Assembly: GCA_028687915.1 (NCBI GenBank)
Contig: JAQTZF010000001.1
Coordinates: 546,634-610,633, forward strand
From: Candidatus Daviesbacteria bacterium
GTDB lineage: Bacteria; Patescibacteriota; Microgenomatia; Daviesbacterales; UBA10151
Direction: 5' to 3'
Length of the DNA stretch: 64,000 nt
In this document: one piece after another, positions 1-64,000 of the stretch
Layout of the letters: every line of letters starts with the position of its first letter
Position numbering within the stretch: the stretch's first letter is position 1
Made by a program: the position numbers and the translations under genes
The notes under the pieces: generated by a model
What the model saw: only the letters and a program-made list of their open reading frames with translations
Databases searched by the model: none
What the model was told of the DNA's origin: nothing

Positions 1-104
1 TTTAAGATATTACCCGTCACCAATTTGGGTGAGAATAACTGTGTGGTTAGGTATTCTCGTTTCAATGTTTCTTATTTGGAAGACTGCAAGGAGGGTAATT
101 TCGC

Positions 105-998
105 GTGGTTGAGTTGGCAATTGTGATAGTGAATTTTAATACTGAAAAATTAATATTAGATTGTTTAGAGTCAATTTATAAGAATAAACCAAAAGTTAGC
201 TTTGAGATATGGGTGGTTGATAATTGTTCAACAGATCAATCTGTGTCTTTAATAAAAAAACACTTTCCAAATGTTCATTTGATTGAAAGTGACAAAAATT
301 TGGGGTTTGCTGGTGGAAATAATCTGGCGCTTAAAAAAGCCTCTGCAAAAAATTATTTATTACTTAATTCTGATACTTTGGTAAAGAGCAATTCTTTGGA
401 TAATCTGGTTGATTTTGCATCTTCATCTGATTATGGCATTTGCTCATGCAAATTGGTTTATAAAAATGGGGCTTTTCAACCAAATGCCGGTGAATTGCCT
501 ACCTTTTTCCCAATGTTTTTTTGGATTTCAGGGTTAGATGATATTTTAGAGAAAGTGCTTTTTATAAAATCATATCAGGCAAGAGATAAAAACTATTACT
601 TTGATAAAGCTACCGTGGGATGGGTTTCAGGTTCTGTTATGTTAGTTAAAGATGAAGTTATAAAGAAAATAGGATTATTGGATGAGGCAATTTTTATGTA
701 TGGTGAGGATGTAGAATACTGTTTTAGAGCAAATAAGGCAGGCTTTATAACTGGTTGGACAAATTCTGCAGAAATTATCCATATTGGTGGTGGTAGCTCT
801 ACCTCTCCAAAATATAATCAATGGTTTGGAGAATTTAAAGGGTTAATTTATATCTACAATAAGTTATTTGGGACATTGGCAATGTATTTTATTAAGTTTA
901 TGTTATATTCTTTTATCTTAGTGAGAACTTTAATCTTTTTATTATTAGGTAAAGTATCATATTCAAAAACATATGCAAAAATCTTTATCAATCTTTAA
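105..998 (+). CDS. Family 2 glycosyltransferase
   Basis: The N-terminus IVIVNFNTEKLILDCLESI...VVDNCSTDQS is a typical GT2 GT-A fold with a DxD region. It is the first gene of the glycan cluster. Confidence 0.7.
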   Translation: MVELAIVIVNFNTEKLILDCLESIYKNKPKVSFEIWVVDNCSTDQSVSLIKKHFPNVHLIESDKNLGFAGGNNLALKKASAKNYLLLNSDTLVKSNSLDNLVDFASSSDYGICSCKLVYKNGAFQPNAGELPTFFPMFFWISGLDDILEKVLFIKSYQARDKNYYFDKATVGWVSGSVMLVKDEVIKKIGLLDEAIFMYGEDVEYCFRANKAGFITGWTNSAEIIHIGGGSSTSPKYNQWFGEFKGLIYIYNKLFGTLAMYFIKFMLYSFILVRTLIFLLLGKVSYSKTYAKIFINL

Positions 999-2433
999 TA
1001 AATACTTTTTTTGGGTTGTGCTATTTTTAATGGCCTTTATTCCTTTGTACCCAAAATTTCCAATTTTAAATGTAGCTGGTACTTTTGTGGCTATTAGAAT
1101 TGAAGACTTTTTAATCGCTGTTATTTTAGGCATTTGGATTTTGAAGATTATTTTGACTAAGCAAATCTTTGCTGTTTTTTCAGAAGAAACTAATAAAATA
1201 TTAATGGTTTTTTTCTTTGTTGGGTTGGTGTCTTTATTTTCTGCGATATTTTTAACTCAAACTGTTATACCATCGCTTGCTTTGCTGCACTTTTTTAGAA
1301 GAGTTGAGCTAATGTTGCTGCTGCCACTTGCAGTAAGCGTAGTAACAACCCGTAAACAACTCATAGCCTTATTGGTAGCAGGCTTAGTAATTGTATCTTT
1401 AGTAAATGGATATGCTTTTGGACAAAAGTATTTTGATTGGCCTGTAATATCTACTGGTAATTCGGAATTTTCAAAAGGCTTAATTTTACATTTGAGCCCA
1501 GAGGCCAGAGTTAGTTCAACTTTTGCCGGACATTATGACTTAGCTGTTTTTATGGTTATGGTGTTATCAATTGGCTCAGCAGTTTTTTTCAGTCTAAAAA
1601 AGTTATATATGAAAGCAATAACATTTATTATTCTTTTGTCATCAGTAATAGTGTTAGTAATGACTGCAGCCAGATTATCTTTTGTATCAGTTCTAATAGG
1701 AATTGCGCTTTCATTACTTTTAACAGGTAAGAAGTGGTTTATATTAGTGATGATTATTGTTTCTGTTGCAATATTGGCTTACCCGTCTCAACTTCGCGAG
1801 CGTTTAATTGCTACTGTTTCTGTTAGTATTCTGCAAGAAGGGGAGAGATATGTTAGTACTAACGCTGACCAACAGCAGGAAAGCTTGATCAATATACCAA
1901 CGTTATTACTACAAACCTCTAGTTCTTCTGGTTTAAGACATAATACTTCAAGTAATTCTGCAAGTCCTTCAGCAGAGTCAACGATAGCCGCACAAATATC
2001 AGATATAGTTCCAGGAGAACCTACAAATATTACTGATTTAGCAGTTTATCGTTCATACGGTATTCGTTTTGATCAAGAGTGGCCACGAGCTATCCGGGCA
2101 GTGATAAAAAATCCCTTTCTTGGTACTGGATATTCATCTTTAGGATTAGCTACAGATAATGATTTTCTAAGATCTTTGGGTGAAGTTGGGTTATTGGGAA
2201 CAATTTCTTTTTCATTGATAATATTAACAATTCTTAAACAATTATGGTTATCTTTTCAAAAATCAAAAGATAAATTAATTAAATATTCTTTAGCAGGGGT
2301 AATGGCAATGATTATAGCGTTTATTTCTAATGGAATATTTATTGACGTGTTTGAAGCTTCAAAAGTAGCTACACTATTTTGGTTATTTTGTGGATTTGGC
2401 CTAGCTTTAACTAAATTAAATGAAAATTCTTAA
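973..2433 (+). CDS. Polytopic membrane protein, O-antigen ligase / Wzy_C-like
   Basis: The ORF track shows about 10-12 hydrophobic helices and a large Ser/Thr-rich loop (TSSSSGLRHNTSSNSASPSAE), which resembles the O-antigen ligase family. It is embedded among glycosyltransferase genes. The start is uncertain; 1030 is an alternative. Confidence 0.45.
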   Translation: MQKSLSIFNKYFFWVVLFLMAFIPLYPKFPILNVAGTFVAIRIEDFLIAVILGIWILKIILTKQIFAVFSEETNKILMVFFFVGLVSLFSAIFLTQTVIPSLALLHFFRRVELMLLLPLAVSVVTTRKQLIALLVAGLVIVSLVNGYAFGQKYFDWPVISTGNSEFSKGLILHLSPEARVSSTFAGHYDLAVFMVMVLSIGSAVFFSLKKLYMKAITFIILLSSVIVLVMTAARLSFVSVLIGIALSLLLTGKKWFILVMIIVSVAILAYPSQLRERLIATVSVSILQEGERYVSTNADQQQESLINIPTLLLQTSSSSGLRHNTSSNSASPSAESTIAAQISDIVPGEPTNITDLAVYRSYGIRFDQEWPRAIRAVIKNPFLGTGYSSLGLATDNDFLRSLGEVGLLGTISFSLIILTILKQLWLSFQKSKDKLIKYSLAGVMAMIIAFISNGIFIDVFEASKVATLFWLFCGFGLALTKLNENS

Positions 2434-3898
2434 ATTTATATTTAATCAATATACTTGTTTGTTTCTAATTCTGGTAATTGGATTTTTGGTACGTTTATAT
2501 AAAATTGATACTCCTCTTGCTGATTGGCATTCCTGGAGACAGGCTGATACAGCTGCTGTTGCCAGAAATTTTTATAAGGAAGGTTATACTCCCTTTATTC
2601 CAAAATATGATGATATGTCCGGAGTTGCTGAAAACCCAATACCAAATCCTAATCGTTATCGTTTTGTGGAGTTTCCTATATATAACAGCTTAGTTTATTT
2701 TGCTTATGTAATTAACGGTGGTGTAGATATTAGGTTAGCCAGATTGGTTTCGATAATTATGTCACTTGGTTCAATTATCTTTTTGTTCCTTACTGTAAGA
2801 AGGCAGCTGGATAGAGCAACTGCTTTAACTGCTGCTTTTGTCTTTGCAGTTTTGCCGTATAGTATCTTTTATTCAAGAGTAATTTTGCCTGAACCAACAT
2901 TGATTTTCTTCTCCCTGGGAATGCTTTACTTCGTAGATCGTTGGATCTACGAAGACAGCCTTCGGCTGTATTTTGTAAGCGTTTTCTTTACTATATGCGC
3001 TTTTTTGGTTAAACCGGTAGCTGGATTTTATTTGTTGCCATTACTTTATTCATACTATAAAAAGGAAGGTAAATTATGGCCTCCAAAAAGATATTTCCTT
3101 TGGATAATACCTGCGCTTGCACCTTTTATTGCCTGGAGAATATGGATGTCTAATTTCCCTGAAGGTATACCTGCATCAAATTGGTTATTTAATGGAACGC
3201 ATATAAGATTTAGACCTGCTTTTTGGAGGTGGATATTTGGTGATCGGTTTGGCAGGGAAATATTAGGTATGGCAGGATCATTTTTATTCTTCTTTGGTTT
3301 AATTAAGAAACCAGAAACTGGAAAATATTTACTTCATTTCCTGGTACTCTCATCTTTTTTATATCTTTTGGTTTTTGCTACAGGAAACGTTACTCATGAT
3401 TATTATCAAACCATCATAATTCCTGCCTTATCAGTTTTTGTTGCTGTTGGTTTAGTAACCCTCTTTCGAGGATTTAATGGAATGATTCCTCGTATTTTTA
3501 CCATTCCATTAGCAATTTTTATGTTTACTCTAATGATTTATTTGGGATGGAATGAGGTTAAGGGCTTGTATCAAATTAATAATGGCGTGATTGTTGAAGC
3601 AGGAGAGTTTGCAGATAAGATCTTACCTAAAAATGCTGTTGTAGTTGCTCCTTATGGAGGAGACACTGCTTTTTTATATCAAGTTAACAGACCTGGGTTT
3701 GCTTACTCTGTACTTCCTGTTAAAGATTTAGTGAATAAGTTTGGTGTTAAATATTATGTTTCAGTTGATTATAACGATAAAACAAATTGGGTAATAAGAA
3801 ATTTTAAAACATTAGAAAAAAATCCAAAGTTTGTGATCGCAGATCTAAGTCAGCCAATCTCAACAACTGGTGCAGTATTAGAAGTTGAGCCAAACTAA
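2420..3898 (+). CDS. GT-C fold membrane glycosyltransferase, ArnT/PMT-like (GT39/GT83-like)
   Basis: It is a multi-TM protein with the N-terminal motif YKIDTPLADWHSWRQADTAAVARNF, which is characteristic of the dolichyl/undecaprenyl-phosphate-sugar dependent GT-C transferases (PMT_2/ArnT family). Confidence 0.6.
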   Translation: MKILKFIFNQYTCLFLILVIGFLVRLYKIDTPLADWHSWRQADTAAVARNFYKEGYTPFIPKYDDMSGVAENPIPNPNRYRFVEFPIYNSLVYFAYVINGGVDIRLARLVSIIMSLGSIIFLFLTVRRQLDRATALTAAFVFAVLPYSIFYSRVILPEPTLIFFSLGMLYFVDRWIYEDSLRLYFVSVFFTICAFLVKPVAGFYLLPLLYSYYKKEGKLWPPKRYFLWIIPALAPFIAWRIWMSNFPEGIPASNWLFNGTHIRFRPAFWRWIFGDRFGREILGMAGSFLFFFGLIKKPETGKYLLHFLVLSSFLYLLVFATGNVTHDYYQTIIIPALSVFVAVGLVTLFRGFNGMIPRIFTIPLAIFMFTLMIYLGWNEVKGLYQINNGVIVEAGEFADKILPKNAVVVAPYGGDTAFLYQVNRPGFAYSVLPVKDLVNKFGVKYYVSVDYNDKTNWVIRNFKTLEKNPKFVIADLSQPISTTGAVLEVEPN

Positions 3899-3899
3899 T

Positions 3900-5096
3900 A
3901 TGAAAATTTTAATGTTAACCCCTTATTTACCATATCCCCCTTCATCTGGCGGACAAATTAGATCTTATAATTTAATAAAACAGCTATCAAAAAAACATGA
4001 AATCACTTTGTATTCCTTAATTAAATACGAGAGTGAAACAAAATATGTTGCTGAGCTGGAAAAATATTGTAAAACTGTAAAGATTTTTAGAAGACCACAA
4101 AAGCCATGGACACCTGTAAATATTTTTAGAACAGCTGTAAGTCTGTATCCATTTTTAGTTATAAGAAATTTTTCTGCAGATGAGAAAAGAGATATTACTG
4201 AAACTTTAAAGAATGAGACATTTGATTTAATTCACGCAGAAACATTTTATGTAAGCCCTCATATTCCTAAAACAAACATTCCAATGGTTTTAGTTGATCA
4301 GACTATAGAATTCCAGGTTTATCAACACTATGTACACACTTTTAAGTGGATCTTTTTAAAACCAATTCTTTTGATAGATGTTTTAAAAATTAAATTTTGG
4401 GAAACTTATTTCTGGAAAAAAGCTAAAAAGGTGGTTGCAGTTTCAGAATCAGATGCCAAAAAAATGAGGCAATTAGCTCCGGGTTTAAATGTCTCAGTCG
4501 TACCAAATGGTGTGGGTGAAGATTTAATGGATGATATTCCTTTGCACTTTTCCCAAACAGTACTTTTTATGGGTAATTATGCTTGGTTGCAAAATATTGA
4601 AGCTGCAAGAATTTTAGCGAAAGAAGTATTTCCTTTGATAAAGAAAGAGCTTCCGGAAGTTAAATTAATTATTGCAGGACAATATACAGAAAAGATAGAA
4701 GAATTAAAATCTGAAGATATTAAATTAGTAAATCTTGGATTAGATGATATTGATGGAGTAAAGAAAGCTTATCAGGAAAATGGTATTTTGGTTGCTCCTC
4801 TTTATGGCCCTGGTGGAACAAGATTAAAGATATTAGCTGCCATGGCAGCTAAGTTACCAGTAGTAACTACTAATGTGGGAATTGAAGGGATAGAAGCTGT
4901 AAATGGTGAACATGTTTTATTTGGACAAACACCAGAATTATTAGCTAAATTAGCAATCAAATTACTAACTGATAAAAAGTTATATTCTGATATTGCAACT
5001 AATGCCAGAAAGTTAGTTGAGGAAAGATATTCTTACTTTTCAGTTGCTGAGCAGCTCGATAAAATTTACAGAGAGGTGCAAAACAATGAAGGATAA
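3900..5096 (+). CDS. Family 4 (group 1) glycosyltransferase
   Basis: The N-terminus MKILMLTPYLPYPPSSGGQIRSYNLIKQLS and the C-terminal motif EGIEAVNGEHVLF are typical of the GT4/GT-B fold. The track ORF begins at a TTG at 3885; the ATG at 3900 follows the upstream stop at 3898. Confidence 0.7.
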   Translation: MKILMLTPYLPYPPSSGGQIRSYNLIKQLSKKHEITLYSLIKYESETKYVAELEKYCKTVKIFRRPQKPWTPVNIFRTAVSLYPFLVIRNFSADEKRDITETLKNETFDLIHAETFYVSPHIPKTNIPMVLVDQTIEFQVYQHYVHTFKWIFLKPILLIDVLKIKFWETYFWKKAKKVVAVSESDAKKMRQLAPGLNVSVVPNGVGEDLMDDIPLHFSQTVLFMGNYAWLQNIEAARILAKEVFPLIKKELPEVKLIIAGQYTEKIEELKSEDIKLVNLGLDDIDGVKKAYQENGILVAPLYGPGGTRLKILAAMAAKLPVVTTNVGIEGIEAVNGEHVLFGQTPELLAKLAIKLLTDKKLYSDIATNARKLVEERYSYFSVAEQLDKIYREVQNNEG

Positions 5097-5961
5097 ATTA
5101 TCTATTGTAATAGTTAATTATAATTCAGGGAATTATCTGTTAAGTTGTTTAAAATCTATTGAGGTAAATAAAGGAGAGTTAGATTTAGATATCTGGGTAG
5201 TTGATAGTTCCTCAGATGATGAGAGCTTTGAATTAGCGAAAAAACATTTTCCTAATCTTAACTATATTTCCAATAAGGAAAATGTAGGATTTACTAAAGC
5301 AAATAATCAGGCTTTAAGAAAAATAGAAAATGAATATATATTAATTTTAAATCCTGATACTGAAGTCTTCTCTGATACATTAAGTTATATGCTTAACTTC
5401 CTGAAACAAAATGAAAATATAGGTGCGACAACATGCAAGGTAGAATTAGCTAATAATAAGCTTGACTGGAGTTCTCACAGAGGTTTCCCTACTCCTCTTG
5501 CCTCGTTTTTTTATTACTTTCTCCGTAATGATAAATATTATCATTTAAGTGATTTAAATATGAGCAAGACTCATGAAGTTGATGCTGTAACAGGAGCTTT
5601 TTTATTAACACGAAAATCAGTACTAGATAAAGTAGGGTTATTTGATGAGGATTATTTTATGTATGGTGAAGACTTGGATTTATGTTTCAGAATAAAACAG
5701 GCAGGATATAAAATTGTTTTTGTGCCAGACGTGAAAATTATCCATTATAAGGGTGTCTCTTCTGGGATAAAAGGCCATAGCCAACAATTGACAAAAGCTA
5801 ACATTGAATCAAAAACACTTGCTTTTAATTCATTTTATAAAACTATGAAAATATTTTATAAAAAAAACCTTTCATCACGGTATCCATTTTTTATTAACTG
5901 GATTGTGTATTTAGGTATTGATTTAAAATGGATTTTAGCTAGAAGGAAACTTCATGTATGA
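5086..5961 (+). CDS. Family 2 glycosyltransferase
   Basis: LSIVIVNYNSGNYLLSCLKSI...VVDSSSDDES is a GT2 domain. The ATG at 5086 overlaps the upstream stop by 11 nt. The track ORF at 5017 is a 5' over-extension. Confidence 0.7.
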   Translation: MKDKLSIVIVNYNSGNYLLSCLKSIEVNKGELDLDIWVVDSSSDDESFELAKKHFPNLNYISNKENVGFTKANNQALRKIENEYILILNPDTEVFSDTLSYMLNFLKQNENIGATTCKVELANNKLDWSSHRGFPTPLASFFYYFLRNDKYYHLSDLNMSKTHEVDAVTGAFLLTRKSVLDKVGLFDEDYFMYGEDLDLCFRIKQAGYKIVFVPDVKIIHYKGVSSGIKGHSQQLTKANIESKTLAFNSFYKTMKIFYKKNLSSRYPFFINWIVYLGIDLKWILARRKLHV

Positions 5962-7076
5962 AAATTGTGATTGATGCCAGGTTATGGTCTGAGAGTGGAT
6001 TGGGAAGATATATCAGGAATTTAGTCCAGGAATTATCAAAAGCAGATCTTGAAAATAAGTATTATATCCTACTTTTAAAAAAAGATTTTGATAATGTAAA
6101 TTTATCAAATCAAAACTTTGAAAAGGTTTTAGCTGACTTTAAATGGTACAGTTTATCTGAACAAATTAAGTTGCCAAAGTTATTAAATAGTTTAAAACCA
6201 GATCTTGTACATTTTCCTCATTTTAATGTTCCTATTTTATACAGAGGAAAATTTATTGTTACAATCCATGATTTAATTCATCAGCATTATAAAACCAGAA
6301 AAGCAAGCACTCACAATATTATTCTTTATCATTTTAAAAATTTCAGTTATAAAAAAGTATTTGGATTTGCTGTTAACCATTCTATAAAAATAATTACACC
6401 TTCTGTATTTGTAAAAAAACAACTTATTGATGAATGGAAAATTGCAGCTGATAAAATAGAAGTAACCCCAGAAGGTGTTGATAATTCTATAATTGATCTT
6501 GTAAAACAAGTTGATTCAGGTGATTTTCAAAAAGTGAGTCACAAATTTGGTATTAATAAACCTTATCTATTTTATGTTGGTAATGCTCAACCACATAAGA
6601 ATATAAGTAATTTAATTAAATCATTTATTCAAATTAAAAATAAATTTTCCCAATACTCACTTGTTTTATCAGGACCTGAACACTATTTTTGGCGACTTTT
6701 AGAAAAAGAAAATAAAGTTAAGGATGTAATTTTTACAGGACATTTGAGTGAAAGAGAGCTTGTTGCTTTATATAAAAATGCGCAAGTTTTTATCATGCCA
6801 TCATTTGAAGAAGGATTTGGTTTACCAATACTTGAGGCAATGGCTTGTAGGGTACCTGTTTTATCTTCAAATGCTGCATCCTTACCTGAGGTTGGAGGAG
6901 AGGCTGCTATATATTTTAATCCTGGTGATACGACAGATATATTTGAAAAAACTAGCAAGCTACTAGAAGACAGTAAATTACGAAAAGAATTAATTAAAAA
7001 AGGAGAAAAAAGATTTAGAGAATTTAGCTGGAAAAAGTTAACCAGAGAAACTTTAGATGTTTATCAAAAATCTTAA
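5958..7076 (+). CDS. Family 4 (group 1) glycosyltransferase
   Basis: The C-terminal motif [21 protein letters not shown] is a hallmark of GT4 retaining glycosyltransferases. Confidence 0.7.
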
Positions 7077-7984
7077 ATCTTCTCTGCTGCACGGAGTTTA
7101 GCGCTGCGTGAACGGGGGTTGTCTTGTATTTCCTTCTCTTCTGGTTCAAGGGGTTTTTGAGTAATGACTCTGACAGTATTATTTTCTTCTTCTGCCTTAA
7201 AAAAGTTTTTAACAATTCTATCCTCTAGTGAATGAAAACTTATTATGACTAATCTGCCAAAAGGTTGTAAAATTTCTAAAGCCTGAGGTAATGTTTCTTC
7301 CAGGTTAGTTAGTTCATCATTTACTGCAATTCGTAAAGCCTGAAAAACTTTTGTTGCAGGATGAATTTTTTTAGACTTATCAATCTTCTTAACAGATAAA
7401 ATTATTTGAGCTAACTTTTCTGTTGTATCTATCTTTTCATGGCTTCTATATTCAACTATTCTTCTTGCTATTGGTTTGGCAAATTGCTCTTCACCATATT
7501 TCCAAAATAGTTCTGCCAATTCATTAACATATAAACCATTAACCAAATCAGCTGCAGTCAGAGTCTGAGTTCTATCCATCCTCATATCTAATGGAGCATT
7601 TTTATTAAAACTAAATCCTCTGGTATCTGTTTCAAGTTGATAAGAAGATAGTCCTAAATCAAACAGTATTCCTGCTGGAGATTGGGGAAGAAGAGAAGAA
7701 GATATTTCTTTTATCTGAGAAAAGTTTGCCTGGCAAATAATTAAAGACTCTGATATGGCTTGAAAACGGTCATTAATTAAATTAAGGGTTAATCCGTACT
7801 TTTGGGAAACTTGTTTTATGGCATCTAAATCACAATCTATGCCAAGTACTTTTCCTCCTGCATTTAATATCCTTTCTGTATGGCCACCTCCACCCAAGTT
7901 ACAATCAATATACCAGGCGCCTTTCTGCACCTTTAAATAAGTAATTGCCTCTTCTGGCATAACTGGAATATGATAAGACCCCAT
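7073..7984 (-). CDS. rsmH: 16S rRNA (cytosine1402-N4)-methyltransferase RsmH (MraW)
   Basis: HIPVMPEEAITYLKVQKGAWYIDCNLGGGGHTERIL is the canonical RsmH N-terminus with its SAM-binding motif. The gene is on the minus strand, separated from mraZ. Confidence 0.85.
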   Translation of the reverse strand: MGSYHIPVMPEEAITYLKVQKGAWYIDCNLGGGGHTERILNAGGKVLGIDCDLDAIKQVSQKYGLTLNLINDRFQAISESLIICQANFSQIKEISSSLLPQSPAGILFDLGLSSYQLETDTRGFSFNKNAPLDMRMDRTQTLTAADLVNGLYVNELAELFWKYGEEQFAKPIARRIVEYRSHEKIDTTEKLAQIILSVKKIDKSKKIHPATKVFQALRIAVNDELTNLEETLPQALEILQPFGRLVIISFHSLEDRIVKNFFKAEEENNTVRVITQKPLEPEEKEIQDNPRSRSAKLRAAEKI

Positions 7985-8029
7985 GTTTGCATTTTAGCAT
8001 TCTGATACAATTTTAAATATATTAATAAT

Positions 8030-9118
8030 ATGTATAAAAAATTAAAAGTAGCATTGGTACATGATGATTTGGTTCAGTGGGGAGGGGCAGAACGCGTTTT
8101 AGTAACTTTAAGCCAGATGTTTCCGGATGCACCCATCTACACTTCAGTCTTTGATAAAAAAAATAGAATGCTTAGAAGACATTTTGAGAATCGAAAAGTA
8201 ATTACTTCATTTATTCAAAAAATACCTTTTTGGAAAAATCTATATAGAATATTATTGCCTTTTTACTCATTTGCTTTTGAACTATTTGATTTTTCTGAAT
8301 ATGATTTAGTAATATCTCAAACTACCCGTTTTGCAAAGTCGGTTCTAACTAAATCAGGAACTCTTCATATAAGCTATGTGCATACACCCCCTAGATTTTT
8401 GTGGGATTTTTCAGGAGGTAAAATAATTGGTTTGGCTCAATTATTTTTCTCATTTCAACGGATTTTAGATCAAATTGTCAGTTCTCGTGTAGATATTTGG
8501 TTAGCTGGTTCGGTGAACTCAAGAAAAAGAATCAAAAAGATTTATAAAAGAGAGGCAAAAGTTATCTATCCTTTTGTTGATTTGGCTAGATTTTCTAAAG
8601 TAACTCCATTTGAGGGTGGATATTTATTAGTAGTTTCAAGACTCAATAACTATAAAAGAGTTGATCTTGTCATTCAGGCAGCTAACACAATGAATGTTCC
8701 CTTAAAAATAGTTGGAACAGGTCCGCAGGAAGAAAAATTAAAGAAGTTAGCTGGACCTTCAGTTGAATTTATTGGTTCTGTTGATGAGGAGCTTTTAACT
8801 CTGTTAATTTCTGGATGTAAGGCATTAGTTATAGCTGCAGAAGAAGATTTTGGGTTAATGCCTTTGGAGGCACAGGCCTTATCTAAACCAGTAATTGCTT
8901 ATAAAAGGGGAGGTGTAGTAGAGACTGTTATTGAAGGTAAAACAGGCTTCTTTTTTGACTATCAGACTGTTGAAAGTATTATGCAAGCATTGGTTAAATT
9001 AGACAAACATGGGTATAATAAGACACAGTGCCTTACTCAGGCCCGGTTATTTTCTAAGGAAAAATTCATTAAGGAATTTAATGGTATCATAAACTTGTCT
9101 ATGAGAAATATAAAATAA
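8030..9118 (+). CDS. Family 4 (group 1) glycosyltransferase
   Basis: VALVHDDLVQWGGAERVLVTL is a typical GT4 N-terminus, and a GT-B C-terminal region follows. Confidence 0.65.
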   Translation: MYKKLKVALVHDDLVQWGGAERVLVTLSQMFPDAPIYTSVFDKKNRMLRRHFENRKVITSFIQKIPFWKNLYRILLPFYSFAFELFDFSEYDLVISQTTRFAKSVLTKSGTLHISYVHTPPRFLWDFSGGKIIGLAQLFFSFQRILDQIVSSRVDIWLAGSVNSRKRIKKIYKREAKVIYPFVDLARFSKVTPFEGGYLLVVSRLNNYKRVDLVIQAANTMNVPLKIVGTGPQEEKLKKLAGPSVEFIGSVDEELLTLLISGCKALVIAAEEDFGLMPLEAQALSKPVIAYKRGGVVETVIEGKTGFFFDYQTVESIMQALVKLDKHGYNKTQCLTQARLFSKEKFIKEFNGIINLSMRNIK

Positions 9119-9120
9119 TT

Positions 9121-9801
9121 ATGCAGGATTTAGAAACAAACGAAGAATATTTACCTTCCTTGCAAGAAGATAAAAGTTTTAATTTTTACAAGAGATTAAT
9201 AGATATTTTAGGCGGAATTGTTGGGATTATTATATTCTCTCCTATTATGATAATTACAGCAATTTGTATTAAACTTGATTCAAAAGGACCAGTTTTTGCA
9301 GATACTCCAATGAGGGTTGGTAAGAATGGAAAACATTTTAAAATGTATAAATTCCGTTCTATGGTTGTAAATGCTCATAAAATTCTTCAAAAAGACCAAA
9401 AACTATTAGAAGAGTATAAAAAGAATAGCTATAAAATTATTGATGATCCACGAATTACAAATGTGGGTAAGCTTATTAGGAAAGTATCTATTGATGAAAT
9501 GCCACAATTCTTTAATGTATTAAAAGGTGATATGAGTATTGTTGGAATCAGGCCTTATTATCCTTTTGAGCTAGAAGAGCAACAACAGAAGTATCCTCAA
9601 AGTAAAAAATTTGTTAAGATAGTTTTACAGTCTAAACCAGGAATTACTGGTGTATGGCAGGTATCAGGCCGGTCGAATATAAATTTTGATAAAAGGGTTG
9701 AAATGGATGCAGGTTATGTACAAAAGAAGTCAATTCTTTATGACCTTCAGCTTATTTTAAGAACAATACCTGTTGTTTTATTAGGCAAGGGTGCGATTTA
9801 A
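9121..9801 (+). CDS. Small monotopic phosphoglycosyl transferase (bacterial sugar transferase, WbaP/PglC-like initiating enzyme)
   Basis: It has a single N-terminal helix, followed by KGPVFADTPMRVGKNGKHFKMYKFRSM and GIRPYYP...VKPGITG, which are the bacterial sugar-transferase family motifs. Confidence 0.75.
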   Translation: MQDLETNEEYLPSLQEDKSFNFYKRLIDILGGIVGIIIFSPIMIITAICIKLDSKGPVFADTPMRVGKNGKHFKMYKFRSMVVNAHKILQKDQKLLEEYKKNSYKIIDDPRITNVGKLIRKVSIDEMPQFFNVLKGDMSIVGIRPYYPFELEEQQQKYPQSKKFVKIVLQSKPGITGVWQVSGRSNINFDKRVEMDAGYVQKKSILYDLQLILRTIPVVLLGKGAI

Positions 9802-9811
9802 ATTTACTGCC

Positions 9812-11722
9812 ATGAATATTACTAATTTAAATAAAAAACTTAATACCCTAAAACGCGCAGATGCTTCAAAAAGATCCAAAAAGGGTTGGAAATCAAGATT
9901 AATAAAATCTCTAGTTATTTTGGGAATTTTATTTCTAATTGTTTATCTGCCAGCCAGAAATATTTATTCTTCAGCAAAAAAAGCTGTTATTGGATTAAAT
10001 CAGATAAATGCAGGTATGAAAGCAGAGAATCTGCAGGATATTAGAGCTGGAGTAGATACTACTAAGGCTTCTATAGATAGTATTAGTTTTTCATTAAATT
10101 TCTATTTTTACCTTAGAATTATTCCTTTCGTAGGAGGATATTATGGTGATATTAAACATTTTGCTGAGGCAGCAAGCGATGAAATGCAAGCTGCTCAAAT
10201 AATTATTAAGGAGCTAGAGCCATATAAAAATGAACTAGGTTTTACAGGTCAATCCACAGCTGGTCAGGACAGGATTGCACAAGTGGTGAAGGTATTGGAT
10301 AAAACCTTGCCTGCAATTGATAAATTTGAACCATACATGAAAAAAGCCCGTAATGAAGTAAGTAGTATTGATGTAAATAAATATCCAGAGACTATTGGTG
10401 GGAGAATGTTAAAAAATAGGATTGATGAAGCTAAAAACTTTATTGTGGGAGCTCATATAGCTGTAACAGATGCCAGACCGGTACTTGAAGTTGCACCAAG
10501 TGTATTAGGGGAACCCAGCGCTAAAACTTATCTTATGTTGTTTCAAAATGATAAAGAGCTTCGAGCAACCGGAGGTTTTTTGACTGCCTATACTTTCTTA
10601 AAATTAGACCGGGGACATTTAACTACCACCCAATCTGATGATATTTATAGATTGGATGAAAGACTATTAAAAGTTTGTTTAAATAAGGTTTGTCCCTTGA
10701 CTCCTCCGGCACCAATTGTGAGATATTTACCAGAAGTAACAGGAAAACCCCGTACTGCATGGTCAATGAGGGATTCCAATCTTTCTCCTGATTTGCCAAC
10801 TTCAGTGAAAGACTTTGAAAGAATGTATGCAATGGTAGATAGCGCAAATGCATACAACGGAATTATTACTATTGATACTAATGTGGTAGAAGAGCTAATT
10901 AAAATTACAGGACCCATAGAGGTAAATGGTACAAAATATAGTGCAGAAATTGATAAAAGGTGTAATTGCGCTAATGTTATCTATGAATTAGAACATTATG
11001 CTGAGGTTGCTTCAAAAGGAGAAGCAGATAGGAAGGAAGTTGTTGGAACACTGATGCAAAGTATTTTGGCAAAACTTTTGGGATCTGGTATTGATAAAAT
11101 ACCAACCTTTATAAATGTGGGAGTAAAGTTAGCAAATGATAAACATATCATGATGTATATGGATGATCAAAAAGCCCAACAAGCTTTTGCCCAACTTAAC
11201 TGGACTGGTGAAATTAAAAAGGATGTTTTGGGTGATTATCTGCATATTAATGATTCTAATTTTGCCGGAGGAAAATCTAATTTATATGTGACAGAAAAAG
11301 TGACTTTAGAAATTAAAGTTAATGGAGATGGATCAGTTAAAAATAAGGTAACCATAGATTACAAAAACCCTCAGCCATTTAGTCTCTGGTTAAATGGTAT
11401 AAATCGTAGTTATGTTCGAATTTATGCCCCCAGGGGCTCTAAATTGACATATTCCAAAGGATCAGACGATCCTGTAAATGAGGTTGATGATGAGGTTTTA
11501 AACAAAACATATTTTGAAGGTTTCGTACAAGTCAGACCACAAAATTCCAGAACTTTAGTTCTAGAATATACTTTGCCATTTAAAGTTACAGATAAGAAAT
11601 ACCCTTTATTAATTCAAAAGCAGCCTGGTACAAAAGATTATCATTACACAGTTAAGATTAATGGTGTCACTAAAGCAGATCTTGATTTAAATACTGATAA
11701 AACACTTAATTTAACCTACTAA
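9812..11722 (+). CDS. Large membrane-anchored extracytoplasmic protein of unknown function
   Basis: It has one N-terminal TM helix (LVILGILFLIVYLPA) followed by an exported domain of about 600 aa. No motif I can name was recognised. It lies at the end of the glycan cluster. The ATG at 9812 is preferred over the GTG at 9791. Confidence 0.4.
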   Translation: MNITNLNKKLNTLKRADASKRSKKGWKSRLIKSLVILGILFLIVYLPARNIYSSAKKAVIGLNQINAGMKAENLQDIRAGVDTTKASIDSISFSLNFYFYLRIIPFVGGYYGDIKHFAEAASDEMQAAQIIIKELEPYKNELGFTGQSTAGQDRIAQVVKVLDKTLPAIDKFEPYMKKARNEVSSIDVNKYPETIGGRMLKNRIDEAKNFIVGAHIAVTDARPVLEVAPSVLGEPSAKTYLMLFQNDKELRATGGFLTAYTFLKLDRGHLTTTQSDDIYRLDERLLKVCLNKVCPLTPPAPIVRYLPEVTGKPRTAWSMRDSNLSPDLPTSVKDFERMYAMVDSANAYNGIITIDTNVVEELIKITGPIEVNGTKYSAEIDKRCNCANVIYELEHYAEVASKGEADRKEVVGTLMQSILAKLLGSGIDKIPTFINVGVKLANDKHIMMYMDDQKAQQAFAQLNWTGEIKKDVLGDYLHINDSNFAGGKSNLYVTEKVTLEIKVNGDGSVKNKVTIDYKNPQPFSLWLNGINRSYVRIYAPRGSKLTYSKGSDDPVNEVDDEVLNKTYFEGFVQVRPQNSRTLVLEYTLPFKVTDKKYPLLIQKQPGTKDYHYTVKINGVTKADLDLNTDKTLNLTY

Positions 11723-11775
11723 ACTAACCCATAATAATTGAAAATATCCTAACTTTGTGCTAAACTGCGTCGGTT

Positions 11776-12207
11776 ATGGCTAATAAAGAATTACCTCCTA
11801 TAATTCCAGATGAAGGACCTATTCCGGTAGGATCTATTATTCGTGCCAAAAGGCAATTTCTTGGAATTGCTATAGAAGATTTTGCAAGACAAATAAAATA
11901 TAATCCAGCATATGTTGGTCAGATGGAATCTGGATATAGGAATCAAAAACCTGGTCCTGTTTTTTTAGCTAAGGCTGCAAATAGATTAAATTTTGATTCA
12001 GTTCAACAACTTAGAGAAACTTCCCGAGAACAAATAACTGAATGGCGGGGAGGAGATAATGTTTTTGCGGATATAAAGATGCCGGAAGGGGATGATGCTT
12101 CGATACTGGAAAATAGTGAAAACAGGTCTGGTCTTTTACGGGCTTTAGCATGGCATACACAAAGAATCGATCAAATTATCAATAAGCTAAAGCAGCTAGA
12201 AAAATAA
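11776..12207 (+). CDS. Helix-turn-helix (XRE-like) DNA-binding protein
   Basis: IRAKRQFLGIAIEDFARQIKYNPAYVGQMESG resembles an XRE-family HTH. Confidence 0.45.
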   Translation: MANKELPPIIPDEGPIPVGSIIRAKRQFLGIAIEDFARQIKYNPAYVGQMESGYRNQKPGPVFLAKAANRLNFDSVQQLRETSREQITEWRGGDNVFADIKMPEGDDASILENSENRSGLLRALAWHTQRIDQIINKLKQLEK

Positions 12208-12237
12208 AAAAGATTATTCTTATGGATTCTTTAGAAA

Positions 12238-13086
12238 TTAAAGAATGTGGTTTTCGAAGATAAATTTACCTATTTCATTACTAATTAAATAGATCCCTTT
12301 TGGAGAAGGGTGAATATAATCATCTTTACTAACATAATCTAAATTTAAATCACCATCAGAACCCAGAGATTTTGAGAAGACATCTATTACTGGAATATTG
12401 TGAGATTTAGCATATTCCATATGATTTTTAATATAAGCAATCCTTTCTTCTGCCCATTTTTGTCTTACTTCTGGTGTTAAATTATTTATTTTTTCAGCAT
12501 AATGTTTTTTACTGGGAGCAATAGTTGCTACAAAAACAATTTTGGCATGATTATTATTATCTCTGATTGTTTTAACAATATTATCCAATGCTTCTGTTTG
12601 TTTTTGTAATCCTTCTGGTAGTGGTAATTCTGATAAAGGATTGTGTCCAAATGATTCAATTAAAATTAAATCAAACTCAATTTCTGTAATTGGACGAAAT
12701 ACTCTTCCATGAAATGTATCACCTTCTAACCTTTGTTGAACTGAGAGTATATTGGTTGAACCAAAACCGTAATTTAAGACTTCAAAGCTGTTCCTGGGGT
12801 AATTTTTAGCCAGGTTTGCCCGTAATTCATCACTGTTACCCAGAGCTTCAGTCATAGAATCACCCAGTAATAAAAGTGTATAGTCTTCCTGGTATTTAAC
12901 TTTCTTCTTACCATTAACCACAAATTCTTTAGGTTTATAAGTGTAGGAAACGCTACTTACACTTTTGTCTTTTATCTTTTTTGTTAAAAAGTTTTTGATA
13001 TCTGTGGATTTTGCAAGAAGTACAGCTATGAAAATAGCTGATGCAAGTAATACAAAAAAGAAAACTAACGATTTAGTTTTTTGCAT
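12238..13086 (-). CDS. SGNH/GDSL-family hydrolase, membrane-anchored
   Basis: It has an N-terminal TM helix. The GDS motif lies in LLLLGDSMTEAL and the DxxH motif in DYIHPSPKG. Confidence 0.6.
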   Translation of the reverse strand: MQKTKSLVFFFVLLASAIFIAVLLAKSTDIKNFLTKKIKDKSVSSVSYTYKPKEFVVNGKKKVKYQEDYTLLLLGDSMTEALGNSDELRANLAKNYPRNSFEVLNYGFGSTNILSVQQRLEGDTFHGRVFRPITEIEFDLILIESFGHNPLSELPLPEGLQKQTEALDNIVKTIRDNNNHAKIVFVATIAPSKKHYAEKINNLTPEVRQKWAEERIAYIKNHMEYAKSHNIPVIDVFSKSLGSDGDLNLDYVSKDDYIHPSPKGIYLISNEIGKFIFENHIL

Positions 13087-13156
13087 GCCTTACTATGCTC
13101 ATACTTAAGCAATTAATTCAAGTTATAAACCTGGAATCAGGTATAATGCAAGTGAA

Positions 13157-13798
13157 ATGGTATCTACTACAGAAGGAATTATTATAAAAAGAAGTAACTA
13201 TGGTGAGGCTGACAGGATTTTGACAGTAGTTACTCCCTATAAAGGAAAAATTAAGATTGTTGCCAAAGGTGTAAGAAGAATTACGTCTCGGCGTGGAGGT
13301 AATGTAGAACTTTTAAATAAAGTTAGGCTGCATATTTATGAAGGTAAGGGGATGCCAATTTTAACAGAAGCTGAATCTATACAAACATTTCCTAAAATAA
13401 AAAGTGATTTAGTGATGTTGTCATATGGTTCATATATTATTGAGCTAGCAGAAAAGTTATTACCCGAAGAACAGGCTAATCCTGCTGCTTATCAATTATT
13501 AGCTTCGATTTTAGGTTTACTTGAAACAAATCCAAGACAAATATTTATCAGGGCATATGAAATAAAGCTACTATCTGTGATGGGTTTTTGGTCACCAGAT
13601 GAAGTTTCTGTGTCTTCTGAAATAAGAAATCTTTTAGAAAATCTACAAAGAGAAAGCTGGGATAATATAGAAAAAATGAATATTAATCAAAATCAGGCTA
13701 TGGAACTAGAGAAACTAGTGCGTTATTATATAGAAAAGATTTTGGAGCACCCAATGCAGTCTGTTAAAATACTCCAGAAACTAAAACAAAATGGATAA
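13157..13798 (+). CDS. recO: DNA repair protein RecO
   Basis: The N-terminal OB-fold pattern EGIIIKRSNYGEADRILTVVTPYKGKIKIVAKGVRR matches RecO. Confidence 0.6.
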   Translation: MVSTTEGIIIKRSNYGEADRILTVVTPYKGKIKIVAKGVRRITSRRGGNVELLNKVRLHIYEGKGMPILTEAESIQTFPKIKSDLVMLSYGSYIIELAEKLLPEEQANPAAYQLLASILGLLETNPRQIFIRAYEIKLLSVMGFWSPDEVSVSSEIRNLLENLQRESWDNIEKMNINQNQAMELEKLVRYYIEKILEHPMQSVKILQKLKQNG

Positions 13799-15188
13799 AG
13801 ATTTACTAGAAAAAGTTGTAGCATTATGTAAAAGACGGGGTTTTATATTCCCTGGATCTGAAATATATGGAGGACTTGCCAATACCTATGATTTTGGCCC
13901 TCTTGGAGCAGAGTTGAAACGTAATTTAACTAATTATTGGTGGCAGAACTTTGTATCAAAAAGAGAAGATATGTTAGGTTTGGATTCATCTATTTTAATG
14001 AGCCCAAAAGTTTGGGAGGCATCAGGTCATACAGCCAGCTTTACCAACGTATTAATAGATTGCACGACTTGTAAACTTCGAACCAGGGCTGATCATCTGA
14101 TAGAGGATGCCATGCCTGAAGTAAAAGATGTTGAAGGACTACCATTGGAAGAGTTGGATAAAATAATAGAAGAGAATAAAATTAAGTGTCCAAATTGTGG
14201 AAAAACAACCTGGACAAAGTCACGAAATTTTAATCAGTTATTTGAAACTCAGGTTGGAATTATTACTTCTGATAAAAATACAGCATATTTAAGGGGAGAA
14301 TTGGCTCAGGGAATGTTTGTTAATTTTAAACAGGTTTTAGACAGTATGCACCCCAAGCTTCCTTTTGGTTTAGCCCAATCCGGTAAGGTTTTTAGGAACG
14401 AAATAACCATGGGTAAATTTACTTTTAGGACCCTGGAGTTTGATTTAGCAGAATTTGAATATTTTGTACGCCCAGATGAATGGGAAAAGCACTTTGAATA
14501 TTGGAAACAAGAAATGTGGCAATTTGCATTATCTTTAGGACTTGATGAGAATAAATTACGCTGGAGATCACACAGCGTAAAAGAATTGTCCCATTATTCC
14601 AAAAGAACTGAGGATTTAGAATATGAATTCCCCTGGGGATTTAAAGAAATGTGGGGTTTAGCATATCGAACTGATTTTGATCTAAAAAATCATATGGAAC
14701 AATCCGGAATAGATTTAAGATACATGGATCCATATACCAATGAAAGATTTATTCCGCATGTTATTGAACCAACTTTTGGTGTGTCTCGTTTGATAACAAT
14801 ATTATTAATGAATGCTTATTTTGAAGACACTGAAAAACAAAGAGTTGTCTTAAAGCTACCAATAAAGTTAGCTCCTTTTAAAGCAGCTGTATTTCCATTG
14901 CTTTCCAATAAACCGGAATTGGTAAAGAAGGCCAGAGATATTTATCTTGATTTGAAAAAAGATTTTGTTGTTGCCTGGGATGAACGGGGTAATATTGGAA
15001 AAAGGTATGCCTCACAAGATGAAGCAGGTACACCACTTTGTTTAACTATTGACTTCCAAACGATGGAGGATGATACAGTAACTATTAGAGATCGTGACAG
15101 CGCAAAACAAGAAAGAATTGCGGTTAATAAAATTCATGAATTTATTGAGGAAAAATTAAATGGCAGACTTAGAGGGTTATCTTCATAG
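13791..15188 (+). CDS. glyQS: Glycine--tRNA ligase (class II, alpha2 type)
   Basis: LCKRRGFIFPGSEIYGGLANTYDFGPLGAELKRNL, and the zinc-ribbon insertion CPNCGK, are characteristic of dimeric GlyRS. Confidence 0.8.
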   Translation: MDKDLLEKVVALCKRRGFIFPGSEIYGGLANTYDFGPLGAELKRNLTNYWWQNFVSKREDMLGLDSSILMSPKVWEASGHTASFTNVLIDCTTCKLRTRADHLIEDAMPEVKDVEGLPLEELDKIIEENKIKCPNCGKTTWTKSRNFNQLFETQVGIITSDKNTAYLRGELAQGMFVNFKQVLDSMHPKLPFGLAQSGKVFRNEITMGKFTFRTLEFDLAEFEYFVRPDEWEKHFEYWKQEMWQFALSLGLDENKLRWRSHSVKELSHYSKRTEDLEYEFPWGFKEMWGLAYRTDFDLKNHMEQSGIDLRYMDPYTNERFIPHVIEPTFGVSRLITILLMNAYFEDTEKQRVVLKLPIKLAPFKAAVFPLLSNKPELVKKARDIYLDLKKDFVVAWDERGNIGKRYASQDEAGTPLCLTIDFQTMEDDTVTIRDRDSAKQERIAVNKIHEFIEEKLNGRLRGLSS

Positions 15189-15362
15189 GGATGCTCATTT
15201 GTATATGTATACAAATGAAAAAATAAGAATAGCATCTACAAATTGGAGGGTTTTCAGGCAAATGTTTGAATTAGAAATGCAGCGTAGGGATGAGTCTGTA
15301 ATGAATAAGAAACTATATTCTTATCGTACTGGTACAGAAAGAAGTAAATAATTTTACAAAAA

Positions 15363-16244
15363 ATGCTAACTTTAAAGAGTGTCATTAGTAATAAATTTAA
15401 TTTCATACTTATTCTTATTGTCCTATTACTTTTAGGTGGAGGATTTTTTGCCTATCAAAAATTTGTTGCTTCCAGGGCACAAGAACAAGTACTGGAGGAG
15501 GTTGATTTAGCTTTTGATGCAGAAGGCCCTTATGCTATTCTTTATCCAAGAAGAGATGGGAATGCCTTAGTTTTAAATCTTAAAAGAACTGGTTCCTACG
15601 ATAAAATTAGTTATGATTTGGCTTATGTTAGTGATAATGGTGATAATACTGAAGCAGGTTCTGATGGGGCGTCTGCCGGAATAGATAGAGGTGTGTCTGG
15701 AGATATTAATACTAAGGATAAAAAAGGTGAATATGAACAAGAAATATTATTTGGAACATGTAGTAAGAATATTTGTAAGTATGATACCGGCGTAGAGAAT
15801 GGGACATTAACCCTTCATATTCAAAAAGGAAATAAAGCCTACAGGATGATTACACAATGGCATATTCAAAAACCAGATGTAGCTTTAGGTAAATTGACTT
15901 CAGGAGACACTCATCTTGTTTATCAGATTGATAAAAGTTCAGCAAATGAATTATCTTTAACTAGTTATTCTATAATCAATGATTTATCAGGTGCTCCTAA
16001 ATTACCTTCTGATAAACAGGTTATGGGTAAAGTTTATGCAGTAAATGTACCAGTGGCTAAAATTATGCCTCCTGGATCAATTACAATTGAGCTTGCAGAG
16101 GCACCTCCACAAGACGCAAAGATAACCCGTTTTGACGAAACTTCCGGTAAATGGATAGAGATGGATACAAAAATAAATGGCAGTACGCTAACTGCTTCAA
16201 GCGACAGCGCAGGGGTTATTACAGTCCTTTCCTCTAAAAAATAA
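15363..16244 (+). CDS. Hypothetical exported protein, N-terminal TM anchor
   Basis: It has a hydrophobic N-terminus (FNFILILIVLLLLGGGFFAY). No recognisable domain was found. Confidence 0.35.
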   Translation: MLTLKSVISNKFNFILILIVLLLLGGGFFAYQKFVASRAQEQVLEEVDLAFDAEGPYAILYPRRDGNALVLNLKRTGSYDKISYDLAYVSDNGDNTEAGSDGASAGIDRGVSGDINTKDKKGEYEQEILFGTCSKNICKYDTGVENGTLTLHIQKGNKAYRMITQWHIQKPDVALGKLTSGDTHLVYQIDKSSANELSLTSYSIINDLSGAPKLPSDKQVMGKVYAVNVPVAKIMPPGSITIELAEAPPQDAKITRFDETSGKWIEMDTKINGSTLTASSDSAGVITVLSSKK

Positions 16245-16315
16245 TTCATTTTCACAGGATTTTAATTTTTCTCTATTAGCTTCATAATTTGTGTTTTTTT
16301 CGTGAAAAAAGGGTC

Positions 16316-16343
16316 TTGACATATTATCTGTATGGTTTATTAT
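16316..16343 (+). promoter_or_regulatory. Candidate sigma70-type promoter upstream of mraZ (TTGACA-N16-TATTAT)
   Basis: TTGACA at 16316-16321 and TATTAT at 16338-16343 lie about 75 nt upstream of the mraZ start, in the position expected for a Pmra-like promoter. Confidence 0.4.
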
Positions 16344-16419
16344 GGTAAAAGATGGTGAAAAAAGGTGAAATCATTTAATTAATGATTTTATCAATATATT
16401 CTGCCCAGAAAGACACTAT

Positions 16420-16839
16420 ATGTTTTTGGGCGAATATCAAACAAAGTTTTCTGGACAAGGAAGAATTGTACTACCTAAAAAGTTTCGTAAGGAACTAATT
16501 AATGGTAAGGAGATTGTTTTAAGCAGAGGATTTGATGGGTGTATTTGGGGTTATTCTGTGACAGGTTTTACTAAAGAAGCAGAGAGGCAACTGGCAATCT
16601 CTCCCACAGAAGAAGGAGCCAGACATTTAAGAAGGTATTTGTTTTCAGGAGCAGAGGAAACAATATTAGATGAGCAGGGAAGATTTATTATTCCGAAGCA
16701 ACTGATTGATTATGCAAACATAACAGATGAGGTTGTTTTAATAGGAACAGGTGATCATTTTGAAATCTGGAATCCTAAAAAATGGAATGAGTTGATAAAC
16801 AAAATTTTAAAGAAGGGAAAACAAGATGACAATAATTAA
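16420..16839 (+). CDS. mraZ: Transcriptional regulator MraZ
   Basis: MFLGEYQTKFSGQGRIVLPKKFR plus a second repeat match the MraZ double SpoVT/AbrB-like fold. It is the first gene of the dcw cluster. Confidence 0.85.
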   Translation: MFLGEYQTKFSGQGRIVLPKKFRKELINGKEIVLSRGFDGCIWGYSVTGFTKEAERQLAISPTEEGARHLRRYLFSGAEETILDEQGRFIIPKQLIDYANITDEVVLIGTGDHFEIWNPKKWNELINKILKKGKQDDNN

Positions 16840-16896
16840 AAAAATATGGTTATTAAATTCATTAATGAAACTTTGGATAGCTCCTATTAAATAAAT

Positions 16897-17214
16897 ATGA
16901 AAAGAATTATTTTAGAAGATAAAAAGAGAAGATTAGTGCCAGTGCGTTTAGTAGTAATGGGCTTAAGTATTTTTTTAGTTGTATTGTTTTTAGAAATTTG
17001 GGTAGTAAACAGAACTTCTACCTATGGTGATAAGATTTATCAGTTAAAACAAGCTCAAGCTGCTTTAGAACTTGAAAATCAGGTTCTATCTAATAAAATT
17101 GCTGAAACATCAGCAATGGTATTACTCGAGAAAAAAGCTAATAACTTAGGTTTTAATACAATTAATCAAATAGATTACATCAAATTCTCTGATAAACTTG
17201 CTTCTGCTAATTAG
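16897..17214 (+). CDS. ftsL: FtsL-like cell division protein (TM plus coiled coil)
   Basis: It is 105 aa, with a single TM helix and then a heptad-like segment QLKQAQAALELENQVLSNKI. It sits between mraZ and ftsI. Confidence 0.5.
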   Translation: MKRIILEDKKRRLVPVRLVVMGLSIFLVVLFLEIWVVNRTSTYGDKIYQLKQAQAALELENQVLSNKIAETSAMVLLEKKANNLGFNTINQIDYIKFSDKLASAN

Positions 17215-17259
17215 TTTGTGTAAGAATTATTTTGGTTCCAAATTTAAGAGTATTTTCCC

Positions 17260-18975
17260 ATGAGGCTAAAGCTGGTTAAAATAATTTATTACTTTTTTAT
17301 TTTCCTAATAATTGTCAGATTATTTTATTGGCAGGTAATAAGATTTGATGATATGTCTGCATTGGCAGAGAAACAGCATTTAACGACTTCTTCTATAAGT
17401 GCTCCCAGAGGTTTAATTCTTTCAGAGGATGGTGGAATTTATGCCACAAATAAACCAGTTTATACTCTGTTTGTTAATCCTTTATTACTTAAGGATAAGA
17501 AAATAGTTGCTTCACAACTGGCAAAAATTATTGTTTTATCAAAAAATGTTTCTGAAACTGACTTTAAACAAGCACTCTTAACTAAACAGGATGAATTAAG
17601 TAATAAACTTAATCAAAATTTAAGCTGGGTTGCTTTGGAGAGAAATATTGAATTAGAAACAAAAAATTCAATTGAAGAATTAAAAATCCCGGGATTAGGC
17701 TTTGATGAAAGTTCTGCCAGGCTTTATCCGGAAGCTTCTTCTGCTGCTAATATTTTAGGGTTTGTGGGTTCTGATAAATTAGGAAATCCAAAGGGTTATT
17801 TTGGGATAGAAGGATATTATGACCGGCAATTAACCGGAGTTAGGGGAGAAGTAACAGAAGAAAAAGATGCTGGTGGTTTACCTATTTTGATGGGAACTTT
17901 TTTACAGCAGGAATCTAAAAAGGGCTATGATTTAACCTTAAATATTGATCGGGGTGTGCAATATATTGTGGAAAAGAAGTTAAAAGCAGGCTTAGAAAAA
18001 TATGGAGCCAAATCTGGTTCAGTTGTAATTATGGAGCCAAAAACGGGTGCTATTTTAGCAATGGCAAATTATCCAAATTACGACCCAAATAATTATACAA
18101 ATTTTTCAAAAGAAGCCTTTAAAAATTTAGTGGTTGCTGATACTTATGAACCTGGTTCAACTTTTAAAACCTTAATTATGGCAGCCGGTATTAATGAAAA
18201 TGTGGTTAAGCCAGATACTAAATGTGATACTTGTGATGGTCCTGTCACCATTGGGGAGTATAAGATACGTACCTGGGATAATAAATATCGAAAAGACGAG
18301 ACAATGCAGGATGTTCTTACTCAGTCTGATAATACAGGAATGGTTTTTGTGGGCAATAAATTGGGTCAGGATAAACTGCTTAATTATATTCAGAAATTTG
18401 GGATAGGTAAGTTAACTCAGATTGATTTAGAGGATGAGGTAAGCCCTGATATAAGGCTTAAAAAAGACTGGAAAGAGATTGATTATGCAACAGCAACATT
18501 TGGACAGGGAATTGCTGTTACACCAATTCAGATGATTCGGGCAGTTGCATCTATTGCTAATGGAGGGTATTTAGTAGAACCTCATGTTGTGAAGTCTATT
18601 AACACTAAAGATAAAGTTACAACAATTAAGCCAAAAATTATTGGTCAGCCAATTTCCAGGGAAACTGCTTATACAGTAACTCAAATGATGGTAAAGGCAG
18701 TTGATGAGGGTGAGGCTGGTAGTTATGCACCAAAAAATTATAAGATTGCCGGTAAGACTGGAACCGCTCAAATTCCAATTGCAGGTCATTATGACGCAGC
18801 CAGATATGTTGCATCATTTGTTGGGTTTGCCCCAGCAGATAACCCTAAATTTATAATGCTTGTTCGTTATGTTGAGCCAACATCTTCTATATATGGAACT
18901 TCAACAGCTGCCCCAACATTTTTTGAAATAGCTAAAGAACTTTTTTCTTATTATCAAATTACGCCTGACCGATAG
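17260..18975 (+). CDS. ftsI: Penicillin-binding protein transpeptidase (FtsI/PBP2-like)
   Basis: An N-terminal TM helix is followed by the STFK, SDN and KTGT (KTGTAQ) transpeptidase motifs. Confidence 0.8.
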   Translation: MRLKLVKIIYYFFIFLIIVRLFYWQVIRFDDMSALAEKQHLTTSSISAPRGLILSEDGGIYATNKPVYTLFVNPLLLKDKKIVASQLAKIIVLSKNVSETDFKQALLTKQDELSNKLNQNLSWVALERNIELETKNSIEELKIPGLGFDESSARLYPEASSAANILGFVGSDKLGNPKGYFGIEGYYDRQLTGVRGEVTEEKDAGGLPILMGTFLQQESKKGYDLTLNIDRGVQYIVEKKLKAGLEKYGAKSGSVVIMEPKTGAILAMANYPNYDPNNYTNFSKEAFKNLVVADTYEPGSTFKTLIMAAGINENVVKPDTKCDTCDGPVTIGEYKIRTWDNKYRKDETMQDVLTQSDNTGMVFVGNKLGQDKLLNYIQKFGIGKLTQIDLEDEVSPDIRLKKDWKEIDYATATFGQGIAVTPIQMIRAVASIANGGYLVEPHVVKSINTKDKVTTIKPKIIGQPISRETAYTVTQMMVKAVDEGEAGSYAPKNYKIAGKTGTAQIPIAGHYDAARYVASFVGFAPADNPKFIMLVRYVEPTSSIYGTSTAAPTFFEIAKELFSYYQITPDR

Positions 18976-19116
18976 AGTATAATTGTCTCGATTTCATCTC
19001 GCGCTTGAAACTCTAGCGAGTTATAATCGTCTCGATTTCATCTCGCGCTTGAAACTCTAGCGAGTTATAATCGTCTCGATTTCATCTCGCGCTTGAAACT
19101 CTAGCGAGTTATAATA
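18976..19116. repeat. Intergenic 44-bp tandem repeat x3, each unit carrying a hairpin and a TATAAT hexamer
   Basis: The unit GTCTCGATTTCATCTCGCGCTTGAAACTCTAGCGAGTTATAATC recurs with period 44, starting at 18985, 19029 and 19073. The first copy has 2 substitutions. Each unit contains the inverted repeat CTCGC...GCGAG. Confidence 0.85.
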
Positions 19117-19121
19117 TTATA

Positions 19122-20345
19122 ATGTTGAAAACTTTAAAAAAGCATATTCCACTTTCTGTGATCAATTATGGTAAGCATTTGCCAGAGGCAGTGTTGGCAA
19201 ATGTCCAAAATGGTTTTCCTGGAAAAAAACTTAAAGTAATTGGGGTGACAGGAACTGATGGAAAAACAACAACTGTAAATATGATTTATCGGATTCTACA
19301 AGCAGCTGGGAAAAAAGTTTCAATGATTTCTACCATTAATGCTGAAATTGGAGGTAAAAGTTATGATACTGGCTTACATGTTACCAGCCCTAAAACTTCT
19401 GACTTGCAGGCATTTATGAAAAAATCTGTTGAGAATGGAGACGAACTAATGGTGCTTGAAGTTTCATCTCATGCTATTTCTCAATTCAGAGTCTGGGGAG
19501 TAAATTTTGAAATTGGTGTAATTACAAATATTACACCTGATCATTTGGATTATCATGGCAGTTTTGAAAATTATGTGAAGGCTAAAGGCAGCTTATTGTC
19601 TAATGTAAAATATGCGGTTTTAAATAAGGATGATAAACAATTTGATCTTCTAAAAAAAATGACAACTGGCAAAGTGCTTACTTTCAGTAAGAATAATGAT
19701 GCGGATATTAATTATAGAAATCTACAGTTAAAATTAAAAGTTCCCGGAGAGTATAATCAATTAAATGCAGAGGCAGCTTTTTTAGTTGGGCAGGCTTTAG
19801 GAATTGAGAAAAAAGTTATTGTGGATGCCTTAAACAATTTTACAGGGCTAACAGGGAGGATGGAATCCATAGATAATAATTTAGGAATATCAGTATTCGT
19901 GGATTTTGCAACCACTTCAAATGCTTATGAAAATATTTTAGAAGACTTAAAAGCAAAAACAAAAGGTAAATTAATAATTTTATTTGGTTCTGCTGCGGAG
20001 AGGGATTCTTCCAAGAGGTCTAAAATTGGGGAAATTGCTGCCAGGTTTGCAGATATTACAATATTAACTGATGATGATCCCAGATTTGAGGATAGAAATA
20101 AAATTATGGAGGAGATTGCAGTAGGTTATTATAAAGTTAGAGGTAAGGATGATTCTCATCTATATAAACAATTGGGTCGCAAAGAAGCAATAGAATTGGC
20201 TTTTAAGCTTGCAAAAAAAGGTGATGTTATTGCACTAATAGGCAAAGGCCATGAAAAAAGTATGGCTATAGAAGGTAAAGAATTACCATGGTCTGATCAG
20301 GAAGCAGCTCTTTCCATAATTAAAAAACTTCAGTCTAAGTCCTAA
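19122..20345 (+). CDS. murE: UDP-N-acetylmuramoyl-tripeptide ligase MurE (N-terminally minimal)
   Basis: It carries the Mur ligase P-loop GVTGTDGKTTT and the motif ITPDHLDYHG. The DDPR motif (compare MurE DNPR) suggests meso-DAP type. The gene follows ftsI as in dcw clusters. At 407 aa it lacks the usual N-terminal domain. Confidence 0.65.
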   Translation: MLKTLKKHIPLSVINYGKHLPEAVLANVQNGFPGKKLKVIGVTGTDGKTTTVNMIYRILQAAGKKVSMISTINAEIGGKSYDTGLHVTSPKTSDLQAFMKKSVENGDELMVLEVSSHAISQFRVWGVNFEIGVITNITPDHLDYHGSFENYVKAKGSLLSNVKYAVLNKDDKQFDLLKKMTTGKVLTFSKNNDADINYRNLQLKLKVPGEYNQLNAEAAFLVGQALGIEKKVIVDALNNFTGLTGRMESIDNNLGISVFVDFATTSNAYENILEDLKAKTKGKLIILFGSAAERDSSKRSKIGEIAARFADITILTDDDPRFEDRNKIMEEIAVGYYKVRGKDDSHLYKQLGRKEAIELAFKLAKKGDVIALIGKGHEKSMAIEGKELPWSDQEAALSIIKKLQSKS

Positions 20346-20353
20346 GCCATACC

Positions 20354-20941
20354 ATGCAAAATAAAATTAATTTAATTATTAGTCAGTTAGGTGAGCTAAG
20401 GGTAAAAAAAGATATTGATTTAAGGGATTATGTTCAGTTTAACAATGATAAAAAGGCTAGCGCTATCTTTATAGCTACCTCTGTTTCAGAACTTTCTAAG
20501 GCTGTTTCTTTGTGTAAAGAATTACATGTTCCATACATTGTGATTGGGTCAGGCAGTAAGGTTGTATTTAAAGATCCTATGTTTTTAGGCTTGGTTATTA
20601 AAAATCGTAGCCAAAATCTAAAGATTTTTGGAATTAAAGGACAGGTTTCAAGGGCTGGAATTGGAATAAGAGAAGCTTTTATTGAGGCTGATTCAGGTGT
20701 TATTTTATCTGATTTATTTATGTTTTCAGATAAACAGGGGCTAAAGGGCTTTGATGATTTAAAGACCTCAAAAGGAACTGTTGGAGGTTCAGTTTTCAGT
20801 AATCTAAGTTTAATTGAAAAACTTACTCAAATTATTGTATTAGATAGCCAGGGGTCAGAGAAGATTAGAGATAGTAGTGACTTATCTAATCAGGATGTTA
20901 TTTTAAGAGCAATTTTTCATTTAAAAGCTAAGGAAGTTTAA
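20354..20941 (+). CDS. Truncated MurB-like protein (UDP-N-acetylenolpyruvoylglucosamine reductase FAD-binding domain only)
   Basis: It aligns by eye with the MurB N-terminal domain: VIGSGSKVVF versus LGEGSNVLF, GLVIKN, and KGTVGGSVFSN versus GCVGSSPIQN. At 195 aa it lacks the C-terminal substrate domain. Confidence 0.5.
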   Translation: MQNKINLIISQLGELRVKKDIDLRDYVQFNNDKKASAIFIATSVSELSKAVSLCKELHVPYIVIGSGSKVVFKDPMFLGLVIKNRSQNLKIFGIKGQVSRAGIGIREAFIEADSGVILSDLFMFSDKQGLKGFDDLKTSKGTVGGSVFSNLSLIEKLTQIIVLDSQGSEKIRDSSDLSNQDVILRAIFHLKAKEV

Positions 20942-20976
20942 AATTAGAATTATTTAAAGTATAATTCTATGCGTGT

Positions 20977-22164
20977 ATGGAGATTCAAAACCATCCAATT
21001 TGGAATAATATAAAGTCCTACAAAAAACCTGCTCACATGGCCAGGTTTTTTGTATCAAGGCATTTTGCTAATCTTTTCCCAAGATCTACCTTTGTGGGTA
21101 TTACAGGTTCTGTTAGTAAAACCAGTACAACTATGAGTTGCTTAAGTGTGCTTTCAGAAAAATTTCCTACTATTGCTACAGATATAAATTTAGATTCAAT
21201 ATTAAATATTCCAATAACAATCTTAAAAATAAAGCCAAAAACTAAAAAAGTGATTTTAGAAATGGGAGTGGAGTATCCAGGAGAGATGGACTTTTATTTG
21301 TCCTTAGTGAAGCCTGCTACTGCTATTATTACAAAAATTTCTTATGCTCATAGTGAATTTTTAGGAAATATAGAAGGAATCTATAATGAAAAAGCACCGC
21401 TTGTGAGACAACTTCCAAAAAATGGATTTGCAATTTTAAATTATGATGATTCTTATTGCCGGAAACTTGCAAAAGAAACTGAGGCGCAGGTAATCTTTTT
21501 TGGGATGGATTCCGATAAATGTGATATTTGGTCTTCAAATATCAGACTTGAGGATGGATTTACAAGATTTGAATTGAATTATGGGGTAGAAAGAGTAGAG
21601 GTAGCTTTTAAATATTTAGGAAGGCATATGGTTTATCCAGCTTTGGCTGCAGCTGCCTTAGGGCTTAGTTGTGATATGAGTCTTTTGCAAATTAAAAAGG
21701 GTCTGGAAAAAGTTAAATCAGTTCCACATAGATTACAGTTGATGGAAGGAATAAATGGATTTAACGTGATTGATGATACACACAATTCATCTCCTGCAGC
21801 TGTTGAAGAATCATTAAATGTATTAAATGAGTTACCTGCCAAAAAGAGAATAGCAGTTTTAGGGGAAATGAAAGAATTAGGCAAATATTCAGAAGCTCTT
21901 CACCGTGGTATTGCTCAAAAGATTTATAAGGATCGAGTTGATTTAGTTTTACTTGGTTCAGGAGATGCGCTATTTATTATTGATGAATTAATAAAGTTAG
22001 GCTTTCCAAGTGAACGGGTTGAGGCTAACTTATCTAATACACAATTAGTTAATAAGATAATAAGATATGCAGGTAAAGGAGATATTGTATTGGTAAAAGG
22101 CTCACATGCTGTTAAGCTAAGTGAAGTTGTTCAAAGAATAACTAAACAAAGTAAACATAAATAA
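20977..22164 (+). CDS. murF: UDP-N-acetylmuramoyl-tripeptide--D-alanyl-D-alanine ligase MurF (N-terminally minimal)
   Basis: It has the Mur ligase P-loop GITGSVSKTSTT. VIDDTHNSSPAAVEESL matches the MurF DDSYNANP region. It lies immediately upstream of mraY. Confidence 0.65.
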   Translation: MEIQNHPIWNNIKSYKKPAHMARFFVSRHFANLFPRSTFVGITGSVSKTSTTMSCLSVLSEKFPTIATDINLDSILNIPITILKIKPKTKKVILEMGVEYPGEMDFYLSLVKPATAIITKISYAHSEFLGNIEGIYNEKAPLVRQLPKNGFAILNYDDSYCRKLAKETEAQVIFFGMDSDKCDIWSSNIRLEDGFTRFELNYGVERVEVAFKYLGRHMVYPALAAAALGLSCDMSLLQIKKGLEKVKSVPHRLQLMEGINGFNVIDDTHNSSPAAVEESLNVLNELPAKKRIAVLGEMKELGKYSEALHRGIAQKIYKDRVDLVLLGSGDALFIIDELIKLGFPSERVEANLSNTQLVNKIIRYAGKGDIVLVKGSHAVKLSEVVQRITKQSKHK

Positions 22165-23177
22165 TGACTGAATTACTTGGATTAATTATTATTTCATTTT
22201 TTACCACCAGTCTTTTCTTGTTGCCATTTATTGATCTTCTTTATTATTTTAGATCTAAAAAAATTGCCTCTTCCCAAACATCAGTGAGTAAGAAATCAAA
22301 CACGCCAATCCATGATCAATTAATGAAAAAAGACTTTGATACACCTGTTGGAGGAGGACTCTTAGTTATACCTATAGTACTTATCTTAAATATATTAGTT
22401 TTCTATTATTCCCATTTAAGGATTAATTGGGAAGTAATTGTCATATTCTTTACTATGATTACATTTGGGCTATTAGGATTAGCAGATGACTTAAGACACA
22501 TCTATTCAAATACATTAGGAAAGTTTAAAGGCTTATCAACTGGGACAATTCTTCTCTTTCAGGTTGTTTTTGCAATTTCAGTTGCTTTAATACTATTTTT
22601 TAAAGTAGGTTTGAATAATATTTATATTCCTGTTTTTGGTAACATAATATTAGGCTGGTGGTATATTCCGTTAGCAGTTTTTGCAATTGTAGCTTTTACC
22701 AATGCATATAATATTTCTGATGGATTAGATGGTTTATCAACAGGTCTTCTGACTATTTGTTTGTTTGCCTTTTTGGCTTTAGTAAATTCAGTATTTGATC
22801 AAAATTTATCTGTTTTTGTTGGGATATGGATTGGGGCATTAATAGCATATTTGTATTTTAATGTCTTTCCGGCACGTATTTATTTAGGAGATGCGGGAGC
22901 TTTTAGTTTTGGTGCAACACTGGCAGTAGTAGGACTTTTAACAGGGAAGATATTAGCCTTGGCTGTAATTGGAGGTATTTATGTAATGATTATTCTTTCA
23001 TCTTTATTGCAAATACTTTCTAAAAAGTTTCTTAAAAGAAAAATTATTCCTGTTGCACCTATTCATATGTATTTTAAATATATTGGTTGGGAGGAACCAA
23101 AAATTGTTATGAGGTTCTGGTTAGCTGGATCAGTATTTGCTATTTTTGGTTTATGGTTAGCATTACTCTCACGGTAA
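22164..23177 (+). CDS. mraY: Phospho-N-acetylmuramoyl-pentapeptide transferase MraY
   Basis: It is a polytopic membrane protein with NAYNISDGLDGLSTG, the MraY/WecA D-D-x-x-D signature region. Confidence 0.85.
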   Translation: MTELLGLIIISFFTTSLFLLPFIDLLYYFRSKKIASSQTSVSKKSNTPIHDQLMKKDFDTPVGGGLLVIPIVLILNILVFYYSHLRINWEVIVIFFTMITFGLLGLADDLRHIYSNTLGKFKGLSTGTILLFQVVFAISVALILFFKVGLNNIYIPVFGNIILGWWYIPLAVFAIVAFTNAYNISDGLDGLSTGLLTICLFAFLALVNSVFDQNLSVFVGIWIGALIAYLYFNVFPARIYLGDAGAFSFGATLAVVGLLTGKILALAVIGGIYVMIILSSLLQILSKKFLKRKIIPVAPIHMYFKYIGWEEPKIVMRFWLAGSVFAIFGLWLALLSR

Positions 23178-23212
23178 CACTATTCTAAGGTTTAAACTGA
23201 TACAATTAATTA

Positions 23213-24313
23213 ATGAGGCATTTACACTCTATACCGCAAAAAAGAAAAATAGATATTATTTTGCTTATTACAGCAATCTTATTGGTTCTTTTGGGTTTAT
23301 TAGCAGTTTTTGATGCTTCTCAGTTTCAGGCTTTTCAGGAATTTGGAGATAAAATGTATTTTATACGTCAGCAACTAATTTCTGCGGCTCTTGGTTTTAT
23401 TCTATTAGTATTTTTTATTTTTTTTGATTATCATCGTTTAGAGAAAATTGCTCTGCCTTTTTTATTGGTCTCAATTTTATTATTAATTCTAGTATTTGTT
23501 CCTGGATTTGGTGTGCTTGCAGGAGGTGCTCATCGTTGGCTTAAATTTGCTGGATTTACTATTCAGCCAGCTGAAATAATAAAGTTATCAACTATCATTT
23601 ATTTTGCTTCTGTATTTCAAAATAAAGTACAGACTAAAACATTCGTTGTGATTTTGGGCATAGTTGCAGTAATTGTGGGTGTTTTTCAAAAGGATTTGGG
23701 TTCAGCAATAGTATATAGCCTGGTTGCTTTTTCTGTATATTTTATTGCAGGAGCTCCTACTTCTCATTTTTTAGGTTTACTATTTACCGGGATCTTTGGA
23801 GCAGTTTTTTTTATTGCAACTGCACCATATAGAATTCAAAGAGTTTTAGCTTTTTTAGATCCATTTGCTGATACCCAGGGTTTCACTTATCATATATCTC
23901 AGGTATTAATTGCAATTGGTTCCGGAGGAATTTTTGGTTTAGGTATAGGTCAATCCAGACAAAAGTTTTCTTATATTCCTGAAGTTACGACTGATTCGAT
24001 ATTCTCAATTATTGGAGAGGAGTTTGGTTTTATTGGATGTTTATTATTACTTACAGTTATTTGTTTTCTCATTTATAGATCATTTAAAATTGCTGAAAAT
24101 GCACCTGATAAATTTGGAAGACTTCTTGCTATTGGGTTAGTTGTTTGGCTGGGTTCTCAGGCTATTGTGAACTTAGCTGCAATGGTTTCCCTCTTGCCAC
24201 TTACAGGGGTACCACTGCCTTTTATTTCATATGGTGGATCAGCTCTTATTGCAAATCTTGTTACAGTTGGTATATTACTTAATATATCCAGGCAAGGACA
24301 TATTTCCAGATGA
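23213..24313 (+). CDS. ftsW: SEDS-family peptidoglycan glycosyltransferase FtsW
   Basis: It is a 10-TM protein with the SEDS motifs (PEVTTDSIFSIIGEEFGFIG, PLPFISYGGS). It sits between mraY and murG. Confidence 0.8.
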   Translation: MRHLHSIPQKRKIDIILLITAILLVLLGLLAVFDASQFQAFQEFGDKMYFIRQQLISAALGFILLVFFIFFDYHRLEKIALPFLLVSILLLILVFVPGFGVLAGGAHRWLKFAGFTIQPAEIIKLSTIIYFASVFQNKVQTKTFVVILGIVAVIVGVFQKDLGSAIVYSLVAFSVYFIAGAPTSHFLGLLFTGIFGAVFFIATAPYRIQRVLAFLDPFADTQGFTYHISQVLIAIGSGGIFGLGIGQSRQKFSYIPEVTTDSIFSIIGEEFGFIGCLLLLTVICFLIYRSFKIAENAPDKFGRLLAIGLVVWLGSQAIVNLAAMVSLLPLTGVPLPFISYGGSALIANLVTVGILLNISRQGHISR

Positions 24314-25443
24314 AGATTTTAATTACAGGAACACATTTAACACCATCTTTAGCAGTAATTAATGAGTTGCAAAAAGTTCAGGGAGTAGAAATAGTTTATA
24401 TTGGTCGTTCTACTACAATGGAAGGTGATAATACTAAATCTGTAGAATCACAGGTTTTAAAAGAATTAGGTGTGAATTTTTTGCCTATAATATCCGGAAG
24501 ATTGCAAAGAACTTTTACATTTAATATTATCCCTTCTTTGCTAAAGATTCCTTTGGGTATAATCCAGTCTGCATTTTATTTATTTAAAGAAAAACCGGAT
24601 GTTGTTTTATCAATGGGGGGATATATATCTGTTCCGGTAACAATTTGCGCCTGGTTTTATTCAATTCCAATTATTATTCATGAACAAACCCTTATTCCCG
24701 GACTTGCTAACACTATAAATAGTTGGTTTGCAGATAGGGTTGCAGTATCTTTTTCAGAAAATACTATTTTTAATAGGAATAAAACTATATTAACAGGAAA
24801 TCCATTACGTAAAGAAGTATTAGATCCCCAAAACACAAAAGACGAAGAGTTAAAAGAATTTATTAATTTAGCCAAAAAAGATAAACAACCTCTAATTTTA
24901 ATTACTGGTGGTAATCAGGGATCACATATTATTAACCAAACAATTTCAAAATCTCTTGAGGATTTACTTAGTAAAGCTTATGTAATTCATCAAACTGGCG
25001 ATTCAAAATACAAAGATTTTGAATCTTTAAATGAGCAAAGAAAATTACTTAAAAATCCGGAGAAGTATTTAGTCAGAAAATGGATAAATGGGGGTGATTG
25101 GGGAATTGTACTTAAAAATACTAATTTAGCTATATCCCGTGCAGGGATAAATACTTTGTTGGAACTTGCATATTTCTCCATACCCACAATCGTAATTCCA
25201 TTACTATCTACACATAATAAAGAGCAGTGCTTTAATGCGGAATTTTTTAAAAAATCTGGTCTGGTAAAAATAATATTTCAAAATGACCTTAACCCAGAAA
25301 TATTAAATAAAAATATTGAAGAGTCATTAAATAACTTAAGCTTACTTAAACAAAAAGCTCAGCCTTCTAAGCAGCTGGTTATTCCTGATGCTGCAAGTAG
25401 ACTGGCATTAGAAGTAATTATTTTAGCCAAGAAACCTCGATGA
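24310..25443 (+). CDS. murG: Undecaprenyldiphospho-muramoylpentapeptide beta-N-acetylglucosaminyltransferase MurG
   Basis: It has the GT28 fold. ITGGNQGSHIIN corresponds to the MurG GGSQGA motif. Its position in the dcw cluster agrees. Confidence 0.8.
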   Translation: MKILITGTHLTPSLAVINELQKVQGVEIVYIGRSTTMEGDNTKSVESQVLKELGVNFLPIISGRLQRTFTFNIIPSLLKIPLGIIQSAFYLFKEKPDVVLSMGGYISVPVTICAWFYSIPIIIHEQTLIPGLANTINSWFADRVAVSFSENTIFNRNKTILTGNPLRKEVLDPQNTKDEELKEFINLAKKDKQPLILITGGNQGSHIINQTISKSLEDLLSKAYVIHQTGDSKYKDFESLNEQRKLLKNPEKYLVRKWINGGDWGIVLKNTNLAISRAGINTLLELAYFSIPTIVIPLLSTHNKEQCFNAEFFKKSGLVKIIFQNDLNPEILNKNIEESLNNLSLLKQKAQPSKQLVIPDAASRLALEVIILAKKPR

Positions 25444-26225
25444 AAGTTAAAATTGTGTCTTTACTAGCCATCATTTTTTTTATAATTATCATATGGAGGT
25501 TAAACCTGCTATCTATTAGTACTGCTGAGGTAACAAATTTAGCAGGGTGTGTAAGCCTTGATCAGTTAAATAATGAAATAAATAGTATGGATAAAAACAT
25601 GATTTTAGTTAATGTTAATAAGCTAAAAGATAAATTGACATCAAAATATATGTGTATTAAAGATGTAAATGTTTCATATAAATTCCCTAAAACTATTAAG
25701 GTAGATATTTACGGAAGGGATTTGCTTACCAAAGTTGTTTCTGCTGATTTTGGCTCTAATTTAGTGGACATGGAATCATCAGCGTCATCACAAGCAGCTT
25801 TATTAGATTGGAATTTTCCCAGTGAGTCATCGGATGATGCTTTTGCTGTAGATGATAGTGGGTATGTTTTTATAAAAGTAAAATCAGATCATTTGATTCC
25901 TACCTTATTTTTAAATGAAGGTATAAATCTGGGGAAAAAGTTAGATCAAAAGACTTTTAATTCTGTTGGTCAAATTTTTTCAAAGATTTTGACATATGTT
26001 CCAATTTCTTATCAACCAAATTTTAAAGCAAAAGTTTATGGAACTACATTACTTGTTAATAGCTCTCCCAAGCTCGCATTTTCTTTGGAAAATGATATTT
26101 TGAGGCAACTCGCCTCTTTACAACTAATCTTGCAAAAAGCTAAAATAGATGAGAGAGCAGCTGAATTTATTGACTTAAGATTTGACAAGCCAGTAGTGCA
26201 ATATCATACAAATTTGAGTAAATAA
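25440..26225 (+). CDS. ftsQ: FtsQ/DivIB-like cell division protein
   Basis: It is a bitopic protein with an N-terminal TM helix and sits between murG and ftsA. Sequence similarity is weak, so the call is mostly positional. Confidence 0.45.
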   Translation: MKVKIVSLLAIIFFIIIIWRLNLLSISTAEVTNLAGCVSLDQLNNEINSMDKNMILVNVNKLKDKLTSKYMCIKDVNVSYKFPKTIKVDIYGRDLLTKVVSADFGSNLVDMESSASSQAALLDWNFPSESSDDAFAVDDSGYVFIKVKSDHLIPTLFLNEGINLGKKLDQKTFNSVGQIFSKILTYVPISYQPNFKAKVYGTTLLVNSSPKLAFSLENDILRQLASLQLILQKAKIDERAAEFIDLRFDKPVVQYHTNLSK

Positions 26226-26242
26226 AGTGTTAGAAAATATGT

Positions 26243-26351
26243 TTTATGGCAAAAGAGACGAGCAAGCTCTCTTTTGCAAAAAGAAAGTAAATTATGGCAA
26301 AAGATCAAAAAGTTGTCTTTTGCAAAAAGAAAGTAAATTATGGCAAAAGAT
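26243..26351 (+). repeat. Tandem triplication of the ftsA ribosome-binding/start region (TTTTGCAAAAAGAAAGTAAATTATGGCAAAAGA), creating two short upstream ORFs
   Basis: TATGGCAAAAGA occurs with an ATG at 26246, 26294 and 26340, the last being the ftsA start. The intervening units are about 46-48 bp and near-identical. The first short ORF, MAKETSKLSFAKRK, stops just before the second ATG. The second stops overlapping ftsA codons 4-5 in the +1 frame. Confidence 0.8.
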
Positions 26352-27638
26352 AAAGTAATATGTGCAATTGATGTAGGTTCCTCAAAAATCGCAACTTTGA
26401 TTGCTTCCATGGGAGAAGATGAGAAGATAAATTTAATCGGAGTGTCTGCTGTGACTTCAAAAGGAGTTAAAAAAGGCCAAATTGTAGATATTGAAGAGGC
26501 TGTGTCAGCTATTACAGAAAGCATAGAGGCTTCAGAAAGAATGGGTGGGTACTCAGTTTCTTCTGTTTTTGTGTCCATTGGAGGTCCGCATATTGAAAGT
26601 ATTAATTCGCACGCTGTGGTGGCAATAGCTAAGCCTGAAGGAGAGATTGAGGAGAATGATATTTTACGAGTTAATGATGCAGCACGTGCAGTTCCTCTTC
26701 CAACTTCTAAGGAAATATTACATGTTATTCCAAGAACCTTTACAGTTGATGGACAAGAAGGGATTAGAGATCCTATTGGTATGACTGGAGTAAGGCTTGA
26801 AACAGACACACACATTATTACAGGAGCAACTACAGCTATGAAGAATTTAATTAAGTGTATGGAATTAGTTGGAGTAAATGTAGAAGAGTTGGTTTTTACA
26901 GGAATTGCTTCAGCTCATGCAGTGTTAACTGATACAGAAAAAGAATTAGGTGTAATTTTAGTAGATATTGGAGGAGAAACTACAGATATTGTGATTTACG
27001 CAGATGGAGCGATTGCTTATTCTTCAGTTATTCCGGTTGGTGCAAGGCATATTACATCTGATTTAGCAGTTGGACTTAGAGTATCTTTAGAGTCAGCAGA
27101 GAAGATAAAGCTATATTTAGGTAAAGTTAATAAACAACCAACTATGCCGGAGGCAACTGAAAAAGAAGAAGAAAGACGAAGTTTGTCTAAACCGAAAGAA
27201 GAGCTGCTTGATGTTAGAAGCCTGGGAATTAATGAAGACATTCAAAAGATTTCTAAAAAAACTGTTGTTGATTCAATTATTAGACCAAGAGTAAGAGAAA
27301 TCTTTGAATTAGTGGGTAAAGAGGTTAAAAAGAGTGGGTTTGGAGCTCAAACTCCATCAGGCTTAGTTGTTTGTGGAGGTGGATCATTAACAGTTGGGCT
27401 TTTGGATCAGGCAAAATATGTGCTTGGTTATCCAGCACGACTCGGTAAAGTTGAAGGGTTGTCCGGCATGGTTGATGAAATAGATTCACCTGTTTTTGCA
27501 ACTGCTGCAGGATTAATAATATACGGTGCAAGAAGTGATATGAATTCACAATTTAGCTTGCCAGTACTTGCAAAAGGCTTACCAATTAAAGAAGTGGTAC
27601 AAAGAGGCATTAACTTGATAAAATCATTCTTGCCCTGA
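26340..27638 (+). CDS. ftsA: Cell division protein FtsA
   Basis: It has an actin-like ATPase fold with the motifs CAIDVGSSKIATLIA, DIGGETTDIVIY and VVCGGGS. Confidence 0.85.
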   Translation: MAKDKVICAIDVGSSKIATLIASMGEDEKINLIGVSAVTSKGVKKGQIVDIEEAVSAITESIEASERMGGYSVSSVFVSIGGPHIESINSHAVVAIAKPEGEIEENDILRVNDAARAVPLPTSKEILHVIPRTFTVDGQEGIRDPIGMTGVRLETDTHIITGATTAMKNLIKCMELVGVNVEELVFTGIASAHAVLTDTEKELGVILVDIGGETTDIVIYADGAIAYSSVIPVGARHITSDLAVGLRVSLESAEKIKLYLGKVNKQPTMPEATEKEEERRSLSKPKEELLDVRSLGINEDIQKISKKTVVDSIIRPRVREIFELVGKEVKKSGFGAQTPSGLVVCGGGSLTVGLLDQAKYVLGYPARLGKVEGLSGMVDEIDSPVFATAAGLIIYGARSDMNSQFSLPVLAKGLPIKEVVQRGINLIKSFLP

Positions 27639-27650
27639 TTTTAGCTGTTA

Positions 27651-27679
27651 TTGACGGTTAAGTATTTTACTGTTAGAAT
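27651..27679 (+). promoter_or_regulatory. Candidate sigma70-type promoter for ftsZ (TTGACG-N17-TAGAAT)
   Basis: TTGACG at 27651-27656 and TAGAAT at 27674-27679 lie in the 105-bp ftsA-ftsZ spacer. Confidence 0.4.
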
Positions 27680-27743
27680 CTGCCCAAAGAGAGTAAATTC
27701 ATGCTAATAAACTTTTTTATGAAAAAAAGTTTGAAAGCACCGA

Positions 27744-28979
27744 TTGAAAATATTATTTTCAATCTTAAATTTACAAGGTAAATTTATGCTTATAAAACCA
27801 GACGTACAAAAATTCGCAAAGATTAAAGTTATTGGCCTGGGTGGTGGAGGAACAAATGCCCTGTCTTCCATGATTGCTTTACAACAAATTCAGGGGGTTG
27901 AGTTTGTGGCTATAAATACTGATGCTCAAGCATTACTCGCAAATCAGTCCCCTACAAAAGTTCAAATTGGAGAAGCCTTAACAAAAGGTTTAGGTTCTGG
28001 AGGAAATCCTGATATAGGGCGTCAAGCTGCAGAGGAATCGGCTCAAAAGATAGAAGATGTAATACAGGATGCTGATATGGTTTTTTTAACTGCTGGAATG
28101 GGTGGAGGAACTGGAACAGGATCTATTGCTGTTGCTGCCTCAATCGCCCGTAAGTTAGGAGCTTTAACTGTTGCAGTTGTAACTAAACCTTTTAATTTCG
28201 AAGGTACCAGACGCATGATAGTTGCTGAAGAAGGAATTGAGGAACTTAGAGATAAGGTTGATGCTTTAATTGTTATCCCTAATCAAAGATTATTAGAAGT
28301 GATTGATCGTAACATGTCACTCCAAGAGGCTTTTAAAATGGCTGATAATGTTTTGGGTCAGGGTGTACAAGGTATTTCTGATTTGATTGTTATGCCAGGT
28401 TTAATTAATGTTGACTTTGCTGATGTTAAATCTATTATGACTGATGCTGGTTCTGCCTTAATGGGTATTGGTCAGGCTGGTGGTGAAAATAGGGCTGAAG
28501 TAGCAGCCAGAATGGCTATCGCTTCACACTTATTGGAAGTATCAATAGATGGTGCAAAAGGCGTGTTATTTAATATTGTTGGTGGTTCTGATTTAACTAT
28601 GGAAGAGGTTGATAAGGCTGCTAAGATTATTTCTGCAGCAGCAGACCCAGAAGCAAATATTATTTTTGGTGCAACAATTAAAGATGATCAGGAGCACTTT
28701 GACCAGATTAAAATTTCTGTTATTGCCACAGGTTTTGATCAAAATAGAGTAAGGCTCCGGGAATATGCAGGGACTGGAGCAGGAGTTGGAGTTAATCCAA
28801 TACCACAGATGAATTTTAATCAACCTCAATCTCAAAACCAGACTCAGTCCAATAGTTTTAATGCTTCAGATGACTCATCCACATCAGAAGACGAGGACGA
28901 TGTAACTATAAAACAGAATGAACCAGAAGATGATGAAAGCAGACTAGATATTCCCGCATTTCTTCGCCGTAACAATTAA
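27744..28979 (+). CDS. ftsZ: Cell division GTPase FtsZ
   Basis: It has the tubulin signature GGGTGTG and the N-terminus GLGGGGTNA. The C-terminal peptide DIPAFLRR is conserved. Confidence 0.9.
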
Positions 28980-29002
28980 TACTTCTCTGATATAATAATT
29001 TT

Positions 29003-29560
29003 ATGTCAAAAGGATTAGTTGTATTTAATGGAAAAACCGAAAAAGGTTTAGATATTTTAGTGCGTTACCCAAACTCTGATGACGGACAGATTCTTTGTGA
29101 TTATATAAATACTCTTTCTAAAGAAAAAACCTTTATTCTTTTTCAGGGAGAACAGGTTAAATTAGATGAGGAACAAAAATATCTTGAGCTGCAGCTAAAA
29201 AATATTGAAAGAAACAAGTCTGTTTTATTGCTTGCATTTTATAATAATAGTTTAATTGGTGTTACTTCTATTGAAGGAAAGGACAAGGCTGAAAAACATA
29301 TTGCCAGTTTTGGAATATCTATTGCCCAGGGTTTTCGTGCAAAGGGTGTAGGTAAACTTTTTATGGATTTAATCATTAAAGAGGCAGAACAAAATTTGAA
29401 AGGCTTAAAAATTATTTTATTAAGTGTTTTCGGGGATAATGAGGTAGCTAAAAGTTTATATAATAAATTTGGGTTTCAGGAATTTGGTAGCTTACCAGGG
29501 GGCATTTTACATGCAGGTAAACCGGTAGACCATATCTATATGTATAAAAAAGTAGATTAG
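29003..29560 (+). CDS. GNAT-family N-acetyltransferase
   Basis: The acetyl-CoA binding region RAKGVGKLFMDLIIKEAE (Q/RxxGxG/A) is present. It is 185 aa. Confidence 0.55.
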   Translation: MSKGLVVFNGKTEKGLDILVRYPNSDDGQILCDYINTLSKEKTFILFQGEQVKLDEEQKYLELQLKNIERNKSVLLLAFYNNSLIGVTSIEGKDKAEKHIASFGISIAQGFRAKGVGKLFMDLIIKEAEQNLKGLKIILLSVFGDNEVAKSLYNKFGFQEFGSLPGGILHAGKPVDHIYMYKKVD

Positions 29561-29613
29561 TTTTATCCTTGTTACTAGTTTGATCTAATGTTTTTTGCTA
29601 GAATACTCCTATT

Positions 29614-32442
29614 ATGAGTAAGTTTAAACAAGTTTCTTCCCAGGTAAATTTTTTTACATTAGAGGAAGAAACATTAAAATATTGGAAAGAAAAAAAGATT
29701 TTTGAAAAATCTATTTCAATTCGTCCCGAAGATAAAACCTGGAATTTTTTAGATGGACCTCCTTTTGTAACAGGAATGCCACATTATGGTTCGCTTTTGT
29801 CCAGCATGCCAAAAGATTTATTTGGTAGATATTGGACTATGAAAGGCTATCGTGTAAGACGTGTTTGGGGATGGGATGGACATGGTTTACCAATAGAAAA
29901 TAAAGTTGAAAATAAACTTGGAATAAAACGAAAAAAGGATATTGAAGAAAAAGTTGGTGTAGCTAGGTTTATTAAAGAATGTTTAGGGTATGTAAATCAA
30001 ATATCTTCTGAATGGGAGTGGTATATAGATCATATTGGCAGGTGGGTAGATTTTAAAAATGCTTATAAAACCTGGGATATAAACTATATGGAGTCTGTAA
30101 TGTGGGTTTTTAAGCAGATGTATGACAAAGAATTGATATACAAAGGGCTTCGTGTATCTCTTTATTGCCCACATTGCGTTACTCCAATTTCTAACTTTGA
30201 AGTTGCAATGGATACAGAAAATTATAAGACTGTAACAGAACCTGCAACGACTTATAAATATCAATTAAAGGGAGAAGAAAATACCTACCTATTAGCCTGG
30301 TCTACAACACCCTGGAATAAATTAGCAACTCCAGCTTTAGCAGTAAATCCAAAATTAGATTATGTGAAAGTTAAACAGGGAGAAGATTATTATATCTTAG
30401 GCAAAAAAACTTTAGCCATGTTAAAAGATGAACCATACAAGATTTTAGAAGAGTTTAAAGGAGAAAAGTTGGTTGGAAAAGAGTTTGTCCCAAGTTACGA
30501 TTACTATAAAATTGAACCTGGAAAAAGAGCATTTGTGGTAATTCCCGGGGACTTTGTTACAGAGGAAGAAGGAACTGGTGTGGTAACTATTGCGGCTTAT
30601 GGTGAAGAGGATTTGGCAGTAATGAAAAAAGAAAATATCCAGGTCGTTTTGCATGTGGATGATGAGGGGTTTATAAAATCTTTTGTTCCAAAATTTGCTG
30701 GTATGTATTATCTCGATGCTAATGAAGCAGTAAATAAAGACTTAGCCGAGCGGGGATTTGTATATGATGAAAAACCATATACTCACTCAGTTGCTTATTG
30801 TTGGAGGTGTGCCACAAGACTTATTTATTCTCCAAAAGATGCTTGGTTTGTGGATGTTCAGCAATTAAAACCTAAGATGTTTAAAAATAATGAAGCCATA
30901 AATTGGTTTCCAAAACATTTTAAATATGGGCGATTTGCAAAAAGTATGGAAGCTGCACCAGATTGGAATATTTCAAGAAACAGATATTGGGGTTCTCCTG
31001 TACCTGTTTGGGAATGTGAATGTGGAGAAAGAATTGTTCCAGGGTCTATTGCAGAGTTAGAAAAGTTATCAGGACAAAAAATAACTAACTTACATAAACC
31101 AGAAATTGATGAGGTAAAAATAAAATGTCCAAAGTGTGATAAAAAAGCCACAAGAGTTCCTGAAGTATTGGATTCCTGGATAGAAGCAGGAAGTGCATCC
31201 TTTGCAGAAAGACATTTTCCTTTTGAAAAAGATCAAAAGCTAGAAGATTTTTTTCCTCCTGATTTTATTGCAGAATATACCGGCCAAATAAGAGCATGGT
31301 TTTATGTTATTCATGTTATTTCTTCTGCTTTGTATGACAGCCCTGGTTTTAAAAATGTTTTAGTAGAAGGAGTGTTATTGGGTAATGATGGAAGAAAAAT
31401 GAGTAAAAATTACAGCAATTTTCCAGATCCTAAAAATTTAATAGAACAATATGGAGGAGATGCTTTAAGAATTTATTTAATGGGTTCACCTTTAATGAAG
31501 GGTGAAGATATAGACTTTTCTAATGATGGTGTTCCAGAAGTAACCCGTGGATTTTTCTTAATTTTATGGAACTCTTATAAATACTTTATAGATTATGCAG
31601 TTACTTATGATTGGGATAAAGATGAATCAAATATTGAAAGTGAAAATTATTCAATTTTAGATAAGTGGATTTTAACCAGTTTAGAAAAAGTTGTATCCCA
31701 AGTTAGTGAATCTTTAGATAGCTATGATACATTAACAAGTATAAAATTGCTTCGAAGTTTTATTGTTGATGACTTTTCAACTTGGTATATTAGGCGCAGC
31801 CGCGATAGGGTAAATAATAATTCTGATGAAAAAGATCGAAGTATCGTTCTAAATGTTATGTATACAGTTTTAGTTAAATACAGCCAATTGCTAGCTCCTT
31901 TGGCACCGTTTATTTCAGAAGAAATTTTTAGAAGTTTAAGTGGAGGAGAATCTGTTCATTTAACAGACTATCCAAAATCAGATAAATCTTTAATAGATGA
32001 GGATTTAATTTCTCAAATGTCAGTTTTAAGAAAACTTGCGGAAATGGGACATGCACAAAGAAAAGATGCAGGCATTAAGTTGCGTCAACCATTAGCAAAA
32101 TTTACATACTTTTTACAAAAACAATTGAATCCAGAGCTGGAAACAGTTTTATCTGAAGAGCTAAATGTAAAACAAGTTGTGTTTAAAAAACATGAATCAA
32201 AAGATATAAAAGGGGAGATAGATATAAAGATTTCACCTGAATTACAGGCAGAAGGAGATACCAGAGAGTTAATTAGACAAATCCAATCACTTAGAAAAAC
32301 CCAGGGGTTAACTTTAAAAGATCAAATTAATATTACTGTACCTACTATTCCTGAAGAAGAAAATCTAAAACAGTTAATTTTAAAACAAACAAATGCTAAA
32401 CAAATTAAACTTGGGGATAGTGTTGAAATTGAAGTAGTTTAA
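29614..32442 (+). CDS. ileS: Isoleucine--tRNA ligase (class I, type 2-like)
   Basis: It has the HYGS (HIGH-like) motif, WDGHGLPIE and KMSKN. A zinc-binding CPHC/CPKC is present. At 942 aa it fits IleRS better than ValRS. Confidence 0.6.
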   Translation: MSKFKQVSSQVNFFTLEEETLKYWKEKKIFEKSISIRPEDKTWNFLDGPPFVTGMPHYGSLLSSMPKDLFGRYWTMKGYRVRRVWGWDGHGLPIENKVENKLGIKRKKDIEEKVGVARFIKECLGYVNQISSEWEWYIDHIGRWVDFKNAYKTWDINYMESVMWVFKQMYDKELIYKGLRVSLYCPHCVTPISNFEVAMDTENYKTVTEPATTYKYQLKGEENTYLLAWSTTPWNKLATPALAVNPKLDYVKVKQGEDYYILGKKTLAMLKDEPYKILEEFKGEKLVGKEFVPSYDYYKIEPGKRAFVVIPGDFVTEEEGTGVVTIAAYGEEDLAVMKKENIQVVLHVDDEGFIKSFVPKFAGMYYLDANEAVNKDLAERGFVYDEKPYTHSVAYCWRCATRLIYSPKDAWFVDVQQLKPKMFKNNEAINWFPKHFKYGRFAKSMEAAPDWNISRNRYWGSPVPVWECECGERIVPGSIAELEKLSGQKITNLHKPEIDEVKIKCPKCDKKATRVPEVLDSWIEAGSASFAERHFPFEKDQKLEDFFPPDFIAEYTGQIRAWFYVIHVISSALYDSPGFKNVLVEGVLLGNDGRKMSKNYSNFPDPKNLIEQYGGDALRIYLMGSPLMKGEDIDFSNDGVPEVTRGFFLILWNSYKYFIDYAVTYDWDKDESNIESENYSILDKWILTSLEKVVSQVSESLDSYDTLTSIKLLRSFIVDDFSTWYIRRSRDRVNNNSDEKDRSIVLNVMYTVLVKYSQLLAPLAPFISEEIFRSLSGGESVHLTDYPKSDKSLIDEDLISQMSVLRKLAEMGHAQRKDAGIKLRQPLAKFTYFLQKQLNPELETVLSEELNVKQVVFKKHESKDIKGEIDIKISPELQAEGDTRELIRQIQSLRKTQGLTLKDQINITVPTIPEEENLKQLILKQTNAKQIKLGDSVEIEVV

Positions 32443-32456
32443 TTTCCTTTTAAATC

Positions 32457-33518
32457 ATGAATAAGCGCGGAAGTTTTATTCCAGATCTTTTTATAACCAT
32501 TCCTACTGTGCTTTTAATTTCATTGGGAATTTTAGTGATCTTTTCTTCTGAGCCAAAATTAGCAATCCAACAATTAGTAATTGCAATTATAGGGTTAGCT
32601 TTATATTGGTTTTTCTCTTTTATAGACTTAAAGTTCTATAAAGATTATCTGAAGTATATATATGTGTTTATATTATTGCTCTTGGTGGTAGTTTTTATTT
32701 TGGGGTTTGAAACAAGGGGTTCTATTAGATGGATTCCTTTAGGCTTATTTAATTTTCAGCCATCAGAGTTTGTAAAGCCAATTATTATTTTACTTTTGGC
32801 AAAATTTTGGTCAGAAAATAATCCAACCTGGTTAAATATGGGTAAAAGTGCCTTAATAGTATTTCCAGCAGCAATTTTAATTTTTAGACAACCAGATTTA
32901 GGGACAACTTTAACCATATCTATGATTTGGCTTTTTATGTTAATTGGGTCAAATATATCAATCTTAAAACTATTAGTAATGTTTGTAACCAGCTTAATTT
33001 CAGCACCTCTGGGGTGGGTATTTTTAAAGGATTATCAAAAATATAGAATTACCAGTTTTTTATCTCCTGAAAAAGATCCTTTAGGTATAGGCTACAATGC
33101 TATTCAGTCAACAATTGCTGTAGGATCAGGAGAGGTTTTTGGTAGAGGTTTAGGAAGGGGAACACAATCAAGATTGCAGTTTTTACCGGAATTTAGAACA
33201 GACTTTATTTTTGCTTCCATTGCAGAAGAATTTGGGTTTTTAGGCTCATCAATATTACTTTTACTTTATTCAATTATTATTGGAAGAAGCATAAGAATAA
33301 TGTTTTACGCTAATAGCAGGTTTAATAACCTTGTGGTGTTGGGTGTTTTGGGTATGTTTTTCTTTCAAATTATAGTTAATATGGGCATGAATATAGGTAT
33401 ATTGCCTATAACAGGAATTACACTACCCTTACTATCATATGGGGGAAGTTCTCTGTTAACTACACTGATTTGTTTGGGTTTCATTGCATCGGTTGCCAAA
33501 TTCGGCAAAAAAGGGTAA
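32457..33518 (+). CDS. SEDS-family protein (RodA/FtsW paralogue)
   Basis: It is a 10-TM protein with PEFRTDFIFASIAEEFGFLG and LPLLSYGGSS. It is a second SEDS protein outside the dcw cluster. Confidence 0.7.
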   Translation: MNKRGSFIPDLFITIPTVLLISLGILVIFSSEPKLAIQQLVIAIIGLALYWFFSFIDLKFYKDYLKYIYVFILLLLVVVFILGFETRGSIRWIPLGLFNFQPSEFVKPIIILLLAKFWSENNPTWLNMGKSALIVFPAAILIFRQPDLGTTLTISMIWLFMLIGSNISILKLLVMFVTSLISAPLGWVFLKDYQKYRITSFLSPEKDPLGIGYNAIQSTIAVGSGEVFGRGLGRGTQSRLQFLPEFRTDFIFASIAEEFGFLGSSILLLLYSIIIGRSIRIMFYANSRFNNLVVLGVLGMFFFQIIVNMGMNIGILPITGITLPLLSYGGSSLLTTLICLGFIASVAKFGKKG

Positions 33519-33530
33519 AATGCCTTTTGT

Positions 33531-33878
33531 ATGCAATACAGTATCGTTCAAATCGGAAGCAGACAATATAAAATAGAACCAGGTCAAACAATTGAAGTTG
33601 ATAAATTGTCTGACGACTCTAAAAAGTTAATAATAGATAAAGTACTTTTAAAGGTTGATGGAGAAAAAGTTGAAATTGGTGCACCTTACCTTAAAGAAAC
33701 ACTTGAGCTTGAAGTTTTAGAAAATATTAAAAAAGCTAAAATTAGGGTATTAAAATTTAAATCCAAAGCTAATTATCGTAAAGTTACAGGGGCAAGAAGA
33801 CAGATGACTAAAGTAAGATTAGAGGGAAATCCTGAAAAAATTAAAGCAGAGAAAAAAGACACTGTGAAAAAGTCTTGA
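33531..33878 (+). CDS. rplU: 50S ribosomal protein L21
   Basis: MQYSIVQIGSRQYKIEPGQTIEVDKL matches the L21 N-terminus. Confidence 0.8.
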   Translation: MQYSIVQIGSRQYKIEPGQTIEVDKLSDDSKKLIIDKVLLKVDGEKVEIGAPYLKETLELEVLENIKKAKIRVLKFKSKANYRKVTGARRQMTKVRLEGNPEKIKAEKKDTVKKS

Positions 33879-33909
33879 CATAAATTTTCACGAAAGGTAT
33901 TCTTAGAAC

Positions 33910-34161
33910 ATGGCACATACAAAAGCAGGTGGAACAACTAAAACAAATAGAGATTCAATTTCAAAGCGATTAGGCGTGAAGCATTATGGTGGAGAAGCTG
34001 TTATTCCTGGAAATATAATTATTAGACAAAAAGGAAATAAATATTATGCAGGTGTAGGGGTAAAACAAGGTAATGACTATACACTTTTTGCTATAACTTC
34101 TGGGATCGTACAATTTGTTAAAAGAAAAGGACGTAACATTATAAATATAAATGGACGCTGA
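33910..34161 (+). CDS. rpmA: 50S ribosomal protein L27
   Basis: [24 protein letters not shown] matches the L27 N-terminus. Confidence 0.85.
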
Positions 34162-35002
34162 CGACCAGATTTACTTACTTGAAATAAACTTACTAGAACC
34201 AAATCCTTTACAACCGCGTGGCCTTATTACTCCAGAATCATTAGCAGAGCTTGCAGAGTCAATCCGTGAACACGGAATCCTGGAACCTATTGTAGTTGCA
34301 AAAACTCCAGCTGGTTTTCAAATCATTGCAGGAGAACGACGTTGGAGGGCATCTCGATTAGTAGGACTTCAAAAAGTACCAGTAGTGGTTAAAGAAACAA
34401 CTCCTCAGGGGATGTTAGAAATGGCAATTGTGGAAAATGTTCAGCGCCAGGATTTAAATCCACTGGAAAGAGCTCAGGCATATCGCCGTTTAATGGATGA
34501 GTTTGGTCTCCCAAATTCTGAAATTGCTCAAAAGGTTGGTAAAAGTCCTGCATATATCTCCAACACAATTAGATTACTTACCCTGCCTGATGCCTTAAAA
34601 GACGCCTTAATGTCTGGTCAAACTACAGAAGGTCATGTTAGAGCAATGTCTGCTTTAGAAGATCCACATTTGATTATAGAAGCTTATAAAGAAGTACTAC
34701 GTAAGAATTTATCAGTTAGAGGAACAGAAGAATTGGTCAGAAAAATGAAAGCCAAATTTGGGGTAGCTCCAAAAAGAAATGTTGATGTTGAAAGTATGCA
34801 CATCTTAAATGAGGAAGTTGATAGAATTCAGGAAGGTTTAGCAGAAGCTTTAACTTCAAATGATAAAAAAGCATCGGTTAAATATGTCTTAACAGGGAAT
34901 CATGCTCGTTTGGATATCAGACTTCCAGGTACTCCAGAACAAACTACAGATTTAATGAGAAGGGTGTATAAAGCAATAACTTCTTATCAAGAGATTAGTT
35001 AG
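34151..35002 (+). CDS. parB: ParB/Spo0J-like partition/nucleoid protein
   Basis: It has the ParB box [13 protein letters not shown] and an HTH ([18 protein letters not shown]). No adjacent parA is present. Confidence 0.7.
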
Positions 35003-35606
35003 TTTTAGCTCCAACAGGAATAATCATCGCTTTTTGAATTGGCCAATATCTTAATTCTGCCTGCCCAATAAGCAATTCTTCTTTTACCAGCCCAAAATCT
35101 CTTGAATCAGAACTATTTCTTCGATTATCACCCATCACAAAATAATTTCCCTGAGGAATATATACTTCATCACCCTCTTTTAAAAATCCTTCACCTGGAG
35201 TTTGTAAACCATCTTCTAAATATGGTTCTTGAAGAAGTGTTCCATTGATATAAACACTTCCATTTAATAATTTTATAGTTTCACCTGGTAAACCAATAAC
35301 TCTTTTAATAAAAACATCTTTTTCTGGATTTCTGGGATTCTTTATAATTATAACTTCACCCCTTTTTGGAGTAGAAAGACGGACTGATAGTTTATTCGTT
35401 ATTATATAATCATTATCATGAAAATTCGGCAACATTGAATTACCAGAAACTCTGTGTGGTTCAGCAATAAGAACACGGATAATCATCAAAATTGATGCGA
35501 CTATTGCTATAAATTGTATTAATTCGACGAGACTGTCTTTAAGTCTGGTTCCAAAACTTGGACCATCAATTTGATAATTTGGGGTAGCTTGTTGTGTAGG
35601 TTCCAT
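34995..35606 (-). CDS. lepB: Signal peptidase I
   Basis: It has the catalytic Ser region GNSMLPNF, the box GDNRRNSSDSRDFG and an N-terminal TM helix. Confidence 0.8.
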   Translation of the reverse strand: MEPTQQATPNYQIDGPSFGTRLKDSLVELIQFIAIVASILMIIRVLIAEPHRVSGNSMLPNFHDNDYIITNKLSVRLSTPKRGEVIIIKNPRNPEKDVFIKRVIGLPGETIKLLNGSVYINGTLLQEPYLEDGLQTPGEGFLKEGDEVYIPQGNYFVMGDNRRNSSDSRDFGLVKEELLIGQAELRYWPIQKAMIIPVGAKTN

Positions 35607-35676
35607 AGATATGTATTATCCCTATTTTTTATTTGTAAGACAAGAGGTTGAATGCTAAAATAAGCCAGTGTATTAC

Positions 35677-35750
35677 GGAGTCATAGCTCAGTTGGTTAGA
35701 GCGCTGCATTCACATTGCAGAGGTCTCTGGTTCGAATCCAGATGGCTCCA
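35677..35750 (+). tRNA. tRNA-Val (anticodon CAC)
   Basis: Folded by hand it gives the cloverleaf: acceptor GGAGTCA/TGGCTCC, D-arm GCTC-AGTTGGTTA-GAGC, anticodon arm CTGCA-TTCACAT-TGCAG, T-arm TCTGG-TTCGAAT-CCAGA, discriminator A. No CCA is encoded. Confidence 0.8.
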
Positions 35751-35759
35751 CTAGTTGCT

Positions 35760-37025
35760 TTAATCTTGTTGAAATATAAAAATTTCACGGTGGATAGTTT
35801 GGTCGGGACGCGAATAGATAATTGAACCTCTTTCTGAAACTTCAAGATTTAAATCTTTATATTTGGAATTTTCCTGAAAGTTTAGTGGAGAAAACCCAAG
35901 TTTAAATAGTTGAGGTAAGATATTTAAATAATGAAGTGTATTACCAAATTTAAATGCTGGGAAAATAATTACTATTTTTCCATTCTTTTTTAAAATATTT
36001 TTAAATTGATAAAACGCATCAAGATATAATTTTTCCAGTATTTTTATTTCATTTTCTATTTGGGGGATATTAAAATGTTTTGATTTAGGAGAACCTAAGA
36101 ATGGTTCAGTGATAATTGCATCAATGCCTTCTTCCTTGAATGTTTGATTTAATTTTCTGACATCATATGTAAAAGTTTTAATATTAAAGTCTGATTTAAC
36201 TAAATCTTGGTATTGTTGGAATAACCAATCAATATTCTGGTTAGTTTTTTCAATTTGCTCAGATTTAAAATCTGTTCCAATAATATTTTTATATCCCAGA
36301 AGAATTAGTTCCTGTAAAATAGTTCCATTTCCGCAAAATGGATCTAATAATGTATCATTTATATCTTTGCCCGCAATATTAATCATAATTTTTGCAAGTT
36401 TTGGAGGAAGCATACCTGCCTCTGCATCCCGACCTGGTCTTTGATAGTCCCTAAAACTATAATCCTCGAAATTCTGAACAGCTAATGTTTTTCCAAAAAG
36501 GATTGTTTGTTCTTCAATAAAAATAGCTAGTTCAAAACCTTCTGTAAGTAATTTATTCTTAACGACTGAAACACTAGAAATACTTCGTTCCTGTGGCTTA
36601 AAGAAACTAGCTCTATATGAAGTTTGTAAGAACTTTTTCATTTTTGGTAATGTTCTGGTTGCTTCTCTTAAAATACTATTAATTTGGTTTGTTGTTGTAC
36701 CAGCGTTATATACACTAATTCCAAAAGTGATTTTTTGTAACTGAGGGTCGAAAAGCTTACTTAAAAAATTAATATCTGTTGCAAGTGAGGGAAACTGCTC
36801 AGTAAAATCTCCTGGTGCTAAAGAATCTACAATTTCCCCAACTTTGATTGTTCCTCCTAGTTTTACAATAAGGTCATGGGGGTTAATTTCTTGTGCAGTT
36901 TCTAAAATTAGCACCTCTTTAGATGATGTTATAATTTTTAAATCCTCAGTTTCCCCAAAAAAAGCTAGAATTTCAACTTTTGAAAGGTTGGGATTGCTTC
37001 CTAAAACAAAAAAATACTTATGCAT
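35760..37025 (-). CDS. Putative RNA (guanine-N2/adenine-N6-type) methyltransferase, UPF0020/Trm11-like with N-terminal THUMP-like region
   Basis: GMLPPKLAKIMINIAG...DPFCGNGTIL is the class-I MTase motif I / DPPF-type region of the Trm11/RlmL-like family. Confidence 0.5.
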   Translation of the reverse strand: MHKYFFVLGSNPNLSKVEILAFFGETEDLKIITSSKEVLILETAQEINPHDLIVKLGGTIKVGEIVDSLAPGDFTEQFPSLATDINFLSKLFDPQLQKITFGISVYNAGTTTNQINSILREATRTLPKMKKFLQTSYRASFFKPQERSISSVSVVKNKLLTEGFELAIFIEEQTILFGKTLAVQNFEDYSFRDYQRPGRDAEAGMLPPKLAKIMINIAGKDINDTLLDPFCGNGTILQELILLGYKNIIGTDFKSEQIEKTNQNIDWLFQQYQDLVKSDFNIKTFTYDVRKLNQTFKEEGIDAIITEPFLGSPKSKHFNIPQIENEIKILEKLYLDAFYQFKNILKKNGKIVIIFPAFKFGNTLHYLNILPQLFKLGFSPLNFQENSKYKDLNLEVSERGSIIYSRPDQTIHREIFIFQQD

Positions 37026-37050
37026 GAGGGTAGTTTAGCATGAATGACGC

Positions 37051-37812
37051 CTAATCTCCATTTTTCCTGGCCACGATTAATATATAAGCACATAGATTCT
37101 TTAACCCTAAGGAAAACATAATGAGTTCATAAAAAATAGAAATAATATAAAAAGGTACAAAAAAGCTGAAATATCTGGATTGATAATAACTTAAACTTAT
37201 TCTTTCAACCTTAAATCCTGTCTTTATAAAAACATTAATTATTGAACTGTAATAACAATAATTATAATTTGTTTTAAATCCACGAATATGTTTACTATTT
37301 AGTACTAAATTATTTAATAAAAGTTTGGAAAGTTGTTGTGGAATTATTTGGTTAAGCAAAGCAAAGATAGCAAACTTACAGGAAAATAAATTAATAGATA
37401 GACCGCCATTTTTTAATGATTTATTAGAATTCAATAGGAAGTTCGGAATATCATTTAAATGCTCAAATACATAACGAGAAGTAATAATATCTACTGAGTT
37501 ATTTTTTAATGGAAGTGTATTGTTTAAATTAGCAATAATAACCTTATTTGCATTAAGATTTTTTTCTAATTCTTTTTTATCTTCATCAATTACAATTAAT
37601 TCATGTTTTAAGTTAGGTTTTAAATATTTAAAGTATGGGGTAAGTCTCCCTCCTCCAATATCCACAATAGTAGGTGTATGTTTTTGATTAGCATATTTTG
37701 AAACTACTGTTGAATATTCTTCTGTAATATCTTTTTTTGCCTGTGGAAGTTTGCCTTCAATAACAAGGCATACTTTTTGATTAATTTCTATAAACTTTTT
37801 TATTATATCCAT
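37051..37812 (-). CDS. Class I SAM-dependent methyltransferase
   Basis: VDIGGGRLTPYF is a glycine-rich motif I, and VFEHLND follows. It is divergent from the ABC-transporter glycan module. Confidence 0.45.
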   Translation of the reverse strand: MDIIKKFIEINQKVCLVIEGKLPQAKKDITEEYSTVVSKYANQKHTPTIVDIGGGRLTPYFKYLKPNLKHELIVIDEDKKELEKNLNANKVIIANLNNTLPLKNNSVDIITSRYVFEHLNDIPNFLLNSNKSLKNGGLSINLFSCKFAIFALLNQIIPQQLSKLLLNNLVLNSKHIRGFKTNYNYCYYSSIINVFIKTGFKVERISLSYYQSRYFSFFVPFYIISIFYELIMFSLGLKNLCAYILIVARKNGD

Positions 37813-37875
37813 TATTCTTGTAAGCTTGATTTATTATACCTTTATCACTAAAATTGATTCCAGGTTTAACAATAA

Positions 37876-38658
37876 ATGATTTTAGAAAAATATAAAATAT
37901 TTAAGTATAAGGATTTGTTTTGGCAGCTCACACTTAGGGATATTAGAGCAAAATATAAACAATCAATACTGGGTTATTCCTGGGTAATATTAGTACCCCT
38001 GATTAACCTAACTGTTTTAAGTATTGTTTTTACTTTTGTTTTTAAAGTTCCTACAGGACCTGTTCCTTATCCAGTATATTTATTTACAGCCTTAGTTCCC
38101 TGGTTGTTTATGTCTAACGCAATAGTTGCAGCAACTGGTAGCGTTTTAGCTAATGCTTCCCTTGTTACAAAAATTTATTTACCCAGAGAAATTTTGCCTT
38201 TATCAGCTATAGCTTCAAAACTTGTAGATTTATTTTTGACTGCACTTATTTTAGGATTTTTTATGCTTGTATATGGTGTGCCGTTTCACGCAACAATATT
38301 ATTTGTACCATTTATATTATTAACTCAATTAATGCTAATAACTGGTGTTTCATTTATTTTATCAGCCAGTAATGTTTTTTACAGAGACATCGAACATGCA
38401 ATTGGTGTAATTTTAGGAGTGTGGATGTATTTAACTCCAGTTGTTTATTCTCCAGATTTAATCCCAGCAAATTTAAAAATCTTTTTTTATCTTAATCCAA
38501 TGAGTGGAATAATAGATGCTTACCGAGCAACTATTTTATATGGAGTTATTCCTATTTGGCCAGCATTTTTATATTCTTGTTTATTTTCTATAACTATTTT
38601 TATTGTTGGATTAATTTATTTTAGAAAAAATTCTAAGTATTTTGCAGAGGTTATTTAA
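37876..38658 (+). CDS. wzm: ABC-2 type polysaccharide export permease (Wzm/TagG-like)
   Basis: It has 6 TM helices. KYKQSILGYSWVILVPLINL is the ABC-2 N-terminal signature. Confidence 0.75.
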   Translation: MILEKYKIFKYKDLFWQLTLRDIRAKYKQSILGYSWVILVPLINLTVLSIVFTFVFKVPTGPVPYPVYLFTALVPWLFMSNAIVAATGSVLANASLVTKIYLPREILPLSAIASKLVDLFLTALILGFFMLVYGVPFHATILFVPFILLTQLMLITGVSFILSASNVFYRDIEHAIGVILGVWMYLTPVVYSPDLIPANLKIFFYLNPMSGIIDAYRATILYGVIPIWPAFLYSCLFSITIFIVGLIYFRKNSKYFAEVI

Positions 38659-38661
38659 AAT

Positions 38662-39396
38662 ATGAATGATAATATAGCGATAAACTTAGATAACGTTAGT
38701 AAGAGGTTTAAAAGAGGGCATAAACTTCTTTTAAAAGAGGCTTTACTTGATTTTTTTAGACCAACAAGACAAGAAGACTTTTGGGCTTTAAAGAATATTA
38801 GTTTTAAAGTTAAAAAAGGAGAAGCATTAGGAATAATCGGAACAAATGGGTCTGGAAAAAGTACAGTTTTAAAACTAATTGCCGGGGTTTTAAGTCCAAC
38901 CAAAGGAACAATTAGTGTTAATGGAAGAATAGGTCCCTTAATAGAATTAGGTGCGGGATTTCATCCTGAGTTAACTGGCAGAGAAAATATCTATTTAAAT
39001 GGAACAATCTTAGGTCTATCTATTAAAGAAATTAACGAGAAATTTAATGCAATTGTTAATTTTTCAGGGTTAGATGATTTTATTGATACTCCCGTAAAAC
39101 ATTATTCTTCTGGTATGTATATGAGACTTGGTTTTTCCATTGCTGTTCATGTTGAACCTGATATTTTATTAGTTGATGAAATTTTAGCAGTAGGGGATGC
39201 AGGTTTTCAAAAAAAATGTTTAGAGAAAATGAAAGAGTTCCATGATAAAGGAGTTACTATCATAATAATCTCGCATTCTGCTGACCTAATTAAATCGTTT
39301 TGTAAAAAAGCTATATTAATTAATCACGGAAAAATTGTAGTAATTGACTCAGTAGAAAAAGTAATTAATAAATATAGTAAATTAATTGATGGATAG
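38662..39396 (+). CDS. wzt: Polysaccharide export ABC ATPase (Wzt/TagH-like), nucleotide-binding domain only
   Basis: It has the Walker A motif GTNGSGKST, the signature SSGMYMRLGFS and Walker B LLVDE. At 244 aa it lacks a C-terminal carbohydrate-binding extension. Confidence 0.8.
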   Translation: MNDNIAINLDNVSKRFKRGHKLLLKEALLDFFRPTRQEDFWALKNISFKVKKGEALGIIGTNGSGKSTVLKLIAGVLSPTKGTISVNGRIGPLIELGAGFHPELTGRENIYLNGTILGLSIKEINEKFNAIVNFSGLDDFIDTPVKHYSSGMYMRLGFSIAVHVEPDILLVDEILAVGDAGFQKKCLEKMKEFHDKGVTIIIISHSADLIKSFCKKAILINHGKIVVIDSVEKVINKYSKLIDG

Positions 39397-39398
39397 AT

Positions 39399-42119
39399 AT
39401 GAAAAATAGCAAAGCAAAATTAGATTTTACCGGAGAAAGGTTAATTCCAGAGATAAATAAAGGGGAATCCTTTTACTATGAACACTTGGCTAGATACTTG
39501 TTTGCAAGTTCTTTTGTAAAGGGTAAGAGGGTTTTAGATGCGGGATGTGGTAGTGGATATGGAAGTAATATATTAGCAAGTTACGGAGGCGCAGCTAAGG
39601 TAACTGCAGTGGATCAGTCTAGTGAAGCAATAAACTATGCTTCAGATAAATATAAGCGTTCAAATATAGAATTTATTGTTAGTGATATATTAAAACTTGA
39701 TATTTCTAAGGATAAAGCTGAAGTTATTACTGCTTTTGAAATTATTGAACATCTTAAAGAGTATTCCTTATTCCTGGAAGTATTAAAAAGTTCATTAAAA
39801 CCAAATGGATTACTAATTGTTTCAACACCAAATAAAAATGCTTCTACTCAAGATAATCCTTATCATACACAAGAATTTACTCCAGAACAGTTTGTTAATC
39901 TTTTAAAAAAGTATTTTAAATTTGTAAACATTTTTTATCAAGGCTATGAATTTTCTCAAGTTATAAAATCAAATGAAAAAATTGATTTTAAATTAGAGGA
40001 AGATTATATTAAGTTGCAACAAGATGTTTATGGGCCTAAAGCCAATACTAAAAATTCACAATATTTAGTTGCAGTGTGTAGTAACACTAAGAATCAATTA
40101 CAAACAAAGACTGTTTCAGTAAATACTGATCGTGTGGATAGCTATGATTTAACTCAGGGTTTAGTTTCTTTGGAAAAGCAATTTTCTACTCTACATAAAT
40201 TTATTGAAAGCCTGAATGAAAGAAATAAAAGAACGGAATTTGAATTAGATAGTGTAAGAGGAGAGTTGGATTATATTAAGTATTCAAAATTTTTTATTTT
40301 ATGGCCATATTACATAAAAGTTAGAGATGTATTTAGGTCGTTCGCAAGTTTTATTTTTAAACTTAAATTAATTGCGAATTTGAATTCAAATTTTGACGCT
40401 TATCAAAAATGGTTTGCTATTAATTATCCTTCTAAGAAAAAATTACTTCAACAGCAAAAAGAAGCTGAAGGATTTAAACTGAAACCAAAAATTTCTATTA
40501 TAACACCAACTTTTAACACCCCGGAAAGGTTTTTAAGAGATTGTATTGAATCAGTTCAAAATCAAAGTTATCAAAATTTTGAACTTTGTATCGCGGATGA
40601 TGCTTCAACTGATCCAAAAGTGAGAGAAATTATTAGAGAATATGCTCATAAAGATAAGCGGATTAAATATATTTTTCGAAAAGAGAATGGTCATATATCA
40701 CAGGCTTCAAACTCGGCACTAGAAATTGCTACTGGTGGATATATTGGGTTACTTGATCATGATGATATATTATGGCCTAACGCATTATTCGAGCTAGTAA
40801 AAGCGCTTAATAATCATCCCAAAGCAGAGTTTTTCTATTCAGACGAAGATAAACTAGATGAAGATGGTAGAACACATGTAAACCCATTTTTTAAACCAGA
40901 TTGGAGCCCGGATTATTTAAGATCAATTAATTATATTACTCATTTTTCTGTATTAAAAAGATCACTGGTAAATAAAATAAATGGATTTAGAGTTGGTTTT
41001 GAGGGATCTCAGGATTTGGATTTATTTTTAAGGGCAACTAATCAAATTGATGATTCTTCAAAAATTATCCATATTCCTACAATTCTATACAGTTGGAGAA
41101 AATCTCCTTTTTCTACTGCTTCAGAAAAGAATGGACTTTCTGTTAAAAGTTATGCTTACAGAAATCAGCAAAAAAGTTTAGTAGAAGATTTAAAATTAAG
41201 AGGTTATGTAGGGAATGTTGTGCAAACAAAGAATTTAGGTAGTTGGAGAGTACGTTATGATATTATAGGTAATCCACTGGTCTCTATTATTATTCCTACT
41301 AAAAATCAATTTAGAAATATTTCCAATTGTTTGAATTCAATTATTCAAAAATCTACTTATCGTAATTTTGAATTAATTATTTTAGATACTGGGTCTACAG
41401 AATCAGGCGTTCGAGATTTTTATGATTTGATTAAGAAAAAGCATCCTAAAACGCAAATAATTAATTGGACTAATGAGTTTAATTTTTCCTCTGTTTCAAA
41501 TTTTGGTGCTGAAAAAGCAAAGGGTGAATATTTAGTATTTTTAAATAATGATACTGAGGTAATTACGCCTGATTGGATTGAAAGCTTATTAGAACATGCT
41601 CAGCGTAAGGAGGTAGGGGCTGTTGGGGCAAAATTATTGTATCCAGATAAAAAAATTCAACATTTGGGAGGAGTATTGGGGGTATGCACTAACAAAGAAA
41701 AAAAAGGATTTGCGGGGCATGCTTATAAATACATTCCATCAGAAACTTTCATAAATTTTGATTCTTATGCTATAAAAAATTATAGCTTTGTGACAGCTGC
41801 ATGTTTAATGGTTTCAAAAAAGAAATTTAAAGAAGTAGGCGGTTTTGATGAAAAATTTAAAATAGCTTTTAATGACATAGATCTATGTTTAAAATTATAC
41901 AAAGATAAGAAATATTTTAATTTAATTAATCCTAATGCAGAACTATTTCATAAAGAATCTGCAACCATTCAAACTATAGATAAAAAAGAGCGCGATACTA
42001 ATCTATGGAGAAACGAAACTTTATTTTTTCATAATAAGTGGGGAGAGGTGGTGAGTAAGGATCCTTTTTATAATCCTCATCTGACTAAGGATAAAGAGGA
42101 CTTTAGTGTTGGAGTATAA
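39399..42119 (+). CDS. Trifunctional fusion: N-terminal SAM methyltransferase, coiled-coil linker and two GT2 glycosyltransferase domains
   Basis: The methyltransferase motif I is VLDAGCGSGYGSN. A coiled-coil-like segment of about 100 aa follows. The two GT2 modules are marked by ISIITPTFNTPERFLRDCIESVQNQSY...ADDASTD and VSIIIPTKNQ...LDTGST, each with a DxD. Confidence 0.7.
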   Translation: MKNSKAKLDFTGERLIPEINKGESFYYEHLARYLFASSFVKGKRVLDAGCGSGYGSNILASYGGAAKVTAVDQSSEAINYASDKYKRSNIEFIVSDILKLDISKDKAEVITAFEIIEHLKEYSLFLEVLKSSLKPNGLLIVSTPNKNASTQDNPYHTQEFTPEQFVNLLKKYFKFVNIFYQGYEFSQVIKSNEKIDFKLEEDYIKLQQDVYGPKANTKNSQYLVAVCSNTKNQLQTKTVSVNTDRVDSYDLTQGLVSLEKQFSTLHKFIESLNERNKRTEFELDSVRGELDYIKYSKFFILWPYYIKVRDVFRSFASFIFKLKLIANLNSNFDAYQKWFAINYPSKKKLLQQQKEAEGFKLKPKISIITPTFNTPERFLRDCIESVQNQSYQNFELCIADDASTDPKVREIIREYAHKDKRIKYIFRKENGHISQASNSALEIATGGYIGLLDHDDILWPNALFELVKALNNHPKAEFFYSDEDKLDEDGRTHVNPFFKPDWSPDYLRSINYITHFSVLKRSLVNKINGFRVGFEGSQDLDLFLRATNQIDDSSKIIHIPTILYSWRKSPFSTASEKNGLSVKSYAYRNQQKSLVEDLKLRGYVGNVVQTKNLGSWRVRYDIIGNPLVSIIIPTKNQFRNISNCLNSIIQKSTYRNFELIILDTGSTESGVRDFYDLIKKKHPKTQIINWTNEFNFSSVSNFGAEKAKGEYLVFLNNDTEVITPDWIESLLEHAQRKEVGAVGAKLLYPDKKIQHLGGVLGVCTNKEKKGFAGHAYKYIPSETFINFDSYAIKNYSFVTAACLMVSKKKFKEVGGFDEKFKIAFNDIDLCLKLYKDKKYFNLINPNAELFHKESATIQTIDKKERDTNLWRNETLFFHNKWGEVVSKDPFYNPHLTKDKEDFSVGV

Positions 42120-43101
42120 AATGGTAGATGTTTCTGTAATAATTCCAAATTGGAACGGAGCAGATTTGCTATTTGATTGTCTAGTATCCTTAAAGAAACA
42201 GACATATAAGAATTTTGAAATAATTGTTGTAGACAATGGTTCAACAGACACTTCTGTAAATTTTATTAAAGAAAATTATCCAAAAATAAAGATAGTTATT
42301 TTAGATAGGAATTATGGATTTGCAAAAGCGATTAATAGTGGTGTTAAATTATCTAAAGCTAAGTATGTAGCTTTTTTAAATAATGACACAGAGGTAGATA
42401 AAAGCTGGTTAAATAATTTAGTAAAAACTATAGATAAACATCCTGAGGCTGCTTCGGTTGGATCAAAATTATTAAATTTTTATAACAGAAAAATTATTGA
42501 TGGAGTAGGTATTCAAATTAATGAGGTGGGACAGGCAAAATCAATTGGCTGGAATGAAAAAGACAAAGGTCAATACGAAAAAGAAATGTTAGTATTTGGT
42601 GTAACAGGAGGCGCTTCTCTTTTTCGGAGATCTATATTTATTAAAGTAGGAATGTTTGATGAAAACTATTTTATGTACTGCGAAGAAGTTGACTGGGCTT
42701 TTAGGGCACAGTTTTCAGGATACAAGGCAATTTATTGTCCGAATGCTATTGTTTATCATAAACATAAAATGTCCTCCAAAAAAACACCACAACATTTGGA
42801 ATATTGGCAATTTAGAAATATGACACAAACAATAATTAAAGATTTTCCAATGAATATCTTATTAAAACAAGGAAGATGGTTAAAAATAGTTTTGGTCCAT
42901 TTAAATACCTATATTTATATGTTTAAAAATGGTTTTTATTGGCCATCACTTTTAGCCGATTTTTGGATAATATTACACTTACCAATTCTTTTAAAAATGC
43001 GTTTTAGCATTCAGAGTTCCAAAAAGATTAAAGATGATGAAATCGAGAAATTTTTGTTTTCTAAAAATATTACATATTGGGGTTTATTAAAAAAGAAATA
43101 A
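42106..43101 (+). CDS. Family 2 glycosyltransferase
   Basis: VSVIIPNWNGADLLFDCLVSLKKQTYKNFEIIVVDNGSTDTS is a GT2 domain. Confidence 0.7.
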   Translation: MLEYKMVDVSVIIPNWNGADLLFDCLVSLKKQTYKNFEIIVVDNGSTDTSVNFIKENYPKIKIVILDRNYGFAKAINSGVKLSKAKYVAFLNNDTEVDKSWLNNLVKTIDKHPEAASVGSKLLNFYNRKIIDGVGIQINEVGQAKSIGWNEKDKGQYEKEMLVFGVTGGASLFRRSIFIKVGMFDENYFMYCEEVDWAFRAQFSGYKAIYCPNAIVYHKHKMSSKKTPQHLEYWQFRNMTQTIIKDFPMNILLKQGRWLKIVLVHLNTYIYMFKNGFYWPSLLADFWIILHLPILLKMRFSIQSSKKIKDDEIEKFLFSKNITYWGLLKKK

Positions 43102-43108
43102 TTTTTTA

Positions 43109-43849
43109 TTAAGATTTGTAAGTTACTTTACGTGTAACTTGTATTGAGTTTCCTGCAATATCTGTGGCAATAATAGTGATATTGTTCTCTCCTTCATTTA
43201 TATCTATGGTTCTGGAGAATTTGCCATCAGAATCTACAATTGTTCTGGTTCCATTTATAGTAATGGAGATATCTTTGTCGGAATTTGTTTTTCCAGTGAC
43301 AGTAACCTTTTTGTCTCCTCCATTAATTTCTTGATTATCTGTGGGAGATTGAATCTCCAATATAGGTTTCTCGTTTGAATAAACAATTAATATTGGTTTT
43401 GAAGAAAGGCTTTTATTGCCATTACTGTCAATTGTTATTCCTGAAATTTTATTAGTACCTAAACTTAGATCAATAGGTTCACTCACAAAGCTTCCGTCAC
43501 CACTTGTATCAATAGATGATTTTAGTTCTCCGTCTAAGTATATTTCTACTTTTGTATTTGAAAGAGAATAGCCTTTGACAAGGATTTGTGCTGACGATGT
43601 TGCTTCATAAGGAATATTTAAAACAGGAGGAGCAAGGGATGCGTTTTCTGTGATTGATTCTTGAGATTTAACAGGTTCTTTAAAGCGGTTCAACAAAGAA
43701 AGGCTACCTATAAAGTTTGGGATAAACCAGGCAACTAATATATATAGTAAAACTGCACAAATTATTAAGGTTAAATAAAATCTCTTTTTGCTTTTTCTTT
43801 CCAGTCTTCTTGATAAAAATGATTTATTTGAATATTTTTTACGTTTCAT
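43109..43849 (-). CDS. Membrane-anchored surface protein with tandem Ig-like/beta-sandwich repeats
   Basis: An N-terminal TM helix is followed by repeated segments of the form KVTVTGKTNSDKDISITINGT / NKISGITIDSNGN, which are typical of bacterial Ig-like domains. Confidence 0.4.
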   Translation of the reverse strand: MKRKKYSNKSFLSRRLERKSKKRFYLTLIICAVLLYILVAWFIPNFIGSLSLLNRFKEPVKSQESITENASLAPPVLNIPYEATSSAQILVKGYSLSNTKVEIYLDGELKSSIDTSGDGSFVSEPIDLSLGTNKISGITIDSNGNKSLSSKPILIVYSNEKPILEIQSPTDNQEINGGDKKVTVTGKTNSDKDISITINGTRTIVDSDGKFSRTIDINEGENNITIIATDIAGNSIQVTRKVTYKS

Positions 43850-43863
43850 ATTAATTGTTACTC

Positions 43864-43883
43864 TCGGAGCCAGCGGTGAGAAT
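43864..43883 (-). repeat. 20-nt direct repeat of the 3' end of tRNA-Thr (TCGGAGCCAGCGGTGAGAAT), 68 nt downstream of the tRNA
   Basis: The 20-mer is identical at 43864-43883 and at 43952-43971. The second copy overlaps the tRNA-Thr T-loop and acceptor 3' end. Confidence 0.8.
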
Positions 43884-43955
43884 AAGATAGGCTTGTGCTG
43901 CGCAAGCTTAGCACACTTCCTTCTTTATCACACCTTGTCTCCTCATTGCTTTCGG

Positions 43956-44027
43956 AGCCAGCGGTGAGAATTGAACTCACGACCCATCCCTTACGAAGGG
44001 AGCGCTCTACCGCTGAGCTACGCTGGC
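43956..44027 (-). tRNA. tRNA-Thr (anticodon CGU)
   Basis: Reverse-complemented, it folds as acceptor GCCAGCG/CGCTGGC, D-arm GCTC-AGCGGTA-GAGC, anticodon loop TTCGTAA, T-arm GTGAG-TTCAATT-CTCAC, discriminator U. Confidence 0.75.
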
Positions 44028-44133
44028 AGTATTATGCCAAACTGTTTATACATTTTACAAAAAAATACAAAGGTTTACGAGTCATCAGTTAGGTAGACAG
44101 GCTTTTAAAAAATACATAGAATAAGAAGAACAT

Positions 44134-45777
44134 ATGTTTTCTTATTCAACCTTAATATATATTATTTCCTCAGCTGTAACCTATGCTCTAATTTACTTTC
44201 ATCTATCTACTGCAAATTTTCAGCAAATAACAGCTGTATTACTTTTTGCGATATTAATATTGTTAGGGCGAATTATGATGGTTCGCAATGATTTTGTATT
44301 TGGAAAGTTAGGGTACTTTATTGGATTGTTTTTAAGTTCATTTTTTGTGCAGATATTAATTTTGGCTACAGGGGGAATATATAGTTCTTTTTTGATTTTG
44401 ATACATCTTTTTACTTTAGGATCTAGCTTTTTGGTAAATATTTCTTCATCAATGGTTTTTTTAGCATTAACACTATCAATTTTAGTTACAAGCATATATT
44501 CAAATCCGCAAATGTTAGCTATTTTTAAAGATGATCCCGGGTCAGCAGCTTTATACTTTATTTCATTTATAGTCATTCTTCCAATGGCGCAATATATTGT
44601 TTATAGATATCACCTAAAAGATACGATCTTTAAAGTTATAAAAGAATATGCAGAAACAGGGGAACAAAGAGAAGCCTCGATACTAAATAATATTGCTGAA
44701 TTAGTTGTAGTTACAGATAAAAATTTACAAATTCTTTCAATCAACGAAGCTTTAGAACAATCTCTTAATATTGTTCAGGAAGACTGTATAGGCCGCTCTA
44801 TATTAGAAATAGTGCCTCTAAAGAATGAGAAAAATGAAAGTGTCACTATGGATGAATTATCTATTTCTCAAGTATTAGCAGATAAGGCAACCAGAATTAT
44901 GGATGGGTTTTACTACAAAGAGCTAAAAAGCTCTAAACTTCGTTCTATTGCTATTCAAATTCGTCCTGTTTTAGATTCTAACGGGGTAGTTAGTCAGATT
45001 GTCTTTTTAATAACTAACCCCCGAAGAAATGCTGAGCTGCAACGACATGCTGATTTACAAGAAGCATTTACAAAACAAAAATTAATGTTTGAAGATTTAA
45101 AAAGCACATTAATTAAGGCAGGGTTAAATAATATTATCTCTAAGGTTGAACTTTTTAATAAATCAGAGACTGACTTGGTGTTGGCTTATGAAATTCAGGA
45201 TCATTCAATAAAACCTGTAATAAGTCCGGATGATATTGCTCTTATTGGTAAACAGGCTGTTGCCAGTAAACAAGCATTGGCACAACATTTAGGTGTAAGT
45301 ATTCAATTTATTTTGCCAAAAGAAGAAATAGCTGAAGCTAGTCGGTTAAGTTTAATTGACACTCATGTGGAAGCAGAAGCTTTGCCTTTATCATCTTTTA
45401 CAGCTCCTGTAGATAAAGCATGGTTTATGGTTTTGCTTCAAAAGTTATTAGATATTAGTTTGCTACTTGCCTCAGAGAAAACTAATCAACAAATAGACCT
45501 GTTAGTCAGACACTCTGTTTCAGATGAAAATATAATAGAGTTGGTGATATCTACACCATACCAAAGTATTTCTGATCAAGAAATAGATAAGCTTTTTATT
45601 CAATATTATCCCGATTTTACAACCAGAAGTAATCTTTATTTAGGAAGTGGTTTAGAGGGTTATATTGCTAAAAACATTATTAATCATTTGAATATCCCTT
45701 TTGTGGCACAATTTAATCCAGCAAAGTCTATACTTACATTTACTTTTACAATTACAAAAACACTTGATTTGCTATAA
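44134..45777 (+). CDS. Membrane sensor protein with PAS domain and histidine-kinase-like ATPase C-terminus
   Basis: About 5 N-terminal TM helices are followed by a PAS-like segment (NIAELVVVTDKNLQILSINEAL...CIGRSILEI). The C-terminal region has a G2-box-like GSGLEGYIAKNII. No clear H-box was seen. Confidence 0.45.
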   Translation: MFSYSTLIYIISSAVTYALIYFHLSTANFQQITAVLLFAILILLGRIMMVRNDFVFGKLGYFIGLFLSSFFVQILILATGGIYSSFLILIHLFTLGSSFLVNISSSMVFLALTLSILVTSIYSNPQMLAIFKDDPGSAALYFISFIVILPMAQYIVYRYHLKDTIFKVIKEYAETGEQREASILNNIAELVVVTDKNLQILSINEALEQSLNIVQEDCIGRSILEIVPLKNEKNESVTMDELSISQVLADKATRIMDGFYYKELKSSKLRSIAIQIRPVLDSNGVVSQIVFLITNPRRNAELQRHADLQEAFTKQKLMFEDLKSTLIKAGLNNIISKVELFNKSETDLVLAYEIQDHSIKPVISPDDIALIGKQAVASKQALAQHLGVSIQFILPKEEIAEASRLSLIDTHVEAEALPLSSFTAPVDKAWFMVLLQKLLDISLLLASEKTNQQIDLLVRHSVSDENIIELVISTPYQSISDQEIDKLFIQYYPDFTTRSNLYLGSGLEGYIAKNIINHLNIPFVAQFNPAKSILTFTFTITKTLDLL

Positions 45778-45839
45778 GCCTTTTAGATCGTTGACAATTA
45801 TTAGTTAGAATGTATTAATTAATAAAGACTATAAAATAA

Positions 45840-46508
45840 ATGGCGAGAGCTAAACAATCAACAATTAGTGTTTTGAGGCATTTTTCTTTTGCTCAAAATA
45901 GCAATGTGAAATTAGCTGTTTTGACCTCTGTTTTAAGCTTGGTTTTATTCTTTACAGTTGCATCTTTATCACCTTTTAAAAATATGCTGCTGTCATCGCT
46001 TTTTCCCAAACAAGCATCATACGCTTCAATTACTTCTACACCAGCTCCTACCACTGGTTTAAATTTATTGAAAAATGGTTCTTTTGAAGAAGGAGTGGCT
46101 CCCTGGTTTCTAAATGTTACACCTCCAGCAGCAGGTAGTTTATTATCAGCAACAAATACCGCAATTGACGGGAGATCTTCTGCTACAGTCAATATTAACT
46201 CTAATGCATCGCAATCTTGGTATGTACAATTCCGCCAGGACAACCTTTCTCTTCTTGCTGGTAAATCTTATACTCTTACTTTTTGGGCAAAAGCAGATAA
46301 GCGATTAAAAATTGATTATGCATTACAGCAAATGGAGAGTCCTTATACAGTATATTTTGGGAAGTCAATAAATTTATCAACAAAATGGCAAAAGTATAGT
46401 TACTTTTACAATGCGACAGCTAACTTAAGTAATGTTTTTCTCGGCTTTAACTTAGCTAGTACAAAAGCCAGTATTTGGATAGATAATGTTTCACTTGTTT
46501 CAAACTAA
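45840..46508 (+). CDS. Secreted carbohydrate-binding module protein (CBM4/9/22-like)
   Basis: A signal/TM region is followed by LLKNGSFEEGVAPW...SWYVQFRQDNLSLLAGKSYTLTFWAKAD, the classic CBM_4_9 beta-sandwich pattern. Confidence 0.55.
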   Translation: MARAKQSTISVLRHFSFAQNSNVKLAVLTSVLSLVLFFTVASLSPFKNMLLSSLFPKQASYASITSTPAPTTGLNLLKNGSFEEGVAPWFLNVTPPAAGSLLSATNTAIDGRSSATVNINSNASQSWYVQFRQDNLSLLAGKSYTLTFWAKADKRLKIDYALQQMESPYTVYFGKSINLSTKWQKYSYFYNATANLSNVFLGFNLASTKASIWIDNVSLVSN

Positions 46509-46512
46509 AAAT

Positions 46513-49500
46513 ATGGATTCTTTACAGAAAGCTGATAATCGTTTGCATAGGTTTATAAGAAGATTTTCAAAAAAGCACCTTATTCTTTTTGTTCTGATTC
46601 TGTCTGTTATTTCTATATCAATGGTTGTGTTTATTGGTAATCAACTAAACCCCTCTGTTTCTATTGCCTCTGAGAGCTTAATTTATAGTGACTCACTATC
46701 CTCTGGTTGGTATAACTGGTCATGGAGTGCTAATATAGATTTCTTTTCTACCACTATAGTTAGGTCTGGAAATACTTCAATTGCCTTTACACCACAAGCC
46801 TGGGGTGGATTATCTCCAGCTATGGCCAGTGGAACACTGGATACAAATCCCTATACCAATTTACGTTTTTATATTAATGGAGGATCTGCTGGTGGACAAC
46901 GATTAAATATTGAAATTCGTAATGGAGATATAGTTGGTCCATCAATTAATATTAATAATTATATTGAAGGGGGTAGTATTGCAGCTAATCAATGGAGAAA
47001 AGTAGATATTCCATTAAGTATATTAAAAGGGAGTGTTTTAACTAATGGGATAATTAATAGAATTGCTTTAAAAGAAGCACTTGGTATTTCTGAATCAACT
47101 GTATATATTGATGATCTTGGCTTTTATACTGCAGCTGTTTTAACTCCTACTCCAACTTTAACCTCAACCCCTACAGTAACCCCAATACCTACCAATACTG
47201 TTACTCCTTCTCCTACCTCCAGTATCTCTTCACCAGTAATTTATTCTGATTCTTTAGCAAAAGGATGGGCAAACTGGTCGTGGAGTTCAACAGTTAACCT
47301 GTCTTCAACAAAGAATTCTTATTCAGGCAATAGATCTATAGCCTTTACCCCTGCAGGTGGGGGTGGATTTTCTCCTGCCTTAACAAGCGGTTCTTTTGAT
47401 ATTTCTCCATATAACCAAATTACCTTTTATATAAACGGAGGAACAGTTGGAAATCAATTATTTGCACTTGAATTACGAGATAGTTCAACTATTGGACCAA
47501 GGGTGCCGATAAATAATTATATTGAAGGAGGTAGAGTTGCAGCTAATCAATGGAAAAAGGTGGCTATCCCACTAAGTGTTTTAAAGGGTTCTGTTTTAGG
47601 AAATTCAATAAACAGGTTAGCTTTGGTGTCGACAAGCGGATCTTCTCAGGACACTGTTTATCTTGAAGATATAATTTTTGTGAATGGGTCGGATATTATT
47701 ACTCCTCTACCAACCTCCACTATCATTCCTACTATAACGCCTACACCAACCTTAAGCATAACTCCCACAAGAATAAATACACCAACCCCAACAAGTGTAA
47801 TTACTGTTTCTCCTTCTCCAACAGTCACAGCACCACCAATAACTGAAGTATGTACAGCTTCACTTGCAGCTTGGTCTGCATCTGCAAACCCGGTAATTGA
47901 AGGAACTTTAACTAACTTAAATGTAATTACCTCTGGTAACTGTGATGGAAAAACAGTGTCTTTTGAGGTTTGGGCGGCAACCGGTGTTGCAGGGGTTGGA
48001 GATACCAGATCGCGTGTTTCGCCATCCAATGCTGTAATTGTGAATAATCAGGCTACTGGTTCTTGGGTAGCAGAATATATTCAGCCTGCACAAGTAGGTG
48101 TATTTCAGCAAATAGTTTCTTTCTTTGAAAATATTATTACACCACAAGCAGCTACTGCTTCAGAGTATTACTTTAAGGTAAATATGGTTGGTGATACACA
48201 TACAGTAACTTCTGCAGATCCAAAAATGGTTGTTAATCAGCAACCACCTGTACCCAGTGGCGATGTAGTTAGTATTAATACTGAAAGTACAGTAGGGACA
48301 ATCAGTGCTGATTTTTATGGTAACAATTTAACTCCGTATGGTGGACCATCTATGACTAAAAATCAAAATTTTATTAATAAAGTTGCTCCCTTGAAATACA
48401 ACACAATAAGAATTCCTGGTGGGTATGAGGCTGATGGTTATCATTGGTGGAATGGAACAATGCAAGTTTTAGCTGACAGAGGTTATATGTGGACTGGCAC
48501 TCCTCCACAGCTTGTAGATTACCTATACTTTACAGAATCAGTTGGAGCAAAGCCTATGATTACCGTTAATTACAGAAGCGGTACTCCCAGAGAAGCTGCT
48601 AACTGGGTGGAATATATGAATAGTCCGGTGCCTGCAAATCCTGGTGCAGGATGGACCACATCCTCTTATGCTGGTAATCAGGCAGCTCCAAAAGGCTATT
48701 TTGCTTGGTTAAGAGCTCAACCGGGGCCAACAACAACATGCAAAGTTTGTGCTGGACATCCAGCTCCTTATGGGGCAAAGTATTGGGAAGTTGGTAATGA
48801 AATTTACTATCATAGGGATGGAAACAGAAATTTAATAGATAATCCAGAACATTATGCTGTTGCCTATGTTCCGTTTGCTGATGCTATGAAAGCAGTAGAT
48901 CCTTCTATAAAAGTAGGCTTTGTTATGGAAGCTTATGATAAATATGTAGGTTCCTGGACTGATAGATCAATAAAGGCATTGGCTGCCAATAATACTCTTG
49001 GAAAGGTAGACTTTCTTGTTGTTCATTGGTATAGATATTGGGATGATGGTTCATATAATACATGGGGTATTGAACGTCAGCAGAATGCGGCGTATGGGCA
49101 TAATGATTTTGTAAAATACGCAGGTTCTTACCCTAAGATTGCAGCAGATTGGATGAGAGGATTGCTTGAGGCTGCTTCTCCGGGTAGCTCTAATAGAATT
49201 GAGTTAAATTTGACGGAGTGGGGGCCAAATTCCGGTGAACCCTGTGATTGGGATGTCTTAAGTATATACAGCCATTTATTTGCCATGCGAACCCTGGCAG
49301 AGGCACAGTTGTCAAATTATTTTTCTACAACCTACTGGAATATTAACCAAGGTACTAGTAATTTCTCTATGATCCAAGATAATTATCAAGTTGGACCAAT
49401 TTACTGGGCATTTGACATGATGAAAGATTTTGGAAGAGGTGGAGATAAACTGGTTTCTGCTTCTTCTGGTAATCCAAATGTTTATACTTATGCTTCAAAA

Positions 49501-51099
49501 CTAAGTAATGGGTCTTTAAGTATTTTGTTACTTAATAATAGTAGTAATTCTTCAAATATGACTGTTAAATTATCCGGGTTTACCCCATCCGGTACTGCAA
49601 CACTTCGACAATATGATCAGGCTCTTTTGGGAACGAGTTTTAAGGAGTATCCAAAAGATTGTTCTCAGAATCAACCCGCTTTACCTCAGGATTGTTGTAC
49701 TCACGGAGCAACCAACCGAAACGGTGGACCTCAAACACCACCCAGACAATCATCTTTAAATGGTATTGGTAATCAGTTTAATATTTCATTGCCAGCAGAT
49801 AGTTCAACTATTTTAGTGATACCATCATCATCGGGAACTGTAACACCCACTCTCACATTAACACCAACAATAACTCAAACTTCCACTCCGGTACCCACTT
49901 TAACTACTACTCCTGCACCAACCTCTCCTCCAACTGGGAGTATGTCTCCTAATATGATAATTTCGCGAGGTAAAACAGTATCTGCTTCATCTGGAGATGG
50001 ACAAAGCCTGGTTAATGGAATTTATAATGATTATGGTTGGAGACCTGGAATTCCTACTGCTTCCAGTCCTGCCTGGATAGCAATTAATATAGGATCTGGA
50101 CCATCCAGATTATTATTAAATTGGACTAATACAGCTAGCTATAATTACACAGATACAGGTTATGGAACCCCAAGTGACTATGTAATTCAAACATCTGGTA
50201 ATTCAACAAATGGAAGAGATGGAACATGGTCAAATGTGGTAACTGTAGCTGCAAATAATGTTAGAAATAGAGCTCACAGCTTTGATTTTAGTGGTAAAAG
50301 CTGGGTGAGGTTATATATTACAAAGACTACTGCAAGCAGTTGGAATAATATGTATGGAGTTGCTTTGGATGAAATTGATATTCATGATGTTTCACGTTCA
50401 TCTTCAGATACTTGGTTTTTTATGGGTGATAGCCTTACCGCAAATGACAATCGATCGAATCAGCCTGATTATGCAGCTAGTATTAATGCCTTTAATTCCA
50501 GTTATTATCCAGCCGAAATTAATGGTGGGATTGGATTTGAAACCAGTGCGAATGGTGTTTCACATATTGATAATTGGCTTTCATTAAATCCTGATATGAA
50601 ATATTGGGCAATTAATTACGGAGGAAATGATGCTGCAGGGAATAATTCAAATACTACGAATTTTAGAAATAACATGCAAATAATTATTAATAAAATTAAA
50701 GCAGCAGGCAAGATTCCTGTGATTGCCAGAATTCATTATATTGCTGATGGAAATCATAATAATATAGCTGCTTTTAATACAGTTATTGATGATTTAGCTA
50801 GGACAAATGGTTTAATCCCAGGGCCGGATTTATATACCTGGTTTTATAACCATCAAAATGAATTAGGTCCTGATCGTTTACATCCAAATAGTTTAGGATC
50901 AGTCTCTATTAACAGATTATGGTCAGAAAGCATGAGAGGACTTTATACAAATGCTGGTTCTGCAAGTACAAGCACTGTTGCCAGCACGACAAATAATGGT
51001 TTTGGAATTCAAACAATTACAGATTTTGGTCAGACAGCTGTTCAAACTATACAAGATTTTGCAACTCAAGTAATCCAACTTTATAATCAACCAAAATAG
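46513..51099 (+). CDS. Giant membrane-anchored multidomain polysaccharide-active enzyme
   Basis: - An N-terminal TM helix anchors the protein.
- Two CBM-like beta-sandwich repeats of about 190 aa follow, each with the pattern YSDSL..GW.NWSWS...FYINGG...NNYIEGG..AANQW.KV.IPLS.LKGSVL.
- Pro/Thr-rich linkers (TPTPTLTSTPTVTPIPT and TPTLTLTPTITQTSTPVPT) separate the modules.
- A clan GH-A (beta/alpha)8 glycoside hydrolase carries YWEVGNE and LNLTEWGP.
- An F5/8 type C (discoidin) domain is present.
- A C-terminal SGNH/GDSL esterase carries FFMGDSLT, GGNDA and DRLHPN.
- The ATG at 46513 is preferred over 46486. Confidence 0.7.
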   Translation: MDSLQKADNRLHRFIRRFSKKHLILFVLILSVISISMVVFIGNQLNPSVSIASESLIYSDSLSSGWYNWSWSANIDFFSTTIVRSGNTSIAFTPQAWGGLSPAMASGTLDTNPYTNLRFYINGGSAGGQRLNIEIRNGDIVGPSININNYIEGGSIAANQWRKVDIPLSILKGSVLTNGIINRIALKEALGISESTVYIDDLGFYTAAVLTPTPTLTSTPTVTPIPTNTVTPSPTSSISSPVIYSDSLAKGWANWSWSSTVNLSSTKNSYSGNRSIAFTPAGGGGFSPALTSGSFDISPYNQITFYINGGTVGNQLFALELRDSSTIGPRVPINNYIEGGRVAANQWKKVAIPLSVLKGSVLGNSINRLALVSTSGSSQDTVYLEDIIFVNGSDIITPLPTSTIIPTITPTPTLSITPTRINTPTPTSVITVSPSPTVTAPPITEVCTASLAAWSASANPVIEGTLTNLNVITSGNCDGKTVSFEVWAATGVAGVGDTRSRVSPSNAVIVNNQATGSWVAEYIQPAQVGVFQQIVSFFENIITPQAATASEYYFKVNMVGDTHTVTSADPKMVVNQQPPVPSGDVVSINTESTVGTISADFYGNNLTPYGGPSMTKNQNFINKVAPLKYNTIRIPGGYEADGYHWWNGTMQVLADRGYMWTGTPPQLVDYLYFTESVGAKPMITVNYRSGTPREAANWVEYMNSPVPANPGAGWTTSSYAGNQAAPKGYFAWLRAQPGPTTTCKVCAGHPAPYGAKYWEVGNEIYYHRDGNRNLIDNPEHYAVAYVPFADAMKAVDPSIKVGFVMEAYDKYVGSWTDRSIKALAANNTLGKVDFLVVHWYRYWDDGSYNTWGIERQQNAAYGHNDFVKYAGSYPKIAADWMRGLLEAASPGSSNRIELNLTEWGPNSGEPCDWDVLSIYSHLFAMRTLAEAQLSNYFSTTYWNINQGTSNFSMIQDNYQVGPIYWAFDMMKDFGRGGDKLVSASSGNPNVYTYASKLSNGSLSILLLNNSSNSSNMTVKLSGFTPSGTATLRQYDQALLGTSFKEYPKDCSQNQPALPQDCCTHGATNRNGGPQTPPRQSSLNGIGNQFNISLPADSSTILVIPSSSGTVTPTLTLTPTITQTSTPVPTLTTTPAPTSPPTGSMSPNMIISRGKTVSASSGDGQSLVNGIYNDYGWRPGIPTASSPAWIAINIGSGPSRLLLNWTNTASYNYTDTGYGTPSDYVIQTSGNSTNGRDGTWSNVVTVAANNVRNRAHSFDFSGKSWVRLYITKTTASSWNNMYGVALDEIDIHDVSRSSSDTWFFMGDSLTANDNRSNQPDYAASINAFNSSYYPAEINGGIGFETSANGVSHIDNWLSLNPDMKYWAINYGGNDAAGNNSNTTNFRNNMQIIINKIKAAGKIPVIARIHYIADGNHNNIAAFNTVIDDLARTNGLIPGPDLYTWFYNHQNELGPDRLHPNSLGSVSINRLWSESMRGLYTNAGSASTSTVASTTNNGFGIQTITDFGQTAVQTIQDFATQVIQLYNQPK

Positions 51100-51268
51100 A
51101 GAGTTTTAATTTTAGAGCGAGAGATGCAAGTTATTCCGAACTCTTTCTGCCTCAAATACTATCTCATTTTAACAATTTAATGGAGGTGTATTTAAACTGA
51201 AAAAATTGGGGTGATAGTCCTCTTACTGCTTAACACTGTGTACTATGAAAATCTATCTAGAAAAAGAG

Positions 51269-51538
51269 TTATAACTTCAGCAATATATCCCCAAAAGCTA
51301 TAAGAATAAAAATTAAGCCAACAAAAAAGTACACCAAACCTACCATTGTGGCTTTTCTACCTTTTAGATTCCTTTCTCCTATAATTTGATAAAGGATTTT
51401 ATCTATAATGCTTCCAATTGATTGATCATTAAGTTTTCGTTGTTTACTTAATAATGTTGGTATAGCATCAAACCAGGTAAATAACCCAAACACGAGAAAA
51501 GCCCAATCTAATCCACTTAAACGATTAATAAATTCCAT
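51269..51538 (-). CDS. Small hydrophobic protein (2 TM)
   Basis: It is an 89-aa ORF with two hydrophobic helices and no recognisable motif. Confidence 0.25.
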   Translation of the reverse strand: MEFINRLSGLDWAFLVFGLFTWFDAIPTLLSKQRKLNDQSIGSIIDKILYQIIGERNLKGRKATMVGLVYFFVGLIFILIAFGDILLKL

Positions 51539-51593
51539 AAGTTTAAATTACCTTTTTTGATAAATGACTATTTTATTGTAATATATAATTAAT

Positions 51594-51977
51594 ATGTTTA
51601 AAAGAAATTTCCTTTTAACAATGATTTTTGGCCTTGTTCCTTCCTTTTTTCTTTACAGAGCTGTTTATGGTTTTCTACACGATCAGGTTGTTTGGAAAAA
51701 TTTAGGATGGTCTGTTTCCTCTCGTTTTTATTCTGGCAGTGGTCTAAAAATACAAGCGCTAGAGGATTTGTTAATCTATTTAGGTTTTGTATTATTCTTT
51801 AGCTACCGACTTAATTCTAGTGAAAACTTAGTAGGAGGCAACGGATCACTAGATAAAAGGTTTGTAACTTTTTTCACTCAAGCATTTAACCCATCCACCT
51901 TATTTATCATCATTTTAGTAAGTATTATTTATCTACCATTAGTTTTTCTACTTGGGCAATCTATAAACCCTTGGTAG
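51594..51977 (+). CDS. Small membrane protein, unknown function
   Basis: It is 127 aa with N- and C-terminal hydrophobic helices. Confidence 0.25.
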   Translation: MFKRNFLLTMIFGLVPSFFLYRAVYGFLHDQVVWKNLGWSVSSRFYSGSGLKIQALEDLLIYLGFVLFFSYRLNSSENLVGGNGSLDKRFVTFFTQAFNPSTLFIIILVSIIYLPLVFLLGQSINPW

Positions 51978-52072
51978 CAAATACTAACCGCTTTTATGTT
52001 TATTTAGCCAAACCACTATTTCGAGCCTAAAATCAATAAAAGGGACTATTCTGGGGACACTGTCCCGTCTGG

Positions 52073-52143
52073 AGCGGGGTACGAGAATCGGACTCGCTTC
52101 TCTACCTTGGGAAGGTAGCATACTACCGGTGTACTAACCCCGC
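52073..52143 (-). tRNA. tRNA-Gly (anticodon CCC)
   Basis: Reverse-complemented, it folds as GCGGGGT-TA-GTAC-ACCGGTA-GTAT-G-CTACC-TTCCCAA-GGTAG-AGAA-GCGAG-TCCGATT-CTCGT-ACCCCGC-U. The U73 discriminator is typical of Gly. C55 in the T-loop is unusual. Confidence 0.65.
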
Positions 52144-52352
52144 ACGAATAATTTCTTGAACCCATTCCCGCCTTTATAAGACTTTATTTGTTTTTCTCTT
52201 CTGCAACATTCAAGATATTCATTATACTCTTCCGTGTAGACTACCTCCCATATTCCTTTTTGTCTTGTAGATTTAGTATGCCCTCTATTATGTTCAGAAA
52301 GGCGCCTTACTAAAAACATCTGACTGGCTTCTCTATCTTGGGAAGGCGGCAT
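52134..52352 (-). pseudogene. Decayed GIY-YIG (UPF0213/YhbQ-like) nuclease gene lacking the N-terminal GIY motif; its 3' end overlaps tRNA-Gly
   Basis: FLVRRLSEHNRGHTKSTRQKGIWEVVYTEEYNEYLECCRREKQIKSY aligns to the C-terminal two-thirds of the intact copy at 54231-54494, and about 23 N-terminal residues (the GIY-YIG block) are missing. The first 9 codons of the track ORF are read from the degenerate tRNA copy. The stop TAG is tRNA-Gly positions 8-10. Confidence 0.6.
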
Positions 52353-52375
52353 ACTACCGGTGTACTAATCCCGCG
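52328..52375 (-). repeat. Partial diverged duplicate of tRNA-Gly(CCC) 5' portion (acceptor 5' strand, D-arm, anticodon loop) upstream of the GIY-YIG remnant
   Basis: The reverse complement GCGGGATTAGTACACCGGTAGTATGCCGCCTTCCCAAGATAGAGAAGCC matches tRNA-Gly positions 1-48 with a disrupted anticodon stem. Confidence 0.7.
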
Positions 52376-52413
52376 TTAACTTATTTCTGAATAATTATAC
52401 ACTCAAATTTAAA

Positions 52414-53088
52414 TTAGCGTGGGATTTTTAACACCATTCCTGGTTGGATGAGATCAGGGTTTGCGATATTGTTTGCTTCAGCGAGTTTGTTGAATTGCAT
52501 AATATCACCATAAGCTCTTCCAGATATTTTTGATAACCAGTCGCCTTCAACTACTGTATATGTATTTCCAGTAATTTTTTCACCCCAAGTTGTTTGGTTC
52601 TCTGAACCTCCTGTTGCTATTTCATTTGTGGTTGAGGCAGATGAAGTTGCAGTTTGAGTTATAGTTGGGGTTGCAGCTGCAGTTGTTTCTTCAAGCTTAG
52701 GAATTTCTAAAACTTGTCCGGTATTAATGGAGTCTGCATTAGTTAAATTATTAGCTTTAGTTATCTCAGTATATTTAAATCCATTATTATAGTATTTTTG
52801 AGCTATTGTAAATAAAGTATCTCCATTCTTTACTGTGTATTTTCCTGGTAAATTATCAGGTGTTACATCAGCCTGGGCTGTTTCTTCTATTTGATTAGAA
52901 GGACCAATGGTAGCTTTGTTTGTTTTAAAATAGTTAAATACTAAAATTCCAGCAATTACTACTATTAATAAACCCAAAACTAAACTTAAATAAGATTGAT
53001 CTAGTTTAAGTTGTTCTTGAAGTTTTTGTAATAATGATTGGTTTTTGTTTGTTATTTCGTTGTTAACAGTTTTTTTAGATCTTGGCAA
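52414..53088 (-). CDS. LysM-domain peptidoglycan-binding protein (2 LysM repeats), membrane-anchored
   Basis: YTVKNGDTLFTIAQKYY and YTVVEGDWLSKISGRAYGD...VLKIPR are LysM motifs. An N-terminal TM helix and a Thr/Ala-rich linker are present. Confidence 0.7.
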   Translation of the reverse strand: MPRSKKTVNNEITNKNQSLLQKLQEQLKLDQSYLSLVLGLLIVVIAGILVFNYFKTNKATIGPSNQIEETAQADVTPDNLPGKYTVKNGDTLFTIAQKYYNNGFKYTEITKANNLTNADSINTGQVLEIPKLEETTAAATPTITQTATSSASTTNEIATGGSENQTTWGEKITGNTYTVVEGDWLSKISGRAYGDIMQFNKLAEANNIANPDLIQPGMVLKIPR

Positions 53089-53321
53089 TTAAATTCACCT
53101 CCTTTTTTATTGGGCAGAATTCGGGGCAGAGCAAAAACATTACTTTGAGCAGAAAAATTATGTTGATTTATATTTAATTGATTCAGGAATTTTTGTCAAG
53201 TGGATATAATATATTTGTGGGCTTGAAGCAAAAAATCTGGAACTCTTATTCAAATGTTTTGTACATCAATATAAAGTGTTAAATAGCTTACAAATTTTTG
53301 CCTAAATTGTTATAGTTAGGT

Positions 53322-53711
53322 ATGGATAACCTGACATCTCCGAATTCCGATAAAGTTTTTTATGAAGATGAAAAAGTTTATGCTTGTTTAGCAAGTTTTC
53401 CAATTACAAAAGGTCATTCTATAGTAGTTTGGAAAAAACCAGTAACAGATTTACACCTATTATCAAGAGAAGATTATGAATATTTAATGAACATAGTTGA
53501 TAAGACTAGAGATACTTTGATGAAGGTTATGAAAGTAGATAAAGTATATTTAATGTACATGGATGAAATTAAGCATGTGCACTGGCATTTAATTCCCAGA
53601 CACAATTTAATGGGATTTAATTTATTAAAACACAAGCCTAAAAAACTTACTTCTTTTAAACTTGTTGAGAAATTAACTGGTATGAAAGAATTAGCGAATA
53701 ACAATAGGTAG
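53322..53711 (+). CDS. HIT-family (histidine triad) hydrolase
   Basis: KHVHWHLIPRH is the HxHxHxx histidine-triad motif. It is 129 aa. Confidence 0.65.
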   Translation: MDNLTSPNSDKVFYEDEKVYACLASFPITKGHSIVVWKKPVTDLHLLSREDYEYLMNIVDKTRDTLMKVMKVDKVYLMYMDEIKHVHWHLIPRHNLMGFNLLKHKPKKLTSFKLVEKLTGMKELANNNR

Positions 53712-54113
53712 AATTTTTCTTTTATCAATAGGCAATCCTAATCGTTTGCTAGTTTCTTGCAGCTCTGTTTCTAACGATTCAGCATCTAGCTCTATTACAT
53801 CTGCGTAGAAGTCTTCTCCTCCACCGGACATTTGATCAAAAGAAAATAAAGAAAAACTCAAAATAGTTCCTGCAGAGCCTGACTCCCTTCTCAAAATTTC
53901 AATTTGACGGTAAATAGAAGCACCTATTTCAGGAGTTTCCCCTTTTATCACTACTTGTCTGCTAGTGTAACCTTGTTCAACTAATTCCTGTAGGGTTTTA
54001 GAGGCTAAACGATCTATTTTTAAATACATGTTATTATCCAAAAAATCAATCTCTTCGTCTATCTCTATTTTAAATTGTTCAAATTCATATGGATCAAAAT
54101 CCGGCTGACTCAT
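53691..54113 (-). CDS. Hypothetical acidic protein
   Basis: It is a 140-aa ORF with no recognisable motif. It lies immediately downstream, in tRNA orientation, of tRNA-Asp. Confidence 0.3.
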   Translation of the reverse strand: MSQPDFDPYEFEQFKIEIDEEIDFLDNNMYLKIDRLASKTLQELVEQGYTSRQVVIKGETPEIGASIYRQIEILRRESGSAGTILSFSLFSFDQMSGGGEDFYADVIELDAESLETELQETSKRLGLPIDKRKILPIVIR

Positions 54114-54167
54114 TAGTAAATTATATCTAAATATTATAGGTTATTCAAGAAGTAAAAACCTATCTAG

Positions 54168-54240
54168 CGGGACCGACGGGATTCGAACCCGCAACCTCTT
54201 CCGTGACAGGGAAGCGCTCTAACCATTGAGCTACGGCCCC
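54168..54240 (-). tRNA. tRNA-Asp (anticodon GUC)
   Basis: Reverse-complemented, it folds as GGGGCCG-TA-GCTC-AATGGTTA-GAGC-G-CTTCC-CTGTCAC-GGAAG-AGGTT-GCGGG-TTCGAAT-CCCGT-CGGTCCC-G. The G73 discriminator is typical of Asp. Confidence 0.8.
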
Positions 54241-54494
54241 AATAAAATGATTCCTTCTCGAATCATCCTTTCAAGTATATTCTTGTTTTTAAACTTCTTC
54301 AGTTTTAATTCAATCTTTCTGGCTTCTATCAAAGAAGAATATTCTTGATGTAATACCAGTTTTACAGGTCTTATAAACTTAAGGCTTTTAGTCTTACCAT
54401 TATTATGCTCCGCTAACCTTCGTTTAAGATCGTTTGTTGATCCAATATAGTACCGACTATTTACTTCTGATTGCACTATATAAACATAAGCCAT
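54231..54494 (-). CDS. GIY-YIG family nuclease (UPF0213/YhbQ-like, URI domain), intact
   Basis: MAYVYIVQSEVNSRYYIGSTNDLKRRLAEHNNG...HQEY.S...AR.IELKLKKFKN carries the GIY and YIG blocks, the Arg, and the Glu/Asn of the URI catalytic domain. The last codons LLGP-stop are encoded by tRNA-Asp positions 1-10. Confidence 0.8.
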   Translation of the reverse strand: MAYVYIVQSEVNSRYYIGSTNDLKRRLAEHNNGKTKSLKFIRPVKLVLHQEYSSLIEARKIELKLKKFKNKNILERMIREGIILLGP

Positions 54495-54553
54495 AATAAG
54501 GCAACCTGTCCGATGTCACATCGGACCGCTCTAACCATTGAGCTACGGCCCCA
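54495..54553 (-). repeat. Partial duplicate of tRNA-Asp 5' portion (positions 1-26, substituted hairpin, variable loop) immediately upstream of the GIY-YIG start codon
   Basis: The reverse complement is GGGGCCGTAGCTCAATGGTTAGAGCG-GTCCGATGTGACATCGGAC-AGGTTGC. It is identical to tRNA-Asp over positions 1-26 and over AGGTTGC. The anticodon arm is replaced by a perfect 6-bp hairpin. Confidence 0.8.
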
Positions 54554-54625
54554 AGACTGTGATATTGTATCAGAGCCTGGCTACACGGTCAATTAAATAC
54601 CTTCTATGGTAATATAAAGTTAACA

Positions 54626-54790
54626 TGTCTTTTGCTTTTTATTTATTGTTAACCTGTATCATTTCTGCAATTATAACGGTTGTTGGTTTTGTGAAAAATA
54701 TCACAATACTGAAGCTAATAGGAACTGTTTTTCTTCTAACTGGCATTTCTTTAGCTATTGCACTAGCTTTCTCCGTGAGAACTATGTAAA
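54626..54790 (+). CDS. Small hydrophobic peptide (54 aa, 2 TM), not in the ORF track
   Basis: The ORF ATG...TAA encodes MSFAFYLLLTCIISAIITVVGFVKNITILKLIGTVFLLTGISLAIALAFSVRTM. This was read directly from the sequence. Confidence 0.25.
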
Positions 54791-54841
54791 CAATTTTAGT
54801 AAATAGGTAATATTAGGTGGGTTTGTGATATATTATTTTTA

Positions 54842-56584
54842 ATGGATTTTAGTAATGCTAAAGTTGCGCACATGCTTCGTGATGTAGCCACGGCCTATAC
54901 CCTTAAAAAAGCTAATAATTTTCAGATTAGAGCTTATGAAAATGCAGCTGATACTATTGAACGTTTAACCAGTGAATTAAAGGATTTATGGCAGGATCAG
55001 CAATTAGATAATGTACCAGGAATTGGAGAAAGCCTAAAGGCTTATTTAGATGAGCTATTTAGGACAGGAGAAGTAAAGCATTGGATAGATATAAAAAAGG
55101 ATATCCCAGAGTCTGTTTTTAGTTTTCTGGATATTCCTGGAGTAGGCCCTCAGACGGCCTTAAAGCTATCTTCTGCTGGTGTAGTAGATTTAGTTGATCT
55201 GGAGAACAAGTTGGAAAACAGAGAACTTCAAAAAGCAGATTTTTCACAAAAGTTATTAGATAAGCTAAAAATTGGACTAAAACAATCACAATCCTTAAAA
55301 ACAGGCAGAATGCTACTTCCTTATGCCTTTATTCAGGCTCAGAAAATTCTAGATTATTTAAAACAAGATAATAGTGTTCTAAAAGCAGATGTTTTAGGAA
55401 GCCTTAGGAGGATGGTAGCAACTGTAGGGGATTTAGATTTTGCAATATCTACAAATAATCCAGAAAAGGTTATGAAACATATCTTAAATATGCCTGGAAT
55501 AAAAGAAGTTATAGAAAAAGGTGAAACAAAAGCTGCGATTTTTATATCAGAAGGTATTCATGTTGATTTTTTAATCGCAAAGCCGGAAGTATATGGTGCT
55601 TTGTTACAGCATTTTACAGGTTCAAAAAGCCATAATATTCACCTTAGGTCATATGCAGAGTCAAAAGGATTTTCATTATCTGAGTATGGTCTTTTAAAAG
55701 TAAAAAATAAGGAATTAATTAATTGTGAAACAGAAGAAGAAGTTTATAGTAATTTAGGAATGCAAACACCTATTCCTGAGATAAGAGAAAATACAGGTGA
55801 AATAGAGATGGCAATAAAGCATAGTTTACCTACTTTTATTAAGCCTGAAGATATAAAAGGGGATTTACACCTACATTCAAATTTTAATATTGAGCCTTCC
55901 CACGACCTTGGGGTAAGTACAATGCATCAATTAATAGAAAAAGGTCAGTCTCTTGGTTATGAATATATTGGGGCCTCAGAACATCAACCATCTAAGGCTA
56001 ATCATAGTCCAGAACAGGTAATTGAACTCATAAATAATAAGAAAAAAGTGGTTGAACAACTTAATTACTCACAGAAAAGTGTTCGAGTACTAAATTTACT
56101 CGAATTAGACATTATGACTGATGGATTAGTTTCTGTGCCTGAAGAAGGGCTTAAACTTTTAGATTTTGCTTTGGCAGGAGTGCATTCTTCTCATCACCAG
56201 CCTAAGGAAGAAATGACAAAGCGGTTGATTAAGGCTTTAGAGAATCCATATATTAAAGTTATTACCCATCCTACAGGAAGGCTTTTAAATGAAAGGGAAG
56301 CATCAGATGCTGATTGGGATTTAGTTTTTAAAACTGCTGCTACGCATAAAAAAGCTTTAGAAATTAGTGCTTACCCAAATAGACTAGACCTTTCTGATTA
56401 TTTAGTACGGAGGGCAAAAGAATATGGAGTTAAGTTTGTTATTAGTACAGATTCACATGAGGTTTCACAAATGGATTTAATGTTTTTTGGAATATCCGTT
56501 GGCAGACGTGGGTGGCTAACAAAGGAAGATGTAGTTAATGCCTGGGATTGGCCTAAATTTGCAAAATGGTTCAATTTGGATTAA
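54842..56584 (+). CDS. polX: DNA polymerase X family protein with C-terminal PHP phosphoesterase domain (PolX)
   Basis: It has HhH motifs (NVPGIGESLKAYLDEL, IPGVGPQTALKL). The Pol beta nucleotidyltransferase region is GSLRRMVATVGDLDFAI. The PHP motifs are GDLHLHSNFN and ISTDSHE. Confidence 0.8.
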   Translation: MDFSNAKVAHMLRDVATAYTLKKANNFQIRAYENAADTIERLTSELKDLWQDQQLDNVPGIGESLKAYLDELFRTGEVKHWIDIKKDIPESVFSFLDIPGVGPQTALKLSSAGVVDLVDLENKLENRELQKADFSQKLLDKLKIGLKQSQSLKTGRMLLPYAFIQAQKILDYLKQDNSVLKADVLGSLRRMVATVGDLDFAISTNNPEKVMKHILNMPGIKEVIEKGETKAAIFISEGIHVDFLIAKPEVYGALLQHFTGSKSHNIHLRSYAESKGFSLSEYGLLKVKNKELINCETEEEVYSNLGMQTPIPEIRENTGEIEMAIKHSLPTFIKPEDIKGDLHLHSNFNIEPSHDLGVSTMHQLIEKGQSLGYEYIGASEHQPSKANHSPEQVIELINNKKKVVEQLNYSQKSVRVLNLLELDIMTDGLVSVPEEGLKLLDFALAGVHSSHHQPKEEMTKRLIKALENPYIKVITHPTGRLLNEREASDADWDLVFKTAATHKKALEISAYPNRLDLSDYLVRRAKEYGVKFVISTDSHEVSQMDLMFFGISVGRRGWLTKEDVVNAWDWPKFAKWFNLD

Positions 56585-56594
56585 GATTTAATTA

Positions 56595-57146
56595 ATGAAT
56601 ATATTTCTAATTATTGGAGCTGTTTTATTAGTAATATTTGGTTGGTTGTTTATGACTTATAACAGCTTGGTTACTCTTCGTAATCGTGTCCGTGAAGCCT
56701 GGTCACAAATTGATGTCCAATTGAAAAGAAGATCGTCTTTAATTCCAAACTTAGTAGAAACTGTTAAAGGTTATGCTAAACACGAAAAAGAAGTATTTGA
56801 AAATGTAACTAAAGCCAGAAGTGCTTTGATGCAGGCAAAAGGACCGGCTGATGCAGCTGTAGCAAGTGATCAAATGTCCGGAGCTTTGAAAACATTATTT
56901 GCAGTGGCAGAAAATTATCCTGATTTAAAAGCATCTGATAATTTTAAAACTTTACAAACTGAAATTTCTGACACAGAAACTAAAGTAGCTGCTTCCAGGC
57001 AGTTTTATAATACAAATGTTCTAGATTACAATAATTCTCTTGAGGTTATGCCAACTGCATTAATTGCAGGGATTTTTCACTTCCAGAAAACAGATTTTTT
57101 CCAGGCAACTGAAGCTGAGAAAAAAGACGTTGAAGTTAAAATGTAG
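56595..57146 (+). CDS. lemA: LemA family membrane protein
   Basis: An N-terminal TM helix is followed by [55 protein letters not shown], which is the canonical LemA core. Confidence 0.75.
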
Positions 57147-57608
57147 ATGATTGAGGTTTGGGAGCAAAAAGGCAGAAAACCGACTGTAGTTTCTTCAGAA
57201 GCGTTTCCATGTGAGGTAGAGAATATTTCTTCAGAGTTTTTAGGTTTTGCTGCTGAGGCGGAGGCAACCAGAGGAATAGTCGCTTTTTTAACTACATTAC
57301 AAGAAATAGAAGGAGTGGAAGGAGTTGCTTTCTCCTTGATTACTGAACATCTTGCACCGAGAGCTTGGAATTCTGTTGTAAAAGTTCCTTTTTATGATCA
57401 AGCCTCAGAACGCACACTAAAGACTTATAGAGCTATAAAAGAAGCTAATGCAGAATTAGGTAAAAAACTCGATCCGGTTATGCCTAGTGGATTAAGAATT
57501 AATAAGTCAACAGATTTTACACCACGCTCTTTCGTAACTGCTTTACGGAGAAGATGTGGTAGAAGTAAAACTGAAGAATTAATTGGTGTTTTTCTTTTTA
57601 AAAAATAA
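57147..57608 (+). CDS. Hypothetical protein (between lemA and htpX)
   Basis: It is 153 aa with no recognisable motif. It is translationally coupled to lemA (stop and start adjacent). Confidence 0.35.
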   Translation: MIEVWEQKGRKPTVVSSEAFPCEVENISSEFLGFAAEAEATRGIVAFLTTLQEIEGVEGVAFSLITEHLAPRAWNSVVKVPFYDQASERTLKTYRAIKEANAELGKKLDPVMPSGLRINKSTDFTPRSFVTALRRRCGRSKTEELIGVFLFKK

Positions 57609-57648
57609 TCCATTGGATACATTGTTGGAAGAATGTTAAAATTACTCC

Positions 57649-58575
57649 ATGACAACGATTAATACTGCTTGGGATCAGGTTTCGGGAAACATCTTCAAAA
57701 CATATCTCATTATGTTTTTATTTTCTTTATTTACTGTTATTGTAGTTTATATTCTTGCAAGGGGATTTGGTTATGGAGAAGTAGGGACTTTGGGGATTGT
57801 AGGTTTTGCTCTAATTATTGCAGGGATAATGAATTTTGTTTCTTACTTTTTTTCAGATCAAATTGTTTTAGGAATTTCTGGTGCTAAGTTAATTGAACAT
57901 GATAAAAATCCTGAAATTTATCATCTTGTTGAAAATCTTTGTATTGCAGGAGGACTCCCAGTTCCAAAAATATATGTAATAGATGACAGTGCTCCCAATG
58001 CTTTTGCTACTGGCAGAGATGCAAAACATGCAGCAATTGCTTTGACTTCTGGTATTTTAGATAAGCTGAACAAACAAGAGCTAGAAGGAGTAATTGCTCA
58101 TGAGTTATCTCATATTGGTAACAGAGATACACTATTAATGGCAGTGGTAGCAATTTTAGTAGGTTCTATTGCTTTACTTTCTGATTTTTTCTTAAGATCA
58201 ATGTGGTTTGGTGGTAGGGATAATGATAGAGAAAATAATAATACTTTAATGTTAATCCTGGCAATTATAGCTGCTATTTTAGCTCCTCTTATTGCAACCC
58301 TTATCCAATTAGCAATTTCCAGAAGAAGAGAATTTCTAGCTGATGCTTCTGGTGTACTTTTAACAAGATATCCTCAGGGGTTGGAAAATGCTCTTATTAA
58401 AATTTCTTCAGATAAAGAACCTTTGGAAGTAGCGAATAGGGGAACTGCTCATATGTATATAGTTAATCCGTTAAAGGGTAAAGATTTAACAGGCTGGTTT
58501 GCAGGTCTTTTTAATACACATCCTTCAGTTGAAGATCGTCTTAAAGCTTTGCGTGGGATGGCAGGTCAAGTTTAA
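57649..58575 (+). CDS. htpX: Zinc metalloprotease HtpX (M48 family)
   Basis: TM helices and GVIAHELSHIGNRD (the HExxH zinc motif) fit the M48 HtpX topology. Confidence 0.8.
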   Translation: MTTINTAWDQVSGNIFKTYLIMFLFSLFTVIVVYILARGFGYGEVGTLGIVGFALIIAGIMNFVSYFFSDQIVLGISGAKLIEHDKNPEIYHLVENLCIAGGLPVPKIYVIDDSAPNAFATGRDAKHAAIALTSGILDKLNKQELEGVIAHELSHIGNRDTLLMAVVAILVGSIALLSDFFLRSMWFGGRDNDRENNNTLMLILAIIAAILAPLIATLIQLAISRRREFLADASGVLLTRYPQGLENALIKISSDKEPLEVANRGTAHMYIVNPLKGKDLTGWFAGLFNTHPSVEDRLKALRGMAGQV

Positions 58576-59145
58576 TTAAATTAAAGGGCAATTATGGCAA
58601 GGGTTTTTGCATTTTCCATAAAGACTTCTTATTTTCCCGATATATGATTTTTCATCCGTAGAATATTTTAAACCTAAAAGAGATGCGATAACCCTGTATC
58701 TTTCATGTGCATTTTCTGATTCAACATGATCCATGCCGGACATAAGAAAAGGAAAAGATATCCTCTCGGCTAACTTAGATTGAAGTAGAAAACAACCGAT
58801 CGTCTCTATTTGATCCGCGGAGAACCAGTTTATATTTAAGCCTGTTGTTAGGCGGTAAGATATTCTGTTGCGTGCTCCTTGAATCTGTAATACCGAAAGA
58901 ATTCCGTCTTTTTCTTCTAAGCTGATAGTGAGTCCATCATATTTGCGTCCATCACGCTCATAGCTCGTAACTAAACTACCATCACCGGTATAAGTAGTAG
59001 ATAAATATCGCTCCCGATAATCGCCCAGTAAGAATTCTGTGCTTATTCTGGCAATATCTAAAGGTGGATTTATGCCTCTCCTTAGATAAGGTAAATAACT
59101 TTCATTGTTTAATGGATATAGATTTGTTAGTAGCTCTAATGACAT
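58576..59145 (-). CDS. Hypothetical protein with Cys-rich C-terminus
   Basis: It is 189 aa and ends GKCKNPCHNCPLI. No known domain was recognised. Confidence 0.3.
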   Translation of the reverse strand: MSLELLTNLYPLNNESYLPYLRRGINPPLDIARISTEFLLGDYRERYLSTTYTGDGSLVTSYERDGRKYDGLTISLEEKDGILSVLQIQGARNRISYRLTTGLNINWFSADQIETIGCFLLQSKLAERISFPFLMSGMDHVESENAHERYRVIASLLGLKYSTDEKSYIGKIRSLYGKCKNPCHNCPLI

Positions 59146-59208
59146 AATCTGAAATTATATTAAAAAATTAAGTTAAACGCAAACTATGGGTTACATATAT
59201 AGATATGA

Positions 59209-60177
59209 ATGTTATATACTATACATATGTTAATTGATGAAGTAGATATTATTATTAGAGGAGGGCATGGAGGAGCTGGAAAAGTTTCTTTTTTCCCTGG
59301 ACATTATGGTGGCCCTGATGGTGGAAACGGGGGTAAGGGTGGAGATGTTTATATTAGAACTGTTTCTGATTTAACTGCTTTAAATCAATTTTCCAGAAAA
59401 AAAATTGTTGAGGGAAAAAACGGTGATCCTGGTGGAAGTAATGTAAAATCAGGTTTAAATGCTGAAGATATAGAAATTATTATGCCTGTTGGGGTAACAA
59501 TGACAAATAAAAAAACAGGTGAGGAGATTGATTTAACTGAAGTCGATCAAAGAATTTTAATTGCTAAAGGTGGTTTAGGTGGAAGAGGAAATACAGAATT
59601 TAAGTCTTCACTTAGAACAACTCCAAAGTTTGCTCAACCTGGTTTACCTGGTGAAGAATTCTTCTTTAAAGTAAATTTAAAATTAATAGCAGATTATGGA
59701 CTTATTGGTTTACCAAATGCCGGTAAAAGTAGTTTATTAAATGAGCTAACAAAAGCAAATGTAAAAACTGCAAATTATCCTTTTACCACTCTAGAACCTA
59801 ACTTAGGAGTAATGAATACTAAGATTTTAGCTGATATTCCTGGGCTTATTGAAGGAGCATCAGAGGGAAAAGGGCTTGGAATAAGATTCTTAAAACATAT
59901 AGAAAAAGTTAATTTATTATTACATTGTATTTCTGCAGAATCAGAAACTCCACTTGAAGATTATAAAGTAGTTAAAGATGAAATGGAAAAATTTAATCCT
60001 GAGATATTAAAAAAGAAAGAAATAATATTACTTACTAAAACAGATTTGGTAGAAAAAAAACAAATAGCTGAAAAGTTAAAAGTATTAAAAAAGTTAAAAA
60101 AAGAAATTATTCCAGTTTCAATTCATGATTGGGATAGTTTGGAAGCATTAAAAGAGTATTTAAAAAGTAACTCTTAA
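59209..60177 (+). CDS. obg: GTPase Obg (short form, lacks C-terminal TGS domain)
   Basis: The Gly-rich Obg fold is GGHGGAGKVSF...GGPDGGNGGKGGDVYI. G1 is GLPNAGKSSLLN, G3 is DIPG and G4 is TKTD. The true start may be the ATG at 59227 (MLIDEVDI). Confidence 0.8.
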   Translation: MLYTIHMLIDEVDIIIRGGHGGAGKVSFFPGHYGGPDGGNGGKGGDVYIRTVSDLTALNQFSRKKIVEGKNGDPGGSNVKSGLNAEDIEIIMPVGVTMTNKKTGEEIDLTEVDQRILIAKGGLGGRGNTEFKSSLRTTPKFAQPGLPGEEFFFKVNLKLIADYGLIGLPNAGKSSLLNELTKANVKTANYPFTTLEPNLGVMNTKILADIPGLIEGASEGKGLGIRFLKHIEKVNLLLHCISAESETPLEDYKVVKDEMEKFNPEILKKKEIILLTKTDLVEKKQIAEKLKVLKKLKKEIIPVSIHDWDSLEALKEYLKSNS

Positions 60178-60208
60178 CACCAGCCATTTAGTAACGTATA
60201 ATCTCTTC

Positions 60209-60502
60209 ATGAAGCTTTCTCAAGATCAGGTAAAAAAAGTAGCAAATCTTGCAAATCTAACACTTACTTCCGAAGAAGAAGATAAGTATGCAGATCAATT
60301 ATCTGATGTTCTGAGTTATATTGATCAGTTAAACTTAGTAGATACAAAAAGTGCTGAACCTACCTTTAATGTTACAGATTTAAGTAATGTTTTAGCTGAT
60401 GATGAAATTACCCCAAGTTTAGAACAAGATGCTGTTTTGCAAAATGCTTCTGCCAAAAAAGATGGTTTCTTTGTAACAAAAGGAGTGTTTGAAAATGAAT
60501 AA
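60209..60502 (+). CDS. gatC: Asp-tRNA(Asn)/Glu-tRNA(Gln) amidotransferase subunit C
   Basis: LSQDQVKKVANLANLTLTSEEEDKYADQLSDVLSYIDQL is a GatC signature. It lies upstream of gatA. Confidence 0.8.
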   Translation: MKLSQDQVKKVANLANLTLTSEEEDKYADQLSDVLSYIDQLNLVDTKSAEPTFNVTDLSNVLADDEITPSLEQDAVLQNASAKKDGFFVTKGVFENE

Positions 60503-61856
60503 TGATATTACAAACTTATCCTTGATTGAAACCCTAAAGTCTTTAGAGGAAAAGAAATTTTCTAAAGAAGAATTAAATAAAGCTTATTTAGAAAGAATTA
60601 AGGAATTAAATCCAAAACTTAATGCATATATAAAAGTTATTGATGAAGCTTCTGAAGTACCTGTAGCTATAAAGGATATAATTTGTACTCAAAATATTGA
60701 GACAACAGCAGGCTCTAAAATATTGAGCAATTTTTTACCTCAATATAATGCAACTGTGGTTGATAAATTGGTTTCAAAGGGTATGGGAATTATTGGAAAA
60801 GCAAATATGGATGAATTTGCCATGGGTTCTTCCGGGGAAAATTCAGCTTATGGTGTAACAAATAACCCCTGGGATTTAAATAAAGTTCCTGGAGGTTCAT
60901 CCTCAGGTTCTGCAGCTGCTGTTGCAGCAGATCTTTGTGTTTTTGCACTTGCTACTGATACAGGTGGATCCATTAGGCAGCCAGCGTCTCTTTGTGGAGT
61001 AGTAGGTTTAAAACCAAGTTATGGCAGAGTTTCCCGCTATGGAGCCATGGCAATGGCATCTTCTTTAGATCAAATAGGACCTATTACTAAAACAGTAGCT
61101 GATGCCAGAAAAGTTTTGGAATGGATTTCAGGGCCTGATGGGTTTGATTCTAACTGTATTGAAGATGGATTTAAGAGTAAAGATTTAAAACTTAAGAATG
61201 ATCTAAATGGATTAAAGGTTGGGGTACCAAAAGAGTATTTTGGTAAAGGGTTAGACTCTGGGGTAGAAAAAGTTATTAAGGAAGCTATTTCCAAATTAGA
61301 AGAATTGGGGGCAGAAATCATAGAAATAAGTTTGCCTCATACTGAATATGCTGTAGCAGCCTACTATGTTTTAATGGCTTCAGAAGTTTCTTCTAACTTT
61401 GCCAGATTTGATGGGATTAGGTTTGGTACAAAAAGGGAGGATTTTGGGGAAGAAGTAAAAAGAAGAATAATGTTGGGAACTTTTGCCCTTTCTACTGGCT
61501 ATTATGATGATTATTTTGCTAAGGCTGCTAAAGTCAGAAATCTAATAAAGCTGGACTTTGAAAAAGCTTATGATGAATGTGATGTGATTGTTGGTCCTGT
61601 TTCTCCAACAGTTGCCTGGAATATAGGTGAAAAAATAAATGATCCTTTAACTATGTATTTATCTGACATCTATACTATTCCTGCAAATTTAGCAGGAATT
61701 CCAGGGTTATCTGTTCCTTGTGGTTTTTCTGAAGGTTTACCTGTAGGATTACAGATTTTAGGAAAATATATGGATGAAGAAACTATCTTAAATGTGGGAG
61801 AAGTTTATGAACAAAATACTGAGTGGCATAATAAAAAGCCAGATTTAGGAATATAG
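60489..61856 (+). CDS. gatA: Glutamyl-tRNA(Gln) amidotransferase subunit A
   Basis: It has the amidase signature GGSSGGSAAAVAA and the catalytic Ser in DTGGSIRQPA. Confidence 0.85.
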   Translation: MKMNNDITNLSLIETLKSLEEKKFSKEELNKAYLERIKELNPKLNAYIKVIDEASEVPVAIKDIICTQNIETTAGSKILSNFLPQYNATVVDKLVSKGMGIIGKANMDEFAMGSSGENSAYGVTNNPWDLNKVPGGSSSGSAAAVAADLCVFALATDTGGSIRQPASLCGVVGLKPSYGRVSRYGAMAMASSLDQIGPITKTVADARKVLEWISGPDGFDSNCIEDGFKSKDLKLKNDLNGLKVGVPKEYFGKGLDSGVEKVIKEAISKLEELGAEIIEISLPHTEYAVAAYYVLMASEVSSNFARFDGIRFGTKREDFGEEVKRRIMLGTFALSTGYYDDYFAKAAKVRNLIKLDFEKAYDECDVIVGPVSPTVAWNIGEKINDPLTMYLSDIYTIPANLAGIPGLSVPCGFSEGLPVGLQILGKYMDEETILNVGEVYEQNTEWHNKKPDLGI

Positions 61857-61860
61857 ATTA

Positions 61861-63186
61861 ATGAATAAATACGAGACAGTAATAGGGCTAGAGGTCCATG
61901 TAGAACTTAATACAAAATCAAAAATGTTTTGCAGATGCTCTGTAGATTATTTTGGTGCAAAACCAAATACACATACTTGTCCTGTTTGTTTGGGCCTGCC
62001 TGGTGCTTTGCCTTATATAAATAAACAAGCAATAGAAGATTGTATGGAAATTGGTTTGGCATTAAATTGTGAGATTTCCAATCTTTCTAGATTTGAAAGA
62101 AAAAATTATTTTTATCCAGATTTAGCCAAAGGTTATCAGATCTCTCAATACCGCTGGCCTCTTTGTATAAATGGATGGCTGGAAGTAGAAAATGAAAAAG
62201 GTGAAAAAGTAGTAATCCGCATTAACCGTGCTCACCAGGAAGAGGATACTGGTAAATTAACTCACTCAAATGGTGAAACTTTAATTGATTACAACCGTTC
62301 CAGTGTTCCTTTGGTTGAAGTTGTAACAGAACCAGACTTTCGTGATACTGCAGAAGTTCGGGATTATGCTAAAAAGCTCCAGCAGCTATTTAGATATTTA
62401 GGGGTTTCTAATGCAGATATGGAAAGAGGGGATATGAGGCTGGAGGCAAATGTTAGTGTTCGTTTAGAAGGAACTAAAGAGTTACCTAGCTACAGAGTAG
62501 AACTCAAAAATATTAACTCTTTTAGGTTTATGGTGGCTGCTATTGAATATGAAGTGAAAAGACAAATTGAAGCTTTAGAAAAGGGTGAAAAGCTAGTTCA
62601 GGAAACAAGAGGATGGGATGAAAATAAAAAACAAACATTTGTTCAAAGAGTAAAAGAAGAGGCAAATGATTATCGGTATTTTCCAGATCCTGATTTACCA
62701 GTACTGGAGTTTACCAGTGCTGAAGTTGGTCAAATGAAAAATGATTTACCAGAATTACCTTGGGAAAAATTAGAAAGATTTGTGGAAGATTATGAGATCT
62801 CACTTAATAATGCCAAAATTTTAACAGAAGAAAGAATTTCTGCAGATTTATTTGAAGAAGCTATAAAACAAGGATTAGAAAAACAAATCAAACCACAGCA
62901 GATTGCTAATTTTATTGTAAACCAAAAAATTAAACTAGATTCTGAGGAAGATATTGCTTCTATTTTAGAAAGTATTGCCAATAAGAAAGTTGACATGATT
63001 GAAGATGAAAGTGAACTTATAAGATTAGTTCAAGAAGCAATAACAGAGAATAAAGATTCAGCAGACGCTTATAAAAGTGGTAAATTAGGTGCTTTAAACG
63101 TTATCTTAGGTTCAGTAATGAAGAAATCAAATGGTAAAGTTAACGCAGATAAAATCCGTCAATTATTAGAAGATAATTTAAAATAA
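61861..63186 (+). CDS. gatB: Aspartyl/glutamyl-tRNA amidotransferase subunit B (short C-terminus)
   Basis: YETVIGLEVHVELNTKSKMFC...GLPGALP is the GatB N-terminal catalytic region. At 441 aa it has a reduced YqeY-like tail. Confidence 0.85.
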   Translation: MNKYETVIGLEVHVELNTKSKMFCRCSVDYFGAKPNTHTCPVCLGLPGALPYINKQAIEDCMEIGLALNCEISNLSRFERKNYFYPDLAKGYQISQYRWPLCINGWLEVENEKGEKVVIRINRAHQEEDTGKLTHSNGETLIDYNRSSVPLVEVVTEPDFRDTAEVRDYAKKLQQLFRYLGVSNADMERGDMRLEANVSVRLEGTKELPSYRVELKNINSFRFMVAAIEYEVKRQIEALEKGEKLVQETRGWDENKKQTFVQRVKEEANDYRYFPDPDLPVLEFTSAEVGQMKNDLPELPWEKLERFVEDYEISLNNAKILTEERISADLFEEAIKQGLEKQIKPQQIANFIVNQKIKLDSEEDIASILESIANKKVDMIEDESELIRLVQEAITENKDSADAYKSGKLGALNVILGSVMKKSNGKVNADKIRQLLEDNLK

Positions 63187-63236
63187 ACTCCCTCTTGAAA
63201 TAGGTGTCTATACAGCTGGTAGAATATTAGCCGTAC

Positions 63237-64000
63237 ATGCCTAAATTTGTTCATCTTCATGGTCATAGTGAATATTCTCTGCTTGATGGTTTATCAAAGA
63301 TAAAAAAGCTGGTTAAATTAGCAAAAGATTTTGATATGCCAGCCATCGCAGTGACTGATCACGGAGTCATGTATGGAGCAATAGAATTTTATAAAGCAGC
63401 CTTGGAGGAAGAAATTAAACCTATTGTTGGTTGTGAAGTATATGTAGCAAAAAGATCTCACACAGACAAAGAAGGAAAAATAGATACTGAACCCTATCAT
63501 TTAACTCTTTTAGCTAAAAATTATGAAGGTTATAAAAACTTGATGAAGTTGGTGTCTATTGCACACCTTGATGGCTATTATTACAAACCCAGGGTAGACA
63601 GAGAATTATTAAAAACTTATCACGAAGGAATTATTGCTTTATCTGGTTGTCCTGGAGGTGAATTTGCAGAAAGTTTAAAAGAAGATAGCTTTAAAGATGG
63701 TGAAGAAGTTGCCAGAAAATATTTAGAAATTTTTGGTGAAGGTAATTATTTCATGGAGTTACAGGACCATGAATATGAAACCATTTTAAAAAATAACCCG
63801 AGGTTTGATCCTAAAATAAAAGCAGATTTAGAAAGAATGGCAACTTTTCAAAATCTTTGGTGGAAGGCAGTTAAAGAAATTAGTCCTAAATTAAGCATTC
63901 CAATAGTAGCTACCAATGATTATCACTATGTAAGAGAGGATGATGCTAATGCTCAGGATGCCTTGCTTTGTGTGCAAACAGGAAAGTTCATTAAAGACAT
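63237..64000 (+). CDS. dnaE: DNA polymerase III alpha subunit, N-terminal PHP domain (partial, continues beyond window)
   Basis: [47 protein letters not shown] is the canonical DnaE PHP N-terminus. The reading frame stays open to the window end. Confidence 0.85.

What the first reader, a model, noticed from the sequence alone, without database searches (positions are those of the whole stretch)
52073..52375. Second, decayed instance of the same element at tRNA-Gly(CCC)
The same three-part architecture recurs 1.8 kb away at a different tRNA.
- The 48-nt copy of tRNA-Gly positions 1-48 has a non-compensated, broken anticodon stem but an intact TTCCCAA loop.
- The GIY-YIG ORF has lost about 23 N-terminal residues, including the GIY-YIG block.
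- The complete tRNA-Gly follows.
- Two independent tRNA identities, Gly and Asp, hit at the same structural region argues for structure-directed targeting of tRNA genes rather than a single local duplication. The decay here suggests the nuclease is dispensable once inserted, as for homing endonucleases.
Basis: seen in the sequence. Interest (0 to 1): 0.75.

Follow-up and report, generated by a model that had tools for sequence, protein, structure and literature searches.

The report
Decayed GIY-YIG element in tRNA-Gly
A small, catalytically dead nuclease gene wedged between a broken front-half copy and a working copy of a tRNA-Gly gene is one degenerate member of a widespread, apparently undescribed family of tiny selfish elements that live inside bacterial tRNA genes.

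Summary
On the minus strand, 52374..52318 copies tRNA-Gly(CCC) positions 1-57, with an unpaired anticodon stem. Next comes a GIY-YIG remnant (52319..52134) lacking both catalytic tyrosines, then the intact tRNA-Gly (52143..52070). The remnant keeps an in-frame ATG-TTT right after the tRNA piece, so an internal deletion of about 20 codons is likelier than a 5' truncation.

A syntenic relative (L085) has plain tRNA-Gly and tRNA-Asp genes at both sites. Both window loci are therefore discrete presence/absence insertions of 231 and 312 nt.

Among 80 loci encoding relatives, 61 have a same-strand tRNA within 110 nt (about 1% expected), covering 13 tRNA identities in several phyla. Most also carry a partial tRNA copy. 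The ORF often ends in the tRNA's own U8-A9-G10.

The proteins cluster by tRNA identity. The Gly and Asp copies belong to different clades, so they are independent acquisitions.

An unexpected feature is a clade-specific perfect hairpin that replaces the anticodon arm, or sits in a loop, of the partial copy. The Gly locus lacks it.

Best reading: a homing-endonuclease-like selfish gene nested in a tRNA duplication, resembling phage T4 SegB but minimal (87 aa, Slx1/UPF0213-like). The cleavage target and the hairpin's role are untested.

The parts
52394..52399 (-). TATAAT (-10-like box) of the tRNA-Gly promoter region. It now lies upstream of the partial copy, so any transcript would read partial copy, then ORF, then tRNA.
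   Evidence: Sequence. The same GAGTG(A)TATAATT lies upstream of the uninterrupted tRNA-Gly in the relative L085. The promoter scan did not call a full -35/-10 pair here, so this is a sequence-level inference.
52318..52374 (-). Partial copy A' of tRNA-Gly(CCC), positions 1 to about 57 (acceptor 5' strand, D arm, anticodon arm with unpaired stem, variable loop, T-stem 5' strand, start of T loop).
   Evidence: 48/53 identical to the full copy, E = 5.8e-14; 51/57. The anticodon arm does not fold. It keeps the L085 state at positions 6 and 49, where the full copy carries compensated changes. It abuts the flank that is upstream of the tRNA in L085.
52134..52319 (-). GIY-YIG remnant ORF: 61 codons from the ATG at the native position, then a stop. 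A longer 72-codon frame starts at an ATG at 52352 inside the partial tRNA copy. The stop TAG (52136..52134) is tRNA-Gly positions 8-10.
   Evidence: ORF list. Pfam GIY-YIG 26.5 bits, profile 23-71. 68% identical to L048 and 64% to L030 from their residue 23-25 onward. Lacks Y5, Y16 and G18. ATG-TTT junction.
52070..52143 (-). Complete tRNA-Gly(CCC), copy B. Unusual T loop TCCGATT. Relative to L085 it has two compensated stem-pair changes.
   Evidence: ARAGORN; Rfam tRNA 55 bits; 67/74 identical to the L085 tRNA-Gly, with paired changes at linear positions 6/65 and 49/61.
54564..54592 (-). Sigma-70-like promoter TTGACC-17-TACAAT (with TG) of tRNA-Asp, now upstream of the Asp-locus partial copy. 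Sister locus, listed for comparison.
   Evidence: Promoter scan. The same sequence lies upstream of the uninterrupted tRNA-Asp in L085; 42/45 flank identity.
54501..54552 (-). Asp-locus partial copy A. It has tRNA-Asp positions 1-26 (26/26 identical), then the hairpin GTCCGATGTGACATCGGAC (54526..54508) in place of the anticodon arm, then AGGTTGC (variable loop and start of T stem).
   Evidence: Hairpin -10.5 kcal/mol, z = -3.5. The motif CCGAY-N2-12-RTCGG occurs once in the window, 0.07 expected. The same hairpin type occurs in relatives.
54231..54494 (-). Intact 87-aa GIY-YIG ORF of the Asp locus. Its stop TAG is tRNA-Asp positions 8-10.
   Evidence: Pfam GIY-YIG 60.2 bits. All conserved catalytic positions present. 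AlphaFold pLDDT 89; nearest folds are UPF0213 and Slx1.
54167..54240 (-). Complete tRNA-Asp(GTC), copy B.
   Evidence: ARAGORN; Rfam 73.9 bits; 74/74 identical to the L085 tRNA-Asp.

Best explanation
The 52.07-52.37 kb locus is a degenerate copy of a minimal selfish element: one roughly 85-aa stand-alone GIY-YIG nuclease gene (Slx1/UPF0213 type) nested inside a tRNA gene.

Layout. The element sits between a non-functional copy of the tRNA's 5' part (positions 1 to about 57, ending in the T loop) and a complete, functional tRNA. The host therefore loses nothing. The nuclease gene rides on the tRNA promoter and borrows its stop codon from tRNA positions 8-10.

Proposed propagation, by analogy with free-standing homing endonucleases such as T4 SegB:
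- The nuclease breaks an unoccupied tRNA gene of the same identity.
- The break is repaired from an occupied copy.
- The highly conserved tRNA sequence on both sides of the ORF serves as portable homology arms.

Status of the Gly copy. It has lost codons of about 3-22 (both catalytic tyrosines), probably by an in-frame deletion. It is a dead passenger kept only because the tRNA next to it is needed.

Shown: the anatomy, homology, loss of catalytic residues, presence/absence against a syntenic relative, family-wide tRNA association, and clustering of the proteins by tRNA identity.

Inferred: nuclease activity, the cleavage target, homing by break repair, co-transcription, and any role of RNase P processing in removing the stop codon.
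For: Anatomy and homology.

Presence/absence. The syntenic relative L085 has the same gene order (PolX, tRNA-Asp, 140-aa gene, HIT, LysM, tRNA-Gly) with uninterrupted tRNAs.
- The flank upstream of its tRNA-Asp matches the window flank upstream of the partial copy at 42/45, but the sequence upstream of the full copy at only 23/45.
- The insert sizes are 312 and 231 nt.

Family-wide pattern.
- 61/80 loci with relatives have a same-strand tRNA within 110 nt, against about 1.1% expected from the tRNA density of their own flanks.
- 13 tRNA identities are represented.
- 33/44 loci with a downstream tRNA carry an upstream copy of the tRNA 5' part.
- The ORF stop lies inside the tRNA with a 9-nt overlap in 11 loci and a 22-nt overlap in 8.

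Lineages. Proteins cluster by tRNA identity across host taxa: Asp with Asp, Gly with Gly, Ala-TGC, Ala-GGC, Ile. The Gly remnant is 64-68% identical to Gly-type elements.

Catalytic potential. Residues Y5, Y16, R26, H30 and E62 are invariant or nearly invariant in intact copies. The fold is nearest UPF0213 and Slx1.

Older state of the partial copy. A' keeps the L085 state at two positions where the full tRNA-Gly has compensated pair changes. This fits A' being the displaced resident 5' part and B being a co-converted or later-evolved allele.

Precedent. T4 SegB, a free-standing GIY-YIG enzyme in a tRNA cluster, recognises the T-loop motif GGTTCRANTCC and cuts many tRNA genes (PMC2330249). It also drives tandem tRNA+segB amplification through tRNA/segB microhomology (PMC13096335).
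Against: - No cleavage activity or target is known for this protein.
- It has no DNA-binding domain, unlike SegB or I-TevI, and scores below the TIGR01453 cutoff.
- The functional tRNA copy retained at the occupied Asp site is identical to the empty-site tRNA (74/74). Classical donor immunity through target disruption is therefore not evident.
- Only 10/61 adjacent tRNAs have atypical T loops.
- The left homology arm at the Asp locus is only 26 nt before the hairpin.
- No near-identical copies at different sites were found. The 90%-identity clusters hold 1-2 members, so recent mobility is not demonstrated.
- Gain in the window lineage cannot be told apart from precise loss in L085.
- The model does not explain the conserved hairpin.
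- Only one empty-site relative was available.
Confidence: 0.62

Rival explanations
1. Hairpin-directed element. The minimal Slx1-like nuclease does not read tRNA sequence. It recognises the clade-specific hairpin, as a cruciform or single-stranded DNA structure or as RNA, which marks the element's end. Movement or copying starts by structure-specific cleavage there, more like hairpin-dependent transposons (IS200/IS605, REP/RAYT) than a classic homing endonuclease. On this view the Gly copy is doubly dead, with no tyrosines and no hairpin.
For: - Each protein clade has its own hairpin type across phyla: CCCGATG..CATCGGG, CCCCGCC..GGCGGGG, TCCCGAC..GTCGGGA, TCCCGCT..AGCGGGA, CCTGCCTGCCGGCAGGCAGG.
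- The helix is 98% paired, with compensatory changes at its two outer pairs; 0/500 shuffles reach the observed score.
- Sense-strand G-T extensions outnumber A-C extensions 29 to 11, p = 0.006.
- The hairpins sit at tRNA loop positions: they replace the anticodon arm, or lie in the D loop after position 21-22, or in the anticodon loop after position 35.
- The nearest folds are Slx1 structure-specific nucleases.
- The hairpin occurs once in the window, exactly at the Asp element.
Against: - The hairpin can lie upstream or downstream of the ORF, and some loci show none.
- The inner five pairs of the aligned set are invariant partly because the sequences were collected with a pattern.
- There is no biochemical evidence.
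- A linked cis element inherited with the ORF would show the same clade association without being the nuclease's substrate.
- The hairpin could instead stabilise the mRNA, or interrupt the direct repeats that would otherwise delete the ORF.
Confidence: 0.2
2. Host-beneficial gene. The small GIY-YIG protein is a domesticated factor co-expressed with tRNAs, for example in tRNA-gene repair or tRNA/RNA metabolism. The partial tRNA copies are by-products of local recombination among tRNA repeats.
For: - The family is large: 4126 clusters at E < 1e-3.
- Catalytic residues are conserved.
- The ORF is tightly coupled to the tRNA transcription unit.
- Stand-alone Slx1-like GIY-YIG domains are found fused or adjacent to TrmH- and COG4123-type methyltransferases (PMC1564403).
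Against: - A close relative lacks both copies while keeping both tRNAs.
- The Gly copy is catalytically dead.
- Loci show tandem arrays and ORF-less remnants and involve 13 different tRNA identities.
- Truncated forms recur.
- All of this is typical of selfish DNA, not of a conserved host function.
Confidence: 0.08
3. Attachment-site scars of an integrase-type island or prophage, or of a group I intron, in the tRNA gene. The GIY-YIG ORF would be leftover cargo.
For: Partial tRNA duplications are the hallmark of integrase-mediated insertion into tRNA genes (PMC9897764). Patescibacteria carry group I introns in tRNA genes (PMC13011429).
Against: - The whole insert is 231-312 nt and is almost entirely the ORF. 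No recombinase is present.
- The duplicated part is the 5' portion, not the 3' portion.
- Rfam finds no intron or other RNA family.
- Splicing A' to the 3' end of B would give mismatched stems.
- The same architecture recurs in 33/44 independent loci.
Confidence: 0.03

Closest known systems
Phage T4 SegB, a free-standing GIY-YIG homing endonuclease in the tRNA gene cluster (PMC2330249; PMC13096335)
   Same: - A GIY-YIG gene sits among or against tRNA genes.
- Many tRNA identities are reachable, because the enzyme reads the conserved T-loop motif and cuts inside tRNA genes.
- The donor genome also contains cleavable sites.
- It generates tandem tRNA+nuclease repeats through microhomology between the tRNA 5' end and the nuclease gene's 3' end.
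- Junctions in the window elements likewise fall in the T loop and at tRNA position 1.
   Different: - SegB is phage-borne and about 220 aa, with a C-terminal DNA-binding part (NUMOD3). This protein is 87 aa, chromosomal and Slx1/UPF0213-like.
- Only 2 weak hits were found in 2.9 million viral contigs.
- SegB is not described as nested in a partial tRNA duplication, as overlapping the tRNA with its stop codon, or as having a clade-specific hairpin.
UPF0213 / COG2827 stand-alone GIY-YIG proteins (BH0048 1ZG2, EF2693 1YWL; E. coli YhbQ) and the Slx1 nuclease domain
   Same: These are the best sequence and fold matches. They share the single minimal GIY-YIG domain, and the same conserved Y, Y, R, H, E positions.
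   Different: Those proteins have no established link to tRNA genes or mobility in the papers searched. Slx1 works with Slx4 and a RING domain on branched DNA.
Integrase-mediated islands and prophages in tRNA genes
   Same: The insertion leaves one complete and one partial tRNA copy, so the tRNA stays functional.
   Different: Those are kilobases long, encode a recombinase and duplicate the tRNA 3' part. Here the insert is 231-312 nt, has no recombinase and duplicates the 5' part (or the 3' part in loci where the tRNA lies upstream of the ORF).
Group I introns, some with homing endonuclease genes, in tRNA genes of Patescibacteria (PMC13011429)
   Same: Selfish insertions in tRNA genes of the same phylum that avoid harming the host tRNA.
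   Different: Introns restore the tRNA by RNA splicing. Here no ribozyme is present, and the tRNA is restored at DNA level by duplication.
Hairpin-dependent elements (IS200/IS605 TnpA, REP/RAYT)
   Same: A small gene is associated with a clade-specific, covarying perfect hairpin at the element's edge.
   Different: Those use HUH/Y1 transposases. Nothing shows that the GIY-YIG protein acts on the hairpin. This resemblance is recalled from general knowledge and was not tested.

Membership tests
GIY-YIG nuclease superfamily (Pfam PF01541) | Profile match above the curated cutoff | tested here: met
   Asp-locus ORF 60.2 bits and Gly remnant 26.5 bits, against a cutoff of 22.6. The remnant matches profile positions 23-71 only.
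GIY-YIG nuclease superfamily (Pfam PF01541) | Catalytic residues present: Tyr of GIY, Tyr of YIG, Arg, His, Glu | tested here: not met
   This row concerns the Gly-locus remnant, the subject of the finding. Y5, Y16 and G18 are absent; R26, H30, E62 and K66 are kept. The Asp-locus ORF has all of them.
GIY-YIG nuclease superfamily (Pfam PF01541) | GIY-YIG alpha/beta fold | tested here: met
   Tested on the intact Asp-locus protein only. AlphaFold2 pLDDT 89. Foldseek top hits are UPF0213 1ZG2, Slx1 7CQ3/4XLG (TM 0.63-0.66), then UvrC and I-TevI catalytic domains.
UPF0213 / Slx1-like minimal stand-alone GIY-YIG | Single domain of about 80-100 aa with no appended DNA-binding domain; nearest relatives are UPF0213 and Slx1 | tested here: met
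   87 aa. phmmer against PDB finds only 1YWL and 1ZG2. Fold search ranks UPF0213 and Slx1 first.
I-TevI / SegB-type GIY-YIG homing endonucleases | N-terminal catalytic domain plus linker and C-terminal DNA-binding domain; TIGR01453 above cutoff | tested here: not met
   The protein ends after the catalytic domain. TIGR01453 scores 27.4 bits against a cutoff of 56.05, on residues 1-39 only. PHROG homing-endonuclease families match residues 1-34 only.
Homing endonuclease gene (functional class) | Discrete presence/absence of the gene at an otherwise conserved site | tested here: met
   L085 has empty tRNA-Asp and tRNA-Gly sites in conserved synteny. Flank identity is 42/45 up to the tRNA for Asp.
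Homing endonuclease gene (functional class) | The encoded enzyme cleaves the allele lacking the gene, and the break is repaired from the occupied allele | not testable with these tools
   Needs biochemistry and a donor/recipient assay.
Integrase-type island in a tRNA gene | Recombinase gene within the insert; att duplication of the tRNA 3' part | tested here: not met
   The insert is 231-312 nt and holds only the GIY-YIG ORF. The duplicated segment is tRNA positions 1 to about 57.
Group I intron in a tRNA gene | Ribozyme core between two non-overlapping tRNA halves | tested here: not met
   No Rfam family other than tRNA at E <= 1 in 51900..54700. The tRNA parts overlap as a duplication instead of being split.

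The most novel reading that the evidence does not exclude
These loci may represent an undescribed class of mobile element. A minimal Slx1-like GIY-YIG nuclease would co-evolve with a cognate hairpin planted in a loop of a pseudo-tRNA, and that nucleic-acid structure, not a protein DNA-binding domain, would supply target or end recognition. tRNA genes would serve both as the safe harbour and as portable homology arms. This would also give the orphan UPF0213/COG2827-like stand-alone GIY-YIG proteins their first biological role.
Probability: 0.25. Interest if true: 0.85.

Novelty: new variant of a known kind. Interest (0 to 1): 0.68.

Why it matters
- It would add a very small selfish element to the known repertoire: one 85-aa gene, no DNA-binding domain, about 250 nt of private DNA.
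- It would show a DNA-level alternative to intron splicing for invading an essential RNA gene harmlessly, namely duplicating part of the gene.
- It would explain many small 'GIY-YIG nuclease family protein' genes and many partial or odd tRNA calls in Patescibacteria, Bacteroidota and other phyla. It would also explain assembly breaks at such sites.
- The clade-specific hairpins make the question of how a bare GIY-YIG domain finds its target directly testable.
- tRNA-targeting minimal nucleases may be of practical interest as compact site- or structure-specific enzymes.

Tried and rejected
- Assembly artefact: rejected. Independent Logan contigs carry the same junctions.
- Other copies in the window: none. 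tblastn and the hairpin pattern find only these two loci.
- Known RNA family for the partial copies or hairpin tRNA-like units: none in Rfam, in the window or in four related loci.
- Group I intron or integrase island: rejected on insert size and content.
- Anti-phage defence component: only weak PADLOC hits to the N-terminal motif.
- Phage-borne element: only 2 weak partial matches in viral contigs.
- Donor immunity through altered T loops: atypical T loops are enriched next to the ORFs (10/61 against 1/50, p = 0.012). Most adjacent tRNAs are normal, and the window tRNA-Asp is identical to the empty-site allele, so this stays a hint only.
- Hairpin as a Shine-Dalgarno sequestering element or terminator: unlikely. 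The GGAGG-like 3' arm lies 14-20 nt from the ATG, the hairpin can sit on either side of the ORF, and no T-run follows it.
- 'Dead on arrival' 5'-truncated insertion for the Gly copy: considered, but disfavoured by the retained in-frame ATG-TTT at the native junction. It is not excluded.
- Foreign origin of the full tRNA-Gly: suggested by two compensated pair changes against L085. tRNA-Thr also differs at 4 positions between the two genomes, so in-place evolution is not excluded.
- Metagenome scan with the neighbouring PolX gene, looking for more empty sites: one unusable locus.
- Nine literature searches found no description of this architecture. The library lacks most subscription journals, so absence is not proof.
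Full report
**1. What is at 52073-52375**

Everything is on the minus strand of a 33% G+C window. The neighbouring proteins identify the organism as a Candidatus Daviesbacteria MAG (Patescibacteria). ARAGORN and Rfam find a complete tRNA-Gly(CCC) at 52143..52070.

A copy of tRNA-Gly positions 1-53 starts 231 nt upstream, at 52374..52322.
- It is 48/53 identical, with E = 5.8e-14 inside the window. Weaker similarity runs to about position 57.
- Its anticodon loop TTCCCAA is intact.
- Three of the substitutions fall in the anticodon stem. That arm no longer folds: 0 kcal/mol, against -4.2 kcal/mol for the real arm.

An open frame lies between the two tRNA pieces.
- It is homologous to the intact 87-aa GIY-YIG protein of the tRNA-Asp locus (54494..54231): BLASTP E = 6e-7.
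- It matches Pfam GIY-YIG only over profile positions 23-71.
- In an alignment with 18 relatives it lacks Y5, Y16 and G18 (the GIY and YIG motifs). It keeps R26, H30, E62 and K66.
- Its stop codon TAG is tRNA positions 8-10, as at the Asp locus.
- An independent short-read assembly contains the same junctions.

- The tRNA copy is longer than 48 nt.
- An in-frame ATG-TTT at 52319 sits directly after the tRNA-derived part, exactly where intact relatives start (L048 begins ATGTTT). The lesion therefore looks like an internal in-frame deletion of roughly codons 3-22, not a 5' truncation.

**2. Both window loci are insertions**

A relative whose neighbouring proteins are 84% identical (L085, a Microgenomates contig from JGI sample 3300014208) keeps the same gene order: PolX, tRNA-Asp, 140-aa gene, HIT, LysM, tRNA-Gly. 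It has plain tRNA genes, with no GIY-YIG ORF and no partial copies.

At the Asp site:
- The 45 nt upstream of the L085 tRNA match the window sequence upstream of the partial copy at 42/45. They match the sequence upstream of the full copy at only 23/45.
- This flank includes the promoter TTGACC-17-TACAAT.
- The downstream flank matches at 46/55, and the tRNA is identical at 74/74.

The window thus carries an extra 312 nt at tRNA-Asp and 231 nt at tRNA-Gly. In both cases the tRNA promoter region now precedes partial copy, ORF and tRNA in that order.

At the Gly site the full tRNA differs from the L085 tRNA at 7/74 positions. These include two compensated stem pairs. The partial copy keeps the L085 state at the 5' members of both pairs. 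It therefore preserves an older state of the gene. The functional copy either arrived with the element (co-conversion) or evolved afterwards. tRNA-Thr also differs at four positions between the genomes, so I cannot decide between these.

Gain in the window lineage and precise loss in L085 cannot be told apart either. Both are behaviours of a discrete mobile or deletable unit.

**3. This is a family-wide architecture**

A motif-based scan of one genome per GTDB species returned 80 loci encoding relatives. They come from Patescibacteria, Bacteroidota, Omnitrophota, Planctomycetota, Kiritimatiellales and MAGs labelled Gammaproteobacteria.
- In 61 of the 80, a tRNA lies on the same strand within 110 nt of the ORF: 45 downstream and 16 upstream. 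About 1.1% is expected from the tRNA density in the same loci more than 500 nt away.
- Thirteen tRNA identities are involved.
- The ORF stop lies inside the tRNA with a 9-nt overlap (TAG = U8-A9-G10) in 11 loci and a 22-nt overlap (stop in the D loop) in 8.
- 33 of 44 loci with a downstream tRNA have an upstream copy of the tRNA 5' part.
- Loci with an upstream tRNA carry a 3' partial copy after the ORF.
- Bacteroidota isolates show tandem arrays of ORF plus pseudo-tRNA, and also ORF-less pseudo-tRNA repeats (L062, L066, L051).
- Some database 'proteins' are read-throughs of such arrays and contain translated T loops.

The family comprises 4126 clusters at 50% identity with E < 1e-3. The 90%-identity clusters hold only one or two members. 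It is almost absent from viral contigs.

**4. The two window copies are separate lineages**

The proteins cluster by tRNA identity across host taxa.
- The window Asp protein groups with an Asp element of another Patescibacterium (L006).
- The Gly remnant is 64-68% identical to Gly-type elements (L030, L048, L028). It is only 34-40% identical to its neighbour 1.8 kb away.

The Gly locus is therefore not a local copy of the Asp element. Lineages stay faithful to one tRNA type. This is what would be expected if the tRNA sequence supplies the recognition site, the homology for insertion, or both.

**5. The unexpected feature: a conserved hairpin**

At the Asp locus the upstream copy is not decayed.
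- Positions 1-26 and the variable-loop segment AGGTTGC are identical to the real tRNA.
- The anticodon arm is replaced by a perfect hairpin, GTCCGATGTGACATCGGAC (-10.5 kcal/mol).
- The motif occurs once in the window, against 0.07 expected.

Relatives of the same protein clade, at tRNA-Ala, Asp, Gly, Ile and Val, have the same YCCCGATG-NN-CATCGGGR hairpin in the same place. Over 19 sequences the helix is 98% paired. Compensatory changes occur at the two outer pairs (UA/GC/CG/UG and CG/UA), and 0/500 shuffles reach the observed score. The inner pairs are invariant partly by ascertainment, because the sequences were collected with a pattern.

Other protein clades carry other hairpins.
- CCCCGCC..GGCGGGG in the clade of the Gly remnant.
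- TCCCGAC..GTCGGGA and TCCCGCT..AGCGGGA.
- CCTGCCTGCCGGCAGGCAGG, inserted in the D loop after position 21-22 in the Bacteroidota tRNA-Arg loci and in one Patescibacterium.

Extensions of the stems by G-T outnumber A-C by 29 to 11 (p = 0.006). This favours a single-stranded structure of the sense strand.

The hairpin can lie upstream or downstream of the ORF. It is always in the incomplete tRNA copy.

The window Gly locus has no such hairpin. Its stem 5' arm reads CCGCC, which resembles the 5' arm of its clade's hairpin, but three substitutions are too few to interpret.

I cannot assign the hairpin a function. Candidates are:
- the nuclease's recognition or cleavage structure;
- a device that interrupts the direct repeats that would otherwise delete the ORF;
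- an RNA stabiliser.

**6. What the protein is**

The intact protein is a bare GIY-YIG domain.
- Its only sequence relatives in the PDB are the UPF0213 proteins EF2693 and BH0048.
- An AlphaFold model (pLDDT 89) is closest to BH0048 and to the Slx1 nuclease domain (TM 0.63-0.66), ahead of UvrC and I-TevI.
- It fails the TIGR01453 cutoff and has no DNA-binding extension.

It is therefore not a member of the I-TevI/SegB family of homing endonucleases, even if it behaves like one. An earlier phylogenomic survey noted that prokaryotic Slx1-like minimal domains occur fused or adjacent to TrmH-type and COG4123-type methyltransferases (PMC1564403). That hints at a tRNA connection for the wider group.

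**7. Mechanism**

The closest documented system is phage T4 SegB.
- It is a free-standing GIY-YIG endonuclease in a tRNA cluster.
- It recognises 27 bp containing the T-loop motif GGTTCRANTCC and cuts many different tRNA genes, including those of its own genome, less efficiently (PMC2330249).
- It drives tandem amplification of tRNA-Tyr plus segB through microhomology between the tRNA 5' end and the segB 3' end (PMC13096335).

In the window elements and their Patescibacteria relatives, the junction from tRNA to ORF usually falls in the T-stem or T-loop region: position about 50 at the window Asp locus, and about 57 at the Gly locus and in L006, L013 and L018. The junction from ORF to tRNA falls at tRNA position 1.

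I therefore favour a SegB-like scheme.
- An unoccupied tRNA gene is broken.
- The break is repaired from an occupied copy, using the tRNA sequence on both sides of the ORF as homology.
- The gene is kept functional by the duplication.

The stop codon lies inside the tRNA. RNase P processing would then yield a non-stop mRNA, which may keep nuclease levels low. This last point is inference only.

Weak points:
- no activity data;
- no DNA-binding domain;
- no evident donor immunity (the window tRNA-Asp equals the empty-site allele);
- a short 26-nt left arm;
- an unexplained hairpin;
- no near-identical copies that would prove recent movement.

**8. Verdict on the finding**

The Gly locus is a genuine, degenerate member of this family, with no catalytic tyrosines and no hairpin. 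Its 61-codon frame is still open in an AT-rich genome, so the inactivation is probably not ancient.

It supports the view that the nuclease is dispensable once the element is in place, as in the homing-endonuclease life cycle. It does not by itself show structure-directed targeting, and it is not a copy of the neighbouring Asp element.

Nine literature searches found no description of chromosomal minimal GIY-YIG genes nested in tRNA duplications with cognate hairpins. The library is incomplete, so I rate it a new variant of a known kind (free-standing homing-endonuclease-like elements of tRNA genes), not a categorically new one.

Noticed in passing
window 43864..44027 (minus strand): tRNA-Thr(CGT) at 44027..43954 is followed by a roughly 71-nt non-coding insert and then a 20-nt repeat of the tRNA's own 3' end, starting in the T loop (ATTCTCACCGCTGGCTCCGA). 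The relative L085 has the tRNA followed directly by the downstream gene, without insert or repeat. This is a third tRNA-linked insertion with a T-loop breakpoint in this window. It may be a fully eroded element or something unrelated. Its fold is unremarkable (z = -1.1).
   Followed up: partly
window 54508..54526 (minus strand); L003-L016, L023, L043 and others: A clade-specific perfect hairpin replaces the anticodon arm, or is inserted in the D loop or anticodon loop, of the incomplete tRNA copy next to the GIY-YIG ORF. The hairpin type co-varies with protein clade across phyla. Its function is unknown.
   Followed up: partly
window 52070..52143; loci L005, L021, L048, L038, L058, L060, L061, L064: tRNAs directly adjacent to these ORFs more often have atypical T loops than other tRNAs in the same loci (10/61 against 1/50, Fisher p = 0.012). 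Examples are TCCGATT (position 55 is C), as in the window tRNA-Gly, and TTTGAAT (position 56 is T) in Bacteroidota tRNA-Arg. This could be target-site immunity, or relaxed constraint.
   Followed up: partly
L062 2400-3300, L066 1-1071, L051 2250-3300: Cultured Bacteroidota (Indibacter alkaliphilus LW1, Mongoliibacter ruber DSM 27929) and a Bacteroidales MAG carry tandem arrays of the unit ORF, hairpin pseudo-tRNA and terminator. L066 also has ORF-less 105-nt pseudo-tRNA repeats. Some units hold a second palindrome (CCTGCCTGCC..GGCAGGCAGG) in the T loop.
   Followed up: partly
proteins P0036, P0100, P0127, P0109, P0121: Gene callers produce artefactual long 'proteins' that read through pseudo-tRNA pieces (translated T loop 'RFES') and fuse two tandem GIY-YIG copies. 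Two 65-aa database entries start at the same point as the window's Gly remnant (LVRRLAEHN / MERRLNEHN). Loss or miscalling of the first roughly 22 residues therefore recurs.
   Followed up: no
window 54231..54494: The exact 87-aa protein is on record only from Logan assemblies, not from NCBI, whereas the neighbouring 140-aa protein is on record from the NCBI MAG. The intact nuclease gene seems to be unannotated in the deposited genome. Short-read contigs of this organism also break at both tRNA duplications (L001, L002, L083).
   Followed up: no
L004 2930-3390; L016, L023: Where a 5' piece and a 3' piece of hairpin-bearing pseudo-tRNA flank the ORF and the true tRNA, the two pieces match each other and not the true tRNA. 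In L004, acceptor pair 6:67 is C-G in the pieces and T-A in the true tRNA, and the T stem is ccgag/ctcgg against tgggg/cccca. It looks as if one tRNA-like gene had been split by insertion of ORF plus a different tRNA allele.
   Followed up: partly

Follow-up and report, generated by a model that had tools for sequence, protein, structure and literature searches.

GIY-YIG nuclease ORFs fused to tRNA genes in a Patescibacteria genome: candidate selfish cassettes in resident tRNA genes

Two tRNA genes in the stretch of Patescibacteria genome analysed here (the window, 64 kb, within which positions are numbered) are each preceded by a small GIY-YIG nuclease reading frame that ends inside the tRNA, and at the corresponding sites of a related genome the same tRNA genes are plain. 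Comparable layouts recur in more than 100 other genomes. We think it probable that each locus is a small selfish cassette, a nuclease ORF fused to a tRNA, that inserted in a resident tRNA gene. In such a cassette, a resident promoter leads into a 3'-truncated tRNA with a disabled anticodon, then a few nucleotides, the 87-aa ORF and a complete tRNA, whose first 10 nt give the ORF its final codons and stop, the ORF and the tRNA being co-inherited. Because the cell retains a working tRNA, an essential single-copy gene could be invaded in this way without an intron.

Two occupied loci and their empty counterparts

The tRNA genes of the window were placed with ARAGORN and Rfam, and the features of both loci are collected in Table 1. 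The partial upstream tRNA copies, the hairpin in place of the anticodon arm, the relic state of the Gly ORF and the insertion status of the loci all lie outside the account given by the first-pass annotation of this DNA.

Table 1. Features of the Asp and Gly loci, in window positions
Feature	Position	Strand	Remarks
Asp: promoter-like site, TTGACC-17 nt-TACAAT with TG-extended -10	54564..54592	-	10/12 matches; ~11 nt upstream of partial tRNA-Asp
Asp: 3'-truncated upstream tRNA-Asp copy	54501..54552	-	26/26 and 7/7 identities to working gene
Asp: palindromic hairpin GTCCGATGTGACATCGGAC	54508..54526	.	exactly fills the place of anticodon arm positions 27-43
Asp: GIY-YIG nuclease ORF, 87 aa, UPF0213/Slx1-like	54231..54494	-	Pfam PF01541, E = 2.5e-16
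Asp: working tRNA-Asp(GTC)	54167..54240	-	ARAGORN + Rfam, 73.9 bits
Gly: extended -10-like element TGTATAAT	52394..52401	-	read from the sequence, not listed by promoter scan; 20 nt upstream of partial tRNA-Gly
Gly: 3'-truncated upstream tRNA-Gly copy, positions 1 to ~57	52320..52374	-	53 nt, 90.6% identity
Gly: relic GIY-YIG ORF, 61 codons + stop	52134..52319	-	PF01541, E = 7.9e-06, C-terminal two thirds of domain
Gly: working tRNA-Gly(CCC)	52070..52143	-	ARAGORN + Rfam, 55 bits
Gly: trailer after tRNA-Gly, with hairpin GGGACAGTGTCCC	52033..52069	-	no counterpart after L151 tRNA-Gly

At the Asp locus, positions 1-26 of the partial tRNA (54552..54527) match the working gene perfectly, the anticodon arm is swapped for the hairpin, and the sequence then resumes with positions 44-50 (AGGTTGC, 54507..54501), followed by CTTATT and the ATG of the nuclease ORF. 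The last 10 nt of this ORF (54240..54231) are tRNA-Asp positions 1-10, its tail reading ...TTA TTG GGG CCG TAG with the stop codon (54233..54231) at tRNA positions 8-10. The last 10 nt of the Gly ORF are tRNA-Gly positions 1-10, with the tail ...GTG CGG GGT TAG and the stop codon (52136..52134) again at positions 8-10, and in both ORFs the first tRNA nucleotide fills the third place of a codon. Our reading of the minus strand agrees with the earlier description that both nuclease ORFs cross tRNA positions 1-7 and end at the TAG of positions 8-10.

In the related genome L151, which provided the single empty-site comparison obtained, the gene order is that of the window (PolX, a small ORF, tRNA-Asp, a gene for a 140-aa protein that is 84% identical, HIT, LysM and tRNA-Gly), and both tRNA genes are plain, without ORF or hairpin at the syntenic sites. 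The partial tRNA-Asp copy is likewise absent there. The promoter and leader of the window's partial tRNA-Asp (TTGACCGTGT.GC.AGGCTCTGATACAATATCACAGTCTT) also stand directly upstream of the plain L151 tRNA-Asp in an almost base-for-base match, and the 3' flanks are orthologous; a global MAFFT alignment pairs the L151 empty site with the downstream copy, masking the promoter homology, which was read directly from the sequences. Since L151 has the same order, promoter and flank, yet a plain tRNA, the window carries insertions, of 312 bp at the Asp locus, and both occupied and empty alleles of one site exist in related genomes, as is looked for in a homing gene. Judged by its L151 counterpart, the promoter-like site at the Asp locus is the promoter of the resident tRNA-Asp gene. 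The working tRNA-Asp is 100% identical to its L151 orthologue, and there is thus no sign of whole-tRNA import at this locus. In a look for population polymorphism, contigs encoding the identical neighbour protein comprised one short same-strain contig only.

The nuclease ORF of the Gly locus is a relic, as it lacks the first two GIY-YIG motifs, an in-frame deletion of ~20 codons having taken both catalytic tyrosines (GIY, YIG). It belongs to a 'KGGNGFK' clade attached to Gly tRNAs, shares 34% identity with the Asp ORF, which is of a different clade, and the two are not recent duplicates of one another. The start given in the ORF list, an ATG at 52352, falls inside the tRNA-like piece, and the true start is probably the ATG at 52319; protein predictions in the family often begin inside tRNA-like DNA. 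The partial tRNA-Gly is the native allele (A6, T-stem GCCAG, matching L151) and contains no palindromic hairpin; its anticodon stem is spoiled (CCGCC/GATAG) and the loop TTCCCAA is retained. Compared with this upstream piece and with the L151 orthologue alike, the working tRNA-Gly has two compensated pairs changed (G6:C67, G51:C63), differences that could have arisen in place. Upstream, the region of the extended -10-like element can be aligned with that preceding the plain L151 tRNA-Gly (first 26 alignment columns). The trailer probably arrived with the cassette; the gene order of window and L151 breaks at its right-hand side, where the boundary is not fixed.

Integrative elements typically leave partial tRNA copies next to complete ones (PMC9897764), and Patescibacteria often carry group I introns in their tRNA genes, tRNA-Asp among them (PMC13011429). 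Both facts would suit a remnant of a known element, whether an integrase-type island with its att duplication or a group I intron that encodes a homing endonuclease. The cassettes do resemble integrase islands and prophages in entering a tRNA gene while sparing one working copy, with a partial copy at the other end, and in tandem accretion at one tRNA gene, and they share with group I introns the phylum, the kind of target and the tolerance of selfish DNA in an essential RNA gene. Such an origin is nonetheless highly improbable for these two loci. The 312-bp insertion holds the GIY-YIG ORF only, with no recombinase, and measures ~0.3 kb against the 10-100 kb of islands; the repeated part is the 5' portion of the tRNA (positions 1-26 and 44-50), not a 3' att-like end, and is actively disabled by a conserved palindrome. 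Rfam returned no intron or other RNA family at E <= 1, and the working tRNA is uninterrupted: with neither ribozyme nor splicing, and a position outside the anticodon loop, tolerance would come through duplication or replacement of the tRNA.

A junction held constant among relatives

Relatives of the two ORFs are numerous (3,314 clusters at 50% identity, E <= 1e-10), and 148 non-redundant ORFs from 149 fetched loci and the window were compared. A same-strand tRNA lies within 150 nt of 107 of the 148, an opposite-strand tRNA in 1 only, and a tRNA or hairpin is nearby in 125. The ORF ends within -30 to +45 nt of a real tRNA start in 63 of the 148, and examining additional genomes for the ending seen in the window, as the first-pass annotation had proposed, yielded 36 relatives that stop exactly at tRNA positions 8-10; another 13 stop 2-24 nt before the tRNA and 14 deeper, at offsets 12-41. 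Where an ORF overlaps a tRNA that offers TAG at positions 8-10, that frame is used in 36 of 41 cases, spanning at least 13 isoacceptors, and on tRNAs without TAG at these positions all nine ORFs stop further in. The frame relation is thus kept in most other copies without being obligatory, and since the 13 ORFs that end short of the tRNA carry a stop of their own, whatever regulatory role the overlap may have is not essential.

The shared frame of the two window loci had been called unlikely by chance. That claim holds for the family, but the window alone is weak support for it (two loci, chance 1/3 to 1/9), so that its evidential weight rests on the relatives, where 36/41 against 1/3 gives a binomial p of 7e-13, a value that ignores shared ancestry and is inflated by shared descent. 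TAG stands at positions 8-10 in 161 of ~210 tRNAs in the fetched loci, meaning that one frame in three would stop there, and the arrangement might in principle reflect chance or an artefact of ORF calling, in which any frame entering a tRNA ends at the first stop with no coupling between the two. With 36 of 41 ORFs in a frame expected in one third, with ORFs that are true GIY-YIG genes under selection, and with the conserved C-terminal helix always equally far from tRNA position 1, we regard this as very unlikely.

The junction lies 2 nt before tRNA position 1 across the Ala, Asp, Ile, Val, Arg, Lys, Asn and Gly clades, and clades on at least 13 isoacceptors share it. ORF clades track tRNA type, and at several loci (Gly in the window, L002, L008/L019, L012 and L090) the attached tRNA is a self-consistent allele distinct from that of the tRNA remnants on its flanks. 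These observations bear out the proposal that the ORF and the tRNA 5' end move as one unit. The stop at positions 8-10 follows from fusion 2 nt before position 1, U8-A9-G10 being the first in-frame stop in a typical tRNA; where a tRNA is missing A9, relatives take another frame or a later TAG. Flanking homology consists of a partial tRNA upstream and a complete tRNA downstream, with an additional 3' piece downstream in many relatives, and the tRNA sequence is broken at position 1, at 26/27 and 43/44, within the D-loop and, at 58-60, within the T-loop. The family also includes tandem arrays and remnants that have lost the ORF, and some relatives sit within an RNase P RNA hairpin or beside tmRNA. 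An unusual T-loop (UCCGAUU, C at position 55), considered as an immunity mark by which a nuclease that targets tRNA genes would spare its cargo, was present in 8 of 62 attached tRNAs and ~6 of 95 others, without clear enrichment.

Replacement of the anticodon arm by a hairpin is seen in the Asp copy and most relatives. The hairpin motif, CCGAY..RTCGG, is present in 56 of 80 genome loci, its outer pairs covary as Watson-Crick pairs across 150 distinct instances, and hairpin type covaries with ORF clade. Given this covariation, and its absence from the L151 empty site, the hairpin belongs to the insertion; the Asp copy is the sole match in the 64-kb window, and we dropped the idea of a genome-wide repeat on that count. 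Two further candidates were set aside. A Shine-Dalgarno sequence formed by the hairpin 3' strand and variable loop (GGGGAGGT) occurs at some loci with inconsistent spacing and is weak in the window, and the minimum-energy fold of the Asp leader RNA, in which the pseudo-acceptor strand pairs with the start-codon region and the hairpin is kept, has a z-score of -1.26 and a pairing unseen with other tRNA types.

The nuclease and how cassettes may spread

The Asp ORF matches PF01541 over residues 1-71, followed by one C-terminal helix, and has the tyrosine motifs, conserved Arg and catalytic Glu of the GIY-YIG family, with Y5, Y16, G18, R26, H30, E62, K66 and K69 invariant in 27 relatives. A median dN/dS of 0.24 among relatives indicates purifying selection on the ORF, and the Asp-type protein is predicted to be functional. 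Its closest solved relatives are UPF0213 proteins (1zg2, BH0048, E = 1.6e-12; 1ywl, EF2693, E = 4.6e-10), with which it shares a sequence family and a single small GIY-YIG domain, followed by SLX1 (matches at 1.8e-04 to 1.2e-03); the I-TevI domain matches at 4.7e-04. The separate DNA-binding domain of the I-TevI/Seg architecture is absent, leaving an 87-aa single domain with no obvious site-recognition module.

Membership of the UPF0213/Slx1 branch, not the classical homing branch, fits a gene that serves the host, with a nuclease acting on tRNA genes or their transcripts (for example R-loops, structures at transcribed RNA genes, or RNA), encoded in tRNA leaders so as to be made together with the tRNA, and an overlap that is mere operon compaction. 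Bacterial Slx1-like domains are found in fusions or neighbourhoods with a TrmH-like tRNA methyltransferase and a COG4123 methyltransferase, and the comparative study that recorded this proposed a connection with RNA metabolism (PMC1564403); strong purifying selection and strict co-orientation with tRNAs would also be in keeping with such a gene. We nevertheless consider a host-serving role unlikely, as the gene is present or absent at one locus in related genomes, is decayed in one window copy, forms multiple tandem copies and ORF-less scars, always has disabled tRNA duplicates alongside and is attached to tRNA alleles that differ from the flanking ones, and as a host gene would have no need to break and duplicate tRNA genes.

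Recombination alone could move a cassette, since tRNA genes are identical across related species, as with tRNA-Asp in the window and L151. The nuclease might then be a passive hitch-hiker of tRNA-gene duplication and recombination, spread by ordinary homologous recombination with no part in mobility, and the stop in the tRNA a frozen accident of one ancestral fusion, consistent with offset-7 cases lying mostly in related clades. This too seems improbable to us: the invariant catalytic residues and a dN/dS of ~0.24 over deep divergence require that enzyme activity be selected for, distant clades repeat the junction and frame (Lys-CTT, Gly-GCC in L128, Ile in L023, Val, Asp and Ala), and a clade-specific hairpin that precisely replaces the anticodon arm is unexpected from plain duplication.

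For the selfish cassette, we infer that the nuclease drives its spread. The tRNA sequence on both flanks would supply the homology through which an empty gene for the same type of tRNA gains a copy of the cassette, by homing-type repair or Campbell-type crossover, most probably begun when the nuclease breaks the resident gene. No promoter evidently belongs to the ORF itself (weak promoter-like matches within it, at 54274..54247 and 54504..54475, come from a scan whose sites are no more numerous than in shuffled sequence), and it would be transcribed from the tRNA promoter, within the tRNA 5' leader. The RNase P cut that releases the tRNA would then fall between the ORF body and its stop codon, such that only ribosomes done before the tRNA folds would terminate normally and later ones would meet a stop-less message; removal of the stop by RNase P may in this way keep nuclease output low. 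The competition between translation termination and tRNA 5' processing that the first-pass annotation suggested would follow from this geometry.

It is also possible, although we regard this extension as rather doubtful, that the cassettes constitute a gene-replacement drive for essential structured-RNA genes. A minimal, structure-specific nuclease of Slx1-like type would recognise RNA genes under heavy transcription, such as those for tRNA, tmRNA and RNase P RNA, by the cloverleaf or hairpin into which their DNA folds. It would break the resident copy at stem-loop boundaries, and in the repair the nuclease gene would enter along with a functional tRNA as replacement. The resident would be left truncated, its anticodon arm exchanged for what we infer to be the nuclease's cognate palindrome, and expression might amount to about one protein per transcript, capped by RNase P removing the stop codon. 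The stem-loop breakpoints, the covariation of hairpin and clade, and the relatives at RNase P RNA and tmRNA are consistent with such a drive.

Comparison with known systems and implications

In the open-access literature we found no description of tRNA-fused GIY-YIG ORFs or of tRNA copies with a replaced anticodon arm, an absence that is not proof, and no tRNA-gene context or mobility reported for UPF0213/SLX1 proteins in the part searched. If our interpretation is correct, a large family of nuclease genes, the smallest known, has settled in the tRNA genes of Patescibacteria and of other phyla, by a third route into essential genes: introns and inteins splice and integrases restore one end, whereas these cassettes would bring or rebuild a spare copy. 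It would also follow that tRNA counts in tiny genomes include disabled copies and that assemblies break at cassette repeats. A natural mRNA with its stop codon inside a tRNA would allow a direct test of how translation, tRNA folding and RNase P compete in time. A structure-specific nuclease that has fewer than 90 aa and a palindrome of its own could serve as a reagent, and would hint at the function of uncharacterised bacterial UPF0213/Slx1-like proteins.

A close parallel among homing genes is offered by the free-standing GIY-YIG homing endonucleases of T4-like phages, above all SegB in the T4 tRNA gene cluster (PMC2330249), which is likewise an intronless gene among tRNA genes, has both occupied and empty alleles, and is co-inherited with the adjoining tRNA region via break repair. 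The Seg proteins are bigger, I-TevI-type enzymes that include a DNA-binding domain, whereas the cassette protein is a single domain of the UPF0213/Slx1 branch, its ORF is fused to tRNA position 1, and a truncated tRNA with a hairpin for an anticodon arm lies alongside. The hosts differ as well, the cassettes residing in cellular genomes; no relative was found in viral contigs, and PHROGs and PADLOC gave weak motif-level matches only.

The overlap itself recalls tRNA punctuation in animal mitochondria. There, excision of a neighbouring tRNA sets the end of the mRNA, and polyadenylation fills in a stop codon that is incomplete. In both settings one transcript carries a coding sequence that touches or overlaps a tRNA, and excision determines the mRNA 3' end, but in the cassettes a complete stop codon would be lost on excision where the mitochondrial process creates one, and the gene would be that of a parasite, not a housekeeping gene.

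The ORF–tRNA junction in the window and across the family

Of the four tRNA genes that ARAGORN finds in the window, those for tRNA-Asp and tRNA-Gly are each entered at the 5' end by a GIY-YIG ORF. Read on the minus strand, the Asp ORF ends in ...ATT TTA TTG GGG CCG TAG and the Gly ORF in ...TTA TTC GTG CGG GGT TAG: in both, a codon's third base is tRNA position 1, the last two residues are encoded by positions 2-7, and TAG occupies positions 8-10. Re-reading this strand thus confirms the first-pass annotation, which had described the stop and frame exactly at both loci. The ORFs themselves differ: that at the Asp locus encodes 87 aa with a complete GIY-YIG domain (PF01541, E = 2.5e-16), whereas the PF01541 match of the Gly ORF is confined to the distal two thirds of the domain, and alignment with its closest relatives reveals an in-frame deletion of ~20 codons, with both catalytic tyrosines gone. 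The true start of the Gly ORF is likely the ATG at 52319; the ATG at 52352, its start in the ORF list, falls within tRNA-like sequence.

A profile of close homologues yielded 80 family loci from species-representative genomes and 69 from metagenomes. The stop begins at tRNA position 8 in 14 loci of the first set (Ala, Asp, Ile, and Arg tRNAs), and the same stop position recurs in the second, which adds Val, Asn, Lys, and Gly-GCC. After pooling and de-duplication (148 ORFs), 63 ORFs end within -30 to +45 nt of a real tRNA start, with 36 stopping at positions 8-10, 14 ending deeper in the tRNA (offsets 12-41), and 13 ending 2-24 nt ahead of it; as these 13 relatives have their own stop, overlap with the tRNA is not essential. 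Where the overlapped tRNA has TAG at 8-10, 36 of 41 ORFs use it, and where it has none, the attached ORFs stop further in (9 of 9). In the Gly-GCC clade, whose tRNA reads TGG at 8-10, the junction is shifted by 4 nt and the stop is the TAG at 13-15, which suggests that stopping promptly is selected for and is not the outcome of a mechanical constraint. Immediately 5' of the tRNA there is a T in 26 of the 36 position-8-10 cases, which share ancestry, vs 59 of 131 other tRNAs; bacterial RNase P favours U at -1, and this T is in keeping with cleavage by that enzyme. The type of tRNA tracks ORF clade with a few switches, and the Asp and Gly ORFs of the window fall in different clades. A same-strand tRNA lies within 150 nt of 107 of the 148 ORFs, an opposite-strand tRNA within that distance of 1.

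Partial tRNA copies and the empty sites

Each window ORF is preceded by a partial second copy of the same tRNA, overlooked in the first-pass annotation, so the anatomy of the locus is promoter, truncated tRNA copy, ORF, and complete tRNA. The Asp ORF begins six bases past the end of its partial copy (54501). At the Gly locus the anticodon stem of the partial copy is spoiled, and the start codon is built from T-loop remnants.

tRNA genes and partial copies at the two window loci and at L151, the corresponding locus of a related genome
Feature	Location	Coordinates	Strand	Description
tRNA-Gly(ccc)	window	52070-52143	minus	ARAGORN; Rfam 55 bits
tRNA-Asp(gtc)	window	54167-54240	minus	ARAGORN; Rfam 73.9 bits
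Partial tRNA-Asp, 5' part	window	54552..54527	minus	exact repeat of tRNA positions 1-26
Palindromic hairpin, 19 nt, GTCCGATGTGACATCGGAC	window	54526..54508	minus	occupies the anticodon-arm place of partial tRNA-Asp
Partial tRNA-Asp, 3' part	window	54507..54501	minus	repeat of positions 44-50
Partial tRNA-Gly	window	52374..52322	minus	positions 1-53 repeated, 90.6% identity
tRNA-Asp	L151	4872-4945		plain gene, without ORF or hairpin
tRNA-Gly(ccc)	L151	7120-7193		plain gene, without ORF or hairpin

A related Microgenomates genome contains a homologue, 84% identical, of the 140-aa gene adjoining tRNA-Asp, and its locus L151 keeps the gene order of the window (PolX, small ORF, tRNA-Asp, 140-aa gene, HIT, LysM, tRNA-Gly), such that the two carry empty and occupied alleles of the same site. 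Directly 5' of the partial tRNA-Asp, the window sequence is almost the same as the promoter and leader of L151 (TTGACCGTGTGGCTAGGCTCTGATACAATATCACAGTCTT), and the best promoter-like match near the Asp locus (54592..54564) is this same stretch; the downstream copy in the window is the orthologue of the L151 tRNA, to which it is 100% identical, and the 3' flanks are orthologous too. Compared with the empty site, the Asp locus is 312 bases longer; the 26-nt repeat allows the extra stretch to be placed at either 54552..54241 or 54526..54215, and the hairpin lies within the inserted DNA.

In the upstream piece of the Gly locus, A6 and the T-stem GCCAG are the native states of L151; the working tRNA instead pairs G6:C67 and G51:C63, both changes being compensated, and is followed by a trailer absent from L151. 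The compensatory changes could have arisen in place, but the simplest reading is that the ORF brought a complete tRNA along and that this truncated the native gene.

The T-loop of the working tRNA-Gly(ccc) is UCCGAUU and has C at position 55, a place nearly always taken by U (pseudouridine) in tRNAs; this variant occurs in ~14 of ~190 tRNAs of the fetched loci and shows no enrichment beside ORFs in that set. Past the end of tRNA-Thr(cgt), by 52 nt, lies a 19-nt copy of the gene's own 3' end, TTCTCACCGCTGGCTCCGA, spanning T-loop to tRNA end (43866-44027, minus). As the orthologous L151 locus is without the ~71-nt stretch, it is a small insertion or a scar whose breakpoint is in the T-loop; 43866-44027 contains no ORF and no CCGAY hairpin.

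Hairpins, arrays, and distant relatives

In most relatives, the anticodon arm of the partial copy (positions 27-43) is swapped exactly for a GC-rich palindrome, typically flanked by GAGCG 5' and AGGTC 3'. Across 150 distinct instances of the core CCGAY...RTCGG, Watson-Crick covariation is seen at both outer stem positions; the outermost pair is T:A in 68, C:G in 31, G:C in 22, and A:T in 6, with very few G:T. Stem type goes with ORF clade (CCCGAY in most Ala clades, TCCGAY in many Asp and Val clades, CCCCGCC in the Gly 'KGGNGFK' clade), and additional hairpins in D- or T-loops are found in disabled copies only. The hairpin could serve as an immune substitute for the target site, as the cognate site of the nuclease, as a homology breaker protecting the ORF from deletion between direct repeats, or as a leader RNA structure.

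ARAGORN calls a tRNA-Val(cac) at two family loci (L105 897-969, L106 1434-1506) whose anticodon arm, GTCCGTTCACATCGGAC, is one small step from the hairpin GTCCGATG..CATCGGAC, a likeness that may reveal where the hairpin came from, or may mean that a hairpin copy was taken for a tRNA. In the Lys-CTT clade (L134 427-470, with two copies; L135 970-1000; L144 797-830), the disabled copy bears the hairpin CCCCGATTWAATCGGGG in its D-loop, and TCAA is repeated on the flanks of the hairpin, which resembles a target-site duplication and suggests that the hairpin can insert alone.

A 3' piece of a hairpin-bearing tRNA lies downstream of the working tRNA in many family loci (L002, L008, L012, L018, L019, L023, L055, L025). 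The working tRNA and the flanking pieces are different self-consistent alleles in L002, L008/L019, L012, and L090, and of the general evidence this speaks most strongly for joint travel of ORF and working tRNA; the first-pass annotation had proposed such joint movement for the ORF and the tRNA 5' end. In more distant relatives (Bacteroidota, Caldithrix, and others), the ORF follows the working tRNA after 1-65 nt, often with a terminator-like hairpin between them, and runs into a hairpin-bearing pseudo-tRNA, where its stop is the second conserved TAG (GG-TAG-AGC) or lies in the hairpin loop or T-stem. Fusion of the ORF 3' end to tRNA-like sequence is thus the family hallmark, with the window presenting one version.

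Tandem arrays with and without ORFs occur in L053, L061, L063, and L070. Those without ORFs include hairpin-bearing 3' tRNA pieces with a terminator at a 105-nt period (L063 1-1071) and hairpin-bearing 5' pieces at a 73-nt period ahead of a working tRNA-Val (L070 1660-1870). The breakpoints coincide with structural boundaries in the cloverleaf, namely position 1, D-loop, 26/27, 43/44, and T-loop 58-60.

The nuclease and its proposed spread

The nearest solved relatives of the protein are the uncharacterised UPF0213 proteins BH0048 and EF2693, followed by SLX1, and the match to I-TevI is weak. The catalytic set is invariant among the relatives compared, and the nuclease is under purifying selection (median dN/dS 0.24 over 72 pairs, with dS heavily saturated). 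At 50% identity, the family comprises 3,314 clusters at E <= 1e-10 and 21,356 at E <= 1e-3. The viral contigs searched hold no family relatives, and PHROGs and PADLOC gave only motif-level matches to the protein.

Other RNA genes also host family ORFs. In L035 (1985-2290) and L037, the ORF lies inside a hairpin of the RNase P RNA gene, with Rfam RF00010 beginning at the ORF stop; L031, L039, L040, L047, L052, L054, and L057 belong by sequence to the same sub-family. Its layout, CCCCCCACCAC-TTTTT-ATG...stop...AAGTGGTGGGGGG, then GAGGAAAGTCCGGGC, appears to place the ORF in the loop of a P3-like helix. L043 has a tmRNA gene (Rfam RF00023, 177 bits) between two family ORFs (237-504, 1138-1491, 1621-1852). 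Together with the cloverleaf-boundary breakpoints and the kinship to Slx1, the RNase P RNA and tmRNA sites suggest the hypothesis that the nuclease may recognise folded DNA rather than sequence.

The window cassettes are 0.3-kb insertions into resident tRNA genes, with the ORF fused to a tRNA and a partial duplicate of that tRNA disabled. Three known systems come nearest. Integrase-type elements leave partial tRNA copies (PMC9897764) and group I introns occur in Patescibacteria tRNA genes (PMC13011429); the features tested exclude both for the window loci. T4 SegB is a free-standing GIY-YIG homing endonuclease in a phage tRNA cluster (PMC2330249), and the cassettes share the polymorphism and flanking homology of such enzymes, although the protein architecture is unlike that of the window ORF, for which cleavage is a prediction. 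We regard the cassettes as probably belonging to a known kind of element, in which a selfish nuclease gene exploits break repair. Unusual here are the fusion to a tRNA, a target gene that is replaced or duplicated, and copies disabled by a hairpin, and our search of the open-access literature found no description of this tRNA-fused GIY-YIG layout.

For spread, we propose that the tRNA sequence itself provides the homology arms, such that the ORF would be installed when a broken resident tRNA gene is mended from a copy that carries the cassette. The point at which exchange ends would decide between a rebuilt working tRNA (Asp locus) and one exchanged in its entirety (Gly locus, L002 type). The ORF would be expressed from the tRNA 5' leader, behind the resident promoter. 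A ribosome close behind the polymerase could terminate at 8-10 while the 3' half of the tRNA is still to be made; an RNase P cut 2 nt before the end of the ORF's third-last codon would remove the stop. Ribosomes on stop-less mRNA are rescued by tmRNA (non-stop rescue), and later ribosomes running off the stop-less end would meet this fate, which may keep a potentially harmful nuclease scarce.

In public predictions, P0003, P0007, P0089, P0103, and about a third of the best 150 family representatives carry N-terminal extensions that are the translated upstream tRNA-like piece or hairpin (for example ..RPDGHREG.., ..RPDVHR.., and T-arm peptides such as GSNP/GSSP); gene callers start these family ORFs too early.

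Follow-up and report, generated by a model that had tools for sequence, protein, structure and literature searches.

A nuclease gene between two unequal copies of tRNA-Asp

Why does a gene for a very small nuclease lie between a complete tRNA gene and a part of the same tRNA? Patescibacteria have tiny genomes and, so far as is known, few tRNA genes per identity. As listed in Table 1, the minus strand of the stretch analysed here (64,000 nucleotides of a Candidatus Daviesbacteria contig; hereafter the window) carries in succession a 5′ fragment of tRNA-Asp (T*5′), a hairpin (HP), the heptamer AGGTTGC, a linker, an ORF for an 87-aa GIY-YIG protein, and the complete tRNA-Asp(GUC) (T). An earlier note, made from the letters alone, had described this order and the identity of positions 1-26 and of the variable loop with the tRNA, all of which was confirmed. 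It had placed the start codon 5 nt after the partial copy; the linker is in fact 6 nt in length.

Within the window, T*5′ matches the tRNA-Asp(GTC) gene with a blastn E-value of 9e-10, and the tRNA homology of the upstream copy stops after AGGTTGC, at position 50. In a covariance-model search with the Rfam tRNA model, the complete tRNA was recovered at 73.9 bits, while the partial copy scored weakly (16.9 bits, E=2), as is to be expected given that the T-arm and the acceptor 3′ strand are missing from it. The sequence identity and the comparison with an empty site (see below) make a chance origin of the partial copy irrelevant. HP (GTCCGATGTGACATCGGAC, 19 nt, 54526-54508) occurs once within the 64-kb window. 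It folds into an 8-bp stem with a 3-nt loop (DNA dG -7.9, z=-4.0, equalled by 0/200 shuffles); the 6-bp stem with a 7-nt loop described previously (GTCCGA-TGTGACA-TCGGAC) is an equivalent reading. In the MFE fold of the window, the start-codon region is paired to the acceptor strand of T*5′, but with a z-score of only -1.35, and by eye this pairing is absent in a related locus (L003). The idea of an acceptor-stem mimic was set aside.

The 3′ end of the ORF overlaps the intact tRNA-Asp by 10 nt, and its stop codon TAG corresponds to U8-A9-G10 of the tRNA. The sequence outside the ORF amounts to only about 58 nt. Because of this, of the complete and uninterrupted tRNA, and of the absence of any intron hit in a permissive Rfam scan of 53900-54900, a group I intron with a GIY-YIG endonuclease was rejected.

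Table 1. Features of the tRNA-Asp and tRNA-Gly loci, numbered from the first letter of the window
Feature	Position	Strand	Basis or remark
TTGACC-17 nt-(TG)TACAAT, promoter-like sequence of resident tRNA-Asp (predicted)	54564..54592	-	promoter scan
T*5′, tRNA-Asp positions 1-26 (acceptor 5′ strand, D-arm)	54527..54552	-	26/26 identical to intact tRNA
HP, palindrome GTCCGATG-TGA-CATCGGAC, exact substitute for anticodon-arm positions 27-43	54508..54526	-	sequence and folding
AGGTTGC, tRNA positions 44-50 (variable loop and first two T-stem bases)	54501..54507	-	identity to tRNA
Linker CTTATT, 6 nt, between AGGTTGC and ATG	54495..54500	-	
GIY-YIG nuclease ORF, 87 aa, ATG at 54494	54231..54494	-	ORF list, Pfam
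Intact tRNA-Asp(GTC), T	54167..54240	-	ARAGORN; Rfam tRNA 73.9 bits
5′ fragment of a tRNA-Gly of the resident type, positions 1-~58	52317..52374	-	decayed element
GIY-YIG remnant, N-terminally truncated	52134..52313	-	tblastn
Intact tRNA-Gly(CCC)	52070..52143	-	tRNA prediction and comparison with fragment and L201

An empty site in a syntenic relative

A syntenic relative, L201, has one uninterrupted tRNA-Asp, a plain tRNA with no HP, which is identical to the intact tRNA-Asp of the window at 74/74 residues. Relative to L201, the window has 312 extra bp at tRNA-Asp, in place of the approximately 330 bp estimated previously, and the promoter-bearing flank is common to both. The promoter-like sequence that precedes the uninterrupted gene in L201 now lies 5′ of the disabled copy, the ORF, and tRNA-Asp in the window. 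The tRNA-Gly site described below is also empty in L201, so that both sites show a presence/absence polymorphism. Thus, the earlier proposal of an insertion in a tRNA gene was supported by the empty site of L201 with its single, identical tRNA-Asp. A functional tRNA is preserved, as was also proposed. The difference at tRNA-Asp is compatible with either gain or precise loss, and the comparison gives no direction. Since the intact tRNA-Asp equals the resident allele, no co-conversion is visible at this site.

The model offered by the earlier note was that an element of about 330 bp carrying a tRNA 5′ portion integrates in the T-arm and regenerates a functional, chimeric tRNA, while the 5′ part that was there before stays behind as a scar. 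The end of the upstream homology at position 50, the intact downstream tRNA, and the empty site in L201 agree with it. The anatomy is indeed the mirror image of integrase-type integration. However, the mechanism is not, as there is no recombinase and the sole ORF encodes a nuclease domain. Further evidence against this model, which I consider unlikely, comes from the other loci described below. An integrase-type element as such was rejected, since the nuclease gene is the only ORF of the insertion and the duplicated part is the 5′ portion.

A decayed copy at tRNA-Gly

A second, decayed element was found at tRNA-Gly in the same window. Its 5′ fragment retains the anticodon loop, with a mutated stem and no HP, and has A6 and the T-stem strand GCCAG in common with the resident tRNA-Gly of L201. 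The truncated GIY-YIG remnant is 42% identical to the ORF of the Asp site over 36 aa (tblastn), and its frame stops at a TAG which again corresponds to U8-A9-G10, here of tRNA-Gly. The intact tRNA-Gly differs from both the displaced fragment and L201 on both strands of two stems, namely the acceptor stem (GCGGGGT/ACCCCGC) and the T stem (GCGAG/CTCGT), and the changes compensate for each other. The 3′ stem strands of this tRNA co-vary with its own 5′ strands and are not of the resident type, in conflict with integration in the T-arm. It seems that the cassette brought a complete different allele, rather than forming a chimera of a 5′ portion and a 3′ portion. The compensated changes are consistent with co-conversion, while in-situ compensatory evolution may also explain them.

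In contrast to the Asp and Gly elements, a tRNA-Thr in the same window has a classical-looking 3′ duplication.

The encoded protein

The Pfam GIY-YIG profile (PF01541) matches residues 1-71 at 60.2 bits (cut-off, 22.6; E=2.5e-16), in agreement with the earlier assignment. The protein has the motifs VYIV...YYIGST; Y16, R26, H30, and E62 do not vary among 38 homologs, at least 90% of which also have Y5. An AF2 model (pLDDT 87.6) has the elements E-E-H-H-E-H-H and the beta-beta-alpha-alpha-beta-alpha GIY-YIG fold. Foldseek matched it to the catalytic domains of Slx1, UPF0213, UvrC, and I-TevI, the nearest folds being those of Slx1 (30-33% identity, rmsd ~2 Å) and UPF0213. The Slx1 match covers the nuclease domain only, that is, 70 of ~250-300 Slx1 residues. 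In a phmmer search against PDB, the best hits were UPF0213 proteins (1YWL, E=1.2e-4; 1ZG2, E=8e-4), with a weak but specific similarity over residues 3-72. Matches to homing endonuclease gene (HEG) families (TIGR01453, PHROG) were weak and limited to residues 1-39, TIGR01453 reaching 27 bits against a curated cut-off of 56 bits. No further domain or C-terminal DNA-binding module was found beyond residues 1-71 of the 87-aa protein. Judging from these comparisons, the protein is a bare GIY-YIG catalytic domain, Slx1/UPF0213-like, with intact catalytic residues. I infer both its nuclease activity and the target discussed below.

In size and fold, the protein resembles the bare catalytic domains of the standalone UPF0213/YhbQ-type proteins (PDB 1YWL, 1ZG2) and of Slx1. 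Its length lies within the range of UPF0213/YhbQ-type single-domain proteins (roughly 85-110 aa). In contrast, Slx1 itself depends on Slx4 and carries a RING/zinc domain at its C-terminus; the present protein ends at residue 87 with neither, and an assignment as an Slx1-type endonuclease was rejected. The single-domain UPF0213/GIY-YIG family is very large and has no known function. UPF0213 proteins are not known to have tRNA linkage, mobility, or an associated hairpin.

A family of tRNA-linked loci

Is this arrangement common? Homologous loci were searched with a 12-sequence subset as the seed, since the full 38-sequence alignment was too diverse for this purpose. A same-strand tRNA lies within 130 nt of 74 of the 79 homologous ORFs, against a background of 0.1 tRNA/kb, and 12 tRNA identities are represented. 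These numbers support the earlier description of a minimal selfish GIY-YIG element targeting tRNA genes. The stop codon is at tRNA positions 8-10 in 25 of the 79 ORFs, and TAG is used as the stop in 54. In some cases, gene callers run the ORF across the disabled copies, as seen in the N-terminal extensions of P0003 and P0007.

In most loci, the ORF is flanked by direct tRNA repeats. The general layout is resident-5′half-HP-{ORF, intact tRNA}-HP-resident-3′half, of which L130 is a complete two-sided example at tRNA-Asp. Complete 5′ halves are found at upstream HPs and complete 3′ halves at downstream HPs, and the two halves pair as a single acceptor stem. The partial copy has no fixed end: it stops anywhere from position ~50 to ~58 or is full length. 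At many other loci, the spare copy is a 3′ half on the downstream side, or spare copies stand at both ends. Together with the whole allele at tRNA-Gly, this variation speaks against insertion of a 5′ portion in the T-arm as a general rule. Full-length disabled copies (T*) were found in L010, L087, L090, L098, L108, and L039, while the intact T differs from its flanking halves in L157, L083, L017, and L021. Tandem arrays and T/T* relics lacking the ORF are also present, as recombination between repeats would produce. The ORFs group by tRNA type, yet they switch often (39 inferred changes versus 71 in shuffles). The encoded 3′ CCA was considered as a marker of the native copy where T and T* differ; it gave mixed answers and was dropped.

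As an ordinary local alternative, slippage or unequal crossing-over may have duplicated the tRNA gene in tandem around a resident nuclease gene of the UPF0213/YhbQ type with a housekeeping role, the partial copy simply decaying. The protein does belong to a widespread standalone UPF0213-like group, and tandem repeats recombine readily. However, the tRNA linkage of 74/79 ORFs, the same specific hairpin in unrelated lineages and at different tRNAs, the empty site in the syntenic relative L201, and the second copy at another tRNA in the same window are hard to reconcile with it. The comparative data effectively refute this scenario, and I regard it as scarcely credible.

Neither the HP pattern nor the ORF family was found in viral contigs, and GenBank phages gave three weak matches to HEGs of Bacillus phages; a viral origin was rejected. 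The elements are chromosomal, and the family, which colonises tRNA genes in Patescibacteria, is widespread, probably selfish, and apparently undescribed. Literature searches on GIY-YIG proteins with tRNA in Patescibacteria/CPR, on tRNA-like or anticodon sequences, and on quadruplet anticodon loops returned no description, which does not by itself prove that the family is unpublished.

A hairpin in place of the anticodon arm

In many related Patescibacteria loci, the spare tRNA copies beside homologous ORFs have an HP standing in for positions 27-43, with the core CCGATG-N2-3-CATCGG, covarying outer pairs, and a stem of 8-9 bp. Pairing is found in 95% of hairpin cells, and double-sided changes number 52 versus 18 in shuffles (0/500). 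The arms are invariant and the centre is variable (2-3 nt; 2 nt in 68 of 104 HPs). Thus, what the earlier note took for a rewritten scar is a conserved, covarying module of the family, which is a further point against integration in the T-arm. Some loci besides the tRNA-Gly copy also have no HP. In a metagenome sample of 120 HP-seeded loci, drawn independently of the ORF, 57 have the ORF and 49 have only an adjacent tRNA, the ORF being decayed or absent. HP is the sole conserved non-coding part of the element and the cis module of the family. No precedent for such a module was found in the literature.

Is the disabled copy a functional RNA? T* might be a tRNA-like RNA, such as a processing/punctuation signal, a regulatory RNA, or a tRNA with an expanded anticodon loop, and the GIY-YIG protein might benefit the host in a conserved operon that is not mobile. 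Selection acts on base pairing in the hairpin, transcription together with the tRNA is probable, and some full-length T* genes are called by ARAGORN as tRNAs with 4-base anticodons. Yet most T* copies break off at differing points and are missing half of the cloverleaf, and the supposed loop is in fact a stem in which 1-3 bases are left unpaired. The locus is polymorphic between relatives, the ORF is decayed or absent beside T* in the above 49 of 120 HP-seeded loci, and 12 tRNA identities and tandem arrays are involved. Counts of GU and CA mismatches in HP are similar, pointing to neither RNA-level nor DNA-level selection, and so the asymmetry expected of an RNA function is missing. A functional T* therefore seems very unlikely.

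HP may have two roles: it may hold the spare tRNA copy in a non-decoding state, and it may be a cis site (hairpin/cruciform or palindromic) bound or cut by the Slx1-like nuclease. Two other ideas about HP were rejected. By inspection, the central 2-3 bases have no consistent relation to the local anticodon; a relation is seen in a few loci of Thr, Ile, and Val but is mostly absent for Ala, Gly, and Asp. A resemblance to an Hpy188I-like TCNGA site holds only for HPs of the GTCCGA type, fails for the CCCCGA and TCCCGA types, and is a coincidence.

How the element may spread

Probably the best explanation of the locus is a selfish element of the free-standing homing type, which has a bare GIY-YIG domain as its sole gene product and resides inside Patescibacteria tRNA transcription units. 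This explanation starts from the anatomy, the insertion polymorphism, the family-wide tRNA linkage, the conservation and covariation of HP, and the intact catalytic residues, all of which were observed; homing itself is suggested by analogy with phage T4 SegB. The element sits between tandem copies of its target tRNA; the intact T would keep the cell alive, and the T* copy or copies are disabled by the exact substitution of HP for the anticodon arm (27-43). In the window, transcription from the promoter of the resident tRNA-Asp would give a single RNA comprising T*5′(1-26)-HP-(44-50)-ORF-T. Since the stop codon of the ORF lies inside T, RNase P processing of T would remove it, which may be a built-in limiter on nuclease expression. 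As for SegB, spread may begin with a DNA break made by the nuclease at or near a tRNA gene. Repair from the occupied allele, with the tRNA and flanks as homology, would then copy the ORF along with the neighbouring tRNA (co-conversion). Later recombination of the direct tRNA repeats could yield type A (T*5′-ORF-T, the form in the window) and type B (T-ORF-T*3′), as well as tandem arrays, ORF-less T/T* relics, and clean empty sites.

Several points count against homing. The 87-aa protein has no DNA-binding domain, so that site recognition is not accounted for. A target wholly inside the tRNA would persist in T, leaving the avoidance of self-cleavage unaccounted for, as is also the case with SegB. 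Moreover, the precise placement of HP between locally matching D-arm and variable-loop sequences and the 12 tRNA identities do not suit simple homing.

Cut-and-paste or cassette exchange from HP to HP might be considered here. A dimeric or structure-specific nuclease would cut the palindrome centre, and the excised ORF and tRNA would be re-inserted or recombined at another HP-bearing pseudo-tRNA, the full-length T* genes being empty landing pads. Such full-length genes do exist, HPs bracket the ORF-tRNA cassette in two-sided loci, the fold is Slx1-like and structure-specific, and invariant arms with a centre of 2-3 nt suit the 3′ overhangs of 2 nt that GIY-YIG enzymes leave (PMC2330249). On the other hand, the duplication runs past HP into the locally matching D-arm and variable loop, as homologous recombination would give. 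The plain, HP-less tRNA in L201 means that HP was no pre-existing pad there, and the first entry of HP into a new tRNA type is not accounted for. I find HP-to-HP exchange rather improbable.

A tentative and bolder possibility is that the element is an autonomous "tRNA-gene replacement drive" of ~0.3 kb, in which the Slx1-like bare domain would act on a self-installed hairpin serving as the recombination or cleavage site. The resident tRNA would be killed on both halves, and the cassette would hold the only working copy. If so, the host could not lose the tRNA of the element, which would be among the smallest self-sufficient mobile elements known. Target recognition would also be of a new kind, through a DNA hairpin in a tRNA scaffold instead of a DNA-binding domain.

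Comparison with known systems

Patescibacteria tRNA genes are routinely colonised by a minimal nuclease element that duplicates, disables, and probably sometimes swaps them. In annotation, the disabled copies appear as "tRNA-???" with a 4-base anticodon or as pseudo-tRNAs and can raise the tRNA count of CPR MAGs above its true value. The family also offers a concrete, testable system for how a GIY-YIG/UPF0213 protein consisting only of a catalytic domain finds its substrate.

Integrase-type islands and prophages likewise target tRNA genes. They bring a replacement segment with which the tRNA stays functional, and a duplicated piece of the tRNA remains at their other end. They differ in using tyrosine/serine recombinases, in duplicating the tRNA 3′ part, and in being kilobases long. 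In contrast, the present element has no recombinase, duplicates the 5′ or both halves, has a hairpin in place of the anticodon arm, and is ~0.3 kb in length. Fractured genes are reported to have a free-standing homing endonuclease gene between the halves of a split-intein gene (PMC2677866). There too, the host gene is physically split around the endonuclease gene; protein trans-splicing reportedly restores function, whereas here a second intact copy does so, the split one being dead.

Among known systems, the nearest analogue is SegB of phage T4, a homing endonuclease of the GIY-YIG type whose free-standing gene lies in the tRNA gene cluster. SegB recognises the tRNA TpsiC motif in DNA, its 27-bp site including the conserved TpsiC stem-loop motif, and co-converts tRNA genes; tRNA-segB units amplify via microhomology between the tRNA 5′ region and the segB 3′ end (PMC2330249; PMC13096335). 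[quoted passage not shown] The DNA of tRNA genes as the target and co-conversion of the neighbouring tRNA would be further common traits. SegB differs in being phage-borne and longer than 200 aa with DNA-binding modules, while the present protein is an 87-aa catalytic domain nearer to UPF0213/Slx1, chromosomal in Patescibacteria and absent from viral contigs. The stop codon embedded in the tRNA and the disabled spare copies bearing HP are features of the present element only, nothing like HP having been reported for SegB. If the analogy holds, the SegB paradigm, in which homing endonucleases shape tRNA gene content, would be carried from phages to cellular chromosomes.

The tRNA-Asp locus and its empty counterpart

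The minus strand of 53900-54800 was read for the parts of the element (see the table below). The partial tRNA-Asp copy, hairpin, AGGTTGC, ORF and full tRNA listed in the earlier note are all present on this strand, but the gap before the start codon, given there as 5 nt, is a linker of 6 nt. The 26-mer matches tRNA-Asp with E=9e-10 in a search within the window. The hairpin standing in for the anticodon arm (HP hereafter) folds into an 8-bp stem with a 3-nt loop (z=-4.0) and occurs exactly once in the window. The last 10 nt of the ORF overlap the full tRNA, whose U8-A9-G10 is the ORF stop codon TAG. The ORF had been taken for a GIY-YIG nuclease gene, and an HMM search of the 87-aa protein agrees (Pfam GIY-YIG, 60 bits). 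With covariance models, the full tRNA was recovered at 73.9 bits, while the expected partial hit was weak (16.9 bits, E=2) because the fragment lacks the T-arm and the acceptor 3′ strand. This low score is unimportant given the other evidence.

Features of the tRNA-Asp and tRNA-Gly loci in the window
Feature	Position	Strand	Basis or context
Promoter-like TTGACC-17-(TG)TACAAT	54592-54564	minus	promoter scan
Partial tRNA-Asp copy GGGGCCGTAGCTCAATGGTTAGAGCG	54552-54527	minus	26/26 identity with positions 1-26 of tRNA-Asp(GTC)
Hairpin GTCCGATGTGACATCGGAC, replacing the 17-nt anticodon arm	54526-54508	minus	fold
AGGTTGC	54507-54501	minus	identity with tRNA positions 44-50
Linker CTTATT	54500-54495	minus	sequence
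87-aa ORF	54494-54231	minus	Pfam GIY-YIG
Intact tRNA-Asp(GTC)	54240-54167	minus	ARAGORN and Rfam
tRNA-Gly 58-nt fragment	starts 52374	minus	upstream of the ORF remnant
ORF remnant	52313-52206		tblastn with the ORF
Intact tRNA-Gly(CCC)	52143-52070	minus	downstream of the ORF remnant

In the predicted RNA fold of 54470-54560 (minus strand), the region around the ORF start codon is base-paired with the acceptor 5′ strand of the partial copy (UAUGGCU with GGCCGUA). This pairing is predicted to mimic an acceptor stem and to occlude the AUG, with a z of only -1.35, and is not evident at other loci.

A Microgenomates relative (L201) was chosen via an ortholog of the neighbouring 140-aa protein (84% identical). 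The gene order PolX, small ORF, tRNA-Asp, 140-aa gene, HIT, LysM and tRNA-Gly is common to the window and L201. As the earlier note had envisaged for related genomes, L201 has one uninterrupted tRNA-Asp at the syntenic place, and all of its 74 nt are identical to the intact copy of the window. The same flank, promoter-like site included, precedes the L201 tRNA-Asp and adjoins the partial copy in the window. It follows that the window is longer by 312 bp, placed formally between tRNA positions 26 and 27, with repeats blurring the exact boundaries. From this alignment, the difference may be either a gain in the window or a precise loss in L201.

A decayed element at tRNA-Gly

The window contains a second, decayed element of the same family. 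Its ORF remnant, 42% identical to the ORF, lies directly upstream of tRNA-Gly(CCC), and the frame of the remnant also stops at TAG, U8-A9-G10 of that tRNA. The N-terminal part of this GIY-YIG remnant is deleted. At the orthologous place, L201 has one tRNA-Gly, which shares the resident-type states (acceptor GCGGGAT and T-stem strand GCCAG) with the upstream fragment of the window. The intact tRNA-Gly of the window has compensated differences on both strands of two stems (GCGGGGT/ACCCCGC and GCGAG/CTCGT). Co-conversion of a donor tRNA allele together with the nuclease gene would give this pattern; in-situ compensatory evolution is a conceivable alternative source of the stem differences. The fragment at the Gly site has no HP; it retains the anticodon loop, with mutations in the stem. 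Downstream of the window tRNA-Gly lie about 30 extra nt (gacgggacagtgtccccagaatagtccc, itself a small hairpin) that are missing from L201.

Elsewhere in the window, tRNA-Thr(CGT) at 44027-43954 (minus strand) is followed by an insert of ~88 nt (region 43860-44027), which contains the inverted repeat gtgtgctaagcttgcgcagcac and ends in a repeat of the last 19 nt of the tRNA, ttctcaccgctggctccga, a classical 3′-end att-like duplication. The orthologous tRNA-Thr of L201 (10956-11029) has no such insert. It may be the leftover of an integrase-type element or of a small MITE.

The nuclease family and its linkage to tRNA genes

AF2 predicts the protein with confidence (pLDDT 87.6) as a bare GIY-YIG core followed by a short C-terminal helix; the 87 residues include no DNA-binding domain. 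Among solved proteins, the UPF0213 members 1YWL and 1ZG2 are closest in sequence. The closest folds are the Slx1 nuclease domain (30-33% identity, rmsd about 2 Å) and UPF0213, with I-TevI and UvrC further off. Slx1 is a structure-specific endonuclease for branched DNA. Curated homing-endonuclease families match the first ~35-40 residues only, and the NCBIfam match is under its curated threshold.

At E<=1e-3 the ORF has 38 homologs; those with a name are annotated as GIY-YIG proteins of Patescibacteria. Among the homologs, Y16, I17, G18, S19, T20, R26, H30, A58, E62 and K66 are invariant. Many end in G-P, G-L, G-A or G-V, which are acceptor-stem codons. In the homologous proteins P0003 and P0007, the ORF is called ~40-50 residues longer upstream, and the extension contains RAYSIAVERPDGHREG; back-translated by eye, it is probably the translated upstream partial tRNA and hairpin, an annotation artefact of the element architecture.

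A genome scan gave 80 loci (79 evaluable), nearly all in Patescibacteria MAGs, with a few in Omnitrophota, Elusimicrobia, KSB1 and Auribacterota, some bins being doubtfully labelled. A same-strand tRNA lies within 130 nt at 74 of the 79 loci, compared with a background density of 0.105 tRNA per kb at distances above 1 kb; an opposite-strand tRNA lies within 200 nt at only 2. The stop codon coincides exactly with tRNA positions 8-10 in 25/79 loci, the tRNA starts <=30 nt past the stop in 24/79, and a full tRNA ends <=20 nt ahead of the ATG in 16/79; 54/79 ORFs end in TAG. The linked tRNAs belong to twelve identities (Val 40, Ala 29, Asp 18, Ile 9, Thr 7, Gly 5, Pro 4, Arg 3, His 2, Ser 2, Asn 1 and Phe 1). 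Mapped on a neighbour-joining tree of 121 unique ORFs, tRNA identity shows 39 changes, versus ~71 (minimum 62) in shuffles. Thus, the ORF lineages are partly tRNA-specific yet repeatedly switching. The window ORF belongs to an all-Asp clade with the same layout.

Many loci of typically Patescibacteria-type architecture carry MAG labels such as 'uncultured Gammaproteobacteria' or 'Planctomycetales' from co-assembly bins (L012, L013, L021, L032-L036, L042, L049, L054, L056, L061, L062, L067, L068 and L075), which may reflect mis-binning or mis-classification.

General architecture from an ORF-independent sample

I searched metagenomes with HP in its tRNA context (GTCCGATG-N2-3-CATCGGACAGGT), which gave at least 120 loci. 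Among the 120 HP-seeded matches listed, a same-strand GIY-YIG ORF lies near HP in 57, a full tRNA but no ORF directly adjoins it in 49, and neither is present in 14, 10 of these lying at contig ends. The ORF-less loci take two forms: an intact tRNA (T), a 7-17-nt spacer, the D-arm 3′ strand, HP and positions 44-76; or positions 1-26, HP, positions 44 to ~58, a spacer and T. In the locus census, an HP upstream of the ORF or tRNA always comes with a complete tRNA 5′ part, and a downstream HP always with a complete 3′ part. With R for the disabled copy, the full layout is R5′-HP-{ORF and T, in either order}-HP-R3′, as in L130 (a clean Asp case) and in L016, L021, L017, L038, L156 and L157. The flanking R5′ and R3′ fragments pair mutually as one acceptor stem, which is that of T in 7/12 two-sided loci. 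L157 and L083 have a different allele there, and by eye so do L017, L021 and L016. Tandem arrays occur at L028, L055, L123, L046 and L032.

Homologous deletion between the direct repeats of the two-sided form would yield 5′ copy-ORF-T (the form in the window), T-ORF-3′ copy, the two ORF-less forms and an uninterrupted single tRNA, and I infer this origin for them. It would also explain relics without ORF remnants; ORF debris was looked for at the ORF-less HP sites and none was found.

The hairpin is a conserved module

In all Asp loci and the majority of the others, HP replaces positions 27-43 of the spare tRNA, with the core CCGATG-N(2-3)-CATCGG and a centre of 2 nt in 68/104 and 3 nt in 20/104. 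On both sides of it, the D-arm and variable-loop sequences match the local tRNA. Variants preserve pairing (ACG/CGT, ATA/TAT and AAAG/CTTT). In 44 distinct hairpins from ORF-seeded loci, 95.2% of the cells are paired, as against only 26-49% in slid registers. The two outer pairs covary (GC 15, UA 12, CG 11 and AU 3 at one; CG 20 and UA 20 at the next), and the six inner pairs show no sequence variation. There are 52 double-sided changes, versus 18.1 ± 5.7 in shuffles (0/500 as high). The earlier note regarded the displaced 5′ part, with its rewritten anticodon arm, as a scar; for the arm this must be given up, as the same hairpin is conserved and covarying across loci. Judged from these patterns, selection acts on HP at two levels, its pairing and its core sequence.

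The motif is similar in sequence to the anticodon arm of Val-type tRNAs: L061 has a functional tRNA-Val(GAC) with CCCCG-ATGACAT-CGGGG, and GTCCG/CGGAC forms the stem in the tRNA-Val(CAC) of L063. Full-length versions with one or two extra central bases are called 'tRNA-???' with 4-base anticodons by ARAGORN. Such full-length tRNA-like genes with the palindrome occur at L010, L087, L090, L098, L108, L115/L141/L150 and L039 (anticodons gaac, gtcc, gggc and taca). Automated annotation could take them for natural quadruplet-decoding tRNAs or inflate CPR tRNA counts.

The D-loop of disabled copies often has further small GC-rich palindromic insertions (e.g. cctgcctgtcggcagacagggcaggcaggg) or nested CCGA...TCGG hairpins (L164, L138, L128, L181, L121, L017, L006 and L016). 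The pseudo-tRNAs seem especially prone to acquire other miniature hairpin elements or to be invaded repeatedly.

Proposed mechanism and comparison with known systems

I read the insertion as a free-standing nuclease element of tRNA genes, homing-type and broadly comparable in its working to T4 SegB, a phage GIY-YIG homing endonuclease. By analogy, a DNA break at or near a tRNA gene would be repaired from the occupied allele, the tRNA sequence serving as homology. Such repair would explain why the ORF adjoins tRNA ends so closely, why tRNA segments are duplicated and tRNA alleles co-converted, and why arrays and relics exist. The SegB-like model does not account for site recognition by a domain-only enzyme, for the intact T remaining uncut, or for the precise seat of HP between locally matching sequences in a dozen tRNAs. 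The most economical reading of HP is a putative cis site of the nuclease, as a hairpin/cruciform or as a palindromic site, because of the selection on its pairing and core and the Slx1-like fold. In the spare copy, HP would also prevent decoding.

The window tRNA-Asp locus has the promoter-like site seen in L201, and the scan revealed no terminator-like site; the ORF and the tRNA are therefore likely transcribed together from the resident tRNA promoter. RNase P cleaves tRNA at position +1. With the stop codon inside the tRNA, this cut would leave a non-stop nuclease mRNA, and I suggest that nuclease levels may be kept low in this way.

Free-standing GIY-YIG homing endonucleases linked to tRNA genes are an already known kind. 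SegB is encoded in the T4 tRNA cluster. The conserved tRNA TpsiC motif is part of its 27-bp site; the enzyme cuts with 2-nt 3′ overhangs and drives the inheritance of its own gene along with the surrounding tRNA genes (PMC2330249). It also drives tandem tRNA-segB amplification, through microhomology of the tRNA 5′ region with the 3′ end of segB, and shows a statistical association with many tRNA isotypes (PMC13096335). Unlike the known examples, the present element resides in Patescibacteria chromosomes, and none was found in viral contigs; its protein is minimal and of the UPF0213/Slx1 type, and its stop codon is embedded in the tRNA. In literature searches I found no description of a conserved hairpin replacing the anticodon arm of disabled tRNA copies, and the chief difference from the known systems is this HP.
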